A DNA stretch of 37,932 nt from Limnochordales bacterium. Its GTDB lineage: Bacteria; Bacillota; Limnochordia; Limnochordales; ZCTH02-B6. Under the pieces are notes generated by a model. The model was not told the DNA's origin, ran no database searches, and was given only the letters and a program-made list of their open reading frames with translations. Made by a program: the position numbers and the translations under genes. The stretch spans positions 1-37,932 of the forward strand of contig DATCKT010000300.1 of assembly GCA_036562195.1 (NCBI GenBank), given 5' to 3'. Below are positions 1-37,932 of this stretch, piece after piece (positions within the stretch are counted from its first letter, which is position 1; the number at the start of each line of letters is the position of its first letter).

Positions 1-1492
1 GCTCCAGGTAGGGCAGCAGGCCGGACTCCTGCAGATAGTCGGTGACGACCCGGGAACCGGGCGCGAGGCTGGTCTTGACGTACGCCGGCACCTTCAGCCC
101 CCGCTCCACCGCCTTCTTGGCCAGCAGGCCGGCGCCCACCATCACCGACGGGTTGGAGGTGTTGGTGCAGCTGGTAATGGCGGAGATGACCACCGAGCCG
201 TGGGTGACCTCCGTGGCCTGCCGCGTCGCCACCGCCACGCCCCCCTCCGAGGAGCCGGGCGTGCGAAGCGCGTCGCCCTTGCCGAAATGGTCCCGCAGCG
301 CGGTGCGGAACGACTCCTGCACCCGGCCGAGGCTGACCCGGTCCTGGGGCCGCCGCGGGCCGGCCACACTGGGCTCCACCGTGCTCATGTCCAGCTCCAG
401 CACGGCCGAGAACTCCGGCTCCGGCGTGTCGTCGGTGCGGAACAGGCCCTGCTCCTTGTAATACCGCTCCACCAGGTCGATCAGCTCAGGGTCGCGGCCC
501 GTCATGCGCAGGTAGCGCAGCACCTCGTTGTCCACGGGGAAGAAGCCGCACGTGGCGCCGTACTCGGGAGCCATGTTGCCGATGGTGGCCCGGTCCGCGA
601 GCGGCAGCCGGTTGAGGCCCTCGCCGAAGAACTCCACGAACTTGCCCACCACGCCGTACTTGCGCAGCATCTGCGTGATGGTCAGCACCAGGTCGGTGGC
701 CGTGGCGCCTTCGGGCAGCGCGCCCGTCAGCCGCACGCCGACGACTTCGGGGATCAGCATGTAGTAGGGCTGGCCCAGCATGACGGCCTCCGCCTCGATG
801 CCGCCGACGCCCCAGCCGAGCACGCCCAGGCCGTTGATCATGGTCGTGTGCGAGTCGGCGCCCAGCACGCTGTCGGGGAACACCATGGTCTCCCCGTTCA
901 CCTGGCGCCGCACGGCGACGCTGGCCAGGTACTCCAGGTTCACCTGGTGCACGATCCCCGTACCCGGCGGCACGACCCGGAAATTGTCGAAGGCTTTCTG
1001 GGCCCACCGCAGCAAGGCGTAGCGCTCGCGGTTGCGCTCAAACTCCTTCTCGACGTTGATTTGAAACGCGTCGGGCGAACCGAAGGCGTGCACCTGCACG
1101 GAGTGGTCGATCACCAGGTCCACCGGGATCAGGGGATTGATGCGCTTCGGGTCGCCGCCCCGCTGGGCGATGGCGTCCCGCATGGCGGTCAAGTCCACCA
1201 CCGCCGGCACGCCCGTGAAGTCCTGCAGCAGCACCCTGGCGGGCATAAAGCCGATCTCCTGGTCGGAGACCTGTCCCGGCCGCCACCGGGCCAACGCCTG
1301 TACCTGCTCCTCGGTCACCACGTACCCGTCGCAGTGGCGCAGCAGGCTCTCCAGCAGCACCCGCAGCGAGAACGGCAAACGCGAGACGTTGGCCACGCCC
1401 GCCCGCTCCAGGCTGTCCAGCCGGTAGATCACCGCCGGGCCGCGGGCCGTTTCCAGAGTCGCCCGACTGCCGAACGCATTCAAGACTGCCAT
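1..1492 (-). CDS. acnA: Aconitate hydratase A (aconitase/IRP family), N-terminal ~497 codons; the 3' end runs off the left window edge
   Basis: Absent from the ORF track because it is open at the window edge. My translation of the minus strand from ATG 1492..1490 (GGAAGGAGA SD just upstream) gives [147 protein letters not shown]. These are classic aconitase motifs. Confidence 0.95.
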
Positions 1493-1574
1493 GATCGTCT
1501 CCTTCCCCTTGCGTATTTCTGTATACCGCGCTCGCCAAGCACTCGCCACCAGCACAAATTCGCTTCTAAGGGGC

Positions 1575-1603
1575 ATTGTACCATAACGGGGCGCGGCTGT
1601 GCA
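1575..1603 (-). promoter_or_regulatory. Sigma-A-type promoter candidate for acnA
   Basis: On the minus strand: TGCACA (1603..1598), 17-nt spacer, then an extended -10 TGgTACAAT (TACAAT at 1580..1575). It lies ~80 nt upstream of the acnA ATG. Confidence 0.5.
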
Positions 1604-1643
1604 TCTTCACCTCGAGGACCCCATCCTCGACCGCACACGCGCT

Positions 1644-1673
1644 TTGACGGCCGCCGCTCCGTTGGGCTATGAT
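1644..1673 (+). promoter_or_regulatory. Sigma-A-type promoter candidate for the 1694..2047 gene
   Basis: TTGACG (1644-1649), 18-nt spacer, TATGAT (1668-1673). It is divergent from the acnA promoter. Confidence 0.55.
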
Positions 1674-1693
1674 GATCTTGTCTCCCGCCGGAG

Positions 1694-2047
1694 GTGATGC
1701 CCTTGGACGTTGGATTTCCCCGCCCCTCCAAAGGCCGCATTCCCCATGCGCGCCTGTTCGGAAGCCAACTGCGCGCCCTGCGCAACGACGAATACATCGC
1801 CCACCTGCTCAAGCAAAACTTAGAGTTGAAAGCGCTGGTGCGGGCCCTGGCGGAGAAGTTCCTGGAAGGCAAGCCGCCCCGCGAGGTGCGCCGCCTCTTG
1901 CACGAGGTGCTGCTGGAGCAGCGCCGCATCTACAACGAGGCCCTCACCCGCCAGGCCATCAAGCAGGCGCGGCACGTGGACGACCTTTTGGCCATGTTGG
2001 ACGAGATCCGGGAATACGACGGCTTCTCCCGGGACGGAACGGCCTGA
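1694..2047 (+). CDS. Hypothetical small helical protein (~115 aa)
   Basis: Track ORF with K/E/L-rich, non-shadow composition. GGAGG at 1690-1694 overlaps GTG 1694, so TTG 1703 (8-nt spacing) is the more likely start. I recognise no family. Confidence 0.55.
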   Translation: MMPLDVGFPRPSKGRIPHARLFGSQLRALRNDEYIAHLLKQNLELKALVRALAEKFLEGKPPREVRRLLHEVLLEQRRIYNEALTRQAIKQARHVDDLLAMLDEIREYDGFSRDGTA

Positions 2048-2055
2048 ACCCGCCC

Positions 2056-2889
2056 TCAGGCGTCGTTTTGGCCGAGACGGGCCACGATTCCCATCACCAG
2101 CCGTGCGAAATCCCGGGCGACCCGGGCGCCGGTTTCCACAACCTCGTCGTGGCTTAAGGGGCGCGGCGAGATGCCGGCCGCCAGGTTGGTGATGCACGAG
2201 ATGCCCAAAACCCGCATGCCCATGTGGCGGGCCGCAATCACCTCCGGCACCGTGGACATGCCCACCGCATCGGCTCCCAGCGTGCGGAACGCCCGGATCT
2301 CGGCGGGCGTCTCGTAGGTGGGCCCGCTCAAGCCGAGGTAGACACCCTCCTGCAGCTGCAGTCCTTCCTCTCCCGCCACCGCGCGGGCCAAGCCCCGCAG
2401 CTCGGGGTCATAGGCGTTGGTCATGTCCGGAAACCGGGGTCCGAAGGCCTCTTCGTTGGGCCCGATGAGCGGGTTCGTGCCGAACAGGTTGATGTGGTCG
2501 GCGATCAGCATCAGATCACCGGGAGTGAACGCCGGATTAAGGCCGCCGGCGGCGTTGGTCACGATCAGCGTGGTCACGCCTAGCTCCCGCAGCACCCGCA
2601 CCGGGCGCACCACGTCCGCCATGGAGTAGCCCTCGTAGAAATGGACGCGACCCTGCATGGCCCACACCGGCGTGCCGGCAAGCCGCCCCGCCACGAGGCG
2701 GCCCCGGTGGCCGGGCACCGTCGAGGATGGGAAATGGGGGATCTCCGCGTAGGGGAAGGAAACTGCACCCTCGATCTGATCCGCGAGCAGCCCGAGGCCC
2801 GAGCCCAGGATCAACCCCACCCGCGGCCTCACCGCCACCCGCTGGGCCAAGTGGGCCGCGGCCTTCCGCACTCGCTCCAGCTCCGTCAT
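2056..2889 (-). CDS. punA: Purine nucleoside phosphorylase (trimeric PunA type)
   Basis: LILGSGLG..FPSSTVPGHRGRLVAGRL..FYEGYS..VTNAAGGLNP..GPNEEAFGPRFPDM..GLSGPTYETPAEIRAFR..GADAVGMSTVPEVI. The match runs the full length. Confidence 0.9.
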   Translation of the reverse strand: MTELERVRKAAAHLAQRVAVRPRVGLILGSGLGLLADQIEGAVSFPYAEIPHFPSSTVPGHRGRLVAGRLAGTPVWAMQGRVHFYEGYSMADVVRPVRVLRELGVTTLIVTNAAGGLNPAFTPGDLMLIADHINLFGTNPLIGPNEEAFGPRFPDMTNAYDPELRGLARAVAGEEGLQLQEGVYLGLSGPTYETPAEIRAFRTLGADAVGMSTVPEVIAARHMGMRVLGISCITNLAAGISPRPLSHDEVVETGARVARDFARLVMGIVARLGQNDA

Positions 2890-2928
2890 GCGCCCGCCTC
2901 CGCCTCTCTCGCCGCTCCCGGCCGCCGC

Positions 2929-3426
2929 CTACTGGCCGCAGGCCGGCGCGCCGCCGTCGGGAATGGCTGCCCGGGCCAGTTCATCGGCCCGCTCGTTCCA
3001 CGGGTCGCCCGCATGGCCCGTCACCTTCACCCACTCGACCTGGTGGCCCCGGCTGACCCGCAACAGTTCCTGCCACAGGTCTTGGTTCTCCACGGGTTTC
3101 TTGTCCGCGGTGCGCCATCCGTTGGCCTGCCACCGCTCCACCCAGCCGCGGCGGAAGGCGTTGACCAAGTACGCGCTGTCGCTGTGGATCCGGACCCGGC
3201 ACGGGCGCCGCAGCGCCTTCAGGGCTTCGATGGCCGCCGTCAGCTCCATGCGCTGGTTGGTGGTCTGGCGCTCGCCGCCGCTCAGCTCGCGCCGGTGCTC
3301 ACCCCACAGCAGGACGGCCGCCCAGCCGCCCGGTCCGGGGTTTCCCCGGCAAGCCCCGTCGGTGTATACTTCCACCACGCGCCCGCGGCCCGCGCCGCCT
3401 GCGGCGGGTCCAGCGTTGCGGTCCAC
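2929..3426 (-). CDS. rnhA: Ribonuclease HI
   Basis: [89 protein letters not shown]. The DEDD catalytic context is present. The start is GTG at 3426. Confidence 0.9.
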
Positions 3427-3427
3427 G

Positions 3428-3691
3428 TTACTGCGTGAGCGTGTTGATCAGCCGCTCCACAAAATCGGGCGAAGCGTTCGTGATCAGGGTCAGCCCCACC
3501 ATGGTGAGGAGGGCAAAGGCCAGGTTGGCAAAGCCGCGCAGGCGGGTCGGAATCTCAAAGGGCGGCAACCGGCGCCCGCCCAGGAGCAGGCCGACCAACC
3601 CCGTTTGGAAGGCGCCGATGCCGATGAGGATCAGCACCAGTTCTCCCCAGATGCCGGGAAACACGCTCTCAAACCAGCCCAACTGCCTCAC
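3428..3691 (-). CDS. Small two-helix membrane protein, hypothetical
   Basis: Hydrophobic segments [22 protein letters not shown] and [17 protein letters not shown]. The first ~30 codons of the track ORF (from 3781) use rare low-GC3 codons and look non-coding. A GTG 3691 or TTG 3682 start is more likely but uncertain. The stop lies 1 nt from the rnhA start. Confidence 0.45.
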
Positions 3692-3854
3692 GCTCCGTCG
3701 ACAGCAATGATGTGGCAGCTCCGGCCCCGGCGGGCGCCCCAACTGGCCTGGGCGGCGCCTGGCCGTTGTTACTCTATCCACCTATTTTATGGTAGGATCG
3801 CCTTGGGGACAAGCCCGCACTTGGCCCAACACTGGCGGGGAAGGACGATCGTGA

Positions 3855-4211
3855 ATGAACCTCGTGGCCTTCATCGTCCTTGGGTTGGCGGCCGGCACGT
3901 TGAGCGGCCTGCTGGGCGTGGGCGGCGGCCTCATCATCGTACCGGTCCTGAACAAGGTGTTTCATGTCCCCATGAACGTGGCCGTGGGCACGTCGCTCCT
4001 CATCATCATTCCGACGGCACTGGTGGGTAGCCTCACCCACTACGCCAGGGGCAATTTGCAGCTGCAGCTGGCCCTGCCCATCATTCTGGGCACCGTGGTC
4101 GGCGGGTACGTGGGCGCGCGCCTGGTCGGGATCTTGCCCGAGCTCGCGTTGAAACGCGCGTTTGCGCTGCTGGCCCTCTACACAGCCTACCGGCTCTGGT
4201 TTGACCGCTAG
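3855..4211 (+). CDS. TauE/SafE (TSUP, DUF81) family membrane protein, half-size (118 aa)
   Basis: GLAAGTLSGLLGVGGGLIIVPVL..GTSLLIIIPTALVGSLTHY..ILGTVVGGYVGARL is the typical TSUP repeat unit with four predicted helices. Its stop overlaps the convergent gene's stop within the sequence CTAG (4208-4211). Confidence 0.75.
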   Translation: MNLVAFIVLGLAAGTLSGLLGVGGGLIIVPVLNKVFHVPMNVAVGTSLLIIIPTALVGSLTHYARGNLQLQLALPIILGTVVGGYVGARLVGILPELALKRAFALLALYTAYRLWFDR

Positions 4212-5233
4212 CCGCGGCCGCCCTGCGCGAGCCGCGCCTCCCAATCCTTGCGCCAGCGGTCGGGAACCCGCGCCTGCTCCAGAACCGCCCGCGCCTGGGC
4301 GGTTTGGCCGGTGCGCAGGCACGCCTCCAAGGCCAGATCCAGCGTACCCACGTAGTCTTCCCGTTGCCACGGCATAAGGCGTCCCACCGCCACGCCGACG
4401 GCCGGGGCCAGGGCTGCGACGGCGCCCCACTCGCCCGCTTCCGCCTGCAGCGTTACCAGGCGGTGCAGGTTCTCCAGATCGTTGGGCAGGCGGCGGGCCA
4501 CCTGGCGGCTCAGGCGGAGCGCCTGCACCTTGTCGCCCGCCTGCATGGCGATGGCCGCCGCCTGCGACTCAAGCCGCGGGTCGTCGGCCCGCTCCGCGGC
4601 CCACAAGAGCGCCTCCACCGCCGCTGCGGGCTCCGAGGCGGCGATGCGGCGAGCGTAGGCCAGCGCCACCGCCACCAAGGCTTCCCCCGGCCAAGCGTCG
4701 GGTCTGAGGCGCAAGCCGCGCCGGTAGGCGCGCCATGATCGCTCTGGCGCGTCCGTCCCCCATAAACCCGCCAGTTCCAGATACAGCTCGCCGCGCACCT
4801 CGGGCGGAAACGTTTCCACCGCGGCTTCCCAGTCGTCGCGGGCCCGCAGATACTCGGCCGCCGCGTGAATGGCCCGGCGCAGCACCGCCTCCCCGCCCGC
4901 CTGCTGGACCGCGGACCCGGCGGCCTGGCGCAGGTAGTCCAGCCCGCGCTGGCGGCCGGCCTTGATCAGGTGCTCGCCCAGCGTGAGCAGGATCCCCGCC
5001 CGGCTCTGGGGCATGCGCTCGGCCAAGCGGGTCATGAACAGCTCGAAGCCCCCGTGCCATCCCTGCTTCTGGCAAAAGCGGGCCAGGCGCATCAACGCCT
5101 CGTCATTTCTGCCGTACTGCCGCAGCACCGCGCGGCAGTACCCGGCGAACTCCTCCCGCTGCCCGCTCTCCGCCAGCTGGCGCAGCTGCGCCATGACGGT
5201 CCGCAGGTCATCGGACGTGGTACGCTGCGTCAC
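4208..5233 (-). CDS. Hypothetical all-helical (TPR-like) repeat protein
   Basis: Track ORF 4208..5293. GTG 5233 is preceded by GGGGGGAG. The protein is Leu/Ala/Arg-rich with helical-repeat character. I recognise no catalytic motif. Confidence 0.5.
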   Translation of the reverse strand: MTQRTTSDDLRTVMAQLRQLAESGQREEFAGYCRAVLRQYGRNDEALMRLARFCQKQGWHGGFELFMTRLAERMPQSRAGILLTLGEHLIKAGRQRGLDYLRQAAGSAVQQAGGEAVLRRAIHAAAEYLRARDDWEAAVETFPPEVRGELYLELAGLWGTDAPERSWRAYRRGLRLRPDAWPGEALVAVALAYARRIAASEPAAAVEALLWAAERADDPRLESQAAAIAMQAGDKVQALRLSRQVARRLPNDLENLHRLVTLQAEAGEWGAVAALAPAVGVAVGRLMPWQREDYVGTLDLALEACLRTGQTAQARAVLEQARVPDRWRKDWEARLAQGGRG

Positions 5234-5474
5234 GGGCTCCCCCCCTCGCCACCGGGTGCGCCGGCGCGGCCCGCTGCCACCCGTGTGGAGCAACCCTCAT
5301 TCTAATCACTGGACGCCGGCATGTAAATACGAACAGTGAAGGACGCAAGCGGCCGCCGTCCCCCGCGAGGCCGCGCCCGTCCGCCGCCGTCCGCCGGCCC
5401 CGGCGGGCGCAGGAGTAGAGGCCGCGGGCAAGAACCTTTGGCCTAGACCCCAGCCCAGCAAGGAGGATGGCAGG

Positions 5475-6512
5475 ATGAAGGCGGTACGCATTCATGCCCA
5501 CGGCGGGCCGGAAGTGCTGCGTTTCGAAACCGTGCCGGACCCGGTGCCGAAAGCCGATGAGGTGCTGGTACGGGTACGGGCCTGCGCGCTGAACCACCTG
5601 GACCTGTGGAACCGCAAAGGCTTGCCGCGCCCCATGGTCCAGTTGCCCCGCATCCTCGGCTCCGACATCGCCGGCGAGGTGGTGGCCGTGGGCGAACTGG
5701 TGGACGATGTGAAACCGGGCGACGCGGTGGTGGTCAGCCCGGGTGTCGGATGCGGCCATTGCCGCCACTGTCTCAGCGGCAGGGACAACCTGTGCCCCGA
5801 CTACCATCTCTTCGGCGCTGGGCGCGACGGGGGCTACGCCCAGCTGGTGGCCGTCCCGCGGGCCAACATCGTGCCCAAGCCGCAACGCTTGAGCTTTGCG
5901 GAGGCTGCGGCCTTTCCGCTGGTCTTCCTCACCGCATGGCACATGCTCGTGGCCCGGGCGCAGGTCCGGCCCGGCGAGGACGTTTTCGTATGGGGCGCCG
6001 GGAGCGGCGTCGGCAGCGCGGGGATCCAGATCGCCAAACTGCTGGGCGCGCGGGTCATCGCCGCCACCAAAGGTGAAGAGAAGGCGGCCAAGGCTCGGGA
6101 ATTGGGCGCCGACGCGGTCGTCGACTACTCCACCGGCGACGTGCTGAAGACGGTCCGAACGCTAACCGACGGCCGCGGGGTCGACGTGGTCTTCGAGCAC
6201 GTGGGGCAGGCCACCTGGGAGACCAGCATCAAGATGCTCTGCCGGGGCGGGCGGTTGGTCATCTGCGGCAACACGTCCGGATGGGAAGCCCGGACCGACC
6301 TGCGTTACGTCTTTTTCCGGGAGCTGTCCCTCCTCGGCTCCGAGATGGGCAGCAAGGGCGAGCTCCTTGACCTGTTGCCGTGGGTCGAAACCGGCCGCCT
6401 GCGGCCCGTGGTGCACGCGGTATTCCCGCTGGAGGAAGCCGCCGAAGCTCACCGCCTGCTGGAATCTCAGGCCCAGTTCGGCAAGATCGTCTTGGAACCG
6501 CCCGTGGATTGA
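5475..6512 (+). CDS. Zinc-type alcohol dehydrogenase / quinone oxidoreductase (MDR superfamily)
   Basis: GGAGG SD. MKAVRIHAHGGPEVL..ALNHLDLW..GSDIAGEVVAVG..GDAV..CGHCRHCLSGRDNLC..VWGAGSGVGSAGIQIAKLLGARV. This covers the GroES-like domain, the structural-zinc Cys cluster and the Rossmann GxGxxG. Confidence 0.85.
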   Translation: MKAVRIHAHGGPEVLRFETVPDPVPKADEVLVRVRACALNHLDLWNRKGLPRPMVQLPRILGSDIAGEVVAVGELVDDVKPGDAVVVSPGVGCGHCRHCLSGRDNLCPDYHLFGAGRDGGYAQLVAVPRANIVPKPQRLSFAEAAAFPLVFLTAWHMLVARAQVRPGEDVFVWGAGSGVGSAGIQIAKLLGARVIAATKGEEKAAKARELGADAVVDYSTGDVLKTVRTLTDGRGVDVVFEHVGQATWETSIKMLCRGGRLVICGNTSGWEARTDLRYVFFRELSLLGSEMGSKGELLDLLPWVETGRLRPVVHAVFPLEEAAEAHRLLESQAQFGKIVLEPPVD

Positions 6513-6642
6513 GGGCCTGTGCCGGCGCGCGAGCGTGGCTGCCGGGCCGCCCTGCGCGGCAGGCGACAAGCCGCCGCACGCCGCGGGCGGTGCCGTGGAG
6601 CAGGCGCGCCGGTGCGGGCCCACGCGCCGGCACCGGCACGCA

Positions 6643-6669
6643 AAAAGGCGGGGATTGCCCCGCCTTTTT
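6643..6669. terminator. Bidirectional rho-independent terminator between the dehydrogenase (+) and FBP aldolase/phosphatase (-) genes
   Basis: AAAAA-GGCGGGG-ATTG-CCCCGCC-TTTTT: a perfect 7-bp GC stem flanked by an A-run and a T-run. Confidence 0.75.
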
Positions 6670-6776
6670 GTCGTTGTTGGGCCCGCAGCAGGCGCAGCGG
6701 CAAATCCACCCGCGGCGCCCCGGACGCAGCCCGGCACGGTGCTTTCGCCGAGGGCGCCGCGGGATTCGTGCTCGCA

Positions 6777-7904
6777 TTACCGCGGCGCCGCCGTCTCCCG
6801 GGCGCTGACCAGCTCCACGCTCTTGAACCGGTCGGCCACCCGGCGCATGACCTCGGGCATCGCGGTGTACTCCATCTCCTCCAAGGGCAGCCGGTGCGGC
6901 TCGAAGGGCCCCATCCGCCGCATCATCTCGGCCATCTCGAGAGCCGTCTGCCGCGCCTTGTCGAAGCCCGGATCGCCGAACATGTCGCGCGGGCCGACCA
7001 GCTGGCCGTTGTTGATCTGGAAGCCGTATGCCACCACCCGCGGCGGCCCGTCGAAACGGCTGGTGTTGGCCTGGTCGAAGCCGACCGGCATGAGCGGACC
7101 GCAGTGGGAGCCGCGCATCCAGCCCTCCACCAAATGCGGCTGGGCAAAGGCCTCCAGCGCCTCCCCCACCGCCGGCAGCCCGCTCTGGCAGCGCACGATG
7201 AGCACCGGGTCGTCCTTGCCCACGTACTTGCCGGCGATGAGGCTCAGCCGCTGGGTGGACGTGCTGGCCACCGGCTCGTGGTCACCCGGCCGGTACACGT
7301 TGCGGATGACGAAGCGGCTCGGCGAGCCGATGAACGACAGCAGGTCGTAGCTCTCGCTGGGCGTGTGGAAGCGGGCGACCTTGTTCTCCCGCAGGTCCAG
7401 AATCTCGAAGTCAAACCCCCCGTGCATCTTGGGGTCGATCACCAGCCCGGGGGTGATAAAGGGGTCCGCGAACATGCGGTACACCGGGAGGTTCCACGCG
7501 CCGGGGCTCGTCTTGTCGCCCAGGAAAATGATGACGGGTTCGCTGGGGCGCTCCTCAAACTGCATCTCGGCCACGCCGGGACCCAGGCCCTTGACGGTCC
7601 CCGCAAACGCGTCCTTGAGCAGGTCCTGCCCCGCGCCGTACAGCTTCAGGCTCTTGGCCACTTCGGTGGTGGCCCGGAACACCTCCCACGCGATCCGGTG
7701 CACCAGCTCGCTGTCGACGCCGTGGCGGTGGGTCATAATCAGGGCGATATCATCGCCCACCCGGCCGACGCAGTAGTCCTCGATCAAGCCCTTCTCCTTA
7801 CGCTGTTCCAGCTCGGCTTCCGCCGTCCGCATCATGTCCGGGTGGACCGCCGAGTGGCCTACAAAACCTCCGGTATCCGCCTTAATCACCGACAAGGTGA
7901 TCAT
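6777..7904 (-). CDS. fbp: Bifunctional fructose-1,6-bisphosphate aldolase/phosphatase (class V FBPase)
   Basis: MITLSVIKADTGGFVGHS..ALIMTHRHG..GAGQDLLKDAFAGTVKGLGPGVAEM..FLGDKTSPGAWNLPVY..DPFITPGLVIDP..GFDFEILD..VGKDDPVLIVRCQSGLPAVGE..MRGSHCGPLMP. The similarity runs full length to the archaeal/deep-branching bacterial enzyme. GGAGG SD. Confidence 0.9.
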   Translation of the reverse strand: MITLSVIKADTGGFVGHSAVHPDMMRTAEAELEQRKEKGLIEDYCVGRVGDDIALIMTHRHGVDSELVHRIAWEVFRATTEVAKSLKLYGAGQDLLKDAFAGTVKGLGPGVAEMQFEERPSEPVIIFLGDKTSPGAWNLPVYRMFADPFITPGLVIDPKMHGGFDFEILDLRENKVARFHTPSESYDLLSFIGSPSRFVIRNVYRPGDHEPVASTSTQRLSLIAGKYVGKDDPVLIVRCQSGLPAVGEALEAFAQPHLVEGWMRGSHCGPLMPVGFDQANTSRFDGPPRVVAYGFQINNGQLVGPRDMFGDPGFDKARQTALEMAEMMRRMGPFEPHRLPLEEMEYTAMPEVMRRVADRFKSVELVSARETAAPR

Positions 7905-8921
7905 GTCGTTTAATGGAAACCTCCTTCCGAGATGGTCCGCGGCGAACCAGTGCGCCGCAGGCCTGTGGAAAGGGCGCGCGCCCGCCTGGGGAAAGGCCGC
8001 TGTTAGCTACGGAAAAGACCGCTGCCCGGCGCCGGGCCGGCCGCCGGTGCGGTCGGTGGATGCACCGCTTGCTCCACAAGGGCGCGCGCGAGCAAAGCCC
8101 CCGCCCCAGGACCACGTGGGCGGGCGACCCCTTCTGGCCACCGGCGCCCCCTCTGTCCCCGCGATCGCTCGCGGGATTTAAAGGACGCCTGACGACCGTG
8201 GCCGGGCCGAGTGGCATCCGCCGATGATCCGATGAACCACTTCCTCGTCAACTTGCCCACCGTCACCAACTGGGCAAGTCCAGGCGCTTGCTCGTATTCA
8301 ATTGTGTGGTACGCCGTCCGGACGGCTCGCGCTCTCTCTCAGGCCTCGCCCCCTTCCTCCACCCTCACCCATCCCCACCTGCCGCACCGGCCGGAGCACC
8401 CGCCCCGCCGGCCTCGGCCCAGGCCACCGGTCCCTCGGAGGAACCGGCTAAGCCGAGGGCATTGGCACCTTATGCCGATACCGTCCGTCGGTGACACCGC
8501 GAAAGCCACGGGCACCCAATACAGGATTATTATACCACCCCCCCGGGGGAGTGTCCAGGATAACCTACTACCTAGCGCCCCAGCCGTAGGGCCGGGGTCA
8601 CCGAGGGGAAGGCAGGTGGCGACCATGCGCCGCTGGCTGCTTAGGGCCCTGCTCCTGATGGGCCTCAGCTGGCTTTACCGGGCCAGCCAGCGCTTTGTCC
8701 TCCGGCGCCTGCGCTGACCAGCGCCGCCGGCGACGCGAAACCATGCCCCGGCCGGCTGTACCCGGTCCGGGCGCTGTACACAACCACCTGCCGCGGTGGC
8801 CTACCCGCGGCCGCCGTCGGGCTTGGACAGCACCCGCGCGGCGCAGCCCCCCGGCCAGGGGGTCGCCCATCCCTTCCCGCACCGGGACTTCATGGTATAC
8901 TGGTGCGGGAGGCGACGCACC

Positions 8922-9794
8922 ATGGCCAATGCGCCGGTCCAACCGGGAGCCAATGCCCAGGCGCCGGGCGTGAACGTCCCCGCCATCCTGGAACGGCTGG
9001 CGGAGATGTATCCCGACGCCCGTTGCGCGTTGCACTTCACCACTCCCTTTGAGCTGCTGGTGGCGTGCATTCTCTCGGCCCAGTGCACCGACAAGCGGGT
9101 CAACATCGTCACGGCCCGGCTGTTTCCCCGTTGCAACCGGCCGGAGCACTTCGCCGCGATGACGCCGGAGGAGCTGGCGGAGGAGATCCGGGACTGCGGC
9201 CTGTACCGCAGCAAAGCCCGCCACATCGTGGAACTGTCCCAGATCCTCCTCGACCGCTACGACGGGCAGGTGCCCCAGTCCCGGGAGGAACTGATGCAGT
9301 TGCCCGGCGTCGGGCGCAAGACGGCCAACGTGGTGCTCAGCAACGCCTTCGGCCGGCCGGCCATCGCCGTCGACACCCACGTGTTCCGCGTCGCCAACCG
9401 CATCGGGCTGGCCAGCGCCGACGACCCGTTCAAGACGGAACTGCAGCTCATGGACGCCATTCCCGAATCCCTGTGGAGCCAGGCCCACCACTGGCTCATC
9501 CACCACGGCCGCAACCTGTGTTCCGCCCGCAACCCCCGCTGCCACGCCTGCCCCATCCAGCCCTACTGCCGTTACGCCGCCGAGCGGACAGGCACGCCGC
9601 CGGTAGAGGCGGGTACGCCGATGGAGCGGGCGGCTGCTCAGACGGAGCAGGCGGATACTCGGAGGCAGCCGGCGGCTGCGCAGACCGGGGCCAACCGCGC
9701 GTCCCGCCCGGGGAAACCGGCAACCGAGCCCCGGCGCCAGCGGCGAGCGCCGGCCGCCCAAGGCGCCGCCCGTGGGGAGGCCGTCGCGCCGTGA
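8922..9794 (+). CDS. nth: Endonuclease III (Nth) with a ~70-aa Ala/Pro/Arg-rich C-terminal tail
   Basis: The ATG at 8922 follows GGGAGG. Motifs: ELLVACILSAQCTDKRVN, HhH-GPD LPGVGRKTANVVL, DTHVFRVANRIGL, and the 4Fe-4S cluster CSARNPRCHACPIQPYC. The track ORF start at 8796 looks like an upstream over-extension. Confidence 0.9.
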   Translation: MANAPVQPGANAQAPGVNVPAILERLAEMYPDARCALHFTTPFELLVACILSAQCTDKRVNIVTARLFPRCNRPEHFAAMTPEELAEEIRDCGLYRSKARHIVELSQILLDRYDGQVPQSREELMQLPGVGRKTANVVLSNAFGRPAIAVDTHVFRVANRIGLASADDPFKTELQLMDAIPESLWSQAHHWLIHHGRNLCSARNPRCHACPIQPYCRYAAERTGTPPVEAGTPMERAAAQTEQADTRRQPAAAQTGANRASRPGKPATEPRRQRRAPAAQGAARGEAVAP

Positions 9795-10606
9795 ACCCGC
9801 CCAGCGTCTCAAGGCCCCCAGCGCCCCAATTCCCCGGGCTGTTGGCCGGGAAGACGGCCTTAATTACCGGCGGCGCGGGCGGTATTGGAAGCGAGATGTG
9901 CCGCCTGTTCGCCCAAGCCGGAGCGCGGGTGGCGTTTTGCGACATCGACGCCGAGCGGGGCCGCCGGCTGGAGCGGGAGCTGGCGGACGCGGGGACCCCG
10001 GTGCAGTTCATCCTCGCGGACGTGACCAATCCTGAGCAAGTGCGCCGCATGGTGGAGGTGGTGACCGGTGGGGACGGGCCCCTCCACATCCTCGTCAACA
10101 ACGCCGGCATCAGCGGCCGGCCGTTGGGGGACGGGCCGGTCACGGTCTGCCCCGAAGCCACGTGGGAGCGGGTGTTGGCCGTCAACTTGACCGGCCCTTA
10201 CCTGGTGTCCCGCTATGCCGTGCCGGCCATCATCCGGGCCGGCGGAGGCGCCGTCATCCACATCGCCTCCGACGACGCCCTGGTGGGGCCCCTGCCGCCC
10301 CACGACACCCACGCCTACTGCGCCAGCAAAGGCGGGCTGCTGGCCCTCACCAAGGCCATGGCCATCAGCTACGCTCCCCACCGGGTGAGGGTGAACGCCA
10401 TCGCACCGGGCTGGATTGCGTCGCCCATGACGGCGGACCTGTGGCAGGACCCGGCCGTCTACGCGGAGCTGGTTTCCCGCCACCCCATCGGCCGGTTGGG
10501 CACCCCCTACGACATCGCGGCCGCCGCGCTGTTCCTGGCCTCCGACGCCGCTTCCTTCATCACGGGCGTGATCCTGCCCGTCGAGGGCGGAGCCACCAGC
10601 TGGTAA
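9791..10606 (+). CDS. Short-chain dehydrogenase/reductase (SDR family)
   Basis: GTG 9791 overlaps the nth stop (GTGA). Motifs: GKTALITGGAGGIGS, NNAG, catalytic YCASK, PGWIASPM. The 513-aa track ORF from 9065 is an over-extension through nth in another frame. Confidence 0.88.
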   Translation: MNPPSVSRPPAPQFPGLLAGKTALITGGAGGIGSEMCRLFAQAGARVAFCDIDAERGRRLERELADAGTPVQFILADVTNPEQVRRMVEVVTGGDGPLHILVNNAGISGRPLGDGPVTVCPEATWERVLAVNLTGPYLVSRYAVPAIIRAGGGAVIHIASDDALVGPLPPHDTHAYCASKGGLLALTKAMAISYAPHRVRVNAIAPGWIASPMTADLWQDPAVYAELVSRHPIGRLGTPYDIAAAALFLASDAASFITGVILPVEGGATSW

Positions 10607-10745
10607 GTCCCCCAACCGGTAAGTGCCCCGCCCTTCCTCCCCCCAGCCAACGTGCGGGTCGGCTGCGGCGGCGCCAGCCGTCCGGCGCCCGCCCCGGCTC
10701 TTGAACCGCCGCCGGCAAGACGGCGTGCAACCCCACGTCATCCGG

Positions 10746-10923
10746 ATGTCCACAACTCGTCCGTCCCCGGTCATCCACAGGTGTCCCCAGCCCTCAAAAC
10801 GCGTGCGGCCGCAGCAACCCCAGCAGGAACCCCCACGCCCCGGACCGAAGACACGTCGTTGTAGACAATTTGTCCTCAACATGTCCTCGCTTTGTCCACA
10901 ACTTGTCCACAATCTGTGGATAA
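10746..10923. promoter_or_regulatory. DnaA-box-like cluster (one perfect TTATCCACA plus several near-matches), partly in an exact 11-bp phased array
   Basis: ATGTCCACA 10746; TCATCCACA 10771; TTGTCCTCA 10870; ATGTCCTCG 10881; TTGTCCACA 10892; TTGTCCACA 10903; inverted perfect TGTGGATAA 10915-10923. It ends 28 nt before the GerE-like gene. Confidence 0.6.
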
Positions 10924-10950
10924 CTTGCCAGGCGCGGGGGCGGCAGTCCG

Positions 10951-11217
10951 GTGCAGATGGAGATCCGCGGGGTAGAACGGTTGAGTTTCCGGGAACGCCA
11001 GGTGGTGGCGCTCAAAGAAATGGGCCACAGCAACCAGGCCATCGCCCGCCGCTTGGGCGTGTCCCCGGCCACCGTGGCCACGCTGTACAATCGTGCCAAG
11101 AGCAAAGGATACGAGGTGGTTTTGATCCTGAAGGGCGACCCCCTCAACCTGTTCCCGGGCGGTGCTGACGAGGCCGGCGACGAACCCACTCCGCCGGCGC
11201 CCGACGAAACCCAATAG
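10951..11217 (+). CDS. Stand-alone LuxR/GerE-type helix-turn-helix protein (88 aa, no receiver domain)
   Basis: LSFRERQVVALKEMGHSNQAIARRLGVSPATVATLYNRAKSKG matches the GerE/LuxR C-terminal HTH pattern. The C-terminal tail is acidic and Pro-rich. The start is GTG 10951 or ATG 10957. Confidence 0.7.
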   Translation: MQMEIRGVERLSFRERQVVALKEMGHSNQAIARRLGVSPATVATLYNRAKSKGYEVVLILKGDPLNLFPGGADEAGDEPTPPAPDETQ

Positions 11218-11321
11218 GCCCGCTCACCGGAGTGCTCACCCGCGGCCGGGCCGCCCTCACGGGCCCGGCCGCCTCCCACAGCCGTCGTCTCCCCCATGCT
11301 CGCCGCCGGCCGCCGGGGTGG

Positions 11322-11918
11322 CTAGTCCACCACTTCGGCGCCCGCGGCCTGCATTTCGGCGATGGCTTTCGCTTCATCTCCGGGCGCCGCGTTCACCGCC
11401 CGCGAGCCGCTGCGGATCAAGGCGGCCGCGAAGCCGTGGCGCAGCGCGTCGAGGACCGTCGCCCGCACGCAGTAATCGGTCGCCAGGCCCCCGACGTACA
11501 CTTTGCGGACACCCTGCTCCCTGAGCCACCCGGCCAAGTCCACGGCCTCGTTCAGCCCGCCGTCCGCGGCCAAGCGCCCGTCGAAGCCGCTGTACCCTTC
11601 AGCGTGGCTGGTGTACGCCTTGCGGAAGATGACGCCGCGGACCTCCAGGTCTTTGTGGAAATCGGCCCCGGTGGAACCTTGCACGCAGTGCACGGGCCAG
11701 ATGCCGCCCCTATCCTTGAATGAGCAGTGGTCGGACGGGTGCCAGTCCTGCGTGTACACGATGGGCCGCCCCGCAGCCGCGAACCGCCGGATCCACTCGT
11801 TCAGCACCGGGACCACGGCGTCCCCCTCCGCCACGGCCAGCGCCCCGCCGGGGCAAAAATCGTTTTGCACGTCCACCACAATCAGCGCCGCATCCGGTTC
11901 CGGCGTGACGGCTCCCAT
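11322..11918 (-). CDS. pncA: Nicotinamidase/pyrazinamidase (isochorismatase family)
   Basis: ALIVVDVQNDFCPGGALAV..YTQDWHP..HC..GLATDYCV. The Asp-Lys-Cys triad context and the metal-binding DWHP motif are present. Confidence 0.88.
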   Translation of the reverse strand: MGAVTPEPDAALIVVDVQNDFCPGGALAVAEGDAVVPVLNEWIRRFAAAGRPIVYTQDWHPSDHCSFKDRGGIWPVHCVQGSTGADFHKDLEVRGVIFRKAYTSHAEGYSGFDGRLAADGGLNEAVDLAGWLREQGVRKVYVGGLATDYCVRATVLDALRHGFAAALIRSGSRAVNAAPGDEAKAIAEMQAAGAEVVD

Positions 11919-11996
11919 CCTGCAGCCCTCCTCTGGCCAAACGCTTGTGTGGTTACCTTTACTCTACCATCGCGGGCCGGCAGGGGCCAAGGCGGC

Positions 11997-13217
11997 TCAC
12001 GCCCGGGCCAGCCCCAGCGGCAGCTGGCGCAAGAGCACTTTCAGCACCAGCCGGGGGCCGCCTAAGGAGTGAATGTAGCGCCACGTGTTGATGTCTTTCA
12101 GGACCGCCGGGAACCGCCCCGCCATCTTGAAGGGACCGATGCGGGCCAGGCCGACGCCGTGGCCCACGGTGGCCACAACGCCTACGGTGGTGGGTCGATA
12201 GGGCCGCAGCGGACGGCCAACGGCTTGGGCCCAGAGGTTGCGGGCCGCCAGGCGGCCTTGCTGCACCGCGTGCTGTGCGGTGGGCGGCACCGGTTGCCCC
12301 GTTGTCGGATTTATGGCCAAGGCCGCGTCGCCGACCACGTAAACCCGGGAGTCGTCCACCGATTGCAGGTACTCGTTGACGACCGCCCGCCCCCGGGTGC
12401 GGGTGGTGAAACACCGCTCCACCAGCCGGTTGGCCCTCACCCCGCCGCTCCACACAACGGTGCGGGCGGCAATGCGGGTGCCGTCCTGCAGCACGACGGC
12501 GCCGCGTTCCACGGCGCTGATGGGCACTCCCAGCATGAGGTGTACGCCTTTGCGCAGCAGCATATCCACCGCGGCATCGATCAGCGGTTCGTCGAACCCC
12601 GGCAGGATGTCGGGCGCCGCCTCCACCGTGATGATGCGCACTTCATCCCGGGGCACCCGGTGGCGCCGGGCCAATACCGGCAGGTGGTCCGCCAGTTCGC
12701 CGGCGAACTCCACCCCGGTGAAACCGCCGCCGGCGACCACCACGGTGAGGAAGGGACGCCGCTCGGCGGCGGTGGGCAGCTTCGCCGCATGGGCAAACAT
12801 GGCTTCGATGTGCTGCCGGATCACCTCCGCGCTGTTGAGGCTGCTCAACGTCAGGCTGTGCTCGGGCAGTCCGGGGATGGAGAAGTATTCCGGTTCGCTG
12901 CCCAGCGCCACCACCAGCCGGTCGAACTGCAGCACCCGGTGACCGTCCAGCACCACTTGGCTTCCATCGAGGCGGATGTCGGTGACGGTGCCGCGCACGA
13001 TTTCGACGCGGGTGCCGGCGAAGATGTCCCGCAAGGGGATGGCTAACGCCCATAGGCGGCTCGTGCCCGCCGCCGGCCGGTGCAGCTCGGTGATGAGCTG
13101 GTGATGGTCGTCCCGATTGATGAGGCTGATGCGCACGTCTCGGCGGCGGAAACGCCAGTCCAGGTCCAACGCCGCCCGCACCCCGGCGTAGCCCGCGCCC
13201 AGGACGCGGATCTTCAC
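11997..13217 (-). CDS. ndh: Type II NADH dehydrogenase (NDH-2)
   Basis: GTG 13217 follows GGAAGGAGAGGG. Motifs: VKIRVLGAGYAG (FAD GxGxxG), VVVAGGGFTGVEFAGEL (NAD GxGxxG), VYVVGDAA. The upstream 25 codons of the track ORF are unlikely to be coding. Confidence 0.88.
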   Translation of the reverse strand: MKIRVLGAGYAGVRAALDLDWRFRRRDVRISLINRDDHHQLITELHRPAAGTSRLWALAIPLRDIFAGTRVEIVRGTVTDIRLDGSQVVLDGHRVLQFDRLVVALGSEPEYFSIPGLPEHSLTLSSLNSAEVIRQHIEAMFAHAAKLPTAAERRPFLTVVVAGGGFTGVEFAGELADHLPVLARRHRVPRDEVRIITVEAAPDILPGFDEPLIDAAVDMLLRKGVHLMLGVPISAVERGAVVLQDGTRIAARTVVWSGGVRANRLVERCFTTRTRGRAVVNEYLQSVDDSRVYVVGDAALAINPTTGQPVPPTAQHAVQQGRLAARNLWAQAVGRPLRPYRPTTVGVVATVGHGVGLARIGPFKMAGRFPAVLKDINTWRYIHSLGGPRLVLKVLLRQLPLGLARA

Positions 13218-13290
13218 GGGCACCCTCTCCTTCCAGACCGCTCGCCTTCTGGAGTAGTGTGCCCCCTGCGGGCGACACCGCGTCCGGTGC

Positions 13291-13325
13291 AAAAAAAGAG
13301 GCCCGCGCCTACCAAGGCACGGGCC
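13291..13325 (-). terminator. Rho-independent terminator after the small secreted-peptide gene
   Basis: Minus strand: GGCCCGTGCC-TTGGTA-GGCGCGGGCC-TCTTTTTTT. The stem is 10 bp with one G-U pair, followed by a U-run. Confidence 0.75.
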
Positions 13326-13347
13326 GGCGCTTCAGCGATTGCTGCGA

Positions 13348-13563
13348 TTAGCGGCCTCCGGGCAGAGGGTGTACGGGCGATGGTCCGTTGTTGGAGGTGA
13401 CGTAGCCAACTCCACCGTCCTTGCCGGAGTCCGACACCGCCACGGGCGACCCCGAGCCGTCCGCCAAATCGCTGGCGGACGCGGGGGACGCCCCGACCAG
13501 CGCTGCCGACGCCACCGTGGACAGCAACAGGGCGACGATCAGCACCCACAACCAACGACGCAT
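13348..13563 (-). CDS. Small secreted pro-peptide (71 aa), hypothetical
   Basis: Strong SD (GGGGAGG, 8-nt spacing). The N-terminus MRRWLWVLIVALLLSTVASAALVGA looks like a Sec signal peptide with AxA-type sites. The mature part is ~45 aa, Gly/Ser/Pro-rich, ending HPLPGGR. Confidence 0.6.
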   Translation of the reverse strand: MRRWLWVLIVALLLSTVASAALVGASPASASDLADGSGSPVAVSDSGKDGGVGYVTSNNGPSPVHPLPGGR

Positions 13564-13579
13564 GCTCCATTCCTCCCCT

Positions 13580-13603
13580 TATATAAAGTGGTGTTTCCAC
13601 CAC
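13580..13603 (-). terminator. Weak terminator/attenuator hairpin between the TPR-HD-GYP gene and the peptide gene
   Basis: Minus strand: GTGGTG-GAAA-CACCAC followed by TTTATATAA. It is immediately followed by the peptide gene's SD. Confidence 0.4.
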
Positions 13604-13616
13604 GACCCCCCGAGCG

Positions 13617-15161
13617 TCAGGAACGCAACGGGCCGCCAGCCACCACCGACTCTTGGGCCGGATCGTGCATCCGCATGAAGGCGTCGACCAGTCGCGGGTC
13701 CAGGTGCCGGCCGCGGCGGGCGGCGAGCTCCTCCATGGCCACCGTGTGGCCGTGCTCAAGCCCATAGCTCACATAGGTAGCGGCAACGGCAATGATGCGG
13801 GACAACAACGGAATGTCTTCGCCGGCCAGCCCGTCCGGAAAGCCGAGCCCGTCGTAGCGCTCGTGGTGGTGCTTCACCGCCTCGCGGCAGAGGACAGGCA
13901 CCGGGAACAGGCCCAAGATTTTTTCACCAAACAATGGATGGGCCTGCATGCGATCCCTCGCCACGGGCGTCAACCGCTCACTGCGCTGCACAAGCTCAGG
14001 ATCTAGCGACGTCATGCCGATGTCATGAAGCTTGGCCGCGTGCTGCAGGGCCTCCCGCTCCGCGGGCGTCAGTCCGTGCAAATCGCCGAGCCGCAGGGCG
14101 TAGCGGCCGGTAAGCTCCGCCTTCTGGCGCATGTCCGGGTACAGGCTTTCGATAGAATCCAACAGGTCCAACAGGGTCGTAAAGTACCGCAACCGTTCCT
14201 TGGACTCCGGGTGAATCGTGGCCGCGGCGGCGTTCACCCACCCTTGGCCATTGCCCCGCTGCCGCACCAACTCATCCAGCTGCCGGTTGACGCGGGACCA
14301 CTCGTGCCACAGGGACGATTGGGCAAAGTAGGTGCTCGCCCGTTGCAGATCCATCAGCGCCGTGTGGCGGTCACCGGTGGCCAAGGCGATGGACCCGAAC
14401 AGCTCACTGACCCGGGCCACCTCGGACTTGTGCATGGTCACGACGTTGGACCACAGCACCCGCAGCGCTTCGCTGCCGTAGTAGGCCGCTTGGTTGAGGT
14501 CGCCCATCAGGTAATGTAAGCGCCCGAGTTCACAATACGTGTACCCGAGCTCTTCGTCCATTTCAAGTTTTTCTAACAGTTCCCGCGCGGATTCCAAATG
14601 GTGGCGGGCAGAACTGAAATCTCCCCGTTCAAGATAGGTCAGGCCGACATTGGACGTAAGCTGTGCGATCCGCGCCGCGTGCGCCGTCTTGTCCAAAAGC
14701 GAGAGGGCCCGGTGAGCGGCCGCCTCGGCTTCCAACCACTGCTCCAGCGCCAACCAGATATTGCAGGCGATATGCTCTACGTGCGCCCACAGCTGCGGCT
14801 CCACGTCCGCGGCGTAACGCTGGGCGACCCGCAAGTACCGCTGGGCATCCTCCATTCGCCCCATATGGTAGCACGCCAGCGCCAAGTTGCTCATGACCTT
14901 GACGTGGTCCGAAGGCTCGCTGACGGCGCCTGTGTCAAGCACGGCATGGGCTTGTTCCCACAGGGCATGGGCTTGACGGACACGTCCGAGTTCGAACTGG
15001 ACGCAGCCGAGGGCGTTCAGGCTGCGCAGCTCGGCGACCTTGTCGCCAGCGCGCCGCGCCTCCCCCAACCAGCTGTTCCAGCTCTCCAGCGCCAAGAGAT
15101 ATAGGCCGCGCTCCCAGGCCCACAGACCCCGCGCTTGCAGATCGCCGCTCCCACAGGGCAT
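13617..15161 (-). CDS. Cytoplasmic TPR-repeat protein with a C-terminal HD-GYP domain (putative c-di-GMP phosphodiesterase)
   Basis: GGGAGG SD. The N-terminal ~330 aa hold at least six TPR-like units (e.g. LTSNVGLTYLERGDFSSARHHLESARELLE, LGYTYCELGRLHYLMGDLNQAAYYGSEAL). The C-terminus has AAKLHDIGM (HD) and HHERYDGLGFPDGL (the HHExxDGxGYP-type motif, here GFP). There is no signal peptide or TM helix. Confidence 0.85.
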   Translation of the reverse strand: MPCGSGDLQARGLWAWERGLYLLALESWNSWLGEARRAGDKVAELRSLNALGCVQFELGRVRQAHALWEQAHAVLDTGAVSEPSDHVKVMSNLALACYHMGRMEDAQRYLRVAQRYAADVEPQLWAHVEHIACNIWLALEQWLEAEAAAHRALSLLDKTAHAARIAQLTSNVGLTYLERGDFSSARHHLESARELLEKLEMDEELGYTYCELGRLHYLMGDLNQAAYYGSEALRVLWSNVVTMHKSEVARVSELFGSIALATGDRHTALMDLQRASTYFAQSSLWHEWSRVNRQLDELVRQRGNGQGWVNAAAATIHPESKERLRYFTTLLDLLDSIESLYPDMRQKAELTGRYALRLGDLHGLTPAEREALQHAAKLHDIGMTSLDPELVQRSERLTPVARDRMQAHPLFGEKILGLFPVPVLCREAVKHHHERYDGLGFPDGLAGEDIPLLSRIIAVAATYVSYGLEHGHTVAMEELAARRGRHLDPRLVDAFMRMHDPAQESVVAGGPLRS

Positions 15162-15200
15162 CGGGATCCTCCCTCACCGCCACAACAGCCACCGCCTGTC

Positions 15201-15231
15201 CAGGCCGTTCGGGCAGCTAGACAGGCCGTTC
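15201..15231. repeat. Two exact 10-bp direct repeats CAGGCCGTTC, 21 bp apart start to start, in the TPR-HD-GYP upstream region
   Basis: The repeats lie at 15201-15210 and 15222-15231, which is 40-70 nt upstream of the ATG at 15161. Confidence 0.6.
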
Positions 15232-15418
15232 AGCCTGCACACGTTCCCCCCGCGAGCCTGACCATCGTCGACCGTTGTCATTTCCTCAATCCTCATCCGC
15301 CTACTCTCCGCAGGGCTCACCAGGTGCCTTCGCGCGCCCGCGAGCCCCCAGCGGCAAAGCGAATCTGACCCAACAATGCCGACAATTCAGCTTATTGAAC
15401 CACCAGAACCCCACACGG

Positions 15419-16123
15419 TTAGGCTTGCGGGTTAGGTTCTCCGTCTTTGGCTGGCTTCCTGCTACCTTCCGGCACAAAATTTTCCTGCACAGGAATCCCA
15501 AAACGAACCGTCGTCCCGCGCCCGGGCGCCGAATCCAACTGCAGCCATCCGCCCAAGAGTTGCAGCCGTTCCCGCATGCCCTGCAGGCCAAACCGGCTGC
15601 TTGAGCGTTCTACCAGCTGGGGATCAAACCCGCGGCCGTCGTCGCGCACCTCGGCCCTCAGCTCCCGGTCGGTGCGCTCCACCACCACCTGGACGCGCCG
15701 CGCGCCGGAGTGCTTGCTGGCGTTGTTGAGGCACTCCTGCACCAGCCGGTAGGCGGCCAACTCCACGTGGGGCGCGAAGCGCCCCAACCGTTCTGAACAC
15801 TGCAGTTCCACGACCATGCCCGAGCGCTCCTGAAAATCGGCCACGTAGTGCCGCAGCGCCTCGGCCAAACCTTTTTCGTCCACCACCAGCGGGCGCAGGT
15901 CAGCGATGACTTGGCGGATGTCCCGCAAGCTGGCCCGCAACAACTCCTTTAGCCGGCCCAGTTCCTCCTTGGCCCGGGCCGGATCGCTGTCCATCAGGCG
16001 CTCGCAGATCTCCACCCGCAACACAAGGTTCGCCAGGGTTTGGGCGGCACCGTCATGGAGTTCCCTGGCCACCCGGCGGCGTTCGTCTTCCTGCGCCCGG
16101 ATAACCGTGAGGGCGTCCGTCAC
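15419..16123 (-). CDS. Soluble histidine kinase, HisKA_3 (DegS/NarL-partner type) + HATPase_c, with no sensor domain
   Basis: H-box ERRRVARELHDGAAQTL begins at residue ~13. N-box ECLNNASKH; G-boxes DDGRGF and GLQGMRERL. GTG 16123 lies 18 nt after the moaDE stop, with a GGAAGGAAGGG SD. Confidence 0.85.
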   Translation of the reverse strand: MTDALTVIRAQEDERRRVARELHDGAAQTLANLVLRVEICERLMDSDPARAKEELGRLKELLRASLRDIRQVIADLRPLVVDEKGLAEALRHYVADFQERSGMVVELQCSERLGRFAPHVELAAYRLVQECLNNASKHSGARRVQVVVERTDRELRAEVRDDGRGFDPQLVERSSSRFGLQGMRERLQLLGGWLQLDSAPGRGTTVRFGIPVQENFVPEGSRKPAKDGEPNPQA

Positions 16124-16141
16124 TGCCGGACCCTTCCTTCC

Positions 16142-16828
16142 TCAAGGCCCCGACTGCGGGCCCACCCACTCCTCACCGTCTTCCCAGCGCTCCTTTTTCC
16201 AGATGGGGACAATCTCTTTCAGGCGGTCAATGGCGTAGCGGGCCGCCGCAAACGCGTCGCCCCGGTGCGGCGCCGCCGCGGCCACAACGACGCTGGCCTC
16301 CCCAATGGCCAACGTCCCCACCCGGTGGCTGATGGCCAAGCGCGCCGCCGGCCATCGCTGGGCCACCTCTTGGCCGATGCGGCCCATCTCCCGCACCGCC
16401 ATCTCTCGATATGCTTCATACTCCAGATGGATCGTGCGCCGCTCGCCGGTGAACTCCCGCACCACCCCGACGAACAGCACAACGGCACCGGCGCGCGGGT
16501 TGTTGACCTTGGCCAATACCGCGTCCGCGGAGAGCGGGCCCTCTACGATCTCAAAGGCCGCCGGTGCCGCGGGTGGTTCCTCCAGCCCGCCGCTCACGGG
16601 CGGCAGAAAGGCAACCTCGTCCCCATTCCCGAGCGGCGTCTGCCAGGTGGCGTAACAGAGGTTTACAGCCACCAACACCCTGCTTTGAAAGCGCTCCGCT
16701 TGGGGGTGCGCCTGCACCAGCCTGTCCCACGCGGTGCGAACCGTCGCGCCCGGCGGCAGTTCCAAGGTTACCGCCTTGACGCCCAAGGCTTCAGCCAAAG
16801 CCGCGAAGGTGCGCACCGTCACCTGCAC
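16142..16828 (-). CDS. Molybdopterin synthase MoaD-MoaE fusion protein
   Basis: Residues 1-81 are a complete MoaD ending ..GDEVAFLPPVSGG (the GG codons are at 16591..16586). After a short linker comes MoaE (GAVVLFVGVVREF..LEYEAY..RLAISHRVG.L.IGE..V.VA.AA.HR..AF.A....ID.LK...PIWKKE). Confidence 0.88.
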   Translation of the reverse strand: MQVTVRTFAALAEALGVKAVTLELPPGATVRTAWDRLVQAHPQAERFQSRVLVAVNLCYATWQTPLGNGDEVAFLPPVSGGLEEPPAAPAAFEIVEGPLSADAVLAKVNNPRAGAVVLFVGVVREFTGERRTIHLEYEAYREMAVREMGRIGQEVAQRWPAARLAISHRVGTLAIGEASVVVAAAAPHRGDAFAAARYAIDRLKEIVPIWKKERWEDGEEWVGPQSGP

Positions 16829-16864
16829 ACCGCTGGCCCCCTTTTGGCGCCGTATCGGCGCCCG

Positions 16865-17038
16865 TCAAGCGCCTTCCGTTTTGCCCCGTTCCCGGCCGGC
16901 GTCGTCCACAAAACGACCCAGTTCCTCGCCTTCCTCCGCCAGAAAGGGCTTGCCGCAGTAGGGGCAGTCCCAAACCTGGGTTACGGTCGCCGACGAGTAA
17001 CTGGGCTGTTGGCAATGCGGGCAGATCGTCTTGTGCAC
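16865..17038 (-). CDS. Small zinc-ribbon protein (~57 aa), hypothetical
   Basis: CPHCQQ..(14)..CPYCGKPF, a CxxC-N14-CxxC motif, with an acidic tail. GTG 17038 follows a G-rich SD. The N-terminal 77 codons of the track ORF (to 17269) look non-coding. The start is uncertain. Confidence 0.45.
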   Translation of the reverse strand: MHKTICPHCQQPSYSSATVTQVWDCPYCGKPFLAEEGEELGRFVDDAGRERGKTEGA

Positions 17039-17308
17039 GTCAACGGCCCCCCATCCATCGCGTGTCCAAGCCCGACGTCCAACGGAAGGCGCGGCCCGCT
17101 GGTTCGTTGGTGTGAGCTCCGTGTCGGGTCGTCCTTTTGCCTTTTCCTGGTTCGCCTCCCAGTTCAGAGGCAAACTGTCATGTGTGTTTCGACATCGGGC
17201 GGATCTTTTCCTGTCCGCTTCCTGTCGGCCTTCGCCGGCAGGATTTGAACCGGTGGAGCGCGAAGCCACTCCATGAAAAGCTTACGGGTCCAAGAAAGGG
17301 GGCTCGCC

Positions 17309-18808
17309 ATGCCCGAGGAACGCGGCCAGCTGTGGCACAGGCGCGAACCAGGCGGCACGGGGATTCCCGGCCGGGAGCCCGCCGGAGCGCGCCTGGTCGG
17401 TCGCCCGACGGTACCCGTCCGCGTCTACTTGCGGCGCACGGCCTGGGACACCATCGACGAGTGGGCCAACGCCTTCTCGCCCCCGCGGGAGGTGGGCGGC
17501 CTGCTCCTGGGCCAGGCGCGGCGCAACGCCCGTGAGGCGGTGATCCTCATCGAGGGCGTTCTCCCCGCGCTGCACGCGGTGGCGGGTCAAGGGCCGTTTC
17601 GATTCACCCATGACGATTGGGTCGGTTTCCGGGCAGCCTGGGAGCGCCTAGGAGCCACCCACGCGGTGGTCGGCTGGTTTCATACCCATCCGGGCTCCGG
17701 CACCTCCCCGTCGGGCTACGATCGAATCGTGGCCCAACGGTTTTTCCCCGAATGGTGGCAAGTCACCTACATCATCGATCCCGTCAACCTGCGTCAAGCC
17801 GTCTTCCACTGGCAGGACGGAGAGTTGGCGCCCTTGGCGGGATTTTGGGTGTACGAAAGCGATGAGCCCCCTGTGGTCGATCCCCTGGCACCCTCGGCGG
17901 CCGCCGTGGCCGCGGCGGCTGCCGGCGGGTCCAGGCTTCCAGCAGCGGCCGGAAGGCGCCGGCGTTCCCGGCACGGGGCTTGGATCGCGGCCCTCCTGAT
18001 CCTGGCGGCCCTCGCCTGGGTTCCGGGCCTGCCGGGATCCCTGCCCTGGCTGCGCGCCACCATGCTCCACCAGACCACGGAAGCCGGACGCTTGGCCGCG
18101 GAGTTGAACGCGCTCCAGGACCGCCACGCCCTCCTGCAGCAACTGTTGGCGGAAGCGCAACAGGCCGCGCGCCCGGCCGGAGCCTCCGGACGCGGCACGT
18201 CCCCGAGCCCGGCCCCGGCGGCAACCCCTGGCTCAACAGCCACGACGGCGGTACCGGGGGGCGTTGCGGGCCAGAACCGCCGCGAGGGGACGGCGGGCGT
18301 CGCCGGGCCGACCTCCGCGGAAACGGGAGCAGCAGCCCGCCCACCTGTGCCCGCGGGTGCGAGCCAACCGGGGGCGGGCGGCGCACCCGCGTCCACCGCC
18401 GGTGTGGGGGCGGGTGCGGCGGCTCCGCCGGCTTCCCCGGCCACAGCAGCGCCGGCGACCGGCGCGCCCAGTGCGGCAGCCCCCAGCGCCGCGACAGTGC
18501 CCAGCGCCGTGTGGCCGGCCACCGCGGCTTCCACGTCTGCCCCCGCTCCGGGCCCGCCGGAGGCGCAGCAGCCCGCCGCGCCGTGGGCCTCACCGGCCGA
18601 GGCGGGATTGACCCTGGATTCCGACGTTGTAGAGCCGCGCTACGTGGTGCGGGAAGGCGATACACTGTGGTCGATCAGTGGGCGATTGCTGGGCGATCCG
18701 CGCGCGTACTCCCGCCTGGCGGCGGCCAACCGCATTGCCAATCCGGATCTCATCCTACCGGGTTGGGAGCTCCGCGTACCTAGCAGTGAGGAACCGCAGG
18801 GCGAGTGA
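17309..18808 (+). CDS. JAMM/MPN+ metalloprotease domain - TM helix - coiled coil - Ala/Pro-rich linker - LysM domain protein
   Basis: ATG 17309 follows AAGAAAGGGGG. The complete JAMM motif is present: E73 (PREVGGLLLG) and H-T-H-PGSGTSP-S-GY-D (nt 17681-17722), i.e. HxHx7Sx2D. RRRRSRH precedes the TM helix GAWIAALLILAALAWVPGL (nt ~17975-18028). The C-terminal LysM is YVVREGDTLWSISGRLLGDPRAYSRLAAANRIANPDLILPGWELRVP (nt 18641-18781). Confidence 0.8.
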   Translation: MPEERGQLWHRREPGGTGIPGREPAGARLVGRPTVPVRVYLRRTAWDTIDEWANAFSPPREVGGLLLGQARRNAREAVILIEGVLPALHAVAGQGPFRFTHDDWVGFRAAWERLGATHAVVGWFHTHPGSGTSPSGYDRIVAQRFFPEWWQVTYIIDPVNLRQAVFHWQDGELAPLAGFWVYESDEPPVVDPLAPSAAAVAAAAAGGSRLPAAAGRRRRSRHGAWIAALLILAALAWVPGLPGSLPWLRATMLHQTTEAGRLAAELNALQDRHALLQQLLAEAQQAARPAGASGRGTSPSPAPAATPGSTATTAVPGGVAGQNRREGTAGVAGPTSAETGAAARPPVPAGASQPGAGGAPASTAGVGAGAAAPPASPATAAPATGAPSAAAPSAATVPSAVWPATAASTSAPAPGPPEAQQPAAPWASPAEAGLTLDSDVVEPRYVVREGDTLWSISGRLLGDPRAYSRLAAANRIANPDLILPGWELRVPSSEEPQGE

Positions 18809-18908
18809 AATCCGCTTATGGGCCAGTGCGCGCCGGGACGTAGACAGCCTCTCGGCCCCGGCGCGGACCCGCTCGCCGGGCCGGAGGCGTGTCCTTTGGC
18901 CTTCGCCG

Positions 18909-19487
18909 TCAGGGCGAGGGGTCCGGCACCAGCTGGAAGGTGGCGGGGGTGCGCAGGATGGACATCTCCGTGATGGGCCAGTAACGCCAAATGGCGCGGC
19001 CGATGATGTGGTCGCGGGGCACAAACCCGACCCGCCGGTCCCGGCTGTCCTCGCTGTTGTTGCGGTTGTCGCCCAAAACAAAATAGCTGTCGGGCGGCAC
19101 CACCACCGGCCCAAAGGAACCGAACATGGGACCGGCGATGTAGGGCTCTTCCAAGGCGACACCGTTCACGTACACGGTGCCGCGGGAGATGAGGACTTCA
19201 TCGCCGGGGATGGCGATAATCCTCTTAATGAAGTGCTGTCGCGGGTTCGCGGGATACCGAAAAACGATGACGTCACCCCGCTGCGGGTCTTGAAACCGGT
19301 AGGTCAAGCGGTCCACCAGCAGGCGCTGCCCGTCTTCCAGCGTCGGCCGCATGGAAGGCCCGTCCACCGTGAAGGCCCGGGCGACGAACGTCATGATGAG
19401 CACGGCCAGGATGGCCGCGCCCACAAGGGTTTCCACGTACTCACGCAAGACGGACTTGCGCGGCTGAATCCGGGGTGCAGGCCGCAA
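18909..19487 (-). CDS. lepB: Signal peptidase I
   Basis: TM anchor LVGAAILAVLIMTFV. Catalytic Ser box DGPSMRPTL and Lys box KRIIAIPGD. Also YFVLGDNRNNSEDSR. TTG 19487 follows GGAGGTGG; the track start at 19547 is probably an over-extension. Confidence 0.88.
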   Translation of the reverse strand: MRPAPRIQPRKSVLREYVETLVGAAILAVLIMTFVARAFTVDGPSMRPTLEDGQRLLVDRLTYRFQDPQRGDVIVFRYPANPRQHFIKRIIAIPGDEVLISRGTVYVNGVALEEPYIAGPMFGSFGPVVVPPDSYFVLGDNRNNSEDSRDRRVGFVPRDHIIGRAIWRYWPITEMSILRTPATFQLVPDPSP

Positions 19488-19657
19488 CCCGCTGCCACCT
19501 CCGTCAGGACGCGATGGCGGCCACGCCGCCCAGCGGGTGGCCACCAACCAGTTACAAGTCTACCTCGTTTGACTTCGGGTGGGCAAGGCGAAAATCCTGC
19601 TCAGGCCCGGGGCACAGGCCGCGAGGGTCCGAACGCACGCGCAGGAGGCGCGAAGCG

Positions 19658-20320
19658 TTACAGCTCCCAGAGGCAGCGGTTGACGATCTCTCGGTACAAG
19701 GGCACCCGGGCGTGGAAGGTGTCGCGATCCCGCTGGGCCAGGGCTTGGTCGATCTCGTCCCGCAGCAGGATGGCCAAAAGCGCCAGGTCGATCTGTTCCC
19801 GGACGATCTCGTCCAGCACCTGGTCCAGGCTTTCCTTGGTTTCCGCGTGCAACGGCAGCGCCGGGTTGGGCTCCACCACCGCCTGATACCAGGCAGGAGG
19901 CTCGCCGGCAAAGCAGAAGGTGACGTATAGGCGGCTGTGGAACTGGCTCAACCGCGCCAGGGCCTCCAACGGATCGTGCAGCCTGACGGTGCTCGTCCTA
20001 TGCACTTGCCGCACCAGATGGCCGTTGACGATGGTGACCTCTTCCCGCTGGCAGGCCCCCAGTTCCAGTTCGAATCCGACGCCGTCGCTGCCCACCTCCG
20101 ACACGGTCATGGTGTTGGAGAGGAAGTCGCGGTTGGCAACGAAGGTGATGCGCTCCACGAACTCGGGATTGTCCAGGAGCGCCTGGAGCACCACCTTGCT
20201 CATCGGATCCTTAAGCTGCAGCCGAGCGAAGCGAGCTATGGCCTCCATTTTGGGCGTCACGGCCATCACCCCGGTGAGCGATGGATCCCAACCCGGCAGC
20301 GTGTGGATCGGCATCATCAT
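19658..20320 (-). CDS. UPF0302/YpiB-like protein with a C-terminal IDEAL domain
   Basis: The C-terminus REQIDLALLAILLRDEIDQALAQRDRDTFHARVPLYREI fits the IDEAL-domain pattern (ID.AL...D...F..L). The start is uncertain (ATG triplet at 20320-20312, or ATG 20266/20248). The track start at 20449 would overlap the divergent gene. Confidence 0.45.
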   Translation of the reverse strand: MMMPIHTLPGWDPSLTGVMAVTPKMEAIARFARLQLKDPMSKVVLQALLDNPEFVERITFVANRDFLSNTMTVSEVGSDGVGFELELGACQREEVTIVNGHLVRQVHRTSTVRLHDPLEALARLSQFHSRLYVTFCFAGEPPAWYQAVVEPNPALPLHAETKESLDQVLDEIVREQIDLALLAILLRDEIDQALAQRDRDTFHARVPLYREIVNRCLWEL

Positions 20321-20430
20321 ATGCGGGCCGTTTCGGGCAGCATGAAGGATTGGGCACCCCGGCAAAAGGGTGATGGTATATATTCTGGAAGGCAGGGAGT
20401 TTTCCTGCCACGGATGGACCAGGGAAAAAA

Positions 20431-21222
20431 TTGCCACAAAGGGGCGCATCGCCGGTGGAGCTGTTGTTCTTGGGCACGGGCACGTCGGTGGGGGTACCGG
20501 TCATCGGTTGCGATTGCCCGGTCTGCACGTCCCCCGATCCCCGCAACCAGCGGTTTCGATCCTCCGTGCTGCTGCGGCACCGGGATGTTCATATCCTCAT
20601 CGACACGGCGCCGGAGCTACGGCAGCAGGCCCTCCGGTACGGGCTGCGCCGGGTGGACGCGGTGTTGTTGACCCACAACCACGCCGACCACATTTTCGGC
20701 TTTGACGACCTGCGCCGGTTCAATCATCTCCAGGGCCGGCCCATCCCCGTCTACGGTGCGCCCGACACCTTGGAGAACATCCGCTGCATTTTCTCCTATG
20801 CCTTTCGCCCCGCGCAGCCCGGCGGCTCCAAGCCCGAGGTGGAACTGCATCCCATCGACGGCGTGTTTCAACTGGGAGATCTGACCTTCACTCCGATCCC
20901 GGTCCTGCACGGGCAGATGCCCGTCACCGGCTACCGCGTCGGCGACGTCGCGTACGTGACGGATGTTAGCCATATCCCGCCGGCATCCCTTGAGCTTCTG
21001 CGGGACTTGGACGTGCTCGTCCTGGGGGCGCTGCGGTTTCGTCCCCATCCCACCCACATGTCCATTGCGGAAGCTCTGGAGGTCATCGCCGAGCTCAAGC
21101 CGCGCCGGGCCTTCTTGACGCACCTGTCCCACGACGTGGACTACGAGCTGACCACCCGCAAGCTTCCCCCGCCGGTGCGGCTGGCCTATGATGGTCTGCG
21201 GGTCCAGGCGGGGGATCCTTGA
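20431..21222 (+). CDS. MBL-fold metallo-hydrolase (PhnP-like)
   Basis: LLFLGTGTSVGVPVIGCDCPVCTS (N-terminal Cys cluster), LLTHNHADH (HxHxDH), downstream His/Asp ligands. The start is TTG 20431 or GTG 20455. Confidence 0.8.
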   Translation: MPQRGASPVELLFLGTGTSVGVPVIGCDCPVCTSPDPRNQRFRSSVLLRHRDVHILIDTAPELRQQALRYGLRRVDAVLLTHNHADHIFGFDDLRRFNHLQGRPIPVYGAPDTLENIRCIFSYAFRPAQPGGSKPEVELHPIDGVFQLGDLTFTPIPVLHGQMPVTGYRVGDVAYVTDVSHIPPASLELLRDLDVLVLGALRFRPHPTHMSIAEALEVIAELKPRRAFLTHLSHDVDYELTTRKLPPPVRLAYDGLRVQAGDP

Positions 21223-21410
21223 GGGAAACCGGTCCAGCGGCGCCCAGTCCCAGAGAATCCCACAACCTCCGAAAATATGCCCCGTGAGCCAAAGCCCCAT
21301 CAGCTGCCGGGGAGGAAACGTCTTTCCTGGCACGAACTGCTAACGACATGTGGCGTGTGTTTGCCGGCGCGTGGGACGCGCCGGTGCGCTGAGGAGGCAC
21401 CCGACTGCGA

Positions 21411-22187
21411 ATGCATGCGTCGCCCTCGTGGATGAGCTCAATCCTTCGTTTGTTGGCGGTAGCGGCTTTGTGCGCGGGCCTCTGGGCGACCGGCCCGACC
21501 GCCTGGGCGCAGGCGCCTGACGACGCTTTTGCGGAAAACGTTTCTCCCGACGCACCTGCGGCAGGCACCGATCCGGTCCTGCCGCCGGTTTCCGTGGAGG
21601 AGCTGTGGGCCCAGGTAGAAGCGGTCTTGCGCACCATCAGGGACATCGAGCTCGTCGTGGAAGTGGAGCAGTACAACGCCACCGACGGCAGCGTCACGCC
21701 CGGTCGGGGGAGGCTGCTCGCGCTGCTGCCCGACCTGTTCCGTTTCGAGTGGCTGGAACCCGACATGCTGGCGGGCTCCATTTTATTGGTGGATCGGGCC
21801 CAAAACGAGGCCCGCCAGTACAACCCCATCCGGGAGGAAATCATCGTCCAGCAGTGGGACCGGCTGGCCGCCCAGCAGAACCTGGGGGAAAATCTGGACC
21901 GCTGGCTCTCGCTGCCGGACCCCAGCGCCTACGAGCTCGCCATGGGCGACGCCACCTACAACGACCGGCAGCCTTACTACGTCGTCCTGGCGCGCCCCCG
22001 CTCCGACCCCCGCCAGCTGTACGAGTTCCTGGTCCACCCAGAAACCTGGATGGTCAGCCAATTCCGGTACTTTGACGCGGACGGCCGGCTGGCGCTGCAT
22101 GCGTTTCTGCGCGACGTCCGGATCAACGGCGGCCTCGACGAGGCTCGCCTGCGCGCCATGCCCGCGGCCATCGTCCGGCACCGTTAA
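21411..22187 (+). CDS. Secreted LolA-like (outer-membrane lipoprotein-sorting/carrier fold) protein
   Basis: Signal peptide ILRLLAVAALCAGLWATGPTAWA/QAP. The body pattern GRGRLLALLPDLFRFEWLEPDMLAGSILLVDRAQNEARQYNPIREEIIV resembles LolA/YdcC-type proteins. This is a family call from pattern memory only. Confidence 0.5.
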   Translation: MHASPSWMSSILRLLAVAALCAGLWATGPTAWAQAPDDAFAENVSPDAPAAGTDPVLPPVSVEELWAQVEAVLRTIRDIELVVEVEQYNATDGSVTPGRGRLLALLPDLFRFEWLEPDMLAGSILLVDRAQNEARQYNPIREEIIVQQWDRLAAQQNLGENLDRWLSLPDPSAYELAMGDATYNDRQPYYVVLARPRSDPRQLYEFLVHPETWMVSQFRYFDADGRLALHAFLRDVRINGGLDEARLRAMPAAIVRHR

Positions 22188-22226
22188 GCCCACCGGCTGT
22201 CCCAGCGCCTGCAAGGAGCGACCTGT

Positions 22227-25200
22227 GTGAGGCTGTCAGAGCTGTTTGTCCGGCGTCCGGTCACGACCGGCATGTTCATCGTGGCCATTTTGCTCTTTGG
22301 CGGCTTGTCCTGGAGCGGCCTCGGGCTTGAGCTGTACCCCGACATGCAACTCCCCTACATCACCGTCGCAACCCTCTATCCCAACGCCGACCCCCAAACC
22401 GTGGAAACCGAAGTGACCCACCAGGTGGAAGGCGTCTTGTCCACCGCGGCCGGCCTGACCCGGCTTGAGTCCATCAGCATGGAGAACATTTCCCTGGTGT
22501 TCGCCGAGTTCGGCTGGGGGACGGCCCTGGACGAAACCATCGCCGAGCTGCGGGCTCGCCTGGCCGCCCTGACCCTCACCCTGCCCGCCGACGCGCAGGC
22601 GCCCGTGGTCATGCGCCTGGATCCCACCGAGTTTCCCTCGCTGCTCATTGGCGTGTCGGGCCGCGGCGAAATGATGGAAGTCACCGACGCGGCGTTGCAG
22701 GTGATCCGGCCGCGTCTAGAACGGGTACCCGGGGTCGCGCAGGTGGCGGTCCTGGGCGGCGTGGAGCGGGAGATCCAGGTGCTCTACGACAGCGCCAAGC
22801 TGCGGGAGCACGATCTCACGCCCGCCCACCTGCAGCAGCTGTTGTCCCTGCAAAACGCCACCGTGCCCGCCGGGGTGCTGGAGCACGACGGGCGGCGCTG
22901 GCAGGCCCGGGTGGGCAACCATTTCACCAGCGTACAGGAGATCCGGGATTTGGTCATCGGCGAGAGCCGGCTGCCCGTGGAAGGCCTGGCGGCCCTGTGG
23001 CCACCCCTGCTCCGCGTGAAGGACGTGGCCCAGGTGGTGGACGGCGTGCGGGAACCTACCGGCTACGCCCGCATCGATGGCCGGCCGACGGTGCTGCTGC
23101 AAGTGTTTAAGCAGTCCGGCGCGAACACCGTGGCGGTGGCCGACGGCGTGCTGGCCGCCCTGGCGGAACTGGAACGGGAACTGCCCGACCTCAGCCTAAC
23201 CGTGATCGTCGACCAGTCCGCCCCCATCCGGCGGTCGCTGGAGAGCCTCATCGTGTACGGGCTTATCGGCGCGGGTATCGTGGTGGCGGTGCTGTTCCTC
23301 TTCCTGCGGCACTGGCGCAGCCTCCTGGTGGTGGCCTTGTCCATTCCGCTCTCCATCCTGCTGACCTTGATGGCCTTGTACGCGTGCCGGTTCGACTTAA
23401 ACTTGATGACCCTGGGGGGCCTGGCGCTGGCCACCGGCATGGTGGTGGACAACGCGATCATCGTGCTGGAAAACATCTTCCGGCGCCGCAGCGAGGGAGA
23501 AGACGCCATCCGGGCCAGCATCGAGGGCAGCCGGGAGATGACGGCGGCCATCATCGGCGCGACCTTGACCACCGTGGCCGTCTTCCTTCCCGCCGCGTTC
23601 ATGGACACCTTCGTCGGCCAGCTGTTCAAAGAGCTGGGCATCACGGTGTCCTTGGCCCTCGGGGCGTCGCTGCTCATCGCCCTCACCGTCGTGCCGAGCC
23701 TGGGGGCGGGCCTGCTTGGGGGCGATGCGCCGCTGCCCCACGTGACCTGGGAACAAGGCCGCATCGTGCGGGCATACGTGCCGCTGCTAGAGCGGGCGCT
23801 GGACCGGCGCGGGTGGCTTCTGGCCCTGGTCGCGGCGCTGGGCGTCGCCAGCCTCGCCATCGTGCCGCGCCTTGGCACGGAGTTCTTGCCCCCCGGCCAC
23901 GCGCGGGCGCTCTATGTGACCATGGAAACCGCGCCGGGAACGCCGCTGGCCGAAACGGACGCCGTGGCCCGGGCGGCGGAGGAGCGCCTGCGGGCCCTGC
24001 CCGCGGTGGAGCGGGTCGCGGCGCAAGTAGGCGAGCAGCGGCAAGAGGACATCATCACCCTCCTGGGCGACTACGGCGCCAACACCATCCAACTCATCGC
24101 GTTCCTGCGTTCGCCCGCGAGCCCGGAGCAGGTGCCGGCCGTCGCGGCCGAGATCCGCCAAGCCCTGTCGGACCTCCCCGTCGCCCGCCTGGCCGTGAGC
24201 AAGCAATGGAGCTCCAGCAACAACCTGCTCTCCAACGACGTCGTGCTGCAACTGAGCGGCCCGGACCTGGAAACCCTGCAGGATCTGGCGTTCCGGCTGC
24301 GGGACCGGTTGGCGCAAAACCCCGCCGTAGCCGATGTCCACGTTCCGCTCGCAACGCCCCAGCCCGAGCTGTTTTTGGCCGTCAACCAGTCCCGCGCCCT
24401 CATCGGCGGCCTGACCACGGCCCAGGTCAGCCTGGCGGTGCGCTACGCCCTGTCGGGGATCCAGGTGACGCAAGTGCGGGAGAATGGCCGGACGATTCCG
24501 GTGGTATTGCGCCCGCAGCCCAGCGAAACCGCGGACCTCGATCAGCTGCTCAACCATCCCATCAGCTCGCCGGTGCTCTTGGGCGGCGACGCGGCCCGCG
24601 TGCGCTTGGGCAACGTGGTGGAGGTGGTCGAGGGGACCGCGCCCCAGGCCATCCGGCGCATCGACGGCATGCGGGCCCTGGAAGTGCGCGTGCGGCCCAG
24701 CGGCCAAGACTTGACGGCCACCTTGGCCGCCGTCCAAGACGCCGTGGCGGCGGTGGACCTGCCCCCCGGCTACCAGATCCAAACCACGGGCATCCGCCAG
24801 CTCATCGACGAATCCCTGGACGACCTGGGCGGAGTGCTTCTGTGGTCGTTGGTGCTGGTGTACGCGGTCATGGCGGCCCAATTTGAGTCGTGGCGCCATC
24901 CCCTCATCATCATGGTCACCGCGCCCCTGGCGGCCCTGGGCTCCGTGTGGGCCATGTGGCTGGCCGGCCAAAAGCTGGGTGTCGCCTCTATGATTGGGCT
25001 CATCATGCTGGGCGGGATTGCGGTCAACAACGGCATCGTTCTGGTGGATCGGGTGCTGCAGCTGCGCGCCCAGGGCGTCGCCAACCGGACGGCCGTGGTG
25101 GAGGCGGCCCGCTCCCGGCTGCGGCCGGTGCTCATGACGGCCATCACCACCATTGCGGGCATGCTTCCGATGGCGGTGAGCCGCGGCGAGGGCACCGAGT

Positions 25201-26387
25201 TCCAGGTGCCGTTGGCCGTCACCGTCATCGGCGGCCTCTTTACGGCAACTTTGCTGACCCTGTTTGTCGTCCCGGCCCTGTGCCTGATGGTTGACGCACG
25301 GCGCGCTCCGGGCGCGGGGGCGCAAGCCGCCTCAGGCGCCGCTCGCGGCCCGGCGGCGGGGGCCGGTCGGCCGGCCAACCCGGCACCCCGGGCCCGCAAG
25401 GGCGGGGCCGGCGGCCGCTCCGTTCTGCTGGCGCTGCTTGGGACTGCCACGGTCGTATCCCTTCTCCCGGCGGCCCCGGCTCGCGCGCAGCCCGCCGATC
25501 TCCAGTGGATCGTCGGGATTGGGTACACCGAACCGGATCCGCACCCGTGGTACCTGGTGGGTGCCGGTTGGGAGCGCCGCGTCGGCGACTGGCGCTGGCG
25601 GCTGCAGCTGCAAGTCGCCGGTGACCCGCAGGACGCGGTGGCCTCCGCCGCCCTGGACGCCGGCGCAGAATGGTTCCAGCCCGTCTCCTTTTTTGGCTAC
25701 TACGAGCTTCAAGGCCGCCTCACCCTGCGGCGGACCGGCGGCGGGCCGATCCTGTCCGCGCTGTCCCTGCGGGGCGACGGCGTGCTGGGCAACATCACGG
25801 GCACCGTCGAGTTTGACGTCATCAGTCCAGGGTTTCCGGTGCAGCCCTGGGACCCGTACCACCGCGCCCGCCTGGCGGCCGGCGGCGACGGTCGCTACCA
25901 CTTGCGGGTGGAGGTGCGCCAGCAGCCCAACCGGGAGCTGAATCTCATCCGCGAGGTGCACTGGTCGCGCACCCGGGCACCGGGTACGGGTCCAGGCGCT
26001 TTCGTCGCGGCGACCGGTACGGAGCTTAGGGCGGGCAACGGGTGGCTTGGGGGCAAGGTGGGCGTGCGCTTGGACCAGCACGGCTGGCAGCCCGTATTCG
26101 GCGCCGGTTACCGCTTCCGGCCCAGCCCCTACTCCCAATTGACGCTCGGCGCCGTGTCGGCCACGGCCATCGTCGCCCACCCCTCCCTCTCCATCAGCTA
26201 CGAACTTTTGACCGAGACGCTGACGTTCACCGCCGAGCTGCAGCTGACGGCGGACGCGGAGAACCGTTACACGCCGGTGTTGTACCTGCAGGGCGAACCC
26301 CACGCCAGCGGCTGGCAGTGGCAGCTGCGGGTTGGCTCCCCCGCCACGGACCAGCCCGTAGTCGCGGGCCTGGCCATCGCCATCTGA
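22227..26387 (+). CDS. RND efflux transporter (AcrB/SwrC-like, ~1025 aa) fused in-frame to a ~360-aa C-terminal extension (linker + signal-like helix + beta-strand-rich domain)
   Basis: GTG start with a GGAG SD. The N-terminus LSELFVRRPVTTGMFIVAILLFGG..YPDMQLPYITVATLYPNADPQTVE is typical of RND pumps, and the 12-TM/2-loop organisation runs to ..LFVVPALCLMVDARR (aa ~1025). The frame stays open with coding-like GC3 through aa 1386. Confidence 0.85.
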   Translation: MRLSELFVRRPVTTGMFIVAILLFGGLSWSGLGLELYPDMQLPYITVATLYPNADPQTVETEVTHQVEGVLSTAAGLTRLESISMENISLVFAEFGWGTALDETIAELRARLAALTLTLPADAQAPVVMRLDPTEFPSLLIGVSGRGEMMEVTDAALQVIRPRLERVPGVAQVAVLGGVEREIQVLYDSAKLREHDLTPAHLQQLLSLQNATVPAGVLEHDGRRWQARVGNHFTSVQEIRDLVIGESRLPVEGLAALWPPLLRVKDVAQVVDGVREPTGYARIDGRPTVLLQVFKQSGANTVAVADGVLAALAELERELPDLSLTVIVDQSAPIRRSLESLIVYGLIGAGIVVAVLFLFLRHWRSLLVVALSIPLSILLTLMALYACRFDLNLMTLGGLALATGMVVDNAIIVLENIFRRRSEGEDAIRASIEGSREMTAAIIGATLTTVAVFLPAAFMDTFVGQLFKELGITVSLALGASLLIALTVVPSLGAGLLGGDAPLPHVTWEQGRIVRAYVPLLERALDRRGWLLALVAALGVASLAIVPRLGTEFLPPGHARALYVTMETAPGTPLAETDAVARAAEERLRALPAVERVAAQVGEQRQEDIITLLGDYGANTIQLIAFLRSPASPEQVPAVAAEIRQALSDLPVARLAVSKQWSSSNNLLSNDVVLQLSGPDLETLQDLAFRLRDRLAQNPAVADVHVPLATPQPELFLAVNQSRALIGGLTTAQVSLAVRYALSGIQVTQVRENGRTIPVVLRPQPSETADLDQLLNHPISSPVLLGGDAARVRLGNVVEVVEGTAPQAIRRIDGMRALEVRVRPSGQDLTATLAAVQDAVAAVDLPPGYQIQTTGIRQLIDESLDDLGGVLLWSLVLVYAVMAAQFESWRHPLIIMVTAPLAALGSVWAMWLAGQKLGVASMIGLIMLGGIAVNNGIVLVDRVLQLRAQGVANRTAVVEAARSRLRPVLMTAITTIAGMLPMAVSRGEGTEFQVPLAVTVIGGLFTATLLTLFVVPALCLMVDARRAPGAGAQAASGAARGPAAGAGRPANPAPRARKGGAGGRSVLLALLGTATVVSLLPAAPARAQPADLQWIVGIGYTEPDPHPWYLVGAGWERRVGDWRWRLQLQVAGDPQDAVASAALDAGAEWFQPVSFFGYYELQGRLTLRRTGGGPILSALSLRGDGVLGNITGTVEFDVISPGFPVQPWDPYHRARLAAGGDGRYHLRVEVRQQPNRELNLIREVHWSRTRAPGTGPGAFVAATGTELRAGNGWLGGKVGVRLDQHGWQPVFGAGYRFRPSPYSQLTLGAVSATAIVAHPSLSISYELLTETLTFTAELQLTADAENRYTPVLYLQGEPHASGWQWQLRVGSPATDQPVVAGLAIAI

Positions 26388-26643
26388 GCCCTCCTCACCG
26401 CCCTGGTCAGCCGGAAATCCGCCGCCGTGGCCGCAGGCGGTCAAGGGGCGCCGGCCCGGGCGCGGACGGGGACAACCGCGGACAAGCCCGCATGAGGGCA
26501 ACCTTGCCTCCCCCTGCTAATACAATGTAAGACACCAACACACCCACCGGCCGGCGCCCGGCTGCCGGCAGCCGGCGCCCCGCACCGCGGCAGCTGCCCA
26601 TGGAGTCGCCGTTTTCACGCTTCATCGGTTTCCTCTGGGAGGG

Positions 26644-28545
26644 ATGGCCATGGACTTCCTGCAGCGCCTGCGGGAGCACCGTCGCCAGGAAGAAGAGTTG
26701 GCCTGGGAAGGCACCTTCGCCCAGTATTACGAGCTGGTGCGCCAGCAACCCAGCATCGCCCAGCACGCCCACGCCCGCGTCTACCAGATGATCCTGTCCC
26801 ACGGGGTCGAGGAAGTGAACGGCCGTAAGCGGTACCGGTTCTTCGCCCAGGACCTGTTTGGCTTGGAGGAGGCGCTGGAGCGGCTGGTGGAGGAGTACTT
26901 CCACTCCGCCGCCCGGCGCTTAGACGTGCGCAAGCGCATCTTGCTGCTCATGGGCCCGGTAAGCGGCGGCAAGTCTACCATCGTGACCTTGCTCAAGCGG
27001 GGCCTAGAGGCCTACACCCGCACGCCTGCGGGGGCCCTCTACGCGATCAAGGGCTGTCCCATGCACGAGGAGCCGCTGCACCTGGTGCCGCCGGAGCTGC
27101 GCCCCGAGGTGGAACGGGAACTGGGCGTCGCCATCGAAGGCAGTCTCTGCCCCGCCTGCCGGGTCACGCTCGAGGAGCAGTACGGCGGCCGGCTGGAAGA
27201 CGTGCCCGTGCGGCGCATTGCCCTGTCAGAGGAGAAGCGCATCGGCATCGGCACCTTCCAGCCCTCGGACCCCAAGAGCCAGGACATCGCGGAGCTCACG
27301 GGCAGCGTCGACTTCGCGGCCATTACCCAGTACGGCGCCGAGTCGGATCCCCGGGCCTACCGGTTTGACGGGGAGCTCAACATCGCCAACCGGGGCATCC
27401 TGGAAATGCAAGAGATGCTCAAGATGGACGAGAAGTTCCTCTGGCACCTGCTCAGCCTGTCCCAGGAGGGCAACTTCAAGGCCGGCCGCTTCGCCCTCAT
27501 CTCCGCGGACGAGGTCATCATTGCCCACACCAACGAAGAAGAGTACCGGCACTTCATCGCCAACAAGAAGAACGAAGCCCTCCATTCCCGCATGATCGTC
27601 ATCCCCATCCCCTATGCCTTGCGGGTCAGCGACGAGGTGCGGATCTACGAGAAGCTCATCCGCCAGAGCGAGCTGCGGGATGTGCACATGGCGCCCCATG
27701 CCCTGCGGGTGGCGGCCATGGTCAGCGTCCTCTCCCGGCTGCAGGAGTCCAAGAAACACGGCATGGACCTGGTGAAGAAGATGAAGCTGTATGACGGCCA
27801 GGACGTGGACGGTTTCCAGCCCAAGGACGTGGAGGAGCTGCGGCGGGAGTTTCCTGCAGAGGGCATGCAGGGCCTCGACCCTCGCTACGTCATCAACCGC
27901 ATCTCCAGCGCCCTGGTCACCCGCCAAAGCAACTGCATCGGCCCCCTGGACGTCCTGCGGGCGCTGCGCAACGGCTTGGACCAGCACCCCTCCATCACCG
28001 AAGAGGAGAAAGAGCGCGTGCTCAACTTCATCGCCCTGGCCCGCAAGGAGTACGACGAGATCGCCAAGACCGAGGTGCAGAAGGCCTTCGTGTACTCCTT
28101 CGAAGAATCGGCCCGGGCCTTGTTCGACAACTACCTGGACCACGTGGAAGCCTACTGCAACTGGCACAAGGTCAAGGACCCTGTCACCGGCGAGGAAGTG
28201 GAACCCGACGAGAAGCTGATGCGCTCCATCGAAGAGCAGATCGGCGTGTCGGAAAACGCCAAGAAAGCCTTCCGAGAAGAGATCCTGATCCGCATCTCAA
28301 CGTACGCCCGGCGGGGCAAGCGGTTTGACTACCACTCCCACGAGCGGCTCCGGGAAGCCATCGAGCGCAAGCTGTTCGCGGACATGCGGGACGTCATCCG
28401 GGTCACCACGTCCGCCACCAACCCCGATCCCGACCAGTTGCGGCGGCTGAACGAGGTCATCGCGCGGCTCGTGGCCGGGCACGGCTACTGCGAAATCTGC
28501 GCCAACGAGCTGCTGCGCTATGCCGGGAGCCTGCTCAACCGGTGA
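26644..28545 (+). CDS. prkA: PrkA-family serine protein kinase (AAA+/Lon-like)
   Basis: Walker A LLLMGPVSGGKST. The similarity runs full length, e.g. ..CPMHEEPLHL..GIGTFQPSDPKSQDI.ELTGS.DF..I...G.ESDPRAY.F.GEL..ANRG..E..EMLK. Confidence 0.92.
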   Translation: MAMDFLQRLREHRRQEEELAWEGTFAQYYELVRQQPSIAQHAHARVYQMILSHGVEEVNGRKRYRFFAQDLFGLEEALERLVEEYFHSAARRLDVRKRILLLMGPVSGGKSTIVTLLKRGLEAYTRTPAGALYAIKGCPMHEEPLHLVPPELRPEVERELGVAIEGSLCPACRVTLEEQYGGRLEDVPVRRIALSEEKRIGIGTFQPSDPKSQDIAELTGSVDFAAITQYGAESDPRAYRFDGELNIANRGILEMQEMLKMDEKFLWHLLSLSQEGNFKAGRFALISADEVIIAHTNEEEYRHFIANKKNEALHSRMIVIPIPYALRVSDEVRIYEKLIRQSELRDVHMAPHALRVAAMVSVLSRLQESKKHGMDLVKKMKLYDGQDVDGFQPKDVEELRREFPAEGMQGLDPRYVINRISSALVTRQSNCIGPLDVLRALRNGLDQHPSITEEEKERVLNFIALARKEYDEIAKTEVQKAFVYSFEESARALFDNYLDHVEAYCNWHKVKDPVTGEEVEPDEKLMRSIEEQIGVSENAKKAFREEILIRISTYARRGKRFDYHSHERLREAIERKLFADMRDVIRVTTSATNPDPDQLRRLNEVIARLVAGHGYCEICANELLRYAGSLLNR

Positions 28546-28646
28546 GGGGCCGCGGGCCGCGACGCGGCGCGGGCCAGGAGAGTGGGGGCCGGGGGCAAGC
28601 CGCCGGGGGCCGGTGGGGTGCGACCGAAAAGGAGGCTGGCTGGACC

Positions 28647-29828
28647 ATGGGCAACGGCACGTTCGTCGTTTCCCGGGAAGACTGGTCCCTCCACCGCCAG
28701 GGCCAGATGGACCAGCAGCGCCACCGGGAGAAGGTGCGGGAAGCCATCCGCCAAAACCTGATGGACCTGGTGGCCGAGGAGAGCATCATCTTGGCCGACG
28801 GCAAAACCGTCCTCAAGGTGCCTGTGCGCAGCCTCGCGGAGTACCGGTTTCGCTACGACGTGGTCGGACGCAACCACGTGGGCCAGAGCGACGGCACAAG
28901 CCGCGTCGGCGATCGCCTGGGCAGCGCCCGTCCCGGCGCCGGTTCGGGTGGAGACCGGCGGGCCGGCGATCAGCCCGGTATGGACTACTACGAAGCCGAG
29001 ATCACCGTCGATGAGCTGGCGGAGCTCATCTTTGCCGACTTGGGCCTTCCCCACCTGGAGCAAAAGTCCCGGCCCGAGCTGGAGCACGACGCGTACGCCT
29101 TCCGCGACGTGCGGCGGTACGGGGTGATGGGCAACCTGGACCGGCGCCGGACGCTCTTGGCCGCCATCCGGCGTGCCCAATTGGCCGGGGCCGACCAGAT
29201 CGGCATCGCCCGCGAAGATCTGCGTTTCAAGACGTGGGAGGAGGATCGGGAGCGGGAGGCCAATGCGGTGGTGCTGGCCATGATGGACACCTCGGGGTCC
29301 ATGGGGACCTTCGAGAAGTACGTGGCCCGCAGCTTCTTCTTTTGGATGGTGCGGTTCCTGCGCACCCGGTACCGGCAGGTTCAGATCCGCTTTCTCGCCC
29401 ACGACACCCGCGCCCGGGAAGTGACCGAGCAGGAATTTTTCACCAAGGGCGAAAGCGGGGGAACCCGCTGTTCGTCCGTGTACGAACTGGCGCTGGCCAT
29501 CATCGACGCCGACTACCCGCCCTCCCAGTACAACGTGTACCCGTTCCATTTTTCGGACGGGGATAACTGGCCGGCCGACAACGAGCGCTGCCTGGAGTTG
29601 ATGCAGGCGTTGCTCGAGGGCGCGGCGGCCGTAGGCTACGGGGAGATCGCCCCGCGCGCGGGCCGGTCCGAGACGACCCTGATGCACGTGTTGCGCCGGC
29701 TTGACCACCCGCGCCTTACCTGTGTGACCATCCGCGACAAGCAGGATGTCTATCCGGCGCTGCGGGCCTTCTTCCACGGCGGATCGACGCCGTCCGGCGC
29801 CGGCAGGAGGGATCCGCCCGATGAATGA
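28647..29828 (+). CDS. yhbH: YhbH/YeaH family protein (DUF444, vWA-like)
   Basis: ATG 28647 follows AAAAGGAGG. FVVSREDWSLHRQGQMDQQRHREKVREAIRQNL..ILADGKTVLKVPVRSLAEYRFRYD..MMDTSGSMG..FHFSDGDNW. The 35 upstream codons in the track ORF are low-complexity. Confidence 0.9.
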   Translation: MGNGTFVVSREDWSLHRQGQMDQQRHREKVREAIRQNLMDLVAEESIILADGKTVLKVPVRSLAEYRFRYDVVGRNHVGQSDGTSRVGDRLGSARPGAGSGGDRRAGDQPGMDYYEAEITVDELAELIFADLGLPHLEQKSRPELEHDAYAFRDVRRYGVMGNLDRRRTLLAAIRRAQLAGADQIGIAREDLRFKTWEEDREREANAVVLAMMDTSGSMGTFEKYVARSFFFWMVRFLRTRYRQVQIRFLAHDTRAREVTEQEFFTKGESGGTRCSSVYELALAIIDADYPPSQYNVYPFHFSDGDNWPADNERCLELMQALLEGAAAVGYGEIAPRAGRSETTLMHVLRRLDHPRLTCVTIRDKQDVYPALRAFFHGGSTPSGAGRRDPPDE

Positions 29829-31200
29829 CCGGGAACTGGTGCAGTTGTCGGAGGCTATCGAGCTGATCCACGCCAAGGCGCGCCGCATGGGCCTCGATGG
29901 TTTCCCGATGCGCTACGAAATCTGTCCGCCCGACGTCCTTTACACCTTCGGAGCTTACGGCATGCCGGCCCGCTTTTCCCACTGGAGCTTCGGCAAGGCC
30001 TTTCACAGGATGAAGACCCAGTACGACTTCAACCTGAGCCGCATCTACGAGCTGGTCATCAACTCGGACCCCTGTCATGCGTTCCTCCTGGACGGGAACA
30101 CCTTGCTGCAAAACAAGGTCATCGTGGCCCACGTCCTGGCCCATTCGGACTTCTTCCGCCACAATTACCGCTTCGCCGGCACGTCGCGGCGCATGGTGGA
30201 CACGATGGCGGCCCATGCGGACCGCATCCGGCGCTACGAGATGCGCTACGGCCGGGACGCCGTGGAAGGGGTGCTGGACGCGGCCCTGGCCTTGCAGGAG
30301 CAGGTGGACCCTTATGCGCCCGTCCGCCGGCACCCCCCGCCGGCGGACGACCCGCCGGCCGCACCGCGGCCCGCCCGCCGGGCCACGCCGTACGATGATC
30401 TGTGGGCGCTGGACGACCGGGCAGACGAGCGGCCGAGCGCTGCCGAGGACCCGCCTGGGACGGCGACCGGCGCCGGGAACCGGAGCGAACGGGACCTGCT
30501 GCTCTTCCTCATCGAGCACTCCCGGGCCTTATCCGATTGGGAGCGGGACATCCTGGCCATGGTCCGGACGGAGATGCTGTACTTCTGGCCTCAGCTCGAG
30601 ACCAAGATCCTCAACGAGGGATGGGCCACCTACTGGCACGCCCGCATCATGCGGGAGCTGGATCTCTCCGCAAGCGAGGCGCTGGAGTTCGCGCGCCTGC
30701 ACGCGGCCGTGCTGGCGCCGTCGCCGTTTCACATCAACCCGTACCACGTGGGCCACGGGATCCTGCGGGACATCGCCCGGCGCCGGGGGGAGGACTACCT
30801 GTTCGAAGTGCGGGAGACCGAGACCGACGTGTCCTTGGTGCGCAACCACTTAACCCGCGAGCTGGTGGAGGAACTGGACCTGTACGTGTACCGGCGCGAG
30901 GGCGATGAATGGGTGGTGACGGCCAAGGACTGGCGCCAGGTGCGGGATGAACTGGTGCAGCAGCTGACCAACGCCGGCATTCCCGTGATCACCGTCGCCG
31001 ATGACGACTGGCGGGGAACGGGTCAGCTGTACCTGTTGCATCGCTACGAAGGCGTGGAGCTGGACCGGCTCTACACCCAGCGGACGCTGCCGTACGTCTT
31101 TCGCCTGTGGGGACGGCCGGTGCACCTGGAAACCGTGATGGACGGCCGCCGCACCGTCTTCACGTGCGAGGGGGATCGCGTCTCACGGACCGACGGCTGA
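29821..31200 (+). CDS. spoVR: SpoVR/YcgB family protein
   Basis: ATG 29821 overlaps the yhbH 3' end. YEICPPDVLYTFGAYGMPARFSHWSFGK..YELVINSDPCHAFLLDGNTLLQNKVIVAHVLAHSDFFRHN..ILNEGWATYWH. There is a Pro/Ala-rich insert at aa ~165-220. Confidence 0.9.
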   Translation: MNDRELVQLSEAIELIHAKARRMGLDGFPMRYEICPPDVLYTFGAYGMPARFSHWSFGKAFHRMKTQYDFNLSRIYELVINSDPCHAFLLDGNTLLQNKVIVAHVLAHSDFFRHNYRFAGTSRRMVDTMAAHADRIRRYEMRYGRDAVEGVLDAALALQEQVDPYAPVRRHPPPADDPPAAPRPARRATPYDDLWALDDRADERPSAAEDPPGTATGAGNRSERDLLLFLIEHSRALSDWERDILAMVRTEMLYFWPQLETKILNEGWATYWHARIMRELDLSASEALEFARLHAAVLAPSPFHINPYHVGHGILRDIARRRGEDYLFEVRETETDVSLVRNHLTRELVEELDLYVYRREGDEWVVTAKDWRQVRDELVQQLTNAGIPVITVADDDWRGTGQLYLLHRYEGVELDRLYTQRTLPYVFRLWGRPVHLETVMDGRRTVFTCEGDRVSRTDG

Positions 31201-31342
31201 TGGGCACAGCGGCGGCTGGGCCCCGCGGCGCGTCCAAGGGGGCCACGCGCCGGTGCCGGCCGGGTATGGAGCGGCCCGCGGGTGCACATAAATAACACCG
31301 CCGCCGGCCGGCGGGCATGGGTGTCGGGAGGGAGCGGGAACG

Positions 31343-31723
31343 GTGGAACTGGTCGGGCGCAGCATCCTCGCCTACTTCACCCGCCACGATCAAGCCGAAC
31401 GGGCCAAAGCCGAGCTGCGTCGCGCCGGGTTTGAGACGGTACAGGTGGACCGCCTGGGCACGGACGAAGCGGGGGCGCACCGGCTGCACAACCCTCTGAC
31501 CGGGCGGATCGAAAGCCTCGCAGACCTCACGCTCGGCGTGGACACGGGCGGCGGCGACGCGGGTCCCTTGCTGGCGGCGGATCCAGACACATCAGGCCTG
31601 GCCCACGAGCTGGACGCGGATCCGGGCGCACCCGCACCGGCTTGGATCGTCACCGTGGTCACCACGGAGGATCAGGTCAATCGCGCCGTTCACATCCTCG
31701 AGGACGCCGGCGGCATCGTGTGA
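31343..31723 (+). CDS. Hypothetical protein (126 aa); possibly a YflT/general-stress-like domain
   Basis: GTG start after GGGAGGGAG. The N-terminus SILAYFTRHDQAERAKAELRRAGFE resembles the small stress-protein pattern. This is a weak assignment. Confidence 0.45.
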   Translation: MELVGRSILAYFTRHDQAERAKAELRRAGFETVQVDRLGTDEAGAHRLHNPLTGRIESLADLTLGVDTGGGDAGPLLAADPDTSGLAHELDADPGAPAPAWIVTVVTTEDQVNRAVHILEDAGGIV

Positions 31724-31739
31724 GGCCGGCCGGTGGCCG

Positions 31740-32285
31740 GCGCGGCGGCGCCCGGCCTGCGCACCAGTCCCTCCTCATACCCCGCCAGGGCCGCCATGCC
31801 TAAGAGGACGCAGAGTCCGGCCAGCGGGCCTGGCGCCACCAGCCCCCACGGACGGTCCACACTGAAGCTTCCGGTGTTCAGCAGCCACGTGGCCCCGAAG
31901 GACGATAAACCCATGGCGGTCTTGGTGAGCGATGGCGTACACCACGAGCCCCTGGGCGAAGGGACTTAAGGGTAGCGGCAGGCGCCCGATCACGCCCGAA
32001 AGGGGGAGCGCAACGGCCAGCGCCAGCAGGGCCATCTGCATGGTCCATCTCAGCCCGCGCCGGTTGGACACCCGGCCCGGGAGCGGAAAGCACGCCACCG
32101 CCACCGCGAAGGCGACAGCCAGGGTTATGGACGTGTCGGCCTCGGTGCCGCCCATCAGGACCGTGACGGCATACGGCACCCCGATGATCCCGGCGTTGAA
32201 ACCGATCCACGCCCGCACTTGGCACGCGGCGTAGTGGACGTACGGGCGGTTGCGCAGCGTCAGCAGGACCGATTCGATGACGCCC
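31740..32285 (-). pseudogene. Remnant of an MFS-type transporter: C-terminal half only, with an apparent 1-nt frameshift near 31925-31935
   Basis: My translation upstream of track ORF 31775..32218 reads ..GVIESVLLTLRNRPYVHYAACQVRAWIGFNAGIIGVPYAV.., typical of the MFS central loop/TM7. After ..GLVVYAIA the membrane-like sequence continues in another frame (LTKTAMGLSSFGATWLLNTGSF..LAGLCVLLGMAALAG, track ORF 31690..31914). There is no room for an N-terminal half before the terminator at 32408. Confidence 0.4.
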
Positions 32286-32407
32286 GGCGTGGGCGGATGC
32301 TCCCCAGCGTGACTCGGGTCCGCTCCACCACCCGTCCCCCTTGCTTCGCTCCGTCTCCCCGCGTTCCTGGCATCATTTGCCGGACCGCGGAGCAGTTTCC
32401 TGCCAGC

Positions 32408-32438
32408 AAAAAAGCCCGGCGCGGCTCGCGCGCCGGGC
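32408..32438 (-). terminator. Strong rho-independent terminator after the thioredoxin-like gene
   Basis: Minus strand: GCCCGGCGCG-CGAGC-CGCGCCGGGC-TTTTTT. The stem is a perfect 10-bp GC stem followed by U6. Confidence 0.85.
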
Positions 32439-32473
32439 TTGCACCGGCCCAGACTGAGCGATGCTTGGTTGAG

Positions 32474-32956
32474 TCAGGCGGCGCCCCGCATCCGAGCTTT
32501 CTGGTCCTCCAGGAGCCGGCGCCACGTGCTTTCCAATTGCTCGCCCACGATGCGCACCTGCTCCCGCCCGCCTTCAAAGCGAATCACGGTCGGGGTGGCC
32601 TGGATACCGTACTGTCGCCACGCCGATTGGTGCCGGTTGACGTCCACGACCAGAATGGGCACTTGCATCTCGTTGCTCAGCCTCTCCAGGACCGGAGAGG
32701 TACGACGGCAGAACGGTCAGGTCGGCGAGTGGAAGTACACGACCACGGAGTCGCCGGTCCGGATGGCGTCGGCCACGTCGGTGGGCGTCACAAAGCGGTA
32801 AAAGCCTTCGTCCTCCGGGGTGCGGTTGGTGAGGAAGAAGACAGCCGCCAGAAGCAACACAACCGCCACGGCGCCGCCCAACAGCCACCGGCGCTGGGCT
32901 GCCTGCGCTCGGGCCCTGCCGCTGCGAGGTTGGGCCTTTTTTCCTTGACTGGACAT
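32474..32956 (-). CDS. Membrane-anchored thioredoxin-fold protein with in-frame TGA (32719..32717) at the first position of the redox motif: candidate selenoprotein (U-P-F-C)
   Basis: Track ORFs 32717..33007 and 32474..32668 are in the same frame, separated only by the TGA and 16 sense codons. Joined reading: MSSQGKK..RRWLLGGAVAVVLLLAAVFFL (TM)..DSVVVYFHSPT-[TGA]-PFCRRTSPVLERLSNEMQVPILVVDVNRHQSAWRQYGIQATPTVIRFEGG.. This is a thioredoxin fold with the cis-Pro motif (TPT). ATG 32956 follows GAGGAGG. Confidence 0.6.
32681..32700 (-). promoter_or_regulatory. SECIS-like hairpin 16 nt downstream of the in-frame UGA
   Basis: Minus strand: UGA-N16-CCUCUCC-GGUCCU-GGAGAGG. The stem is a perfect 7 bp and the apical loop starts with GGUC. 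Confidence 0.5.
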
Positions 32957-33076
32957 GCCGGTCCTCCTCGCCTTGCCCAGAACAAGAACAGCGGGAACGG
33001 CCCGCATCGGCCCACGTGGGCCGATGCAACGGGCCCATCGGCGCCGGCCCCAGCGCCCGACGGGCCCAGTCGGCGT

Positions 33077-33490
33077 TCACCGCTTGGAGAACTGCGGCGC
33101 CTTGCGGGCCTTCTTCAGCCCGTACTTGCGGCGTTCCTTCATACGGGGATCGCGAGTCAGCAAACCCGCCTGCTTTAGCGGCCTGCGGTACTCCTCATCC
33201 ACCAGCAGCAACGCGCGGGCGATGCCGTGGCGCAGCGCGCCGGCCTGCCCGGTGATGCCGCCGCCGCAGATATTGGCAAACACGTCAAACCGGCCTTCGG
33301 TCTGGGTGACGCGGAAGGGCTCGCGGATCACGGTCTCCAGAATGGGCCGGCTGAAGTAATCCTTCAGTTCGCGGCCATTGACCACAATGCGGCCGGATCC
33401 CGGCACAAGGCGGACGCGCGCCACCGACGTCTTGCGGCGGCCCGTGGCCATGTACTCGGCGAAATCCGTGCTGGGTGCCGGTCGGGACAA
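33077..33490 (-). CDS. rpsI: 30S ribosomal protein S9
   Basis: [21 protein letters not shown]....YF......E.....P...T......[23 protein letters not shown]......[36 protein letters not shown] start after GGAAAGGAGG. Confidence 0.95.
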
Positions 33491-33571
33491 CCTGGCTACC
33501 TCCTTTCCACGCGCGCAGAACGCTCAACCCGCGCGCCAGCGTGCGACCACCGCCCAAGGCGGCGAGAGGTT

Positions 33572-34015
33572 TCAACCTACGGATAGAGGGAACGGCTCAG
33601 GCTTCTGGGCCGCATGAGGATGATCGGGCCCCGCATACACCTTGAGCTTCTTAAACAGCTGCCGCCCGAGCCGGTTGTGGGGCAACATCCCCCACACGGC
33701 GTGCTTCACCAGGCCGGTCGGGTCCCGCTGGAGCAGTTCCCTGGCCGTATATGTGCGCAGGCCCCCGGGACGGTGCGACCGCTGGAAGTAGTACAGCTTG
33801 TCGCTCCACTTCTTGCCCGTCAAGCGCACCTGATCCGCGTTGACGACGATCACGAAGTCGCCCGTGTCCACGTGGGGCGTGAACTGAGGCTTGTGCTTGC
33901 CCCGCAGCACCGTGGCCACCTGGCTTGCCAGACGCCCCAGGGTCTTGCCCTTGGCGTCGATGACGTACCACTTGCGCTCCACGCTGCCCGGCTTGGCCAT
34001 GTACGTGCGATTCAT
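33572..34015 (-). CDS. rplM: 50S ribosomal protein L13
   Basis: [56 protein letters not shown].....PGGL..VWGMLP.N.LGR....KLKVYAG. GGAAGGAG SD. Confidence 0.95.
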
Positions 34016-34108
34016 CGGGCTCGAGCTCCTTCCCGGCCGCGGCCCTTCTTCTTCCTGGAAAGCGCCGCGGCCAAACTCGATATTAATACACGCTCATCCC
34101 AGTGTCAA
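34016..34108 (-). promoter_or_regulatory. rplM-rpsI promoter plus structured leader
   Basis: Minus strand: TTGACA (34108..34103, overlapping the truA stop), 17-nt spacer, TAATAT (34085..34080). The leader hairpin is GGCCGCGGC-(gctTTCCaGGAAgaagaag)-GCCGCGGCC, just before the SD. Confidence 0.6.
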
Positions 34109-34863
34109 CCGTATTCCACGCGCACCAGGCACAGCCCATGGGCCGGCGCGGTGGGCCCCGCCGCCTCCCGCTGCCGGCCGGCCAAGACCTCGCCCACCCA
34201 CTCGGGGGGACGCCGCCCTTGGCCAACCACGATGAGGGTGCCCGCGATGTTGCGCACCATGTGGTACAGAAACCCGTCGGCCCGGGCCACGATGCGGACC
34301 ACCTCTGGCCGCTCGGGGCAGCGGGTAACGCTCAACTCCATGAGATGCCGGGTCGTCGACCGCACCGGTGTGCTGCCGGCGGCCCGGAAGGCGGCAAAAT
34401 CGTGCCGGCCCACCAGCAGCGCCGCCGCCCGCGCCATGGCCGCCACGTCCAGCGGCGGCGGCACGTGCAGCGCGTAGCGGGCCCAAAACGGCGACGGCAA
34501 CGGCGCGTTCCAGACGGTGTACTGGTACACCTTCGCGGTGGCGTCCCGGCGCGGGTGGAACCCCAGGGGCACCTCGTCGGCGGCCTGCACCACCACCTGC
34601 TCCGGCAGCCGGCTGTTGAGGGCGTAGGGCCAACGATCCACAGGAATCCGGCTGCGGGTCCGGAAACTGATGACCTGGCCCAAGGCATGGACGCCAGCGT
34701 CCGTGCGCCCCGCCCCCAACACCCGTACCTGTTCGCCCGTCAAGGAAGCGATGGCCGCCTCGAGCAGGCCTTGGACGGTGGGACCCCGCTTCTGGCGTTG
34801 AAAGCCCAATAAGCCCGTGCCGTCGTAGGCCACCACGCAGCGGATGTGCCGCTCTCCGCTCAC
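34105..34863 (-). CDS. truA: tRNA pseudouridine(38-40) synthase
   Basis: GTG 34863 overlaps the ecfT stop (GTGA). VAYDGTGLLGFQRQ..GAGRTDAGVHALGQV (catalytic Asp)..FHPR.DA..K.Y.Y. The upstream 29 codons of the track ORF are unlikely to be coding. Confidence 0.9.
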   Translation of the reverse strand: MSGERHIRCVVAYDGTGLLGFQRQKRGPTVQGLLEAAIASLTGEQVRVLGAGRTDAGVHALGQVISFRTRSRIPVDRWPYALNSRLPEQVVVQAADEVPLGFHPRRDATAKVYQYTVWNAPLPSPFWARYALHVPPPLDVAAMARAAALLVGRHDFAAFRAAGSTPVRSTTRHLMELSVTRCPERPEVVRIVARADGFLYHMVRNIAGTLIVVGQGRRPPEWVGEVLAGRQREAAGPTAPAHGLCLVRVEYG

Positions 34864-35654
34864 CCGAACCGCCACCCCAGGACGGTGAAGAACAGTAACG
34901 TACCCCCGAGGGCCAGCCAGTCCCGCCTCTCCCAACGGGCGGTCCGCCACCGGATCCGCCCCGCCGCCCCCCGCCAGCAGCGGGCTTCCATGGCGGTCGC
35001 CAACTCATCCGCCCGCCGGAAGGCGCCCACAAACAGCGGCACCAGCACCGGCACCAGGGCCTGGACCCGGCGCAGGGCTCCACCGGTTTCAAAGTCGGCG
35101 CCGCGCGCGCGTTGGGCCTTCATGATGCGGTCCAACTCCTCCAGCAGCGTGGGCACGAAGCGCAGGGCCACGGTCGTCATCATGGCGAGCTCCTGGGCCG
35201 GCAGGCCCAGCCGTTGCCCGGGTCTCAACAGCCACTCCAAGGCTTCGGTCAGGGCGATGGGCGAGGTCGTCAGCGTGACCAGGGACGCCCCAGCCGCCAG
35301 CACCAAGAGCCGCGCGGCCAGCCGGCCGGCCGTGTCGACCCCCTCCACGCTGATCCGGACGGGCCCCAAGGCGACCAGCGGCGTGCCCGGCGTGAACAGC
35401 ACGTGCAAGACGACCGTCAGGGCCACCAGCCACAACACGGGGCGCAAGCCCCGGACCACGTAGCCCAGCGGCAGGCCGGAGAGCAGCGCCGCGATGAGCA
35501 CGTAGGCCGCGAGGGCCCCGTAGCCGGCCCAGGCGTCCACAACGAACACCACCACGGCCAGGGCCAGCCCCACGAGCAACTTTACCCGGGCGTCCACCCG
35601 GTGCAGCGGCGAGCGGCCCGGCACAAACTGGCCCAGTGTAATGTCCCTCAGCAC
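34860..35654 (-). CDS. ecfT: ECF transporter transmembrane (T) component
   Basis: GQFVPGRSPLHRVDARVKL.., multiple TM helices, and the conserved ARG-type coupling helices (..KAQRARGADFE..). It sits directly downstream of the two ecfA genes. Confidence 0.9.
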   Translation of the reverse strand: MLRDITLGQFVPGRSPLHRVDARVKLLVGLALAVVVFVVDAWAGYGALAAYVLIAALLSGLPLGYVVRGLRPVLWLVALTVVLHVLFTPGTPLVALGPVRISVEGVDTAGRLAARLLVLAAGASLVTLTTSPIALTEALEWLLRPGQRLGLPAQELAMMTTVALRFVPTLLEELDRIMKAQRARGADFETGGALRRVQALVPVLVPLFVGAFRRADELATAMEARCWRGAAGRIRWRTARWERRDWLALGGTLLFFTVLGWRFG

Positions 35655-36610
35655 CGCTGCCCGCGCTCCCGCCGTCCCGCCCTGTGGCCGGGATCATGGG
35701 AGGGGCGCTGCTGGTCCGGCCCCGGCTGCCACGGGCGAAAGCCGTGCGCGGCCCGCTGCGCGGCCGCCCGCGCGATGGCCGCGACCACGTCCTCGTCCCG
35801 CACCACATGGCCCGGCAAGTCCCAACCCCTCTGCCGCAGCTCGTCCACCAGTTGGGCCGCCACGGGCACGTCCAGTCCCAGCGCCTGGAGGTCCGCCCTG
35901 CGGGAGGCGCCCAGCACCTCCGCCGGAGGACCCGCCAGCGCCACCCGGCCGCCTGCCAGGACGATCACCTTCTCCGCCAGCCGCGCCGCCTCTTCCAGGT
36001 CGTGGGTGACCAGGACCACCGCCACGCCCTGCTCCCGGTGCAAGCGTGCCAAGAGCTCCAGGAGATCCCGCCGTCCGATCGGGTCCAGGCCGGCCGTCGG
36101 CTCATCGAGGACGAGGTAGCGGGGCCCCATGGCCAGCACGCCGGCCAGGGCCACCCGCCGCTGCTGGCCCCCGCTGAGGGTAAAGGGCGAGCGATCCTTG
36201 AGGCGCTCGTAGTCCAGACCCAGCGCGGCCATCGCCTCCTGCACCCGCTGGACCACCATCGCCTCATCCAGGCCCAAGTTGCGGGGACCAAAGGCCACAT
36301 CGGCGTAAACCGTCTCCGCAAACAACTGCTGCTCGGGGTACTGGAACACTAGCCCCACCCGCTGGCGCACCGCTCGCCAGTCCACGCCGCGCGCGCCCAG
36401 ATCCTGCCCGTCCACCCACACGGTCCCCGGAGGCGGGATCAGCAAGCCGTTCAGATGCTGCAACAGGGTGGACTTGCCTGCCCCCACGGGCCCGACCAGG
36501 GCCACGAACTCCCCGTCCGCGATGGTGAGGCTGACGCCCCGGAGCGCCGGAACCGCCAGCGGCGTGCCCGCGTTGTAGGTGTAGTGCAGGTCCTTTACGA
36601 CGATGGGCAT
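35648..36610 (-). CDS. ecfA2: ECF transporter ATPase EcfA2
   Basis: ATG 36610 (MPIVVKDLHYTYNAGTP). Walker A GPVGAGKST, signature LSGGQQRRVALAG, Walker B YLVLDEPTAGLD. It overlaps the ecfA1 3' end by 16 nt. Confidence 0.92.
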   Translation of the reverse strand: MPIVVKDLHYTYNAGTPLAVPALRGVSLTIADGEFVALVGPVGAGKSTLLQHLNGLLIPPPGTVWVDGQDLGARGVDWRAVRQRVGLVFQYPEQQLFAETVYADVAFGPRNLGLDEAMVVQRVQEAMAALGLDYERLKDRSPFTLSGGQQRRVALAGVLAMGPRYLVLDEPTAGLDPIGRRDLLELLARLHREQGVAVVLVTHDLEEAARLAEKVIVLAGGRVALAGPPAEVLGASRRADLQALGLDVPVAAQLVDELRQRGWDLPGHVVRDEDVVAAIARAAAQRAAHGFRPWQPGPDQQRPSHDPGHRAGRRERGQRC

Positions 36611-37407
36611 AGGTGCGCCACCAAGTCCTCGACGCGCCGGCACCACAGCGGCACGTCCAGACCGGCGGCCCGCAAGCCCCGGGCGAGGCGCACCAGCGGC
36701 GGCTCCACGAGGCCCAGCCGCTCCGCGAGTCCCGCGGCCGCGAACAGCCGCTCCGGCGGCCCGTCGAAGGCAACTCGCCCGCTTTCCAGGGCCACCACCC
36801 GCTCACAGGCGCCCAGCTCGTCCATGTGATGGGTAATGAGCACCACCGCCACCCCTTCCGCCGCACACAGCCGGGCTACGACGCCCAAAACTTCCGCCCG
36901 GGCGTCCGGATCCAGCATGGCGGTGGCTTCGTCCAGGACGATGCACTCGGGCTCCATGGCCAGCACGCCGGCGATGGCCACCAGCTGCTTCTGGCCGCCC
37001 GACAGGCGATGGGGTGGCCGCTCCCGCACGTGCTCCAGCCCCACCGCGGCCAGGGCCCAGTTTACCCTCCGTCCGATTTCCGTGGGCGGCAGTCCCAGGT
37101 TCTCCGGCCCAAAAGCCACGTCCTCCTCCACGGTGCCGGCCACCAGCTGGTTGTCGGGGTTTTGGCCCACGAAGCCCACCCGGCGGCGGATGTCCCACAG
37201 GGCGCCGGGGTCGGTCGTCGCGCGCCCGGCGACGATGACCCGGCCCTCGGTGGGCAACAGCAGCCCGTTACACAAACGGGCCAACGTGGACTTCCCCGAT
37301 CCGTTGGCCCCGACGATGGCGACGAACTCGCCCCGATGGATGGTGACGTTGACGCCGGCTACAGCCCGCACCCCAGTGCCGGGGTACGTGTAGCCGGCGT
37401 TTTCCAA
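36595..37407 (-). CDS. ecfA1: ECF transporter ATPase EcfA1
   Basis: Walker A GANGSGKST, signature LSGGQKQLVAIAG, Walker B CIVLDEATAMLD. The start codon is ambiguous: TTG 37407, or ATT 37413 two codons upstream, in the 27-nt gap after rplQ. Confidence 0.9.
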   Translation of the reverse strand: MENAGYTYPGTGVRAVAGVNVTIHRGEFVAIVGANGSGKSTLARLCNGLLLPTEGRVIVAGRATTDPGALWDIRRRVGFVGQNPDNQLVAGTVEEDVAFGPENLGLPPTEIGRRVNWALAAVGLEHVRERPPHRLSGGQKQLVAIAGVLAMEPECIVLDEATAMLDPDARAEVLGVVARLCAAEGVAVVLITHHMDELGACERVVALESGRVAFDGPPERLFAAAGLAERLGLVEPPLVRLARGLRAAGLDVPLWCRRVEDLVAHLCPSS

Positions 37408-37434
37408 TTCAATGAGCGGACTGGCGATACGGCC

Positions 37435-37773
37435 TCACACCAGTTCGATGATGGACATGGGCGCCGCATCCCCCTGGCGGGGTCCAATCTTGACGATGCG
37501 GGTGTAGCCGCCCTGCCGCTCGGCGTAGCGGGGCGCCACTTCGTCGAAGAGCCGCTTGACCGTTGCCTTGTCCATCAGGAACGCGGCCGCCTGCCGGCGC
37601 GCGTGCAAATCGCCCCGCTTGCCCAGGGTGATCATCTTTTCCACCAGCGGGCGGACAGCCTTGGCCTTGGCCTCGGTGGTGGTGATGCGCCCCTTGGCGA
37701 TGACGGCGGTGGCCAGATGGCGCAGGAGGGCGCGGCGATGGCCGCTGGTGCGGCCCAGTTTCTGCAGCTTCAT
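37435..37773 (-). CDS. rplQ: 50S ribosomal protein L17
   Basis: [75 protein letters not shown]. Confidence 0.95.
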
Positions 37774-37791
37774 GGCCTCTGCTCCCTCCCC

Positions 37792-37932
37792 TCACTCGTC
37801 CGGCTGGCGGAGCGACAGCCCCAGCGCCGCCAGCTTTTCCTTGACTTCCTGCAGCGATTTCTTGCCCAAGTTGCGCACTTTGAGCATATCCGCCTCGGTC
37901 TTGCGGATCAACTCTTCCACGGTGTTGATGCC
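37792..37932 (-). CDS. rpoA: DNA-directed RNA polymerase alpha subunit, C-terminal 46 codons; the 5' part lies beyond the right window edge
   Basis: My translation of the minus strand gives [46 protein letters not shown], the alpha-CTD HhH motif. It is absent from the ORF track because it is open at the edge. Confidence 0.9.

What the first reader, a model, noticed from the sequence alone, without database searches (positions are those of the whole stretch)
25302..26387. RND pump with a C-terminal add-on: basic linker, signal-peptide-like 13th helix with an AxA site, then a ~300-aa outer-membrane-beta-barrel-like domain
Seen in sequence: the RND core ends at about aa 1025 (..FVVPALCLMVDARR), the normal length for AcrB/SwrC-type pumps. 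The frame then continues for 361 more codons with coding-like GC3. The extension has three parts. First, an Ala/Gly/Arg/Pro linker. Second, RKGGAGGRSVLLALLGTATVVSLLPAAPARA/QPAD, which has positive n-, hydrophobic h- and AxA c-regions like a Sec signal peptide (nt ~25416-25487). Third, ~299 aa made of roughly 16-19 short segments with alternating hydrophobic/polar residues and many W/Y/F (LQWIVGIGYTE, WYLVGAGWERRV, WRWRLQLQVAG, VSFFGYYELQGRLTLRR, RYHLRVEVRQQ, WLGGKVGVRLDQ, WQPVFGAGYRFRP, LTFTAELQLTAD, WQWQLRVGS..). That is the signature of a transmembrane beta-barrel. There is no ATG/GTG with an SD just before the signal-like helix; the only in-frame ATG is at 25287, inside the last RND helix. 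Inference: either a single polypeptide links an inner-membrane RND pump to an outer-membrane-type barrel, possibly released by signal peptidase cleavage at ARA/Q, or a barrel gene is translated internally. I know of no described RND-barrel fusion.
Basis: partly seen in the sequence, partly recalled or inferred. Interest (0 to 1): 0.8.

Follow-up and report, generated by a model that had tools for sequence, protein, structure and literature searches.

The report
RND pump fused to outer-membrane barrel
In a group of two-membraned Firmicutes (Limnochordia), an inner-membrane RND pump gene continues without a stop into a signal peptide and an 18-stranded outer-membrane barrel, so one gene appears to make proteins for both membranes, an arrangement I could not find described.

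Summary
ORF 22227-26387 (+) encodes 1386 aa: a full-length RND core (Pfam ACR_tran, aa 4-1022), a basic linker, a signal-peptide-like segment ending ARA|Q, and a 299-aa domain with no Pfam, NCBIfam or PDB sequence match. AlphaFold2 models that domain confidently (pLDDT 88.8) as 18 antiparallel strands. All listed Foldseek PDB matches are outer-membrane barrels. Turns and loops alternate as in canonical OMPs, and homologues end in G-x-x-x-x-F.

The fusion is not an artefact. It is in frame in 7 of 7 species-representative Limnochordales/Bacillota genomes and in about 20 protein clusters from independent assemblies. One nested relative has the two halves split: a GTGA overlap, its own Shine-Dalgarno site, and the same hydrophobic segment acting as an N-terminal signal peptide. 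More distant relatives are free-standing secreted barrels.

The upstream gene is a conserved partner with a LolA fold. Limnochordia are reported to be diderm.

Best reading (inferred): a polyprotein in which signal peptidase releases the barrel for the outer membrane. The barrel, the LolA-like carrier and the pump then form a MFP/TolC-independent envelope exporter. Cleavage, localisation and substrate are untested.

New variant of a known kind; interest 0.7.

The parts
21411..22187 (+). Partner gene: a secreted 258-aa protein with a LolA-superfamily fold. It lies immediately 5' of the pump, and the 39-nt gap suggests one operon.
   Evidence: It is present directly upstream of the fused RND in every locus examined, including cultured Carboxydochorda subterranea. 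The AF2 model has pLDDT 79.2. The top 50 Foldseek hits are all LolA, RseB/MucB, DUF1329 or TTHA1012, with best E 1e-10. Pfam LolA_like matches only below threshold. UniRef names the C. subterranea orthologue 'Outer membrane lipoprotein-sorting protein'.
22227..25301 (+). RND permease core, aa 1-1025: 12 transmembrane helices and two large periplasmic loops, with the C-terminus in the cytoplasm.
   Evidence: Pfam ACR_tran scores 762 bits over aa 4-1022. NCBIfam RND_permease_2 scores 635 bits, below its naming cut-off. The SD AAGGAG lies 8 nt before the GTG at 22227. TM4 carries Asp in VDNAI, like most neighbouring Firmicute RNDs.
25302..25415 (+). Ala/Gly/Arg/Pro-rich basic linker, aa 1026-1063. 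It is inferred to be cytoplasmic and ends in the positively charged n-region (RARKGGAGGR).
   Evidence: Linkers in homologues are basic and hypervariable, about 15-55 aa long. No in-frame start codon with an SD is present.
25416..25487 (+). Internal signal-peptide-like segment: h-region SVLLALLGTATVVSLL, then P-A-A-P, then A-R-A before Q1088.
   Evidence: The n-h-c layout with small residues at -3 and -1 is kept in most fused homologues, although the sequence itself varies. It corresponds to the N-terminal signal peptide of the split orthologue P0003 and of the free-standing P0009 and P0011.
25488..26387 (+). 18-stranded outer-membrane-type beta-barrel domain, aa 1088-1386, plus the stop codon. 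It belongs to a family with no Pfam entry.
   Evidence: AF2 gives pLDDT 88.8 and pTM 0.82, with 18 strands. Foldseek PDB hits are porins, OmpG, AlgE, LptD and BtuB. Most strands have one clearly hydrophobic face. Even-numbered connections are 2-3 aa and odd-numbered ones reach 23 aa. There are no Pfam, NCBIfam or PDB sequence hits.
18909..19487 (-). Signal peptidase I gene (Peptidase_S26). It is a syntenic neighbour, and any functional link is unproven.
   Evidence: The block S26 / ReoY_N / Lactamase_B / LolA-like / RND-barrel is conserved in L001, L009 and the distant L021.

Best explanation
A two-gene operon encodes an envelope-spanning export system for a diderm Firmicute. The first gene makes a secreted LolA-fold carrier. 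The second makes a polyprotein.

Proposed sequence of events: the RND pump inserts into the inner membrane with its C-terminus in the cytoplasm. The basic linker stays inside. The following short hydrophobic segment acts as an internal Sec signal peptide and threads the last 299 residues to the periplasmic side. Signal peptidase I cuts after A-R-A. The released domain is then folded into the outer membrane as an 18-stranded barrel.

Pump, LolA-like carrier and barrel would then move a hydrophobic or lipid-like substrate from the inner membrane to or across the outer membrane, without an MFP adaptor or a TolC-type duct. The fusion would give 1:1 co-production.

Shown here: the domain architecture, the barrel and LolA folds (as predictions), conservation of the fusion, the existence of a split form, and the lack of an internal start.

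Inferred: cleavage, outer-membrane location, cooperation of the three parts, and the substrate.
For: The barrel fold and its OMP hallmarks come. Homologues end in G-x-x-[T/I]-x-F, like an OMP beta-signal.

The fusion is in frame in 7 of 7 GTDB representative genomes. The 18 closest protein clusters are all 1357-1405 aa.

In the split orthologue L002 the RND stop overlaps a GTG start (GTGA), preceded by GAGGAGGAG. Its product begins with the same n-h-c segment as an N-terminal signal peptide. It is nested inside the fused clade, so the barrel can work as a separate polypeptide.

The outgroup members P0009 and P0011 are free-standing secreted barrels. P0011 is not next to an RND gene; P0009's neighbourhood is unknown because its contig is only 1 kb.

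The first beta-strand starts 4 residues after the A-x-A site. An uncleaved barrel therefore could not reach the outer membrane.

The h-region is about 16 residues and is followed by prolines, which is typical of a signal peptide and short for a stable anchor.

The LolA-fold partner is conserved. The nearest unfused RND has neither partner nor barrel.

Limnochordia have an outer membrane by electron microscopy and carry OM marker genes (PMC11456536; PMC11448272).

A precedent exists for RND + LolA-superfamily protein + OM barrel cassettes: AmeABCD (PMC6394551).
Against: No experiment shows cleavage or localisation. SignalP was not available, and A-x-A motifs arise easily in Ala-rich sequence.

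The window protein and its 85%-identical relative end in ...GLAIAI rather than the aromatic residue seen elsewhere.

Foldseek TM-scores are only 0.42-0.47, so the match is a generic barrel, not a specific family.

Bam genes could not be checked in this MAG, since only one contig is available.

The functional link to the pump rests on gene fusion and synteny alone.
Confidence: 0.6

Rival explanations
1. The protein stays uncleaved. The hydrophobic segment is a 13th transmembrane anchor, and the barrel remains covalently attached to the pump. It would act either as a transenvelope tether, like MlaD of Veillonella parvula, or as an inner-membrane-proximal domain.
For: V. parvula MlaD is a single polypeptide with an inner-membrane anchor and a C-terminal outer-membrane barrel (PMC10665443). 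The fusion is strongly conserved, which could reflect a need for physical linkage.
Against: MlaD has a helical spacer of about 150 residues to cross the periplasm. Here only about 4 residues separate the hydrophobic segment from strand 1. The split orthologue works with the barrel as a separate secreted protein. The c-region keeps small residues at -3 and -1 in most fused homologues. No beta-barrels are known in bacterial inner membranes (established knowledge).
Confidence: 0.15
2. The barrel is translated separately from an internal start within the long ORF, so the fusion is only apparent at the DNA level.
For: In the split relative, Glu codons of an acidic linker form a strong SD (GAGGAGGAG) in front of a GTG. 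Some fused relatives (P0023, P0026, P0027) also have acidic linkers.
Against: In the window there is no in-frame ATG/GTG/TTG between M1021, which lies inside TM12 and has no SD, and the barrel. In L010 and L012-L015 the start-like codons between TM12 and the signal-peptide cleavage site have no SD. The only SD-associated one is a TTG at L015 codon 1073, just before the barrel. There is no stop codon, so the full-length fusion would be made in any case.
Confidence: 0.05
3. The fusion is an assembly or frameshift artefact that joins two adjacent genes.
For: The window comes from a metagenome contig at about 11x coverage. One relative has the two genes separate. A clearly chimeric ORF, P0007 (barrel C-terminus joined to PrkA), exists in another assembly.
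Against: The same in-frame fusion is found in 7 of 7 GTDB representative genomes and about 20 protein clusters from the ENA, JGI, NCBI and Logan assemblies, at RND identities from 85% down to 38%. GC3 is continuous across the junction. A complete genome of a cultured species carries an RND with the same layout.
Confidence: 0.02
4. The extension is a secreted or periplasmic beta-rich domain that is not embedded in the outer membrane, such as a binding module or a plug for the pump.
For: There is no sequence match to any known OMP family. The window copy lacks the terminal Phe. Foldseek TM-scores are below 0.5.
Against: All 50 listed Foldseek hits are membrane barrels. The strand count is even, most strands have a clearly hydrophobic face, and short turns alternate with long loops. 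G at -6 and F at -1 are conserved in the fused homologues, the window subclade excepted.
Confidence: 0.08

Closest known systems
AmeABCD of Castellaniella defragrans and the Pseudomonas DUF1302 / DUF1329 / BNR / RND cassettes (PMC6394551; bioRxiv 10.1101/2020.07.04.188060)
   Same: Both combine an RND inner-membrane pump with a LolA-superfamily periplasmic protein and a non-TolC outer-membrane beta-barrel, with no classical MFP. The DUF1329 structure 4z48 is among the fold matches of the upstream protein.
   Different: In those systems the components are separate genes and the RND belongs to the HAE3 family. A BNR/Ycf48-like protein is also present. The barrel here has no DUF1302 match, and the carrier has no DUF1329 match. 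The hosts there are Proteobacteria.
MlaD with a C-terminal beta-barrel in Veillonella parvula and other diderm Terrabacteria (PMC10665443)
   Same: One polypeptide carries both an inner-membrane element of a transporter and an outer-membrane beta-barrel, in a diderm Firmicute.
   Different: MlaD is an MCE protein with a single TM helix, a periplasm-spanning helical region of about 150 aa and a 10-stranded barrel, and it is thought to stay intact. Here a 12-TM RND pump is followed by a signal-peptide-like segment with an A-x-A site, no spacer, and an 18-stranded barrel.
AcrAB-TolC-type tripartite RND efflux pumps
   Same: The RND permease core is homologous over its full length, and an outer-membrane component is genetically coupled to it.
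   Different: No MFP/HlyD-family adaptor is present in the locus. The outer-membrane part is an all-beta monomeric barrel, not a TolC-type alpha/beta trimer.
FbcH cytochrome b-c1 polyprotein of Bradyrhizobium japonicum (recalled from memory; not found in the paper library)
   Same: A polytopic inner-membrane protein is followed in the same ORF by an internal signal peptide, and cleavage there releases a second, exported protein.
   Different: The proteins are unrelated. The released part there is a periplasm-facing membrane-anchored cytochrome, not an outer-membrane barrel. That cleavage was shown experimentally; here it is inferred.

Membership tests
RND superfamily permease (Pfam ACR_tran, PF00873) | Full-length match to the AcrB/AcrD/AcrF model above the gathering score. 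| tested here: met
   762.5 bits against a cut-off of 28, covering aa 4-1022 and model positions 2-1020 of 1021.
RND superfamily permease (Pfam ACR_tran, PF00873) | Conserved TM4 acidic residue of the proton relay. | tested here: met
   GMVVDNAIIVLE at aa 404-415. The D-N pair is the commonest variant among 120 neighbouring homologues. The TM10 Lys of AcrB is not present (NN instead), and its significance is unknown.
Tripartite HAE1 efflux system (RND + MFP + OMF/TolC) | An adjacent membrane-fusion (HlyD-family) adaptor gene. | tested here: not met
   No HlyD/MFP Pfam family occurs among the genes within about 10 kb. The upstream gene has a LolA fold instead.
Tripartite HAE1 efflux system (RND + MFP + OMF/TolC) | An outer-membrane factor with the TolC/OEP alpha-helical barrel. 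| tested here: not met
   There is no OEP Pfam hit. The model is all-beta apart from two short helices.
Sec-type signal peptide cleaved by signal peptidase I | A positive n-region, a hydrophobic h-region of about 7-16 residues, and small residues at -3 and -1. | tested here: met
   RKGGAGGR / SVLLALLGTATVVSLL / PAAPARA|Q in the window. An equivalent layout is found in the fused homologues, with small residues at -3/-1 in most, and in the free-standing ones. This was a manual rule check; SignalP was not available.
Sec-type signal peptide cleaved by signal peptidase I | Location at the N-terminus of the precursor. | tested here: not met
   The segment is internal, at aa 1057-1087, after 12 TM helices. 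It is N-terminal only in the split orthologue P0003 and in P0009 and P0011.
Sec-type signal peptide cleaved by signal peptidase I | Actual cleavage. | not testable with these tools
   This needs N-terminal sequencing or proteomics.
Outer-membrane beta-barrel protein (Bam substrate) | A closed antiparallel barrel with an even strand number, resembling solved OMPs. | tested here: met
   18 strands at pLDDT 88.8. There are 116 PDB fold hits at E<=1e-3, and all 50 listed are OM barrels.
Outer-membrane beta-barrel protein (Bam substrate) | Amphipathic strands, short periplasmic turns and longer extracellular loops. | tested here: met
   Most strands have one clearly hydrophobic face. Even-numbered connections are 2-3 aa, and odd-numbered ones are 2-23 aa.
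Outer-membrane beta-barrel protein (Bam substrate) | A C-terminal beta-signal ending in an aromatic residue. | tested here: inconclusive
   The other fused homologues and 6 of 7 genome loci shown end in G-x-x-x-x-F. The window and P0014 end in GLAIAI: hydrophobic, with Gly at -6, but not aromatic.
Outer-membrane beta-barrel protein (Bam substrate) | The host has an outer membrane and Bam machinery. | not tested
   Only lineage-level literature is available. Limnochordia are diderm by TEM, and OM marker clusters were reported in 46 genomes (PMC11456536, citing Taib et al. 2020). This MAG's other contigs were not available.
LolA superfamily (upstream gene) | The LolA/LolB/RseB-type open beta-barrel fold. 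| tested here: met
   The top 50 Foldseek hits all belong to this superfamily. The best is E 1e-10, and TTHA1012 reaches TMt 0.74.
LolA superfamily (upstream gene) | A Pfam LolA, LolA_like or DUF1329 match at the gathering score. | tested here: not met
   Only sub-threshold matches were found: LolA_like E 0.0019 in 2 of 8 orthologues, and MucB_RseB E 0.007 in 1.
AmeABCD / DUF1302-DUF1329-BNR-HAE3 cassette | A DUF1302 barrel, a DUF1329 carrier, a BNR/Ycf48-like protein and an HAE3 RND. | tested here: not met
   There is no DUF1302 or DUF1329 Pfam match and no BNR gene in the locus. The HAE3 model TIGR00921 scores 70 bits against a cut-off of 352. The system is functionally analogous to this cassette, not a member of it.
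MlaD-type transenvelope barrel fusion | An MCE domain and a long helical spacer before the barrel. | tested here: not met
   There is no MCE Pfam hit. Only about 4 residues lie between the hydrophobic segment and strand 1.

The most novel reading that the evidence does not exclude
Limnochordia make an outer-membrane protein as the C-terminal part of an inner-membrane transporter. Each RND protomer would deliver its own barrel through an internal signal peptide. The barrel and a LolA-fold carrier would then complete an MFP- and TolC-independent tripartite system that moves lipids or hydrophobic compounds to or across the outer membrane. This would be a new route of OMP biogenesis (polyprotein processing) and a new architecture for RND-driven envelope transport in diderm Firmicutes. 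Several unrelated C-terminal add-ons of the same layout in sister pumps suggest it is a recurrent strategy.
Probability: 0.45. Interest if true: 0.8.

Novelty: new variant of a known kind. Interest (0 to 1): 0.7.

Why it matters
Gene fusions are among the strongest genomic indicators that proteins work together. This one ties an RND pump to a previously unclassified outer-membrane barrel family and to a LolA-fold protein. It does so in a deep-branching diderm Firmicute class whose envelope transport is essentially unstudied.

If the barrel is released by signal peptidase, it would be the first case I know of where an OMP is produced from a polyprotein with an inner-membrane transporter. That would bear on how efflux or lipid export works without MFP and TolC, and on envelope evolution at the diderm/monoderm transition.

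Public databases annotate these proteins simply as 'efflux RND transporter permease subunit', which hides the add-on. Cultured relatives (Carboxydochorda, Geochorda, Limnochorda) make the question directly testable.

Tried and rejected
- **Word-indexed homology searches.** Searching with the whole extension found nothing, and with the barrel alignment found only P0011. The candidate cap was probably filled by low-complexity matches. The exhaustive HMMER search was needed.
- **Family and PDB sequence searches.** Pfam, NCBIfam and PDB sequence searches of the extension, and Pfam on all nine barrel sequences, gave no family.
- **Genome scan.** The scan with the 9-sequence alignment failed for lack of a conserved block. 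It worked with the 4 closest sequences.
- **Structure prediction of the upstream protein.** It was solved by registering the orthologues through a cluster look-up.
- **Promoter and terminator scan.** The scan of the operon was uninformative in this GC-rich DNA.
- **Literature searches.** Searches for an RND-barrel fusion and for the FbcH precedent found nothing directly relevant. FbcH is therefore cited from memory.
- **Relationship of the other extension type.** The A1 barrel profile shows no relationship to the P0066/67/69 extension. Whether those extensions are barrels is unknown.
- **Other genes in the window.** Pfam on ORFs in the first 12 kb found only dehydrogenases and an isochorismatase, nothing related to the envelope.
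Full report
**1. The observation**

The window contains one ORF, 22227..26387 on the + strand, encoding 1386 aa. Pfam ACR_tran covers aa 4-1022 end to end at 762 bits. NCBIfam gives only generic RND subfamily matches. The nearest unfused homologues are 1020-1050 aa, so the pump is complete at about aa 1025.

The frame then runs for 361 more codons. This DNA is about 68-72% G+C and produces many spurious long ORFs, including a 389-aa antisense ORF over the same stretch, so ORF length alone proves nothing. Two results show real coding. GC3 stays at 0.78-0.92 in this frame through the extension and drops to 0.66 and then 0.48 after the stop. The extension also has conserved homologues (see section 4).

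- a basic Ala/Gly/Arg/Pro linker;
- RKGGAGGR-SVLLALLGTATVVSLL-PAAPARA|QPAD (nt 25395-25487);
- a 299-aa Trp/Tyr/Gly-rich domain.

The only in-frame ATG/GTG/TTG between TM12 and the barrel is M1021, which lies inside TM12 and has no Shine-Dalgarno sequence.

**2. Source of the window**

The protein is encoded on ENA metagenome contig ERZ4232226 NODE_1181, 42 kb. PrkA, DUF444 (YhbH) and SpoVR follow it, which is a Firmicute gene set.

A scan of one genome per GTDB species with the barrel alignment returned seven loci. All are from MAGs titled Limnochordales, Bacillota or Firmicutes, including the compost MAGs ZCTH02-B6 and ZC4RG06.

Limnochordia are the third diderm class of Firmicutes. An outer membrane is seen by TEM in Geochorda and Carboxydochorda, and OM marker clusters were reported in all 46 genomes analysed by Taib et al. 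2020, as summarised in PMC11456536. PMC11448272 also lists Limnochordia among the diderm classes. I could not check Bam genes in this particular MAG.

**3. What the extension is**

It has no Pfam, NCBIfam or PDB sequence match, whether searched alone or as a profile.

AlphaFold2 on a nine-sequence alignment gave a confident model: mean pLDDT 88.8, pTM 0.82. It has 18 beta-strands in a simple up-down meander and only two short helices.

Foldseek against the PDB gave 116 matches at E<=1e-3. The listed top 50 are all outer-membrane barrels: Rhodopseudomonas blastica porin (2e-7), OmpG, the 18-stranded AlgE, LptD, BtuB, FepA and others. TM-scores are only 0.42-0.47. This identifies a generic OM-barrel fold, not membership of a solved family.

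Mapping the strands onto the sequence shows that most strands have one clearly hydrophobic face and one polar face. All even-numbered connections are 2-3 residues, whereas odd-numbered ones reach 23. That is the textbook pattern of short periplasmic turns and longer external loops, with both termini periplasmic.

The other fused homologues and 6 of 7 genome loci shown end in G-x-x-[T/I]-x-F, resembling the OMP C-terminal beta-signal. The window copy and its 85%-identical relative P0014 end in GLAIAI: hydrophobic, with Gly at -6, but not aromatic.

**4. Is the fusion real?**

An exhaustive HMMER search of 1.84 billion representative proteins with the barrel alone found 12 hits. The family is therefore rare. 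The hits comprise:
- three fused RNDs: P0001 (55% identity), P0002 (43%) and P0008 (32%);
- free-standing proteins with N-terminal signal peptides: P0003, P0009, P0011 and P0010;
- fragments.

All seven genome loci carry the barrel in the same frame as the RND. Six give open frames of 1361-1406 codons, and one is cut by a contig end.

A search with the full protein shows that the 18 closest clusters (42-85% identity, 99-100% coverage) are 1357-1405 aa long. The next tier is about 1045 aa and aligns only to the pump.

These sequences come from independent ENA, JGI, NCBI and Logan assemblies, so an assembly artefact is excluded.

**5. The split form**

P0003 (326 aa) lies on three short contigs. 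There the RND gene ends ...DDEEEMTS-stop. Its TGA overlaps a GTG start (GTGA), and GAGGAGGAG lies about 9 nt upstream. The barrel ORF begins MTGRAPAALALLVAGVLTLFAYSVPVGAQ|LDV. PrkA appears to follow, as in the window.

In a neighbour-joining tree of barrel domains, P0003 sits inside the fused clade next to P0026 and P0027. The free-standing P0009 and P0011 form the outgroup.

This suggests the following history. An independent secreted barrel gene was fused to the pump at the base of this clade. One lineage later split it again by a frameshift, and the Glu codons of its acidic linker became the ribosome-binding site.

Two points follow. The hydrophobic segment of the fused proteins is homologous to a true N-terminal signal peptide. 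And the barrel can function as a separate polypeptide.

**6. The junction**

Across homologues the linker varies in length (about 15-55 aa) and sequence but stays basic. The next 15-25 uncharged residues vary in sequence but keep the same n-h-c layout, and most are followed by A-x-A-type motifs directly before the barrel: AQA, ARA, AKA, AAA, ALA.

RND C-termini are cytoplasmic (established from AcrB structures). A basic linker followed by an N-in/C-out hydrophobic segment is therefore topologically right for exporting what follows.

In the model the first strand begins four residues after the A-R-A site. If the domain is an outer-membrane barrel, it cannot stay attached to a helix in the inner membrane. 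Cleavage is required.

No start codon with an SD exists in the linker of the window or of five orthologues. This argues against separate translation.

**7. The neighbourhood**

Directly upstream lies a 258-aa secreted protein (39-nt gap, with AAGGAG before the pump's GTG). It is present in every fused locus examined:
- L009;
- the genome loci whose upstream ORFs were extracted, L010 and L012-L016;
- the distant L021;
- the complete genome of cultured Carboxydochorda subterranea.

Sequence methods gave only sub-threshold LolA_like and MucB_RseB matches. An AF2 model (pLDDT 79.2) matched LolA, RseB/MucB, TTHA1012 and DUF1329 structures in all top 50 Foldseek hits, with best E 1e-10.

No MFP (HlyD-type) or TolC-type gene is in the locus. 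The nearest unfused RND, P0030, is a lone gene with neither partner.

A signal peptidase I gene lies three genes upstream, in a block that is syntenic across distant members. This is suggestive but unproven.

**8. Mechanism proposed**

The operon makes a LolA-fold periplasmic carrier and a pump-barrel polyprotein. After the pump inserts, the internal signal peptide exports the C-terminal domain. Signal peptidase I releases it, and it is assembled into the outer membrane. The three parts then cooperate to move a hydrophobic or lipid-like substrate outward.

The architecture, the predicted folds, the conservation and the lack of an internal start are shown here. Cleavage, localisation, cooperation and substrate are inferred.

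**9. Comparison with known systems**

- **AmeABCD and the Pseudomonas DUF1302/DUF1329/BNR/RND cassettes.** These are the closest functional analogues (PMC6394551; bioRxiv 10.1101/2020.07.04.188060). They combine an RND, a LolA-superfamily protein and a non-TolC barrel. However, their genes are separate, the Pfam families differ, and a BNR protein is present. The system here works like them but is not a member.
- **V. parvula MlaD.** This is the closest precedent for one polypeptide serving both membranes (PMC10665443). It bridges the periplasm with a helical spacer of about 150 aa and is not thought to be cleaved.
- **FbcH cytochrome b-c1 polyprotein of Bradyrhizobium.** This is the closest precedent for an internal signal peptide releasing a second protein from a polytopic membrane protein. 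I cite it from memory, as it was not retrievable here.
- **Prior descriptions.** I found no paper describing an RND-barrel fusion. Database names are just "efflux RND transporter permease subunit".

**10. Wider pattern**

Other Limnochordia RNDs carry C-terminal add-ons with the same layout: basic linker, hydrophobic segment, then 300-400 beta-rich residues ending in a hydrophobic or aromatic residue.
- P0063 and P0099 are distant members of the same barrel family (hhalign probability 92%).
- P0066, P0067 and P0069 have a lipobox-like L-[SAV]-A-C and no detectable similarity.
- P0070 of cultured C. subterranea is 1457 aa and ends FPF.

Their folds were not tested.

**11. Verdict**

The components are of known kinds. 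The covalent pump-signal peptide-barrel arrangement, the barrel family itself, and the MFP/TolC-less combination with a LolA-fold partner are new.

The main uncertainty is experimental: whether and where the protein is cleaved, and what it transports.

Noticed in passing
window 18909-19487 (-); also L009 5008-5592 and L021 901-1476: A signal peptidase I gene (Peptidase_S26) sits three genes upstream of the pump. The block S26 / ReoY_N / Lactamase_B / LolA-like / RND-barrel is syntenic even in a relative whose RND is only 38% identical. It could be the processing enzyme, or it could be coincidental synteny.
   Followed up: partly
P0070 (L019 6001-10374, Carboxydochorda subterranea CP141615.1); P0066, P0067, P0069; P0063, P0099: Sister RND pumps carry other C-terminal add-ons with the same linker / hydrophobic segment / beta-rich layout. 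One type has a lipobox-like L-[SAV]-A-C and no detectable similarity to this barrel. P0063 and P0099 are remote homologues (hhalign probability 92%).
   Followed up: partly
L002 300-335: In the split orthologue, the Shine-Dalgarno sequence GAGGAGGAG in front of the barrel's GTG is made of the Glu codons of the pump's acidic C-terminal tail. The stop and start overlap as GTGA. This shows how a 1-nt shift can convert a fused gene into a coupled pair.
   Followed up: yes
window 26370-26387, and P0014: The window protein and its 85%-identical relative end in ...GLAIAI. The other fused homologues and the split form end in ...F. This may be a relaxed beta-signal in this subclade.
   Followed up: no
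P0007 (329 aa, from another assembly): This is a chimeric ORF that joins the barrel C-terminus to the N-terminus of PrkA. It probably reflects a frameshift or assembly error elsewhere. It confirms the barrel-PrkA gene order.
   Followed up: no
L005 8001-8894 (P0011), and L006-L008: A distant free-standing member of the barrel family (23% identity) lies next to an S41/PDZ peptidase, not an RND. The host is a high-GC (66%) spore-former that carries the GPR protease. The family therefore also exists as an ordinary OMP gene.
   Followed up: partly
window 26644-28545 and downstream: A PrkA / DUF444 (YhbH) / SpoVR operon lies immediately downstream of the pump. It is present in the split locus as well but absent after the fused gene in L009.
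   Followed up: no
window 25332-26501 (-): A 389-aa antisense ORF overlaps the whole extension. It is one of many GC-driven spurious ORFs in this window. GC3 and homology support the + strand frame.
   Followed up: yes
window aa 404-415 and 929-940 of the pump: TM4 has D-N (VDNAI) and TM10 has N-N where AcrB has D-D and Lys940. D-N is the commonest state among the 120 nearest homologues, so this is a clade trait and not decay.
   Followed up: partly

What the first reader, a model, noticed from the sequence alone, without database searches (positions are those of the whole stretch)
32474..32956. One thioredoxin-fold gene read as two ORFs: in-frame TGA exactly at the first Cys of CxxC, with a SECIS-like hairpin (candidate UxxC selenoprotein)
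Seen in sequence: the ORFs at 32717..33007 and 32474..32668 share a frame. The only interruption is TGA at 32719..32717. Reading through gives ..VVVYFHSPT-[TGA]-PFC-RRTSPVLERLSNE..ILVVDVN..YGIQATPTVIRFEGG.. This lines up position for position with the thioredoxin pattern W-C-x-x-C .. cis-Pro (TPT) .. G. Sixteen nt after the TGA there is a perfect 7-bp hairpin, CCUCUCC-GGUCCU-GGAGAGG, whose loop begins GGUC. The gene has its own strong SD, an N-terminal TM anchor and a textbook terminator, so it looks maintained rather than decayed. Established knowledge: bacterial selenoproteins are mostly redox proteins in which Sec replaces a catalytic Cys, and the bacterial SECIS is a hairpin immediately 3' of the UGA with conserved G/U in the apical loop. 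Inference: this is an extracytoplasmic, membrane-anchored Sec-containing thiol-disulfide oxidoreductase that automated annotation would split or label a pseudogene.
Basis: partly seen in the sequence, partly recalled or inferred. Interest (0 to 1): 0.8.

Follow-up and report, generated by a model that had tools for sequence, protein, structure and literature searches.

The report
Membrane-anchored selenocysteine thioredoxin-like gene, misannotated as two
A small membrane-anchored thioredoxin-like gene in an uncultured compost-type bacterium (Limnochordales) almost certainly uses an in-frame TGA to insert selenocysteine at its active site, and public databases wrongly list it as two short genes.

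Summary
On the minus strand, one 160-codon gene (32956..32474) is interrupted only by TGA at 32719..32717. That TGA sits where thioredoxins have the first Cys of CxxC. A hairpin lies 16 nt downstream (32700..32681).

The window alone is not decisive, because the hairpin folds no better than shuffled sequence. The comparative evidence is.
- Ten distinct orthologues from more than 20 independent assemblies all keep the TGA. Most are Limnochordales-like.
- dN/dS is 0.06-0.36 downstream of the TGA, with dS up to about 1.4.
- The hairpin is paired in all 80 pair cells. Two stem positions show U-A to G-C compensatory changes, and one shows C-G to U-G.
- The stem uses codons rare in this genome (TCT 2% of Ser, AGG 3% of Arg).
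- Ordinary Cys thioredoxins encoding the same SPVLERL peptide lack the hairpin.
- TGA is the ordinary stop of 12 of 15 genes checked in the window.
- The hairpin meets all four published bacterial SECIS criteria.

I could not test whether selA, selB, selC and selD are present, because the window is a metagenome contig.

No curated NCBIfam selenoprotein model reaches its cut-off. NCBI names the halves 'hypothetical protein' and 'thioredoxin family protein'. Verdict: a real, unannotated member of a known kind (UxxC thioredoxin-fold selenoproteins).

The parts
32474..32956 (-). Complete gene: 160 codons plus stop, read through the internal TGA. It encodes a membrane-anchored thioredoxin-fold protein with a U-P-F-C active site.
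   Evidence: 483 nt. Pfam PF00085 at 48.3 bits. The orthologues are colinear over the full length.
32963..32969 (-). Shine-Dalgarno sequence GAGGAGG, 6 nt upstream of the ATG at 32956..32954.
   Evidence: Read directly. The same stretch (translated in frame as RRTG) precedes the conserved Met in the orthologues.
32831..32887 (-). Single hydrophobic transmembrane segment (W24-L42). A Lys/Arg-rich N-terminus (8 K/R in residues 1-23) precedes it and an acidic stretch follows. By the positive-inside rule, this places the thioredoxin domain outside the cytoplasmic membrane.
   Evidence: Sequence. All orthologues have the same architecture. The topology is inferred, not tested.
32717..32719 (-). In-frame TGA, codon 80: the proposed selenocysteine codon, at the position of the first Cys of CxxC.
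   Evidence: TGA is present in all 10 distinct orthologues. It aligns to the first Cys of WCGPC in solved thioredoxins and to SPTCxxC in Cys homologues.
32708..32710 (-). TGC, Cys83: the resolving Cys of the UxxC motif.
   Evidence: Invariant column C83 in alignment A1.
32681..32700 (-). SECIS-like hairpin. The 5' arm CCUCUCCG is at 32700..32693, the loop GUCC at 32692..32689 and the 3' arm UGGAGAGG at 32688..32681. With the closing G-U pair opened, it is a 7-bp stem with a GGUCCU loop. It starts 16 nt after the UGA, and the loop starts 23-24 nt after it.
   Evidence: All 80 pair cells are paired across 10 orthologues, with 2 pairs showing compensatory U-A to G-C changes and 1 showing C-G to U-G. 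The rare codons TCT and AGG are retained. It meets the bSECIS consensus quoted from PMC13188914.
32591..32593 (-). Pro122 of the invariant T-P-T-V: the thioredoxin-fold cis-proline.
   Evidence: Invariant columns T121 P122 T123 V124. It aligns to the cis-Pro region of solved thioredoxins.
32402..32440 (-). Intrinsic terminator: a 12-bp stem with 10 G-C pairs, followed by a T run.

Best explanation
This is one functional gene for a small (160 aa) thiol-disulfide oxidoreductase of the thioredoxin fold. An N-terminal transmembrane segment holds it in the membrane, with the catalytic domain most likely outside the cytoplasm. Its active site is U-x-x-C: the nucleophilic Cys is replaced by selenocysteine, encoded by UGA 32719..32717.

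Proposed decoding (inferred): the mRNA hairpin 16 nt downstream acts as a bacterial SECIS. SelB-GTP-Sec-tRNA(Sec) would bind its G/U-containing apical loop and deliver Sec to the ribosome at the UGA. Translation then continues through the rest of the thioredoxin domain to the TGA at 32476..32474.

Shown here:
- the single conserved frame;
- purifying selection on both sides of the UGA;
- conservation of the UGA;
- conservation and covariation of the hairpin;
- the fit to the SECIS consensus;
- the homology to thioredoxins, with Cys at the UGA position.

Inferred, not shown: that the inserted residue is Sec, that SelB is the factor, the outward topology, and the physiological substrate. On the substrate, the protein is probably an extracytoplasmic disulfide reductase or isomerase, by analogy with membrane-anchored Cys homologues.
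For: 1. One frame with a single TGA at the first Cys of CxxC. Pfam thioredoxin scores 48.3 bits. Alignments to solved thioredoxins put the position on the first Cys of WCGPC and TPT on the cis-Pro.
2. Ten distinct orthologues from more than 20 independent assemblies (ENA, JGI, NCBI MAGs, Logan) all carry TGA at the same codon. The xx dipeptide varies (PF, IY, VH, VF, GT), while U and C do not.
3. dN/dS is 0.06-0.36 downstream of the TGA and 0.20-0.53 upstream. dS reaches about 1.4 downstream and 1.8 upstream, so the 3' half is translated in this frame.
4. The hairpin is paired in 80 of 80 cells, and no shuffle out of 500 reaches the observed pairing or covariation score. Sliding the partners by 1-3 columns drops pairing to 39-58%.
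5. The compensatory changes are TCT/AGG to GCT/CGG (L010, L029, L032, L034) and TCT/GAG to TCG/GCG (L023). Two of them cost an amino-acid change (Ser to Ala, Glu to Ala).
6. TCT is 2% of Ser codons and AGG is 3% of Arg codons in window genes, yet both are kept in the stem.
7. Cys thioredoxins encoding the same SPVLERL peptide use other codons and do not form the hairpin.
8. TGA is the ordinary stop of 12 of 15 window genes, including this gene and rpsI, so there is no genome-wide reassignment.
9. All four bSECIS criteria are met: loop of 3-9 nt, stem of 4-16 bp, G in the first two loop positions, 16-37 nt from UGA to the loop, and MFE of -7.5 kcal/mol or lower.
10. The neighbouring MFS gene shows what decay looks like here (deletion plus frameshift), whereas this gene is intact.
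Against: - No selA, selB, selD or tRNA-Sec gene was seen, but only about 42 kb of this organism is available. The trait is therefore untested, not absent.
- An ARAGORN 'tRNA-SeC' call in a relative is a false positive inside truA.
- No Rfam family matched the hairpin at E <= 10.
- The hairpin has no bulged U like U17 of the E. coli fdhF SECIS, and it starts 16 nt rather than 11 nt after the UGA (PMC8659212).
- In the window alone the fold is not better than shuffles.
- There is no direct evidence for selenium in the protein.
Confidence: 0.88

Rival explanations
1. The UGA and hairpin direct insertion of something other than Sec. One route is Cys delivered by a SelB-type factor with a non-canonical tRNA(Cys) that has a UCA anticodon. 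Another is hairpin-stimulated near-cognate read-through (Trp or Cys) in a lineage without selenium metabolism.
For: All the comparative evidence shows only that the UGA is decoded and that the hairpin matters. It does not show which residue is inserted. The Sec machinery was not found in the available DNA. SelB-dependent recoding of UGA as Cys with a non-canonical tRNA(Cys) is a published phenomenon (Vargas-Rodriguez et al. 2018, listed in the references of PMC8762117). The base after the stop is C in seven orthologues (UGA-C), which from my own knowledge is a weak termination context.
Against: A Cys codon would give Cys at no cost, so keeping UGA plus a costly hairpin over dS of about 1 is hard to explain unless the product differs from Cys. 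The position is the nucleophilic redox Cys, the classic Sec site (PMC13188914). The hairpin matches the SelB-type SECIS consensus. In L023, L029, L032 and L034 the next base is A or G, so the weak context is not conserved.
Confidence: 0.05
2. The TGA is a real stop. The locus would then make a 79-residue membrane peptide and, separately, a C-terminal thioredoxin fragment of about 64-80 residues. The hairpin would serve reinitiation, pausing or mRNA stability.
For: Gene callers and NCBI annotate it this way. In some relatives a GTG or ATC-type codon directly follows the TGA, and gene callers use it as a start (L023, L029, L032).
Against: No start codon or SD for the second half is conserved. 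The called starts differ among orthologues: Met97 in the window, Val85 in L004, and the codon right after the TGA in others. The frame is always kept, although two separate genes would not need this. A split would cut the thioredoxin fold inside beta1-alpha1 and remove the nucleophilic residue, leaving xxC alone. All Cys homologues are single chains.
Confidence: 0.03
3. The gene is a nonsense-mutated pseudogene, or the TGA is an assembly or sequencing error.
For: The only support is the bare presence of a stop codon in a metagenome contig.
Against: The same TGA appears in more than 20 independent assemblies and 10 diverged sequences. dN/dS is far below 1 on both sides. There are no frameshifts or further stops. 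The adjacent MFS gene shows real decay for comparison.
Confidence: 0.01

Closest known systems
Selenoprotein thioredoxin (Trx, PF00085, UxxC; Treponema denticola type), listed as experimentally verified in PMC13188914
   Same: It belongs to the same Pfam family (PF00085). Sec replaces the N-terminal Cys of CxxC, and a bacterial SECIS lies in the coding region just 3' of the UGA.
   Different: The window protein has an N-terminal transmembrane anchor, so its domain is probably outside the cytoplasm. Its motif is SPT-U-x-x-C with a variable xx, rather than the thioredoxin W-C-G-P-C type. It fails the thioredoxin equivalog model TIGR01068 (51.5 bits against 96.8). It also occurs in a different lineage (Limnochordales-like Bacillota).
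Predicted extracytoplasmic UxxC selenoproteins of the thioredoxin fold: 'thiol:disulfide interchange protein' (PF13098), 'thiol-disulfide isomerase-like' (cd02966), DsbA-like and DsbG-like (table in PMC13188914)
   Same: They share the thioredoxin fold, the UxxC redox centre and an exported or membrane-tethered location.
   Different: The window protein scores best on PF00085. DsbE/TlpA-type models score far below their cut-offs (dsbE 17.4 against 123). It is much shorter than DsbA or DsbG and lacks their inserted helical domain.
Membrane-anchored Cys homologues of Bacillales-type organisms (P0130, P0134, P0140, P0142, P0185; motif YFYSPTCxHCKxTTP). They show sub-threshold similarity to PedC/BrcD bacteriocin-maturation disulfide isomerases (TIGR01295). 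From memory only, they resemble B. subtilis BdbA.
   Same: The architecture and size match (N-terminal TM helix plus one thioredoxin domain, 135-165 aa). They share the SPT-[C/U]-x-x-C context and the G-TPT-(I/V) cis-Pro motif.
   Different: They carry Cys, not Sec. They are only about 25-40% identical over the C-terminal 80 residues. The window protein scores 38.8 bits on TIGR01295 against a cut-off of 120, so membership is not established.
E. coli fdhF SECIS (the reference bacterial SECIS)
   Same: It is a hairpin immediately 3' of the UGA within the coding sequence, with conserved G and U in the apical loop (PMC8659212). Here the loop reads G-G-U-C in 9 of 10 orthologues.
   Different: In fdhF the minimal stem-loop starts 11 nt after the UGA and needs a bulged U17. 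Here the stem starts 16 nt after the UGA and is a perfect 7-8 bp helix without a bulge.

Membership tests
Bacterial selenoprotein gene (SelB/SECIS-dependent UGA recoding) | The in-frame UGA lies at a position occupied by a redox-active Cys in homologues. | tested here: met
   The UGA aligns to the first Cys of CxxC in solved thioredoxins and in the membrane-anchored Cys homologues P0130, P0134 and P0142.
Bacterial selenoprotein gene (SelB/SECIS-dependent UGA recoding) | The UGA is conserved in orthologues, and coding constraint continues 3' of it. | tested here: met
   All 10 distinct orthologues keep TGA. dN/dS downstream is 0.06-0.36.
Bacterial selenoprotein gene (SelB/SECIS-dependent UGA recoding) | A bSECIS is present: loop of 3-9 nt, upper stem of 4-16 bp, G in the first two loop positions, 16-37 nt from UGA to the loop, and MFE of -7.5 kcal/mol or lower (PMC13188914). 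| tested here: met
   The loop is GGUCCU (or GUCC), the stem is 7-8 bp, the loop starts 23-24 nt after the UGA, and the hairpin is -13 kcal/mol.
Bacterial selenoprotein gene (SelB/SECIS-dependent UGA recoding) | The SECIS structure is maintained by selection (covariation). | tested here: met
   All 80 cells are paired. Two pairs carry compensatory changes (5 cells) and one carries a wobble change. No shuffle out of 500 reaches the observed score. Rare codons are retained in the stem.
Bacterial selenoprotein gene (SelB/SECIS-dependent UGA recoding) | selA, selB, selD and tRNA-Sec (selC) are present in the same genome. | not testable with these tools
   The window is a 42-kb metagenome contig. 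None of these genes is in the window or the fetched loci.
Bacterial selenoprotein gene (SelB/SECIS-dependent UGA recoding) | Selenium is actually incorporated at the UGA position. | not testable with these tools
   This needs 75Se labelling or mass spectrometry.
Thioredoxin superfamily (Pfam PF00085) | The score is above the Pfam gathering threshold, with a C/UxxC motif before helix alpha1 and a cis-Pro loop. | tested here: met
   48.3 bits against a threshold of 23.5. U80-x-x-C83 and T121-P122-T123 are invariant and align to WCGPC and the cis-Pro of solved thioredoxins.
Canonical thioredoxin TrxA (NCBIfam TIGR01068 equivalog) | The score is above the curated cut-off, and the WCGPC motif is present. 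| tested here: not met
   51.5 bits against a cut-off of 96.8. The motif is SPT-U-PF-C, and the protein is membrane-anchored.
Curated NCBIfam selenoprotein thioredoxin-fold families (TIGR02187 PDO_seleno_TRX, NF053656 TUGYCR redoxin, NF045694 TsoB and others) | The score is above the family's curated cut-off. | tested here: not met
   The best scores are 19.6 against 185 and 17.0 against 100. No selenoprotein-specific model claims this protein.
PedC/BrcD bacteriocin-maturation disulfide isomerases (TIGR01295) | The score is above the curated cut-off. | tested here: not met
   38.8 bits against a cut-off of 120, covering only residues 59-111.
TlpA/ResA/StoA/DsbE-type extracytoplasmic reductases | The protein matches the family models, and a CcdA/DsbD partner lies nearby. 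| tested here: not met
   dsbE scores 17.4 against 123, and there is no ResA or StoA hit for the window protein. No DsbD/CcdA-type gene was found among the window ORFs scanned.

The most novel reading that the evidence does not exclude
The conserved UGA plus SECIS-type hairpin may operate without classical selenocysteine. One possibility is SelB-like delivery of Cys from a non-canonical UCA-anticodon tRNA (the route reported by Vargas-Rodriguez et al. 2018). Another is a hairpin-programmed read-through in a lineage that lacks selABCD. Either would make this a family-wide, conserved, non-Sec recoding site in a redox active site.
Probability: 0.05. Interest if true: 0.75.

Novelty: new member of a known kind. 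Interest (0 to 1): 0.4.

Why it matters
**Annotation.** Every close family member in a 5.8-billion-protein collection is stored as a 64-80-residue fragment, and NCBI names the halves 'hypothetical protein' and 'thioredoxin family protein'. No curated NCBIfam selenoprotein model covers the family. It therefore needs its own model (motif Y-F-H-S-P-T-U-x-x-C).

**Selenium use in Limnochordales.** The finding implies that this Limnochordales-like clade of thermophilic compost and digester bacteria uses selenium. The literature searches found no paper linking the group to selenoproteins.

**Evolution of the SECIS.** This is a clean natural example of a SECIS built inside a conserved protein helix. 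The peptide (S/A)PVLER occurs in ordinary Cys thioredoxins too. Only codon choice creates the hairpin and its GGUC loop. That suggests a short mutational path from Cys to Sec in this fold. The RNA constraint is strong enough to force amino-acid changes (Ser to Ala, Glu to Ala).

**Limits.** This is not a new mechanism. UxxC thioredoxin-fold selenoproteins are the commonest class of bacterial selenoproteins.

Tried and rejected
- **First homologue search.** The search for homologous proteins with the Cys-substituted joined protein gave no hit, because of the word-index limit.
- **First genome scan.** The first genome-contig scan with the single protein gave nothing.
- **Representative search and structure prediction.** The joined protein could not be submitted to the search of protein representatives. 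I used only the C-terminal 80 residues for that search.
- **Rfam.** At E <= 10 on the 141-nt region there was no SECIS-type or other meaningful hit.
- **tRNA-Sec.** ARAGORN called a tRNA-SeC in L002 and L012. I rejected it because it lies inside the truA coding sequence, is absent from the window's orthologous region, and has no Rfam tRNA-Sec support.
- **sel genes and redox partners.** Pfam scans of about 27 further window ORFs found no sel gene and no DsbD/CcdA partner.
- **Other selenoprotein candidates.** Two scans for other in-frame TGA genes in the window and all loci gave only chance-level sites apart from this gene family.
- **Literature.** Searches for Limnochordia with selenocysteine or selenoprotein found nothing relevant.
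- **Code reassignment.** I rejected genome-wide TGA reassignment, because TGA ends 12 of 15 genes checked.
- **Split gene.** I rejected a split gene with its own second start, because no start codon is conserved.
Full report
**1. What is in the window**

On the minus strand a single reading frame runs from ATG 32956 to TGA 32476..32474. That is 483 nt, or 160 codons plus the stop. One stop interrupts it, TGA at 32719..32717. The translation reads ..DSVVVYFHSPT-*-PFCRRTSPVLERLSNE..ATPTVIRFEGG...

A GAGGAGG Shine-Dalgarno sequence sits 6 nt before the ATG. A 12-bp G+C-rich terminator with a T run follows the gene at 32440..32402.

The N-terminus has 8 Lys/Arg in 23 residues. An uninterrupted hydrophobic stretch follows (W24-L42), and then an acidic segment. 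By the positive-inside rule this is a signal-anchor, which would place the rest of the protein outside the cytoplasmic membrane. That topology is inferred.

With Cys put in place of the stop, the protein matches Pfam Thioredoxin PF00085 at 48.3 bits, against a cut-off of 23.5. Alignments to solved thioredoxins place the stop on the first Cys of WCGPC and the TPT on the cis-Pro loop.

The hairpin CCUCUCC(G)-GUCC-(U)GGAGAGG lies at 32700..32681 and begins 16 nt after the UGA. Its centroid energy is -13 kcal/mol.

- The ORF-list start at 33007 is probably not used. Only the Met at 32956 and its SD are conserved in relatives.
- On this sequence alone the hairpin is not statistically remarkable. 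The z-score against shuffles is +1.06, and a loose SECIS-like scan finds eight TGA sites in this 68% GC window.

**2. Where the window comes from**

The window is part of a 42-kb ENA metagenome contig, ERZ4232226 NODE_1181. The gene caller there splits the gene into products of 79 and 64 residues.

The gene lies at the end of the rpoA-rplQ-ecfA-ecfA-ecfT-truA-rplM-rpsI cluster and next to spoVR, a DUF444 (PF04285) gene and prkA. The closest S9 proteins are named Limnochordales bacterium, Firmicutes bacterium ZCTH02-B6 and Limnochordia. The organism is therefore a high-GC, spore-former-like member of the Limnochordales group.

**3. Orthologues**

I followed S9 and later the protein fragments to their contigs, and ran two profile scans. 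Together these gave ten distinct versions of the gene from more than 20 independent assemblies:

| Version | Loci | Source or S9 identity to the window |
|---|---|---|
| 1 | window | - |
| 2 | L002/L012 | S9 98% identical |
| 3 | L003/L009 | ZCTH02-B6 |
| 4 | L004-L008/L013 | includes NCBI GCA_047459605.1 and SMAG_U10406 |
| 5 | L010 | SMAG_U7113 |
| 6 | L011/L014/L015 | ZC4RG06 |
| 7 | L023/L024 | GCA_017656145.1, S9 76% |
| 8 | L029-L031 | - |
| 9 | L032/L033 | - |
| 10 | L034-L036 | different gene neighbourhood |

Every version has TGA at the same codon. The context is (Y/F)-(F/Y)-(H/R)-S-P-T-TGA-x-x-TG(C/T), with the xx pair being PF, IY, VH, VF or GT. Some more distant relatives (L025-L028) lack the gene at this position altogether.

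A profile search of 5.8 billion proteins returned 18 close hits. All are fragments of 64-80 residues, either N-terminal halves ending in ..HSPT or C-terminal halves. NCBI names them 'hypothetical protein' and 'thioredoxin family protein'. The nearest full-length Cys proteins in that search are only 30-33% identical.

**4. Is the 3' half translated?**

Nei-Gojobori estimates over all 15 pairs give dN/dS of 0.06-0.36 downstream of the TGA and 0.20-0.53 upstream. dS reaches about 1.4 downstream and 1.8 upstream. The region after the TGA is therefore under at least as much protein-level constraint as the region before it, in the same frame, with no extra stops or frameshifts.

No start codon or SD for a separate second gene is conserved. 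The called starts differ from genome to genome.

The next gene downstream in relatives is an MFS transporter. In the window it is a true remnant, with residues 1-209 deleted and the rest in two frames. That shows what decay looks like in this genome.

TGA is the normal stop of 12 of 15 verified genes in the window, including rpsI and this gene itself. A reassigned genetic code is therefore excluded.

**5. Is the hairpin selected?**

Across the ten sequences all eight pairs are formed in every sequence (80 of 80 cells). The changes seen in the stem are:
- **Third stem pair:** U-A in six sequences and G-C in four (TCT..AGG to GCT..CGG). It changed within the close L010/L011 pair (dS 0.19) and again in the distant clade.
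- **Fifth stem pair:** U-A to G-C in L023 (TCT..GAG to TCG..GCG).
- **Second stem pair:** C-G to U-G in L003.

The only other changes are in the loop.

No shuffle out of 500 reaches the observed pairing or covariation score. Sliding the partners by 1-3 columns gives 39-58% pairing and no compensatory change.

Two of the compensatory events needed an amino-acid replacement (Ser to Ala, Glu to Ala), so the RNA constraint overrides the protein.

The stem uses TCT (2% of Ser codons in window genes) and AGG (3% of Arg codons). Ordinary Cys thioredoxins that encode the same SPVLERL peptide (L016-L022) use other codons and do not form the hairpin.

**6. Fit to the known mechanism**

A 2026 review gives the bacterial SECIS consensus as:
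- an apical loop of 3-9 nt;
- an upper stem of 4-16 bp;
- G in one of the first two loop positions, usually followed by G or U;
- 16-37 nt between the UGA and the loop;
- MFE of -7.5 kcal/mol or lower (PMC13188914).

Here the loop is GGUCCU (or GUCC with a closing G-U pair), the stem is 7-8 bp, the spacing is 23-24 nt and the energy is -13 kcal/mol. All criteria are met.

The E. coli fdhF element differs in two ways. It has a bulged U17, and it starts 11 nt after the UGA (PMC8659212). Neither feature is part of the general consensus. Rfam gave no match to this hairpin.

**7. What could not be tested**

The Sec machinery could not be examined.
- Neither the window nor any fetched locus contains selA, selB, selD or a credible tRNA-Sec.
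- An ARAGORN tRNA-SeC call in L002 and L012 lies inside truA and has no Rfam support.
- The literature searches found nothing on selenoproteins in Limnochordia.

The identity of the inserted residue therefore rests on inference. A UGA at the nucleophilic Cys of a redox motif is kept together with a costly SECIS-type hairpin over long divergence. That is the established signature of Sec. A plain Cys codon would otherwise be cheaper.

**8. Function**

The protein is a thioredoxin-fold thiol-disulfide oxidoreductase with a U-x-x-C centre. It is probably tethered to the outer face of the cytoplasmic membrane.

Its nearest Cys relatives were found with the C-terminal 80 residues. They are 135-165-residue membrane-anchored proteins with YFYSPTCxHCKxTTP and GTPT(I/V) motifs. 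They and the window protein give sub-threshold hits to PedC/BrcD disulfide isomerases (38.8 bits against 120) and none to the curated ResA, StoA or DsbE models.

I therefore propose an extracytoplasmic disulfide reductase or isomerase role. The substrate is unknown, and no DsbD/CcdA partner is nearby.

**9. Comparison with the known, and novelty**

UxxC selenoproteins of the thioredoxin fold are the commonest class of bacterial selenoproteins. They include thioredoxin itself, glutaredoxin, thiol:disulfide interchange proteins, and DsbA- and DsbG-like proteins. So this is a new member of a known kind, not a new mechanism.

What is new is the specific family (membrane anchor plus the HSPT-U-x-x-C motif), its lineage, and the fact that no curated model recognises it, so it is systematically split in databases.

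**10. Verdict**

| Reading | Confidence |
|---|---|
| Real selenoprotein gene | about 0.88 |
| Non-Sec recoding at the same site | about 0.05 |
| Genuine termination or split gene | about 0.03 |
| Pseudogene or error | about 0.01 |

Interest is moderate (0.4). The finding is correct, well supported and useful for annotation and for the distribution of selenium use, but a specialist would not find it surprising.

Noticed in passing
window 8133..8299 (-) and 6777..7904 (-): A full-length glmS ribozyme (RF00234, 113 bits, E 5e-26) lies about 230 nt upstream of a PF01950 fructose-1,6-bisphosphatase (FBP aldolase/phosphatase type) gene on the same strand, not upstream of glmS. No glmS gene is adjacent. 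One literature search listed five papers that hold both terms; judged from their titles and abstracts alone, none is about this pairing.
   Followed up: partly
window 31693..32317 (-): The MFS transporter gene that follows the thioredoxin-like gene in relatives (L002 4398-5774, 458 aa) is a remnant here. Residues 1-209 are deleted, and the rest is split between two frames at 69-72% identity.
   Followed up: yes
L002 1887..1981 (+) and L012 1118..1212 (+): ARAGORN reports a tRNA-SeC (anticodon TCA) here. It lies inside the truA coding sequence, has no Rfam tRNA-Sec match, and is not called in the window's orthologous region. It is a false positive that could mislead a search for the Sec machinery.
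   Followed up: yes
window 3855..4211 (+): A 118-residue ORF matches only the first half of the TauE/SafE sulfite-exporter profile (positions 2-109 of 237) and ends with TAG. No continuation exists in any frame. It is either a half-size family member or a truncated gene.
   Followed up: partly
L025-L028 (rpsI downstream region) versus L029-L031: The selenoprotein gene shows presence/absence variation among related Limnochordales-like genomes. Some have only about 130-230 bp between rpsI and the next gene (an Octopine_DH-type gene on the other strand). L029-L031 carry the gene in that same slot.
   Followed up: no
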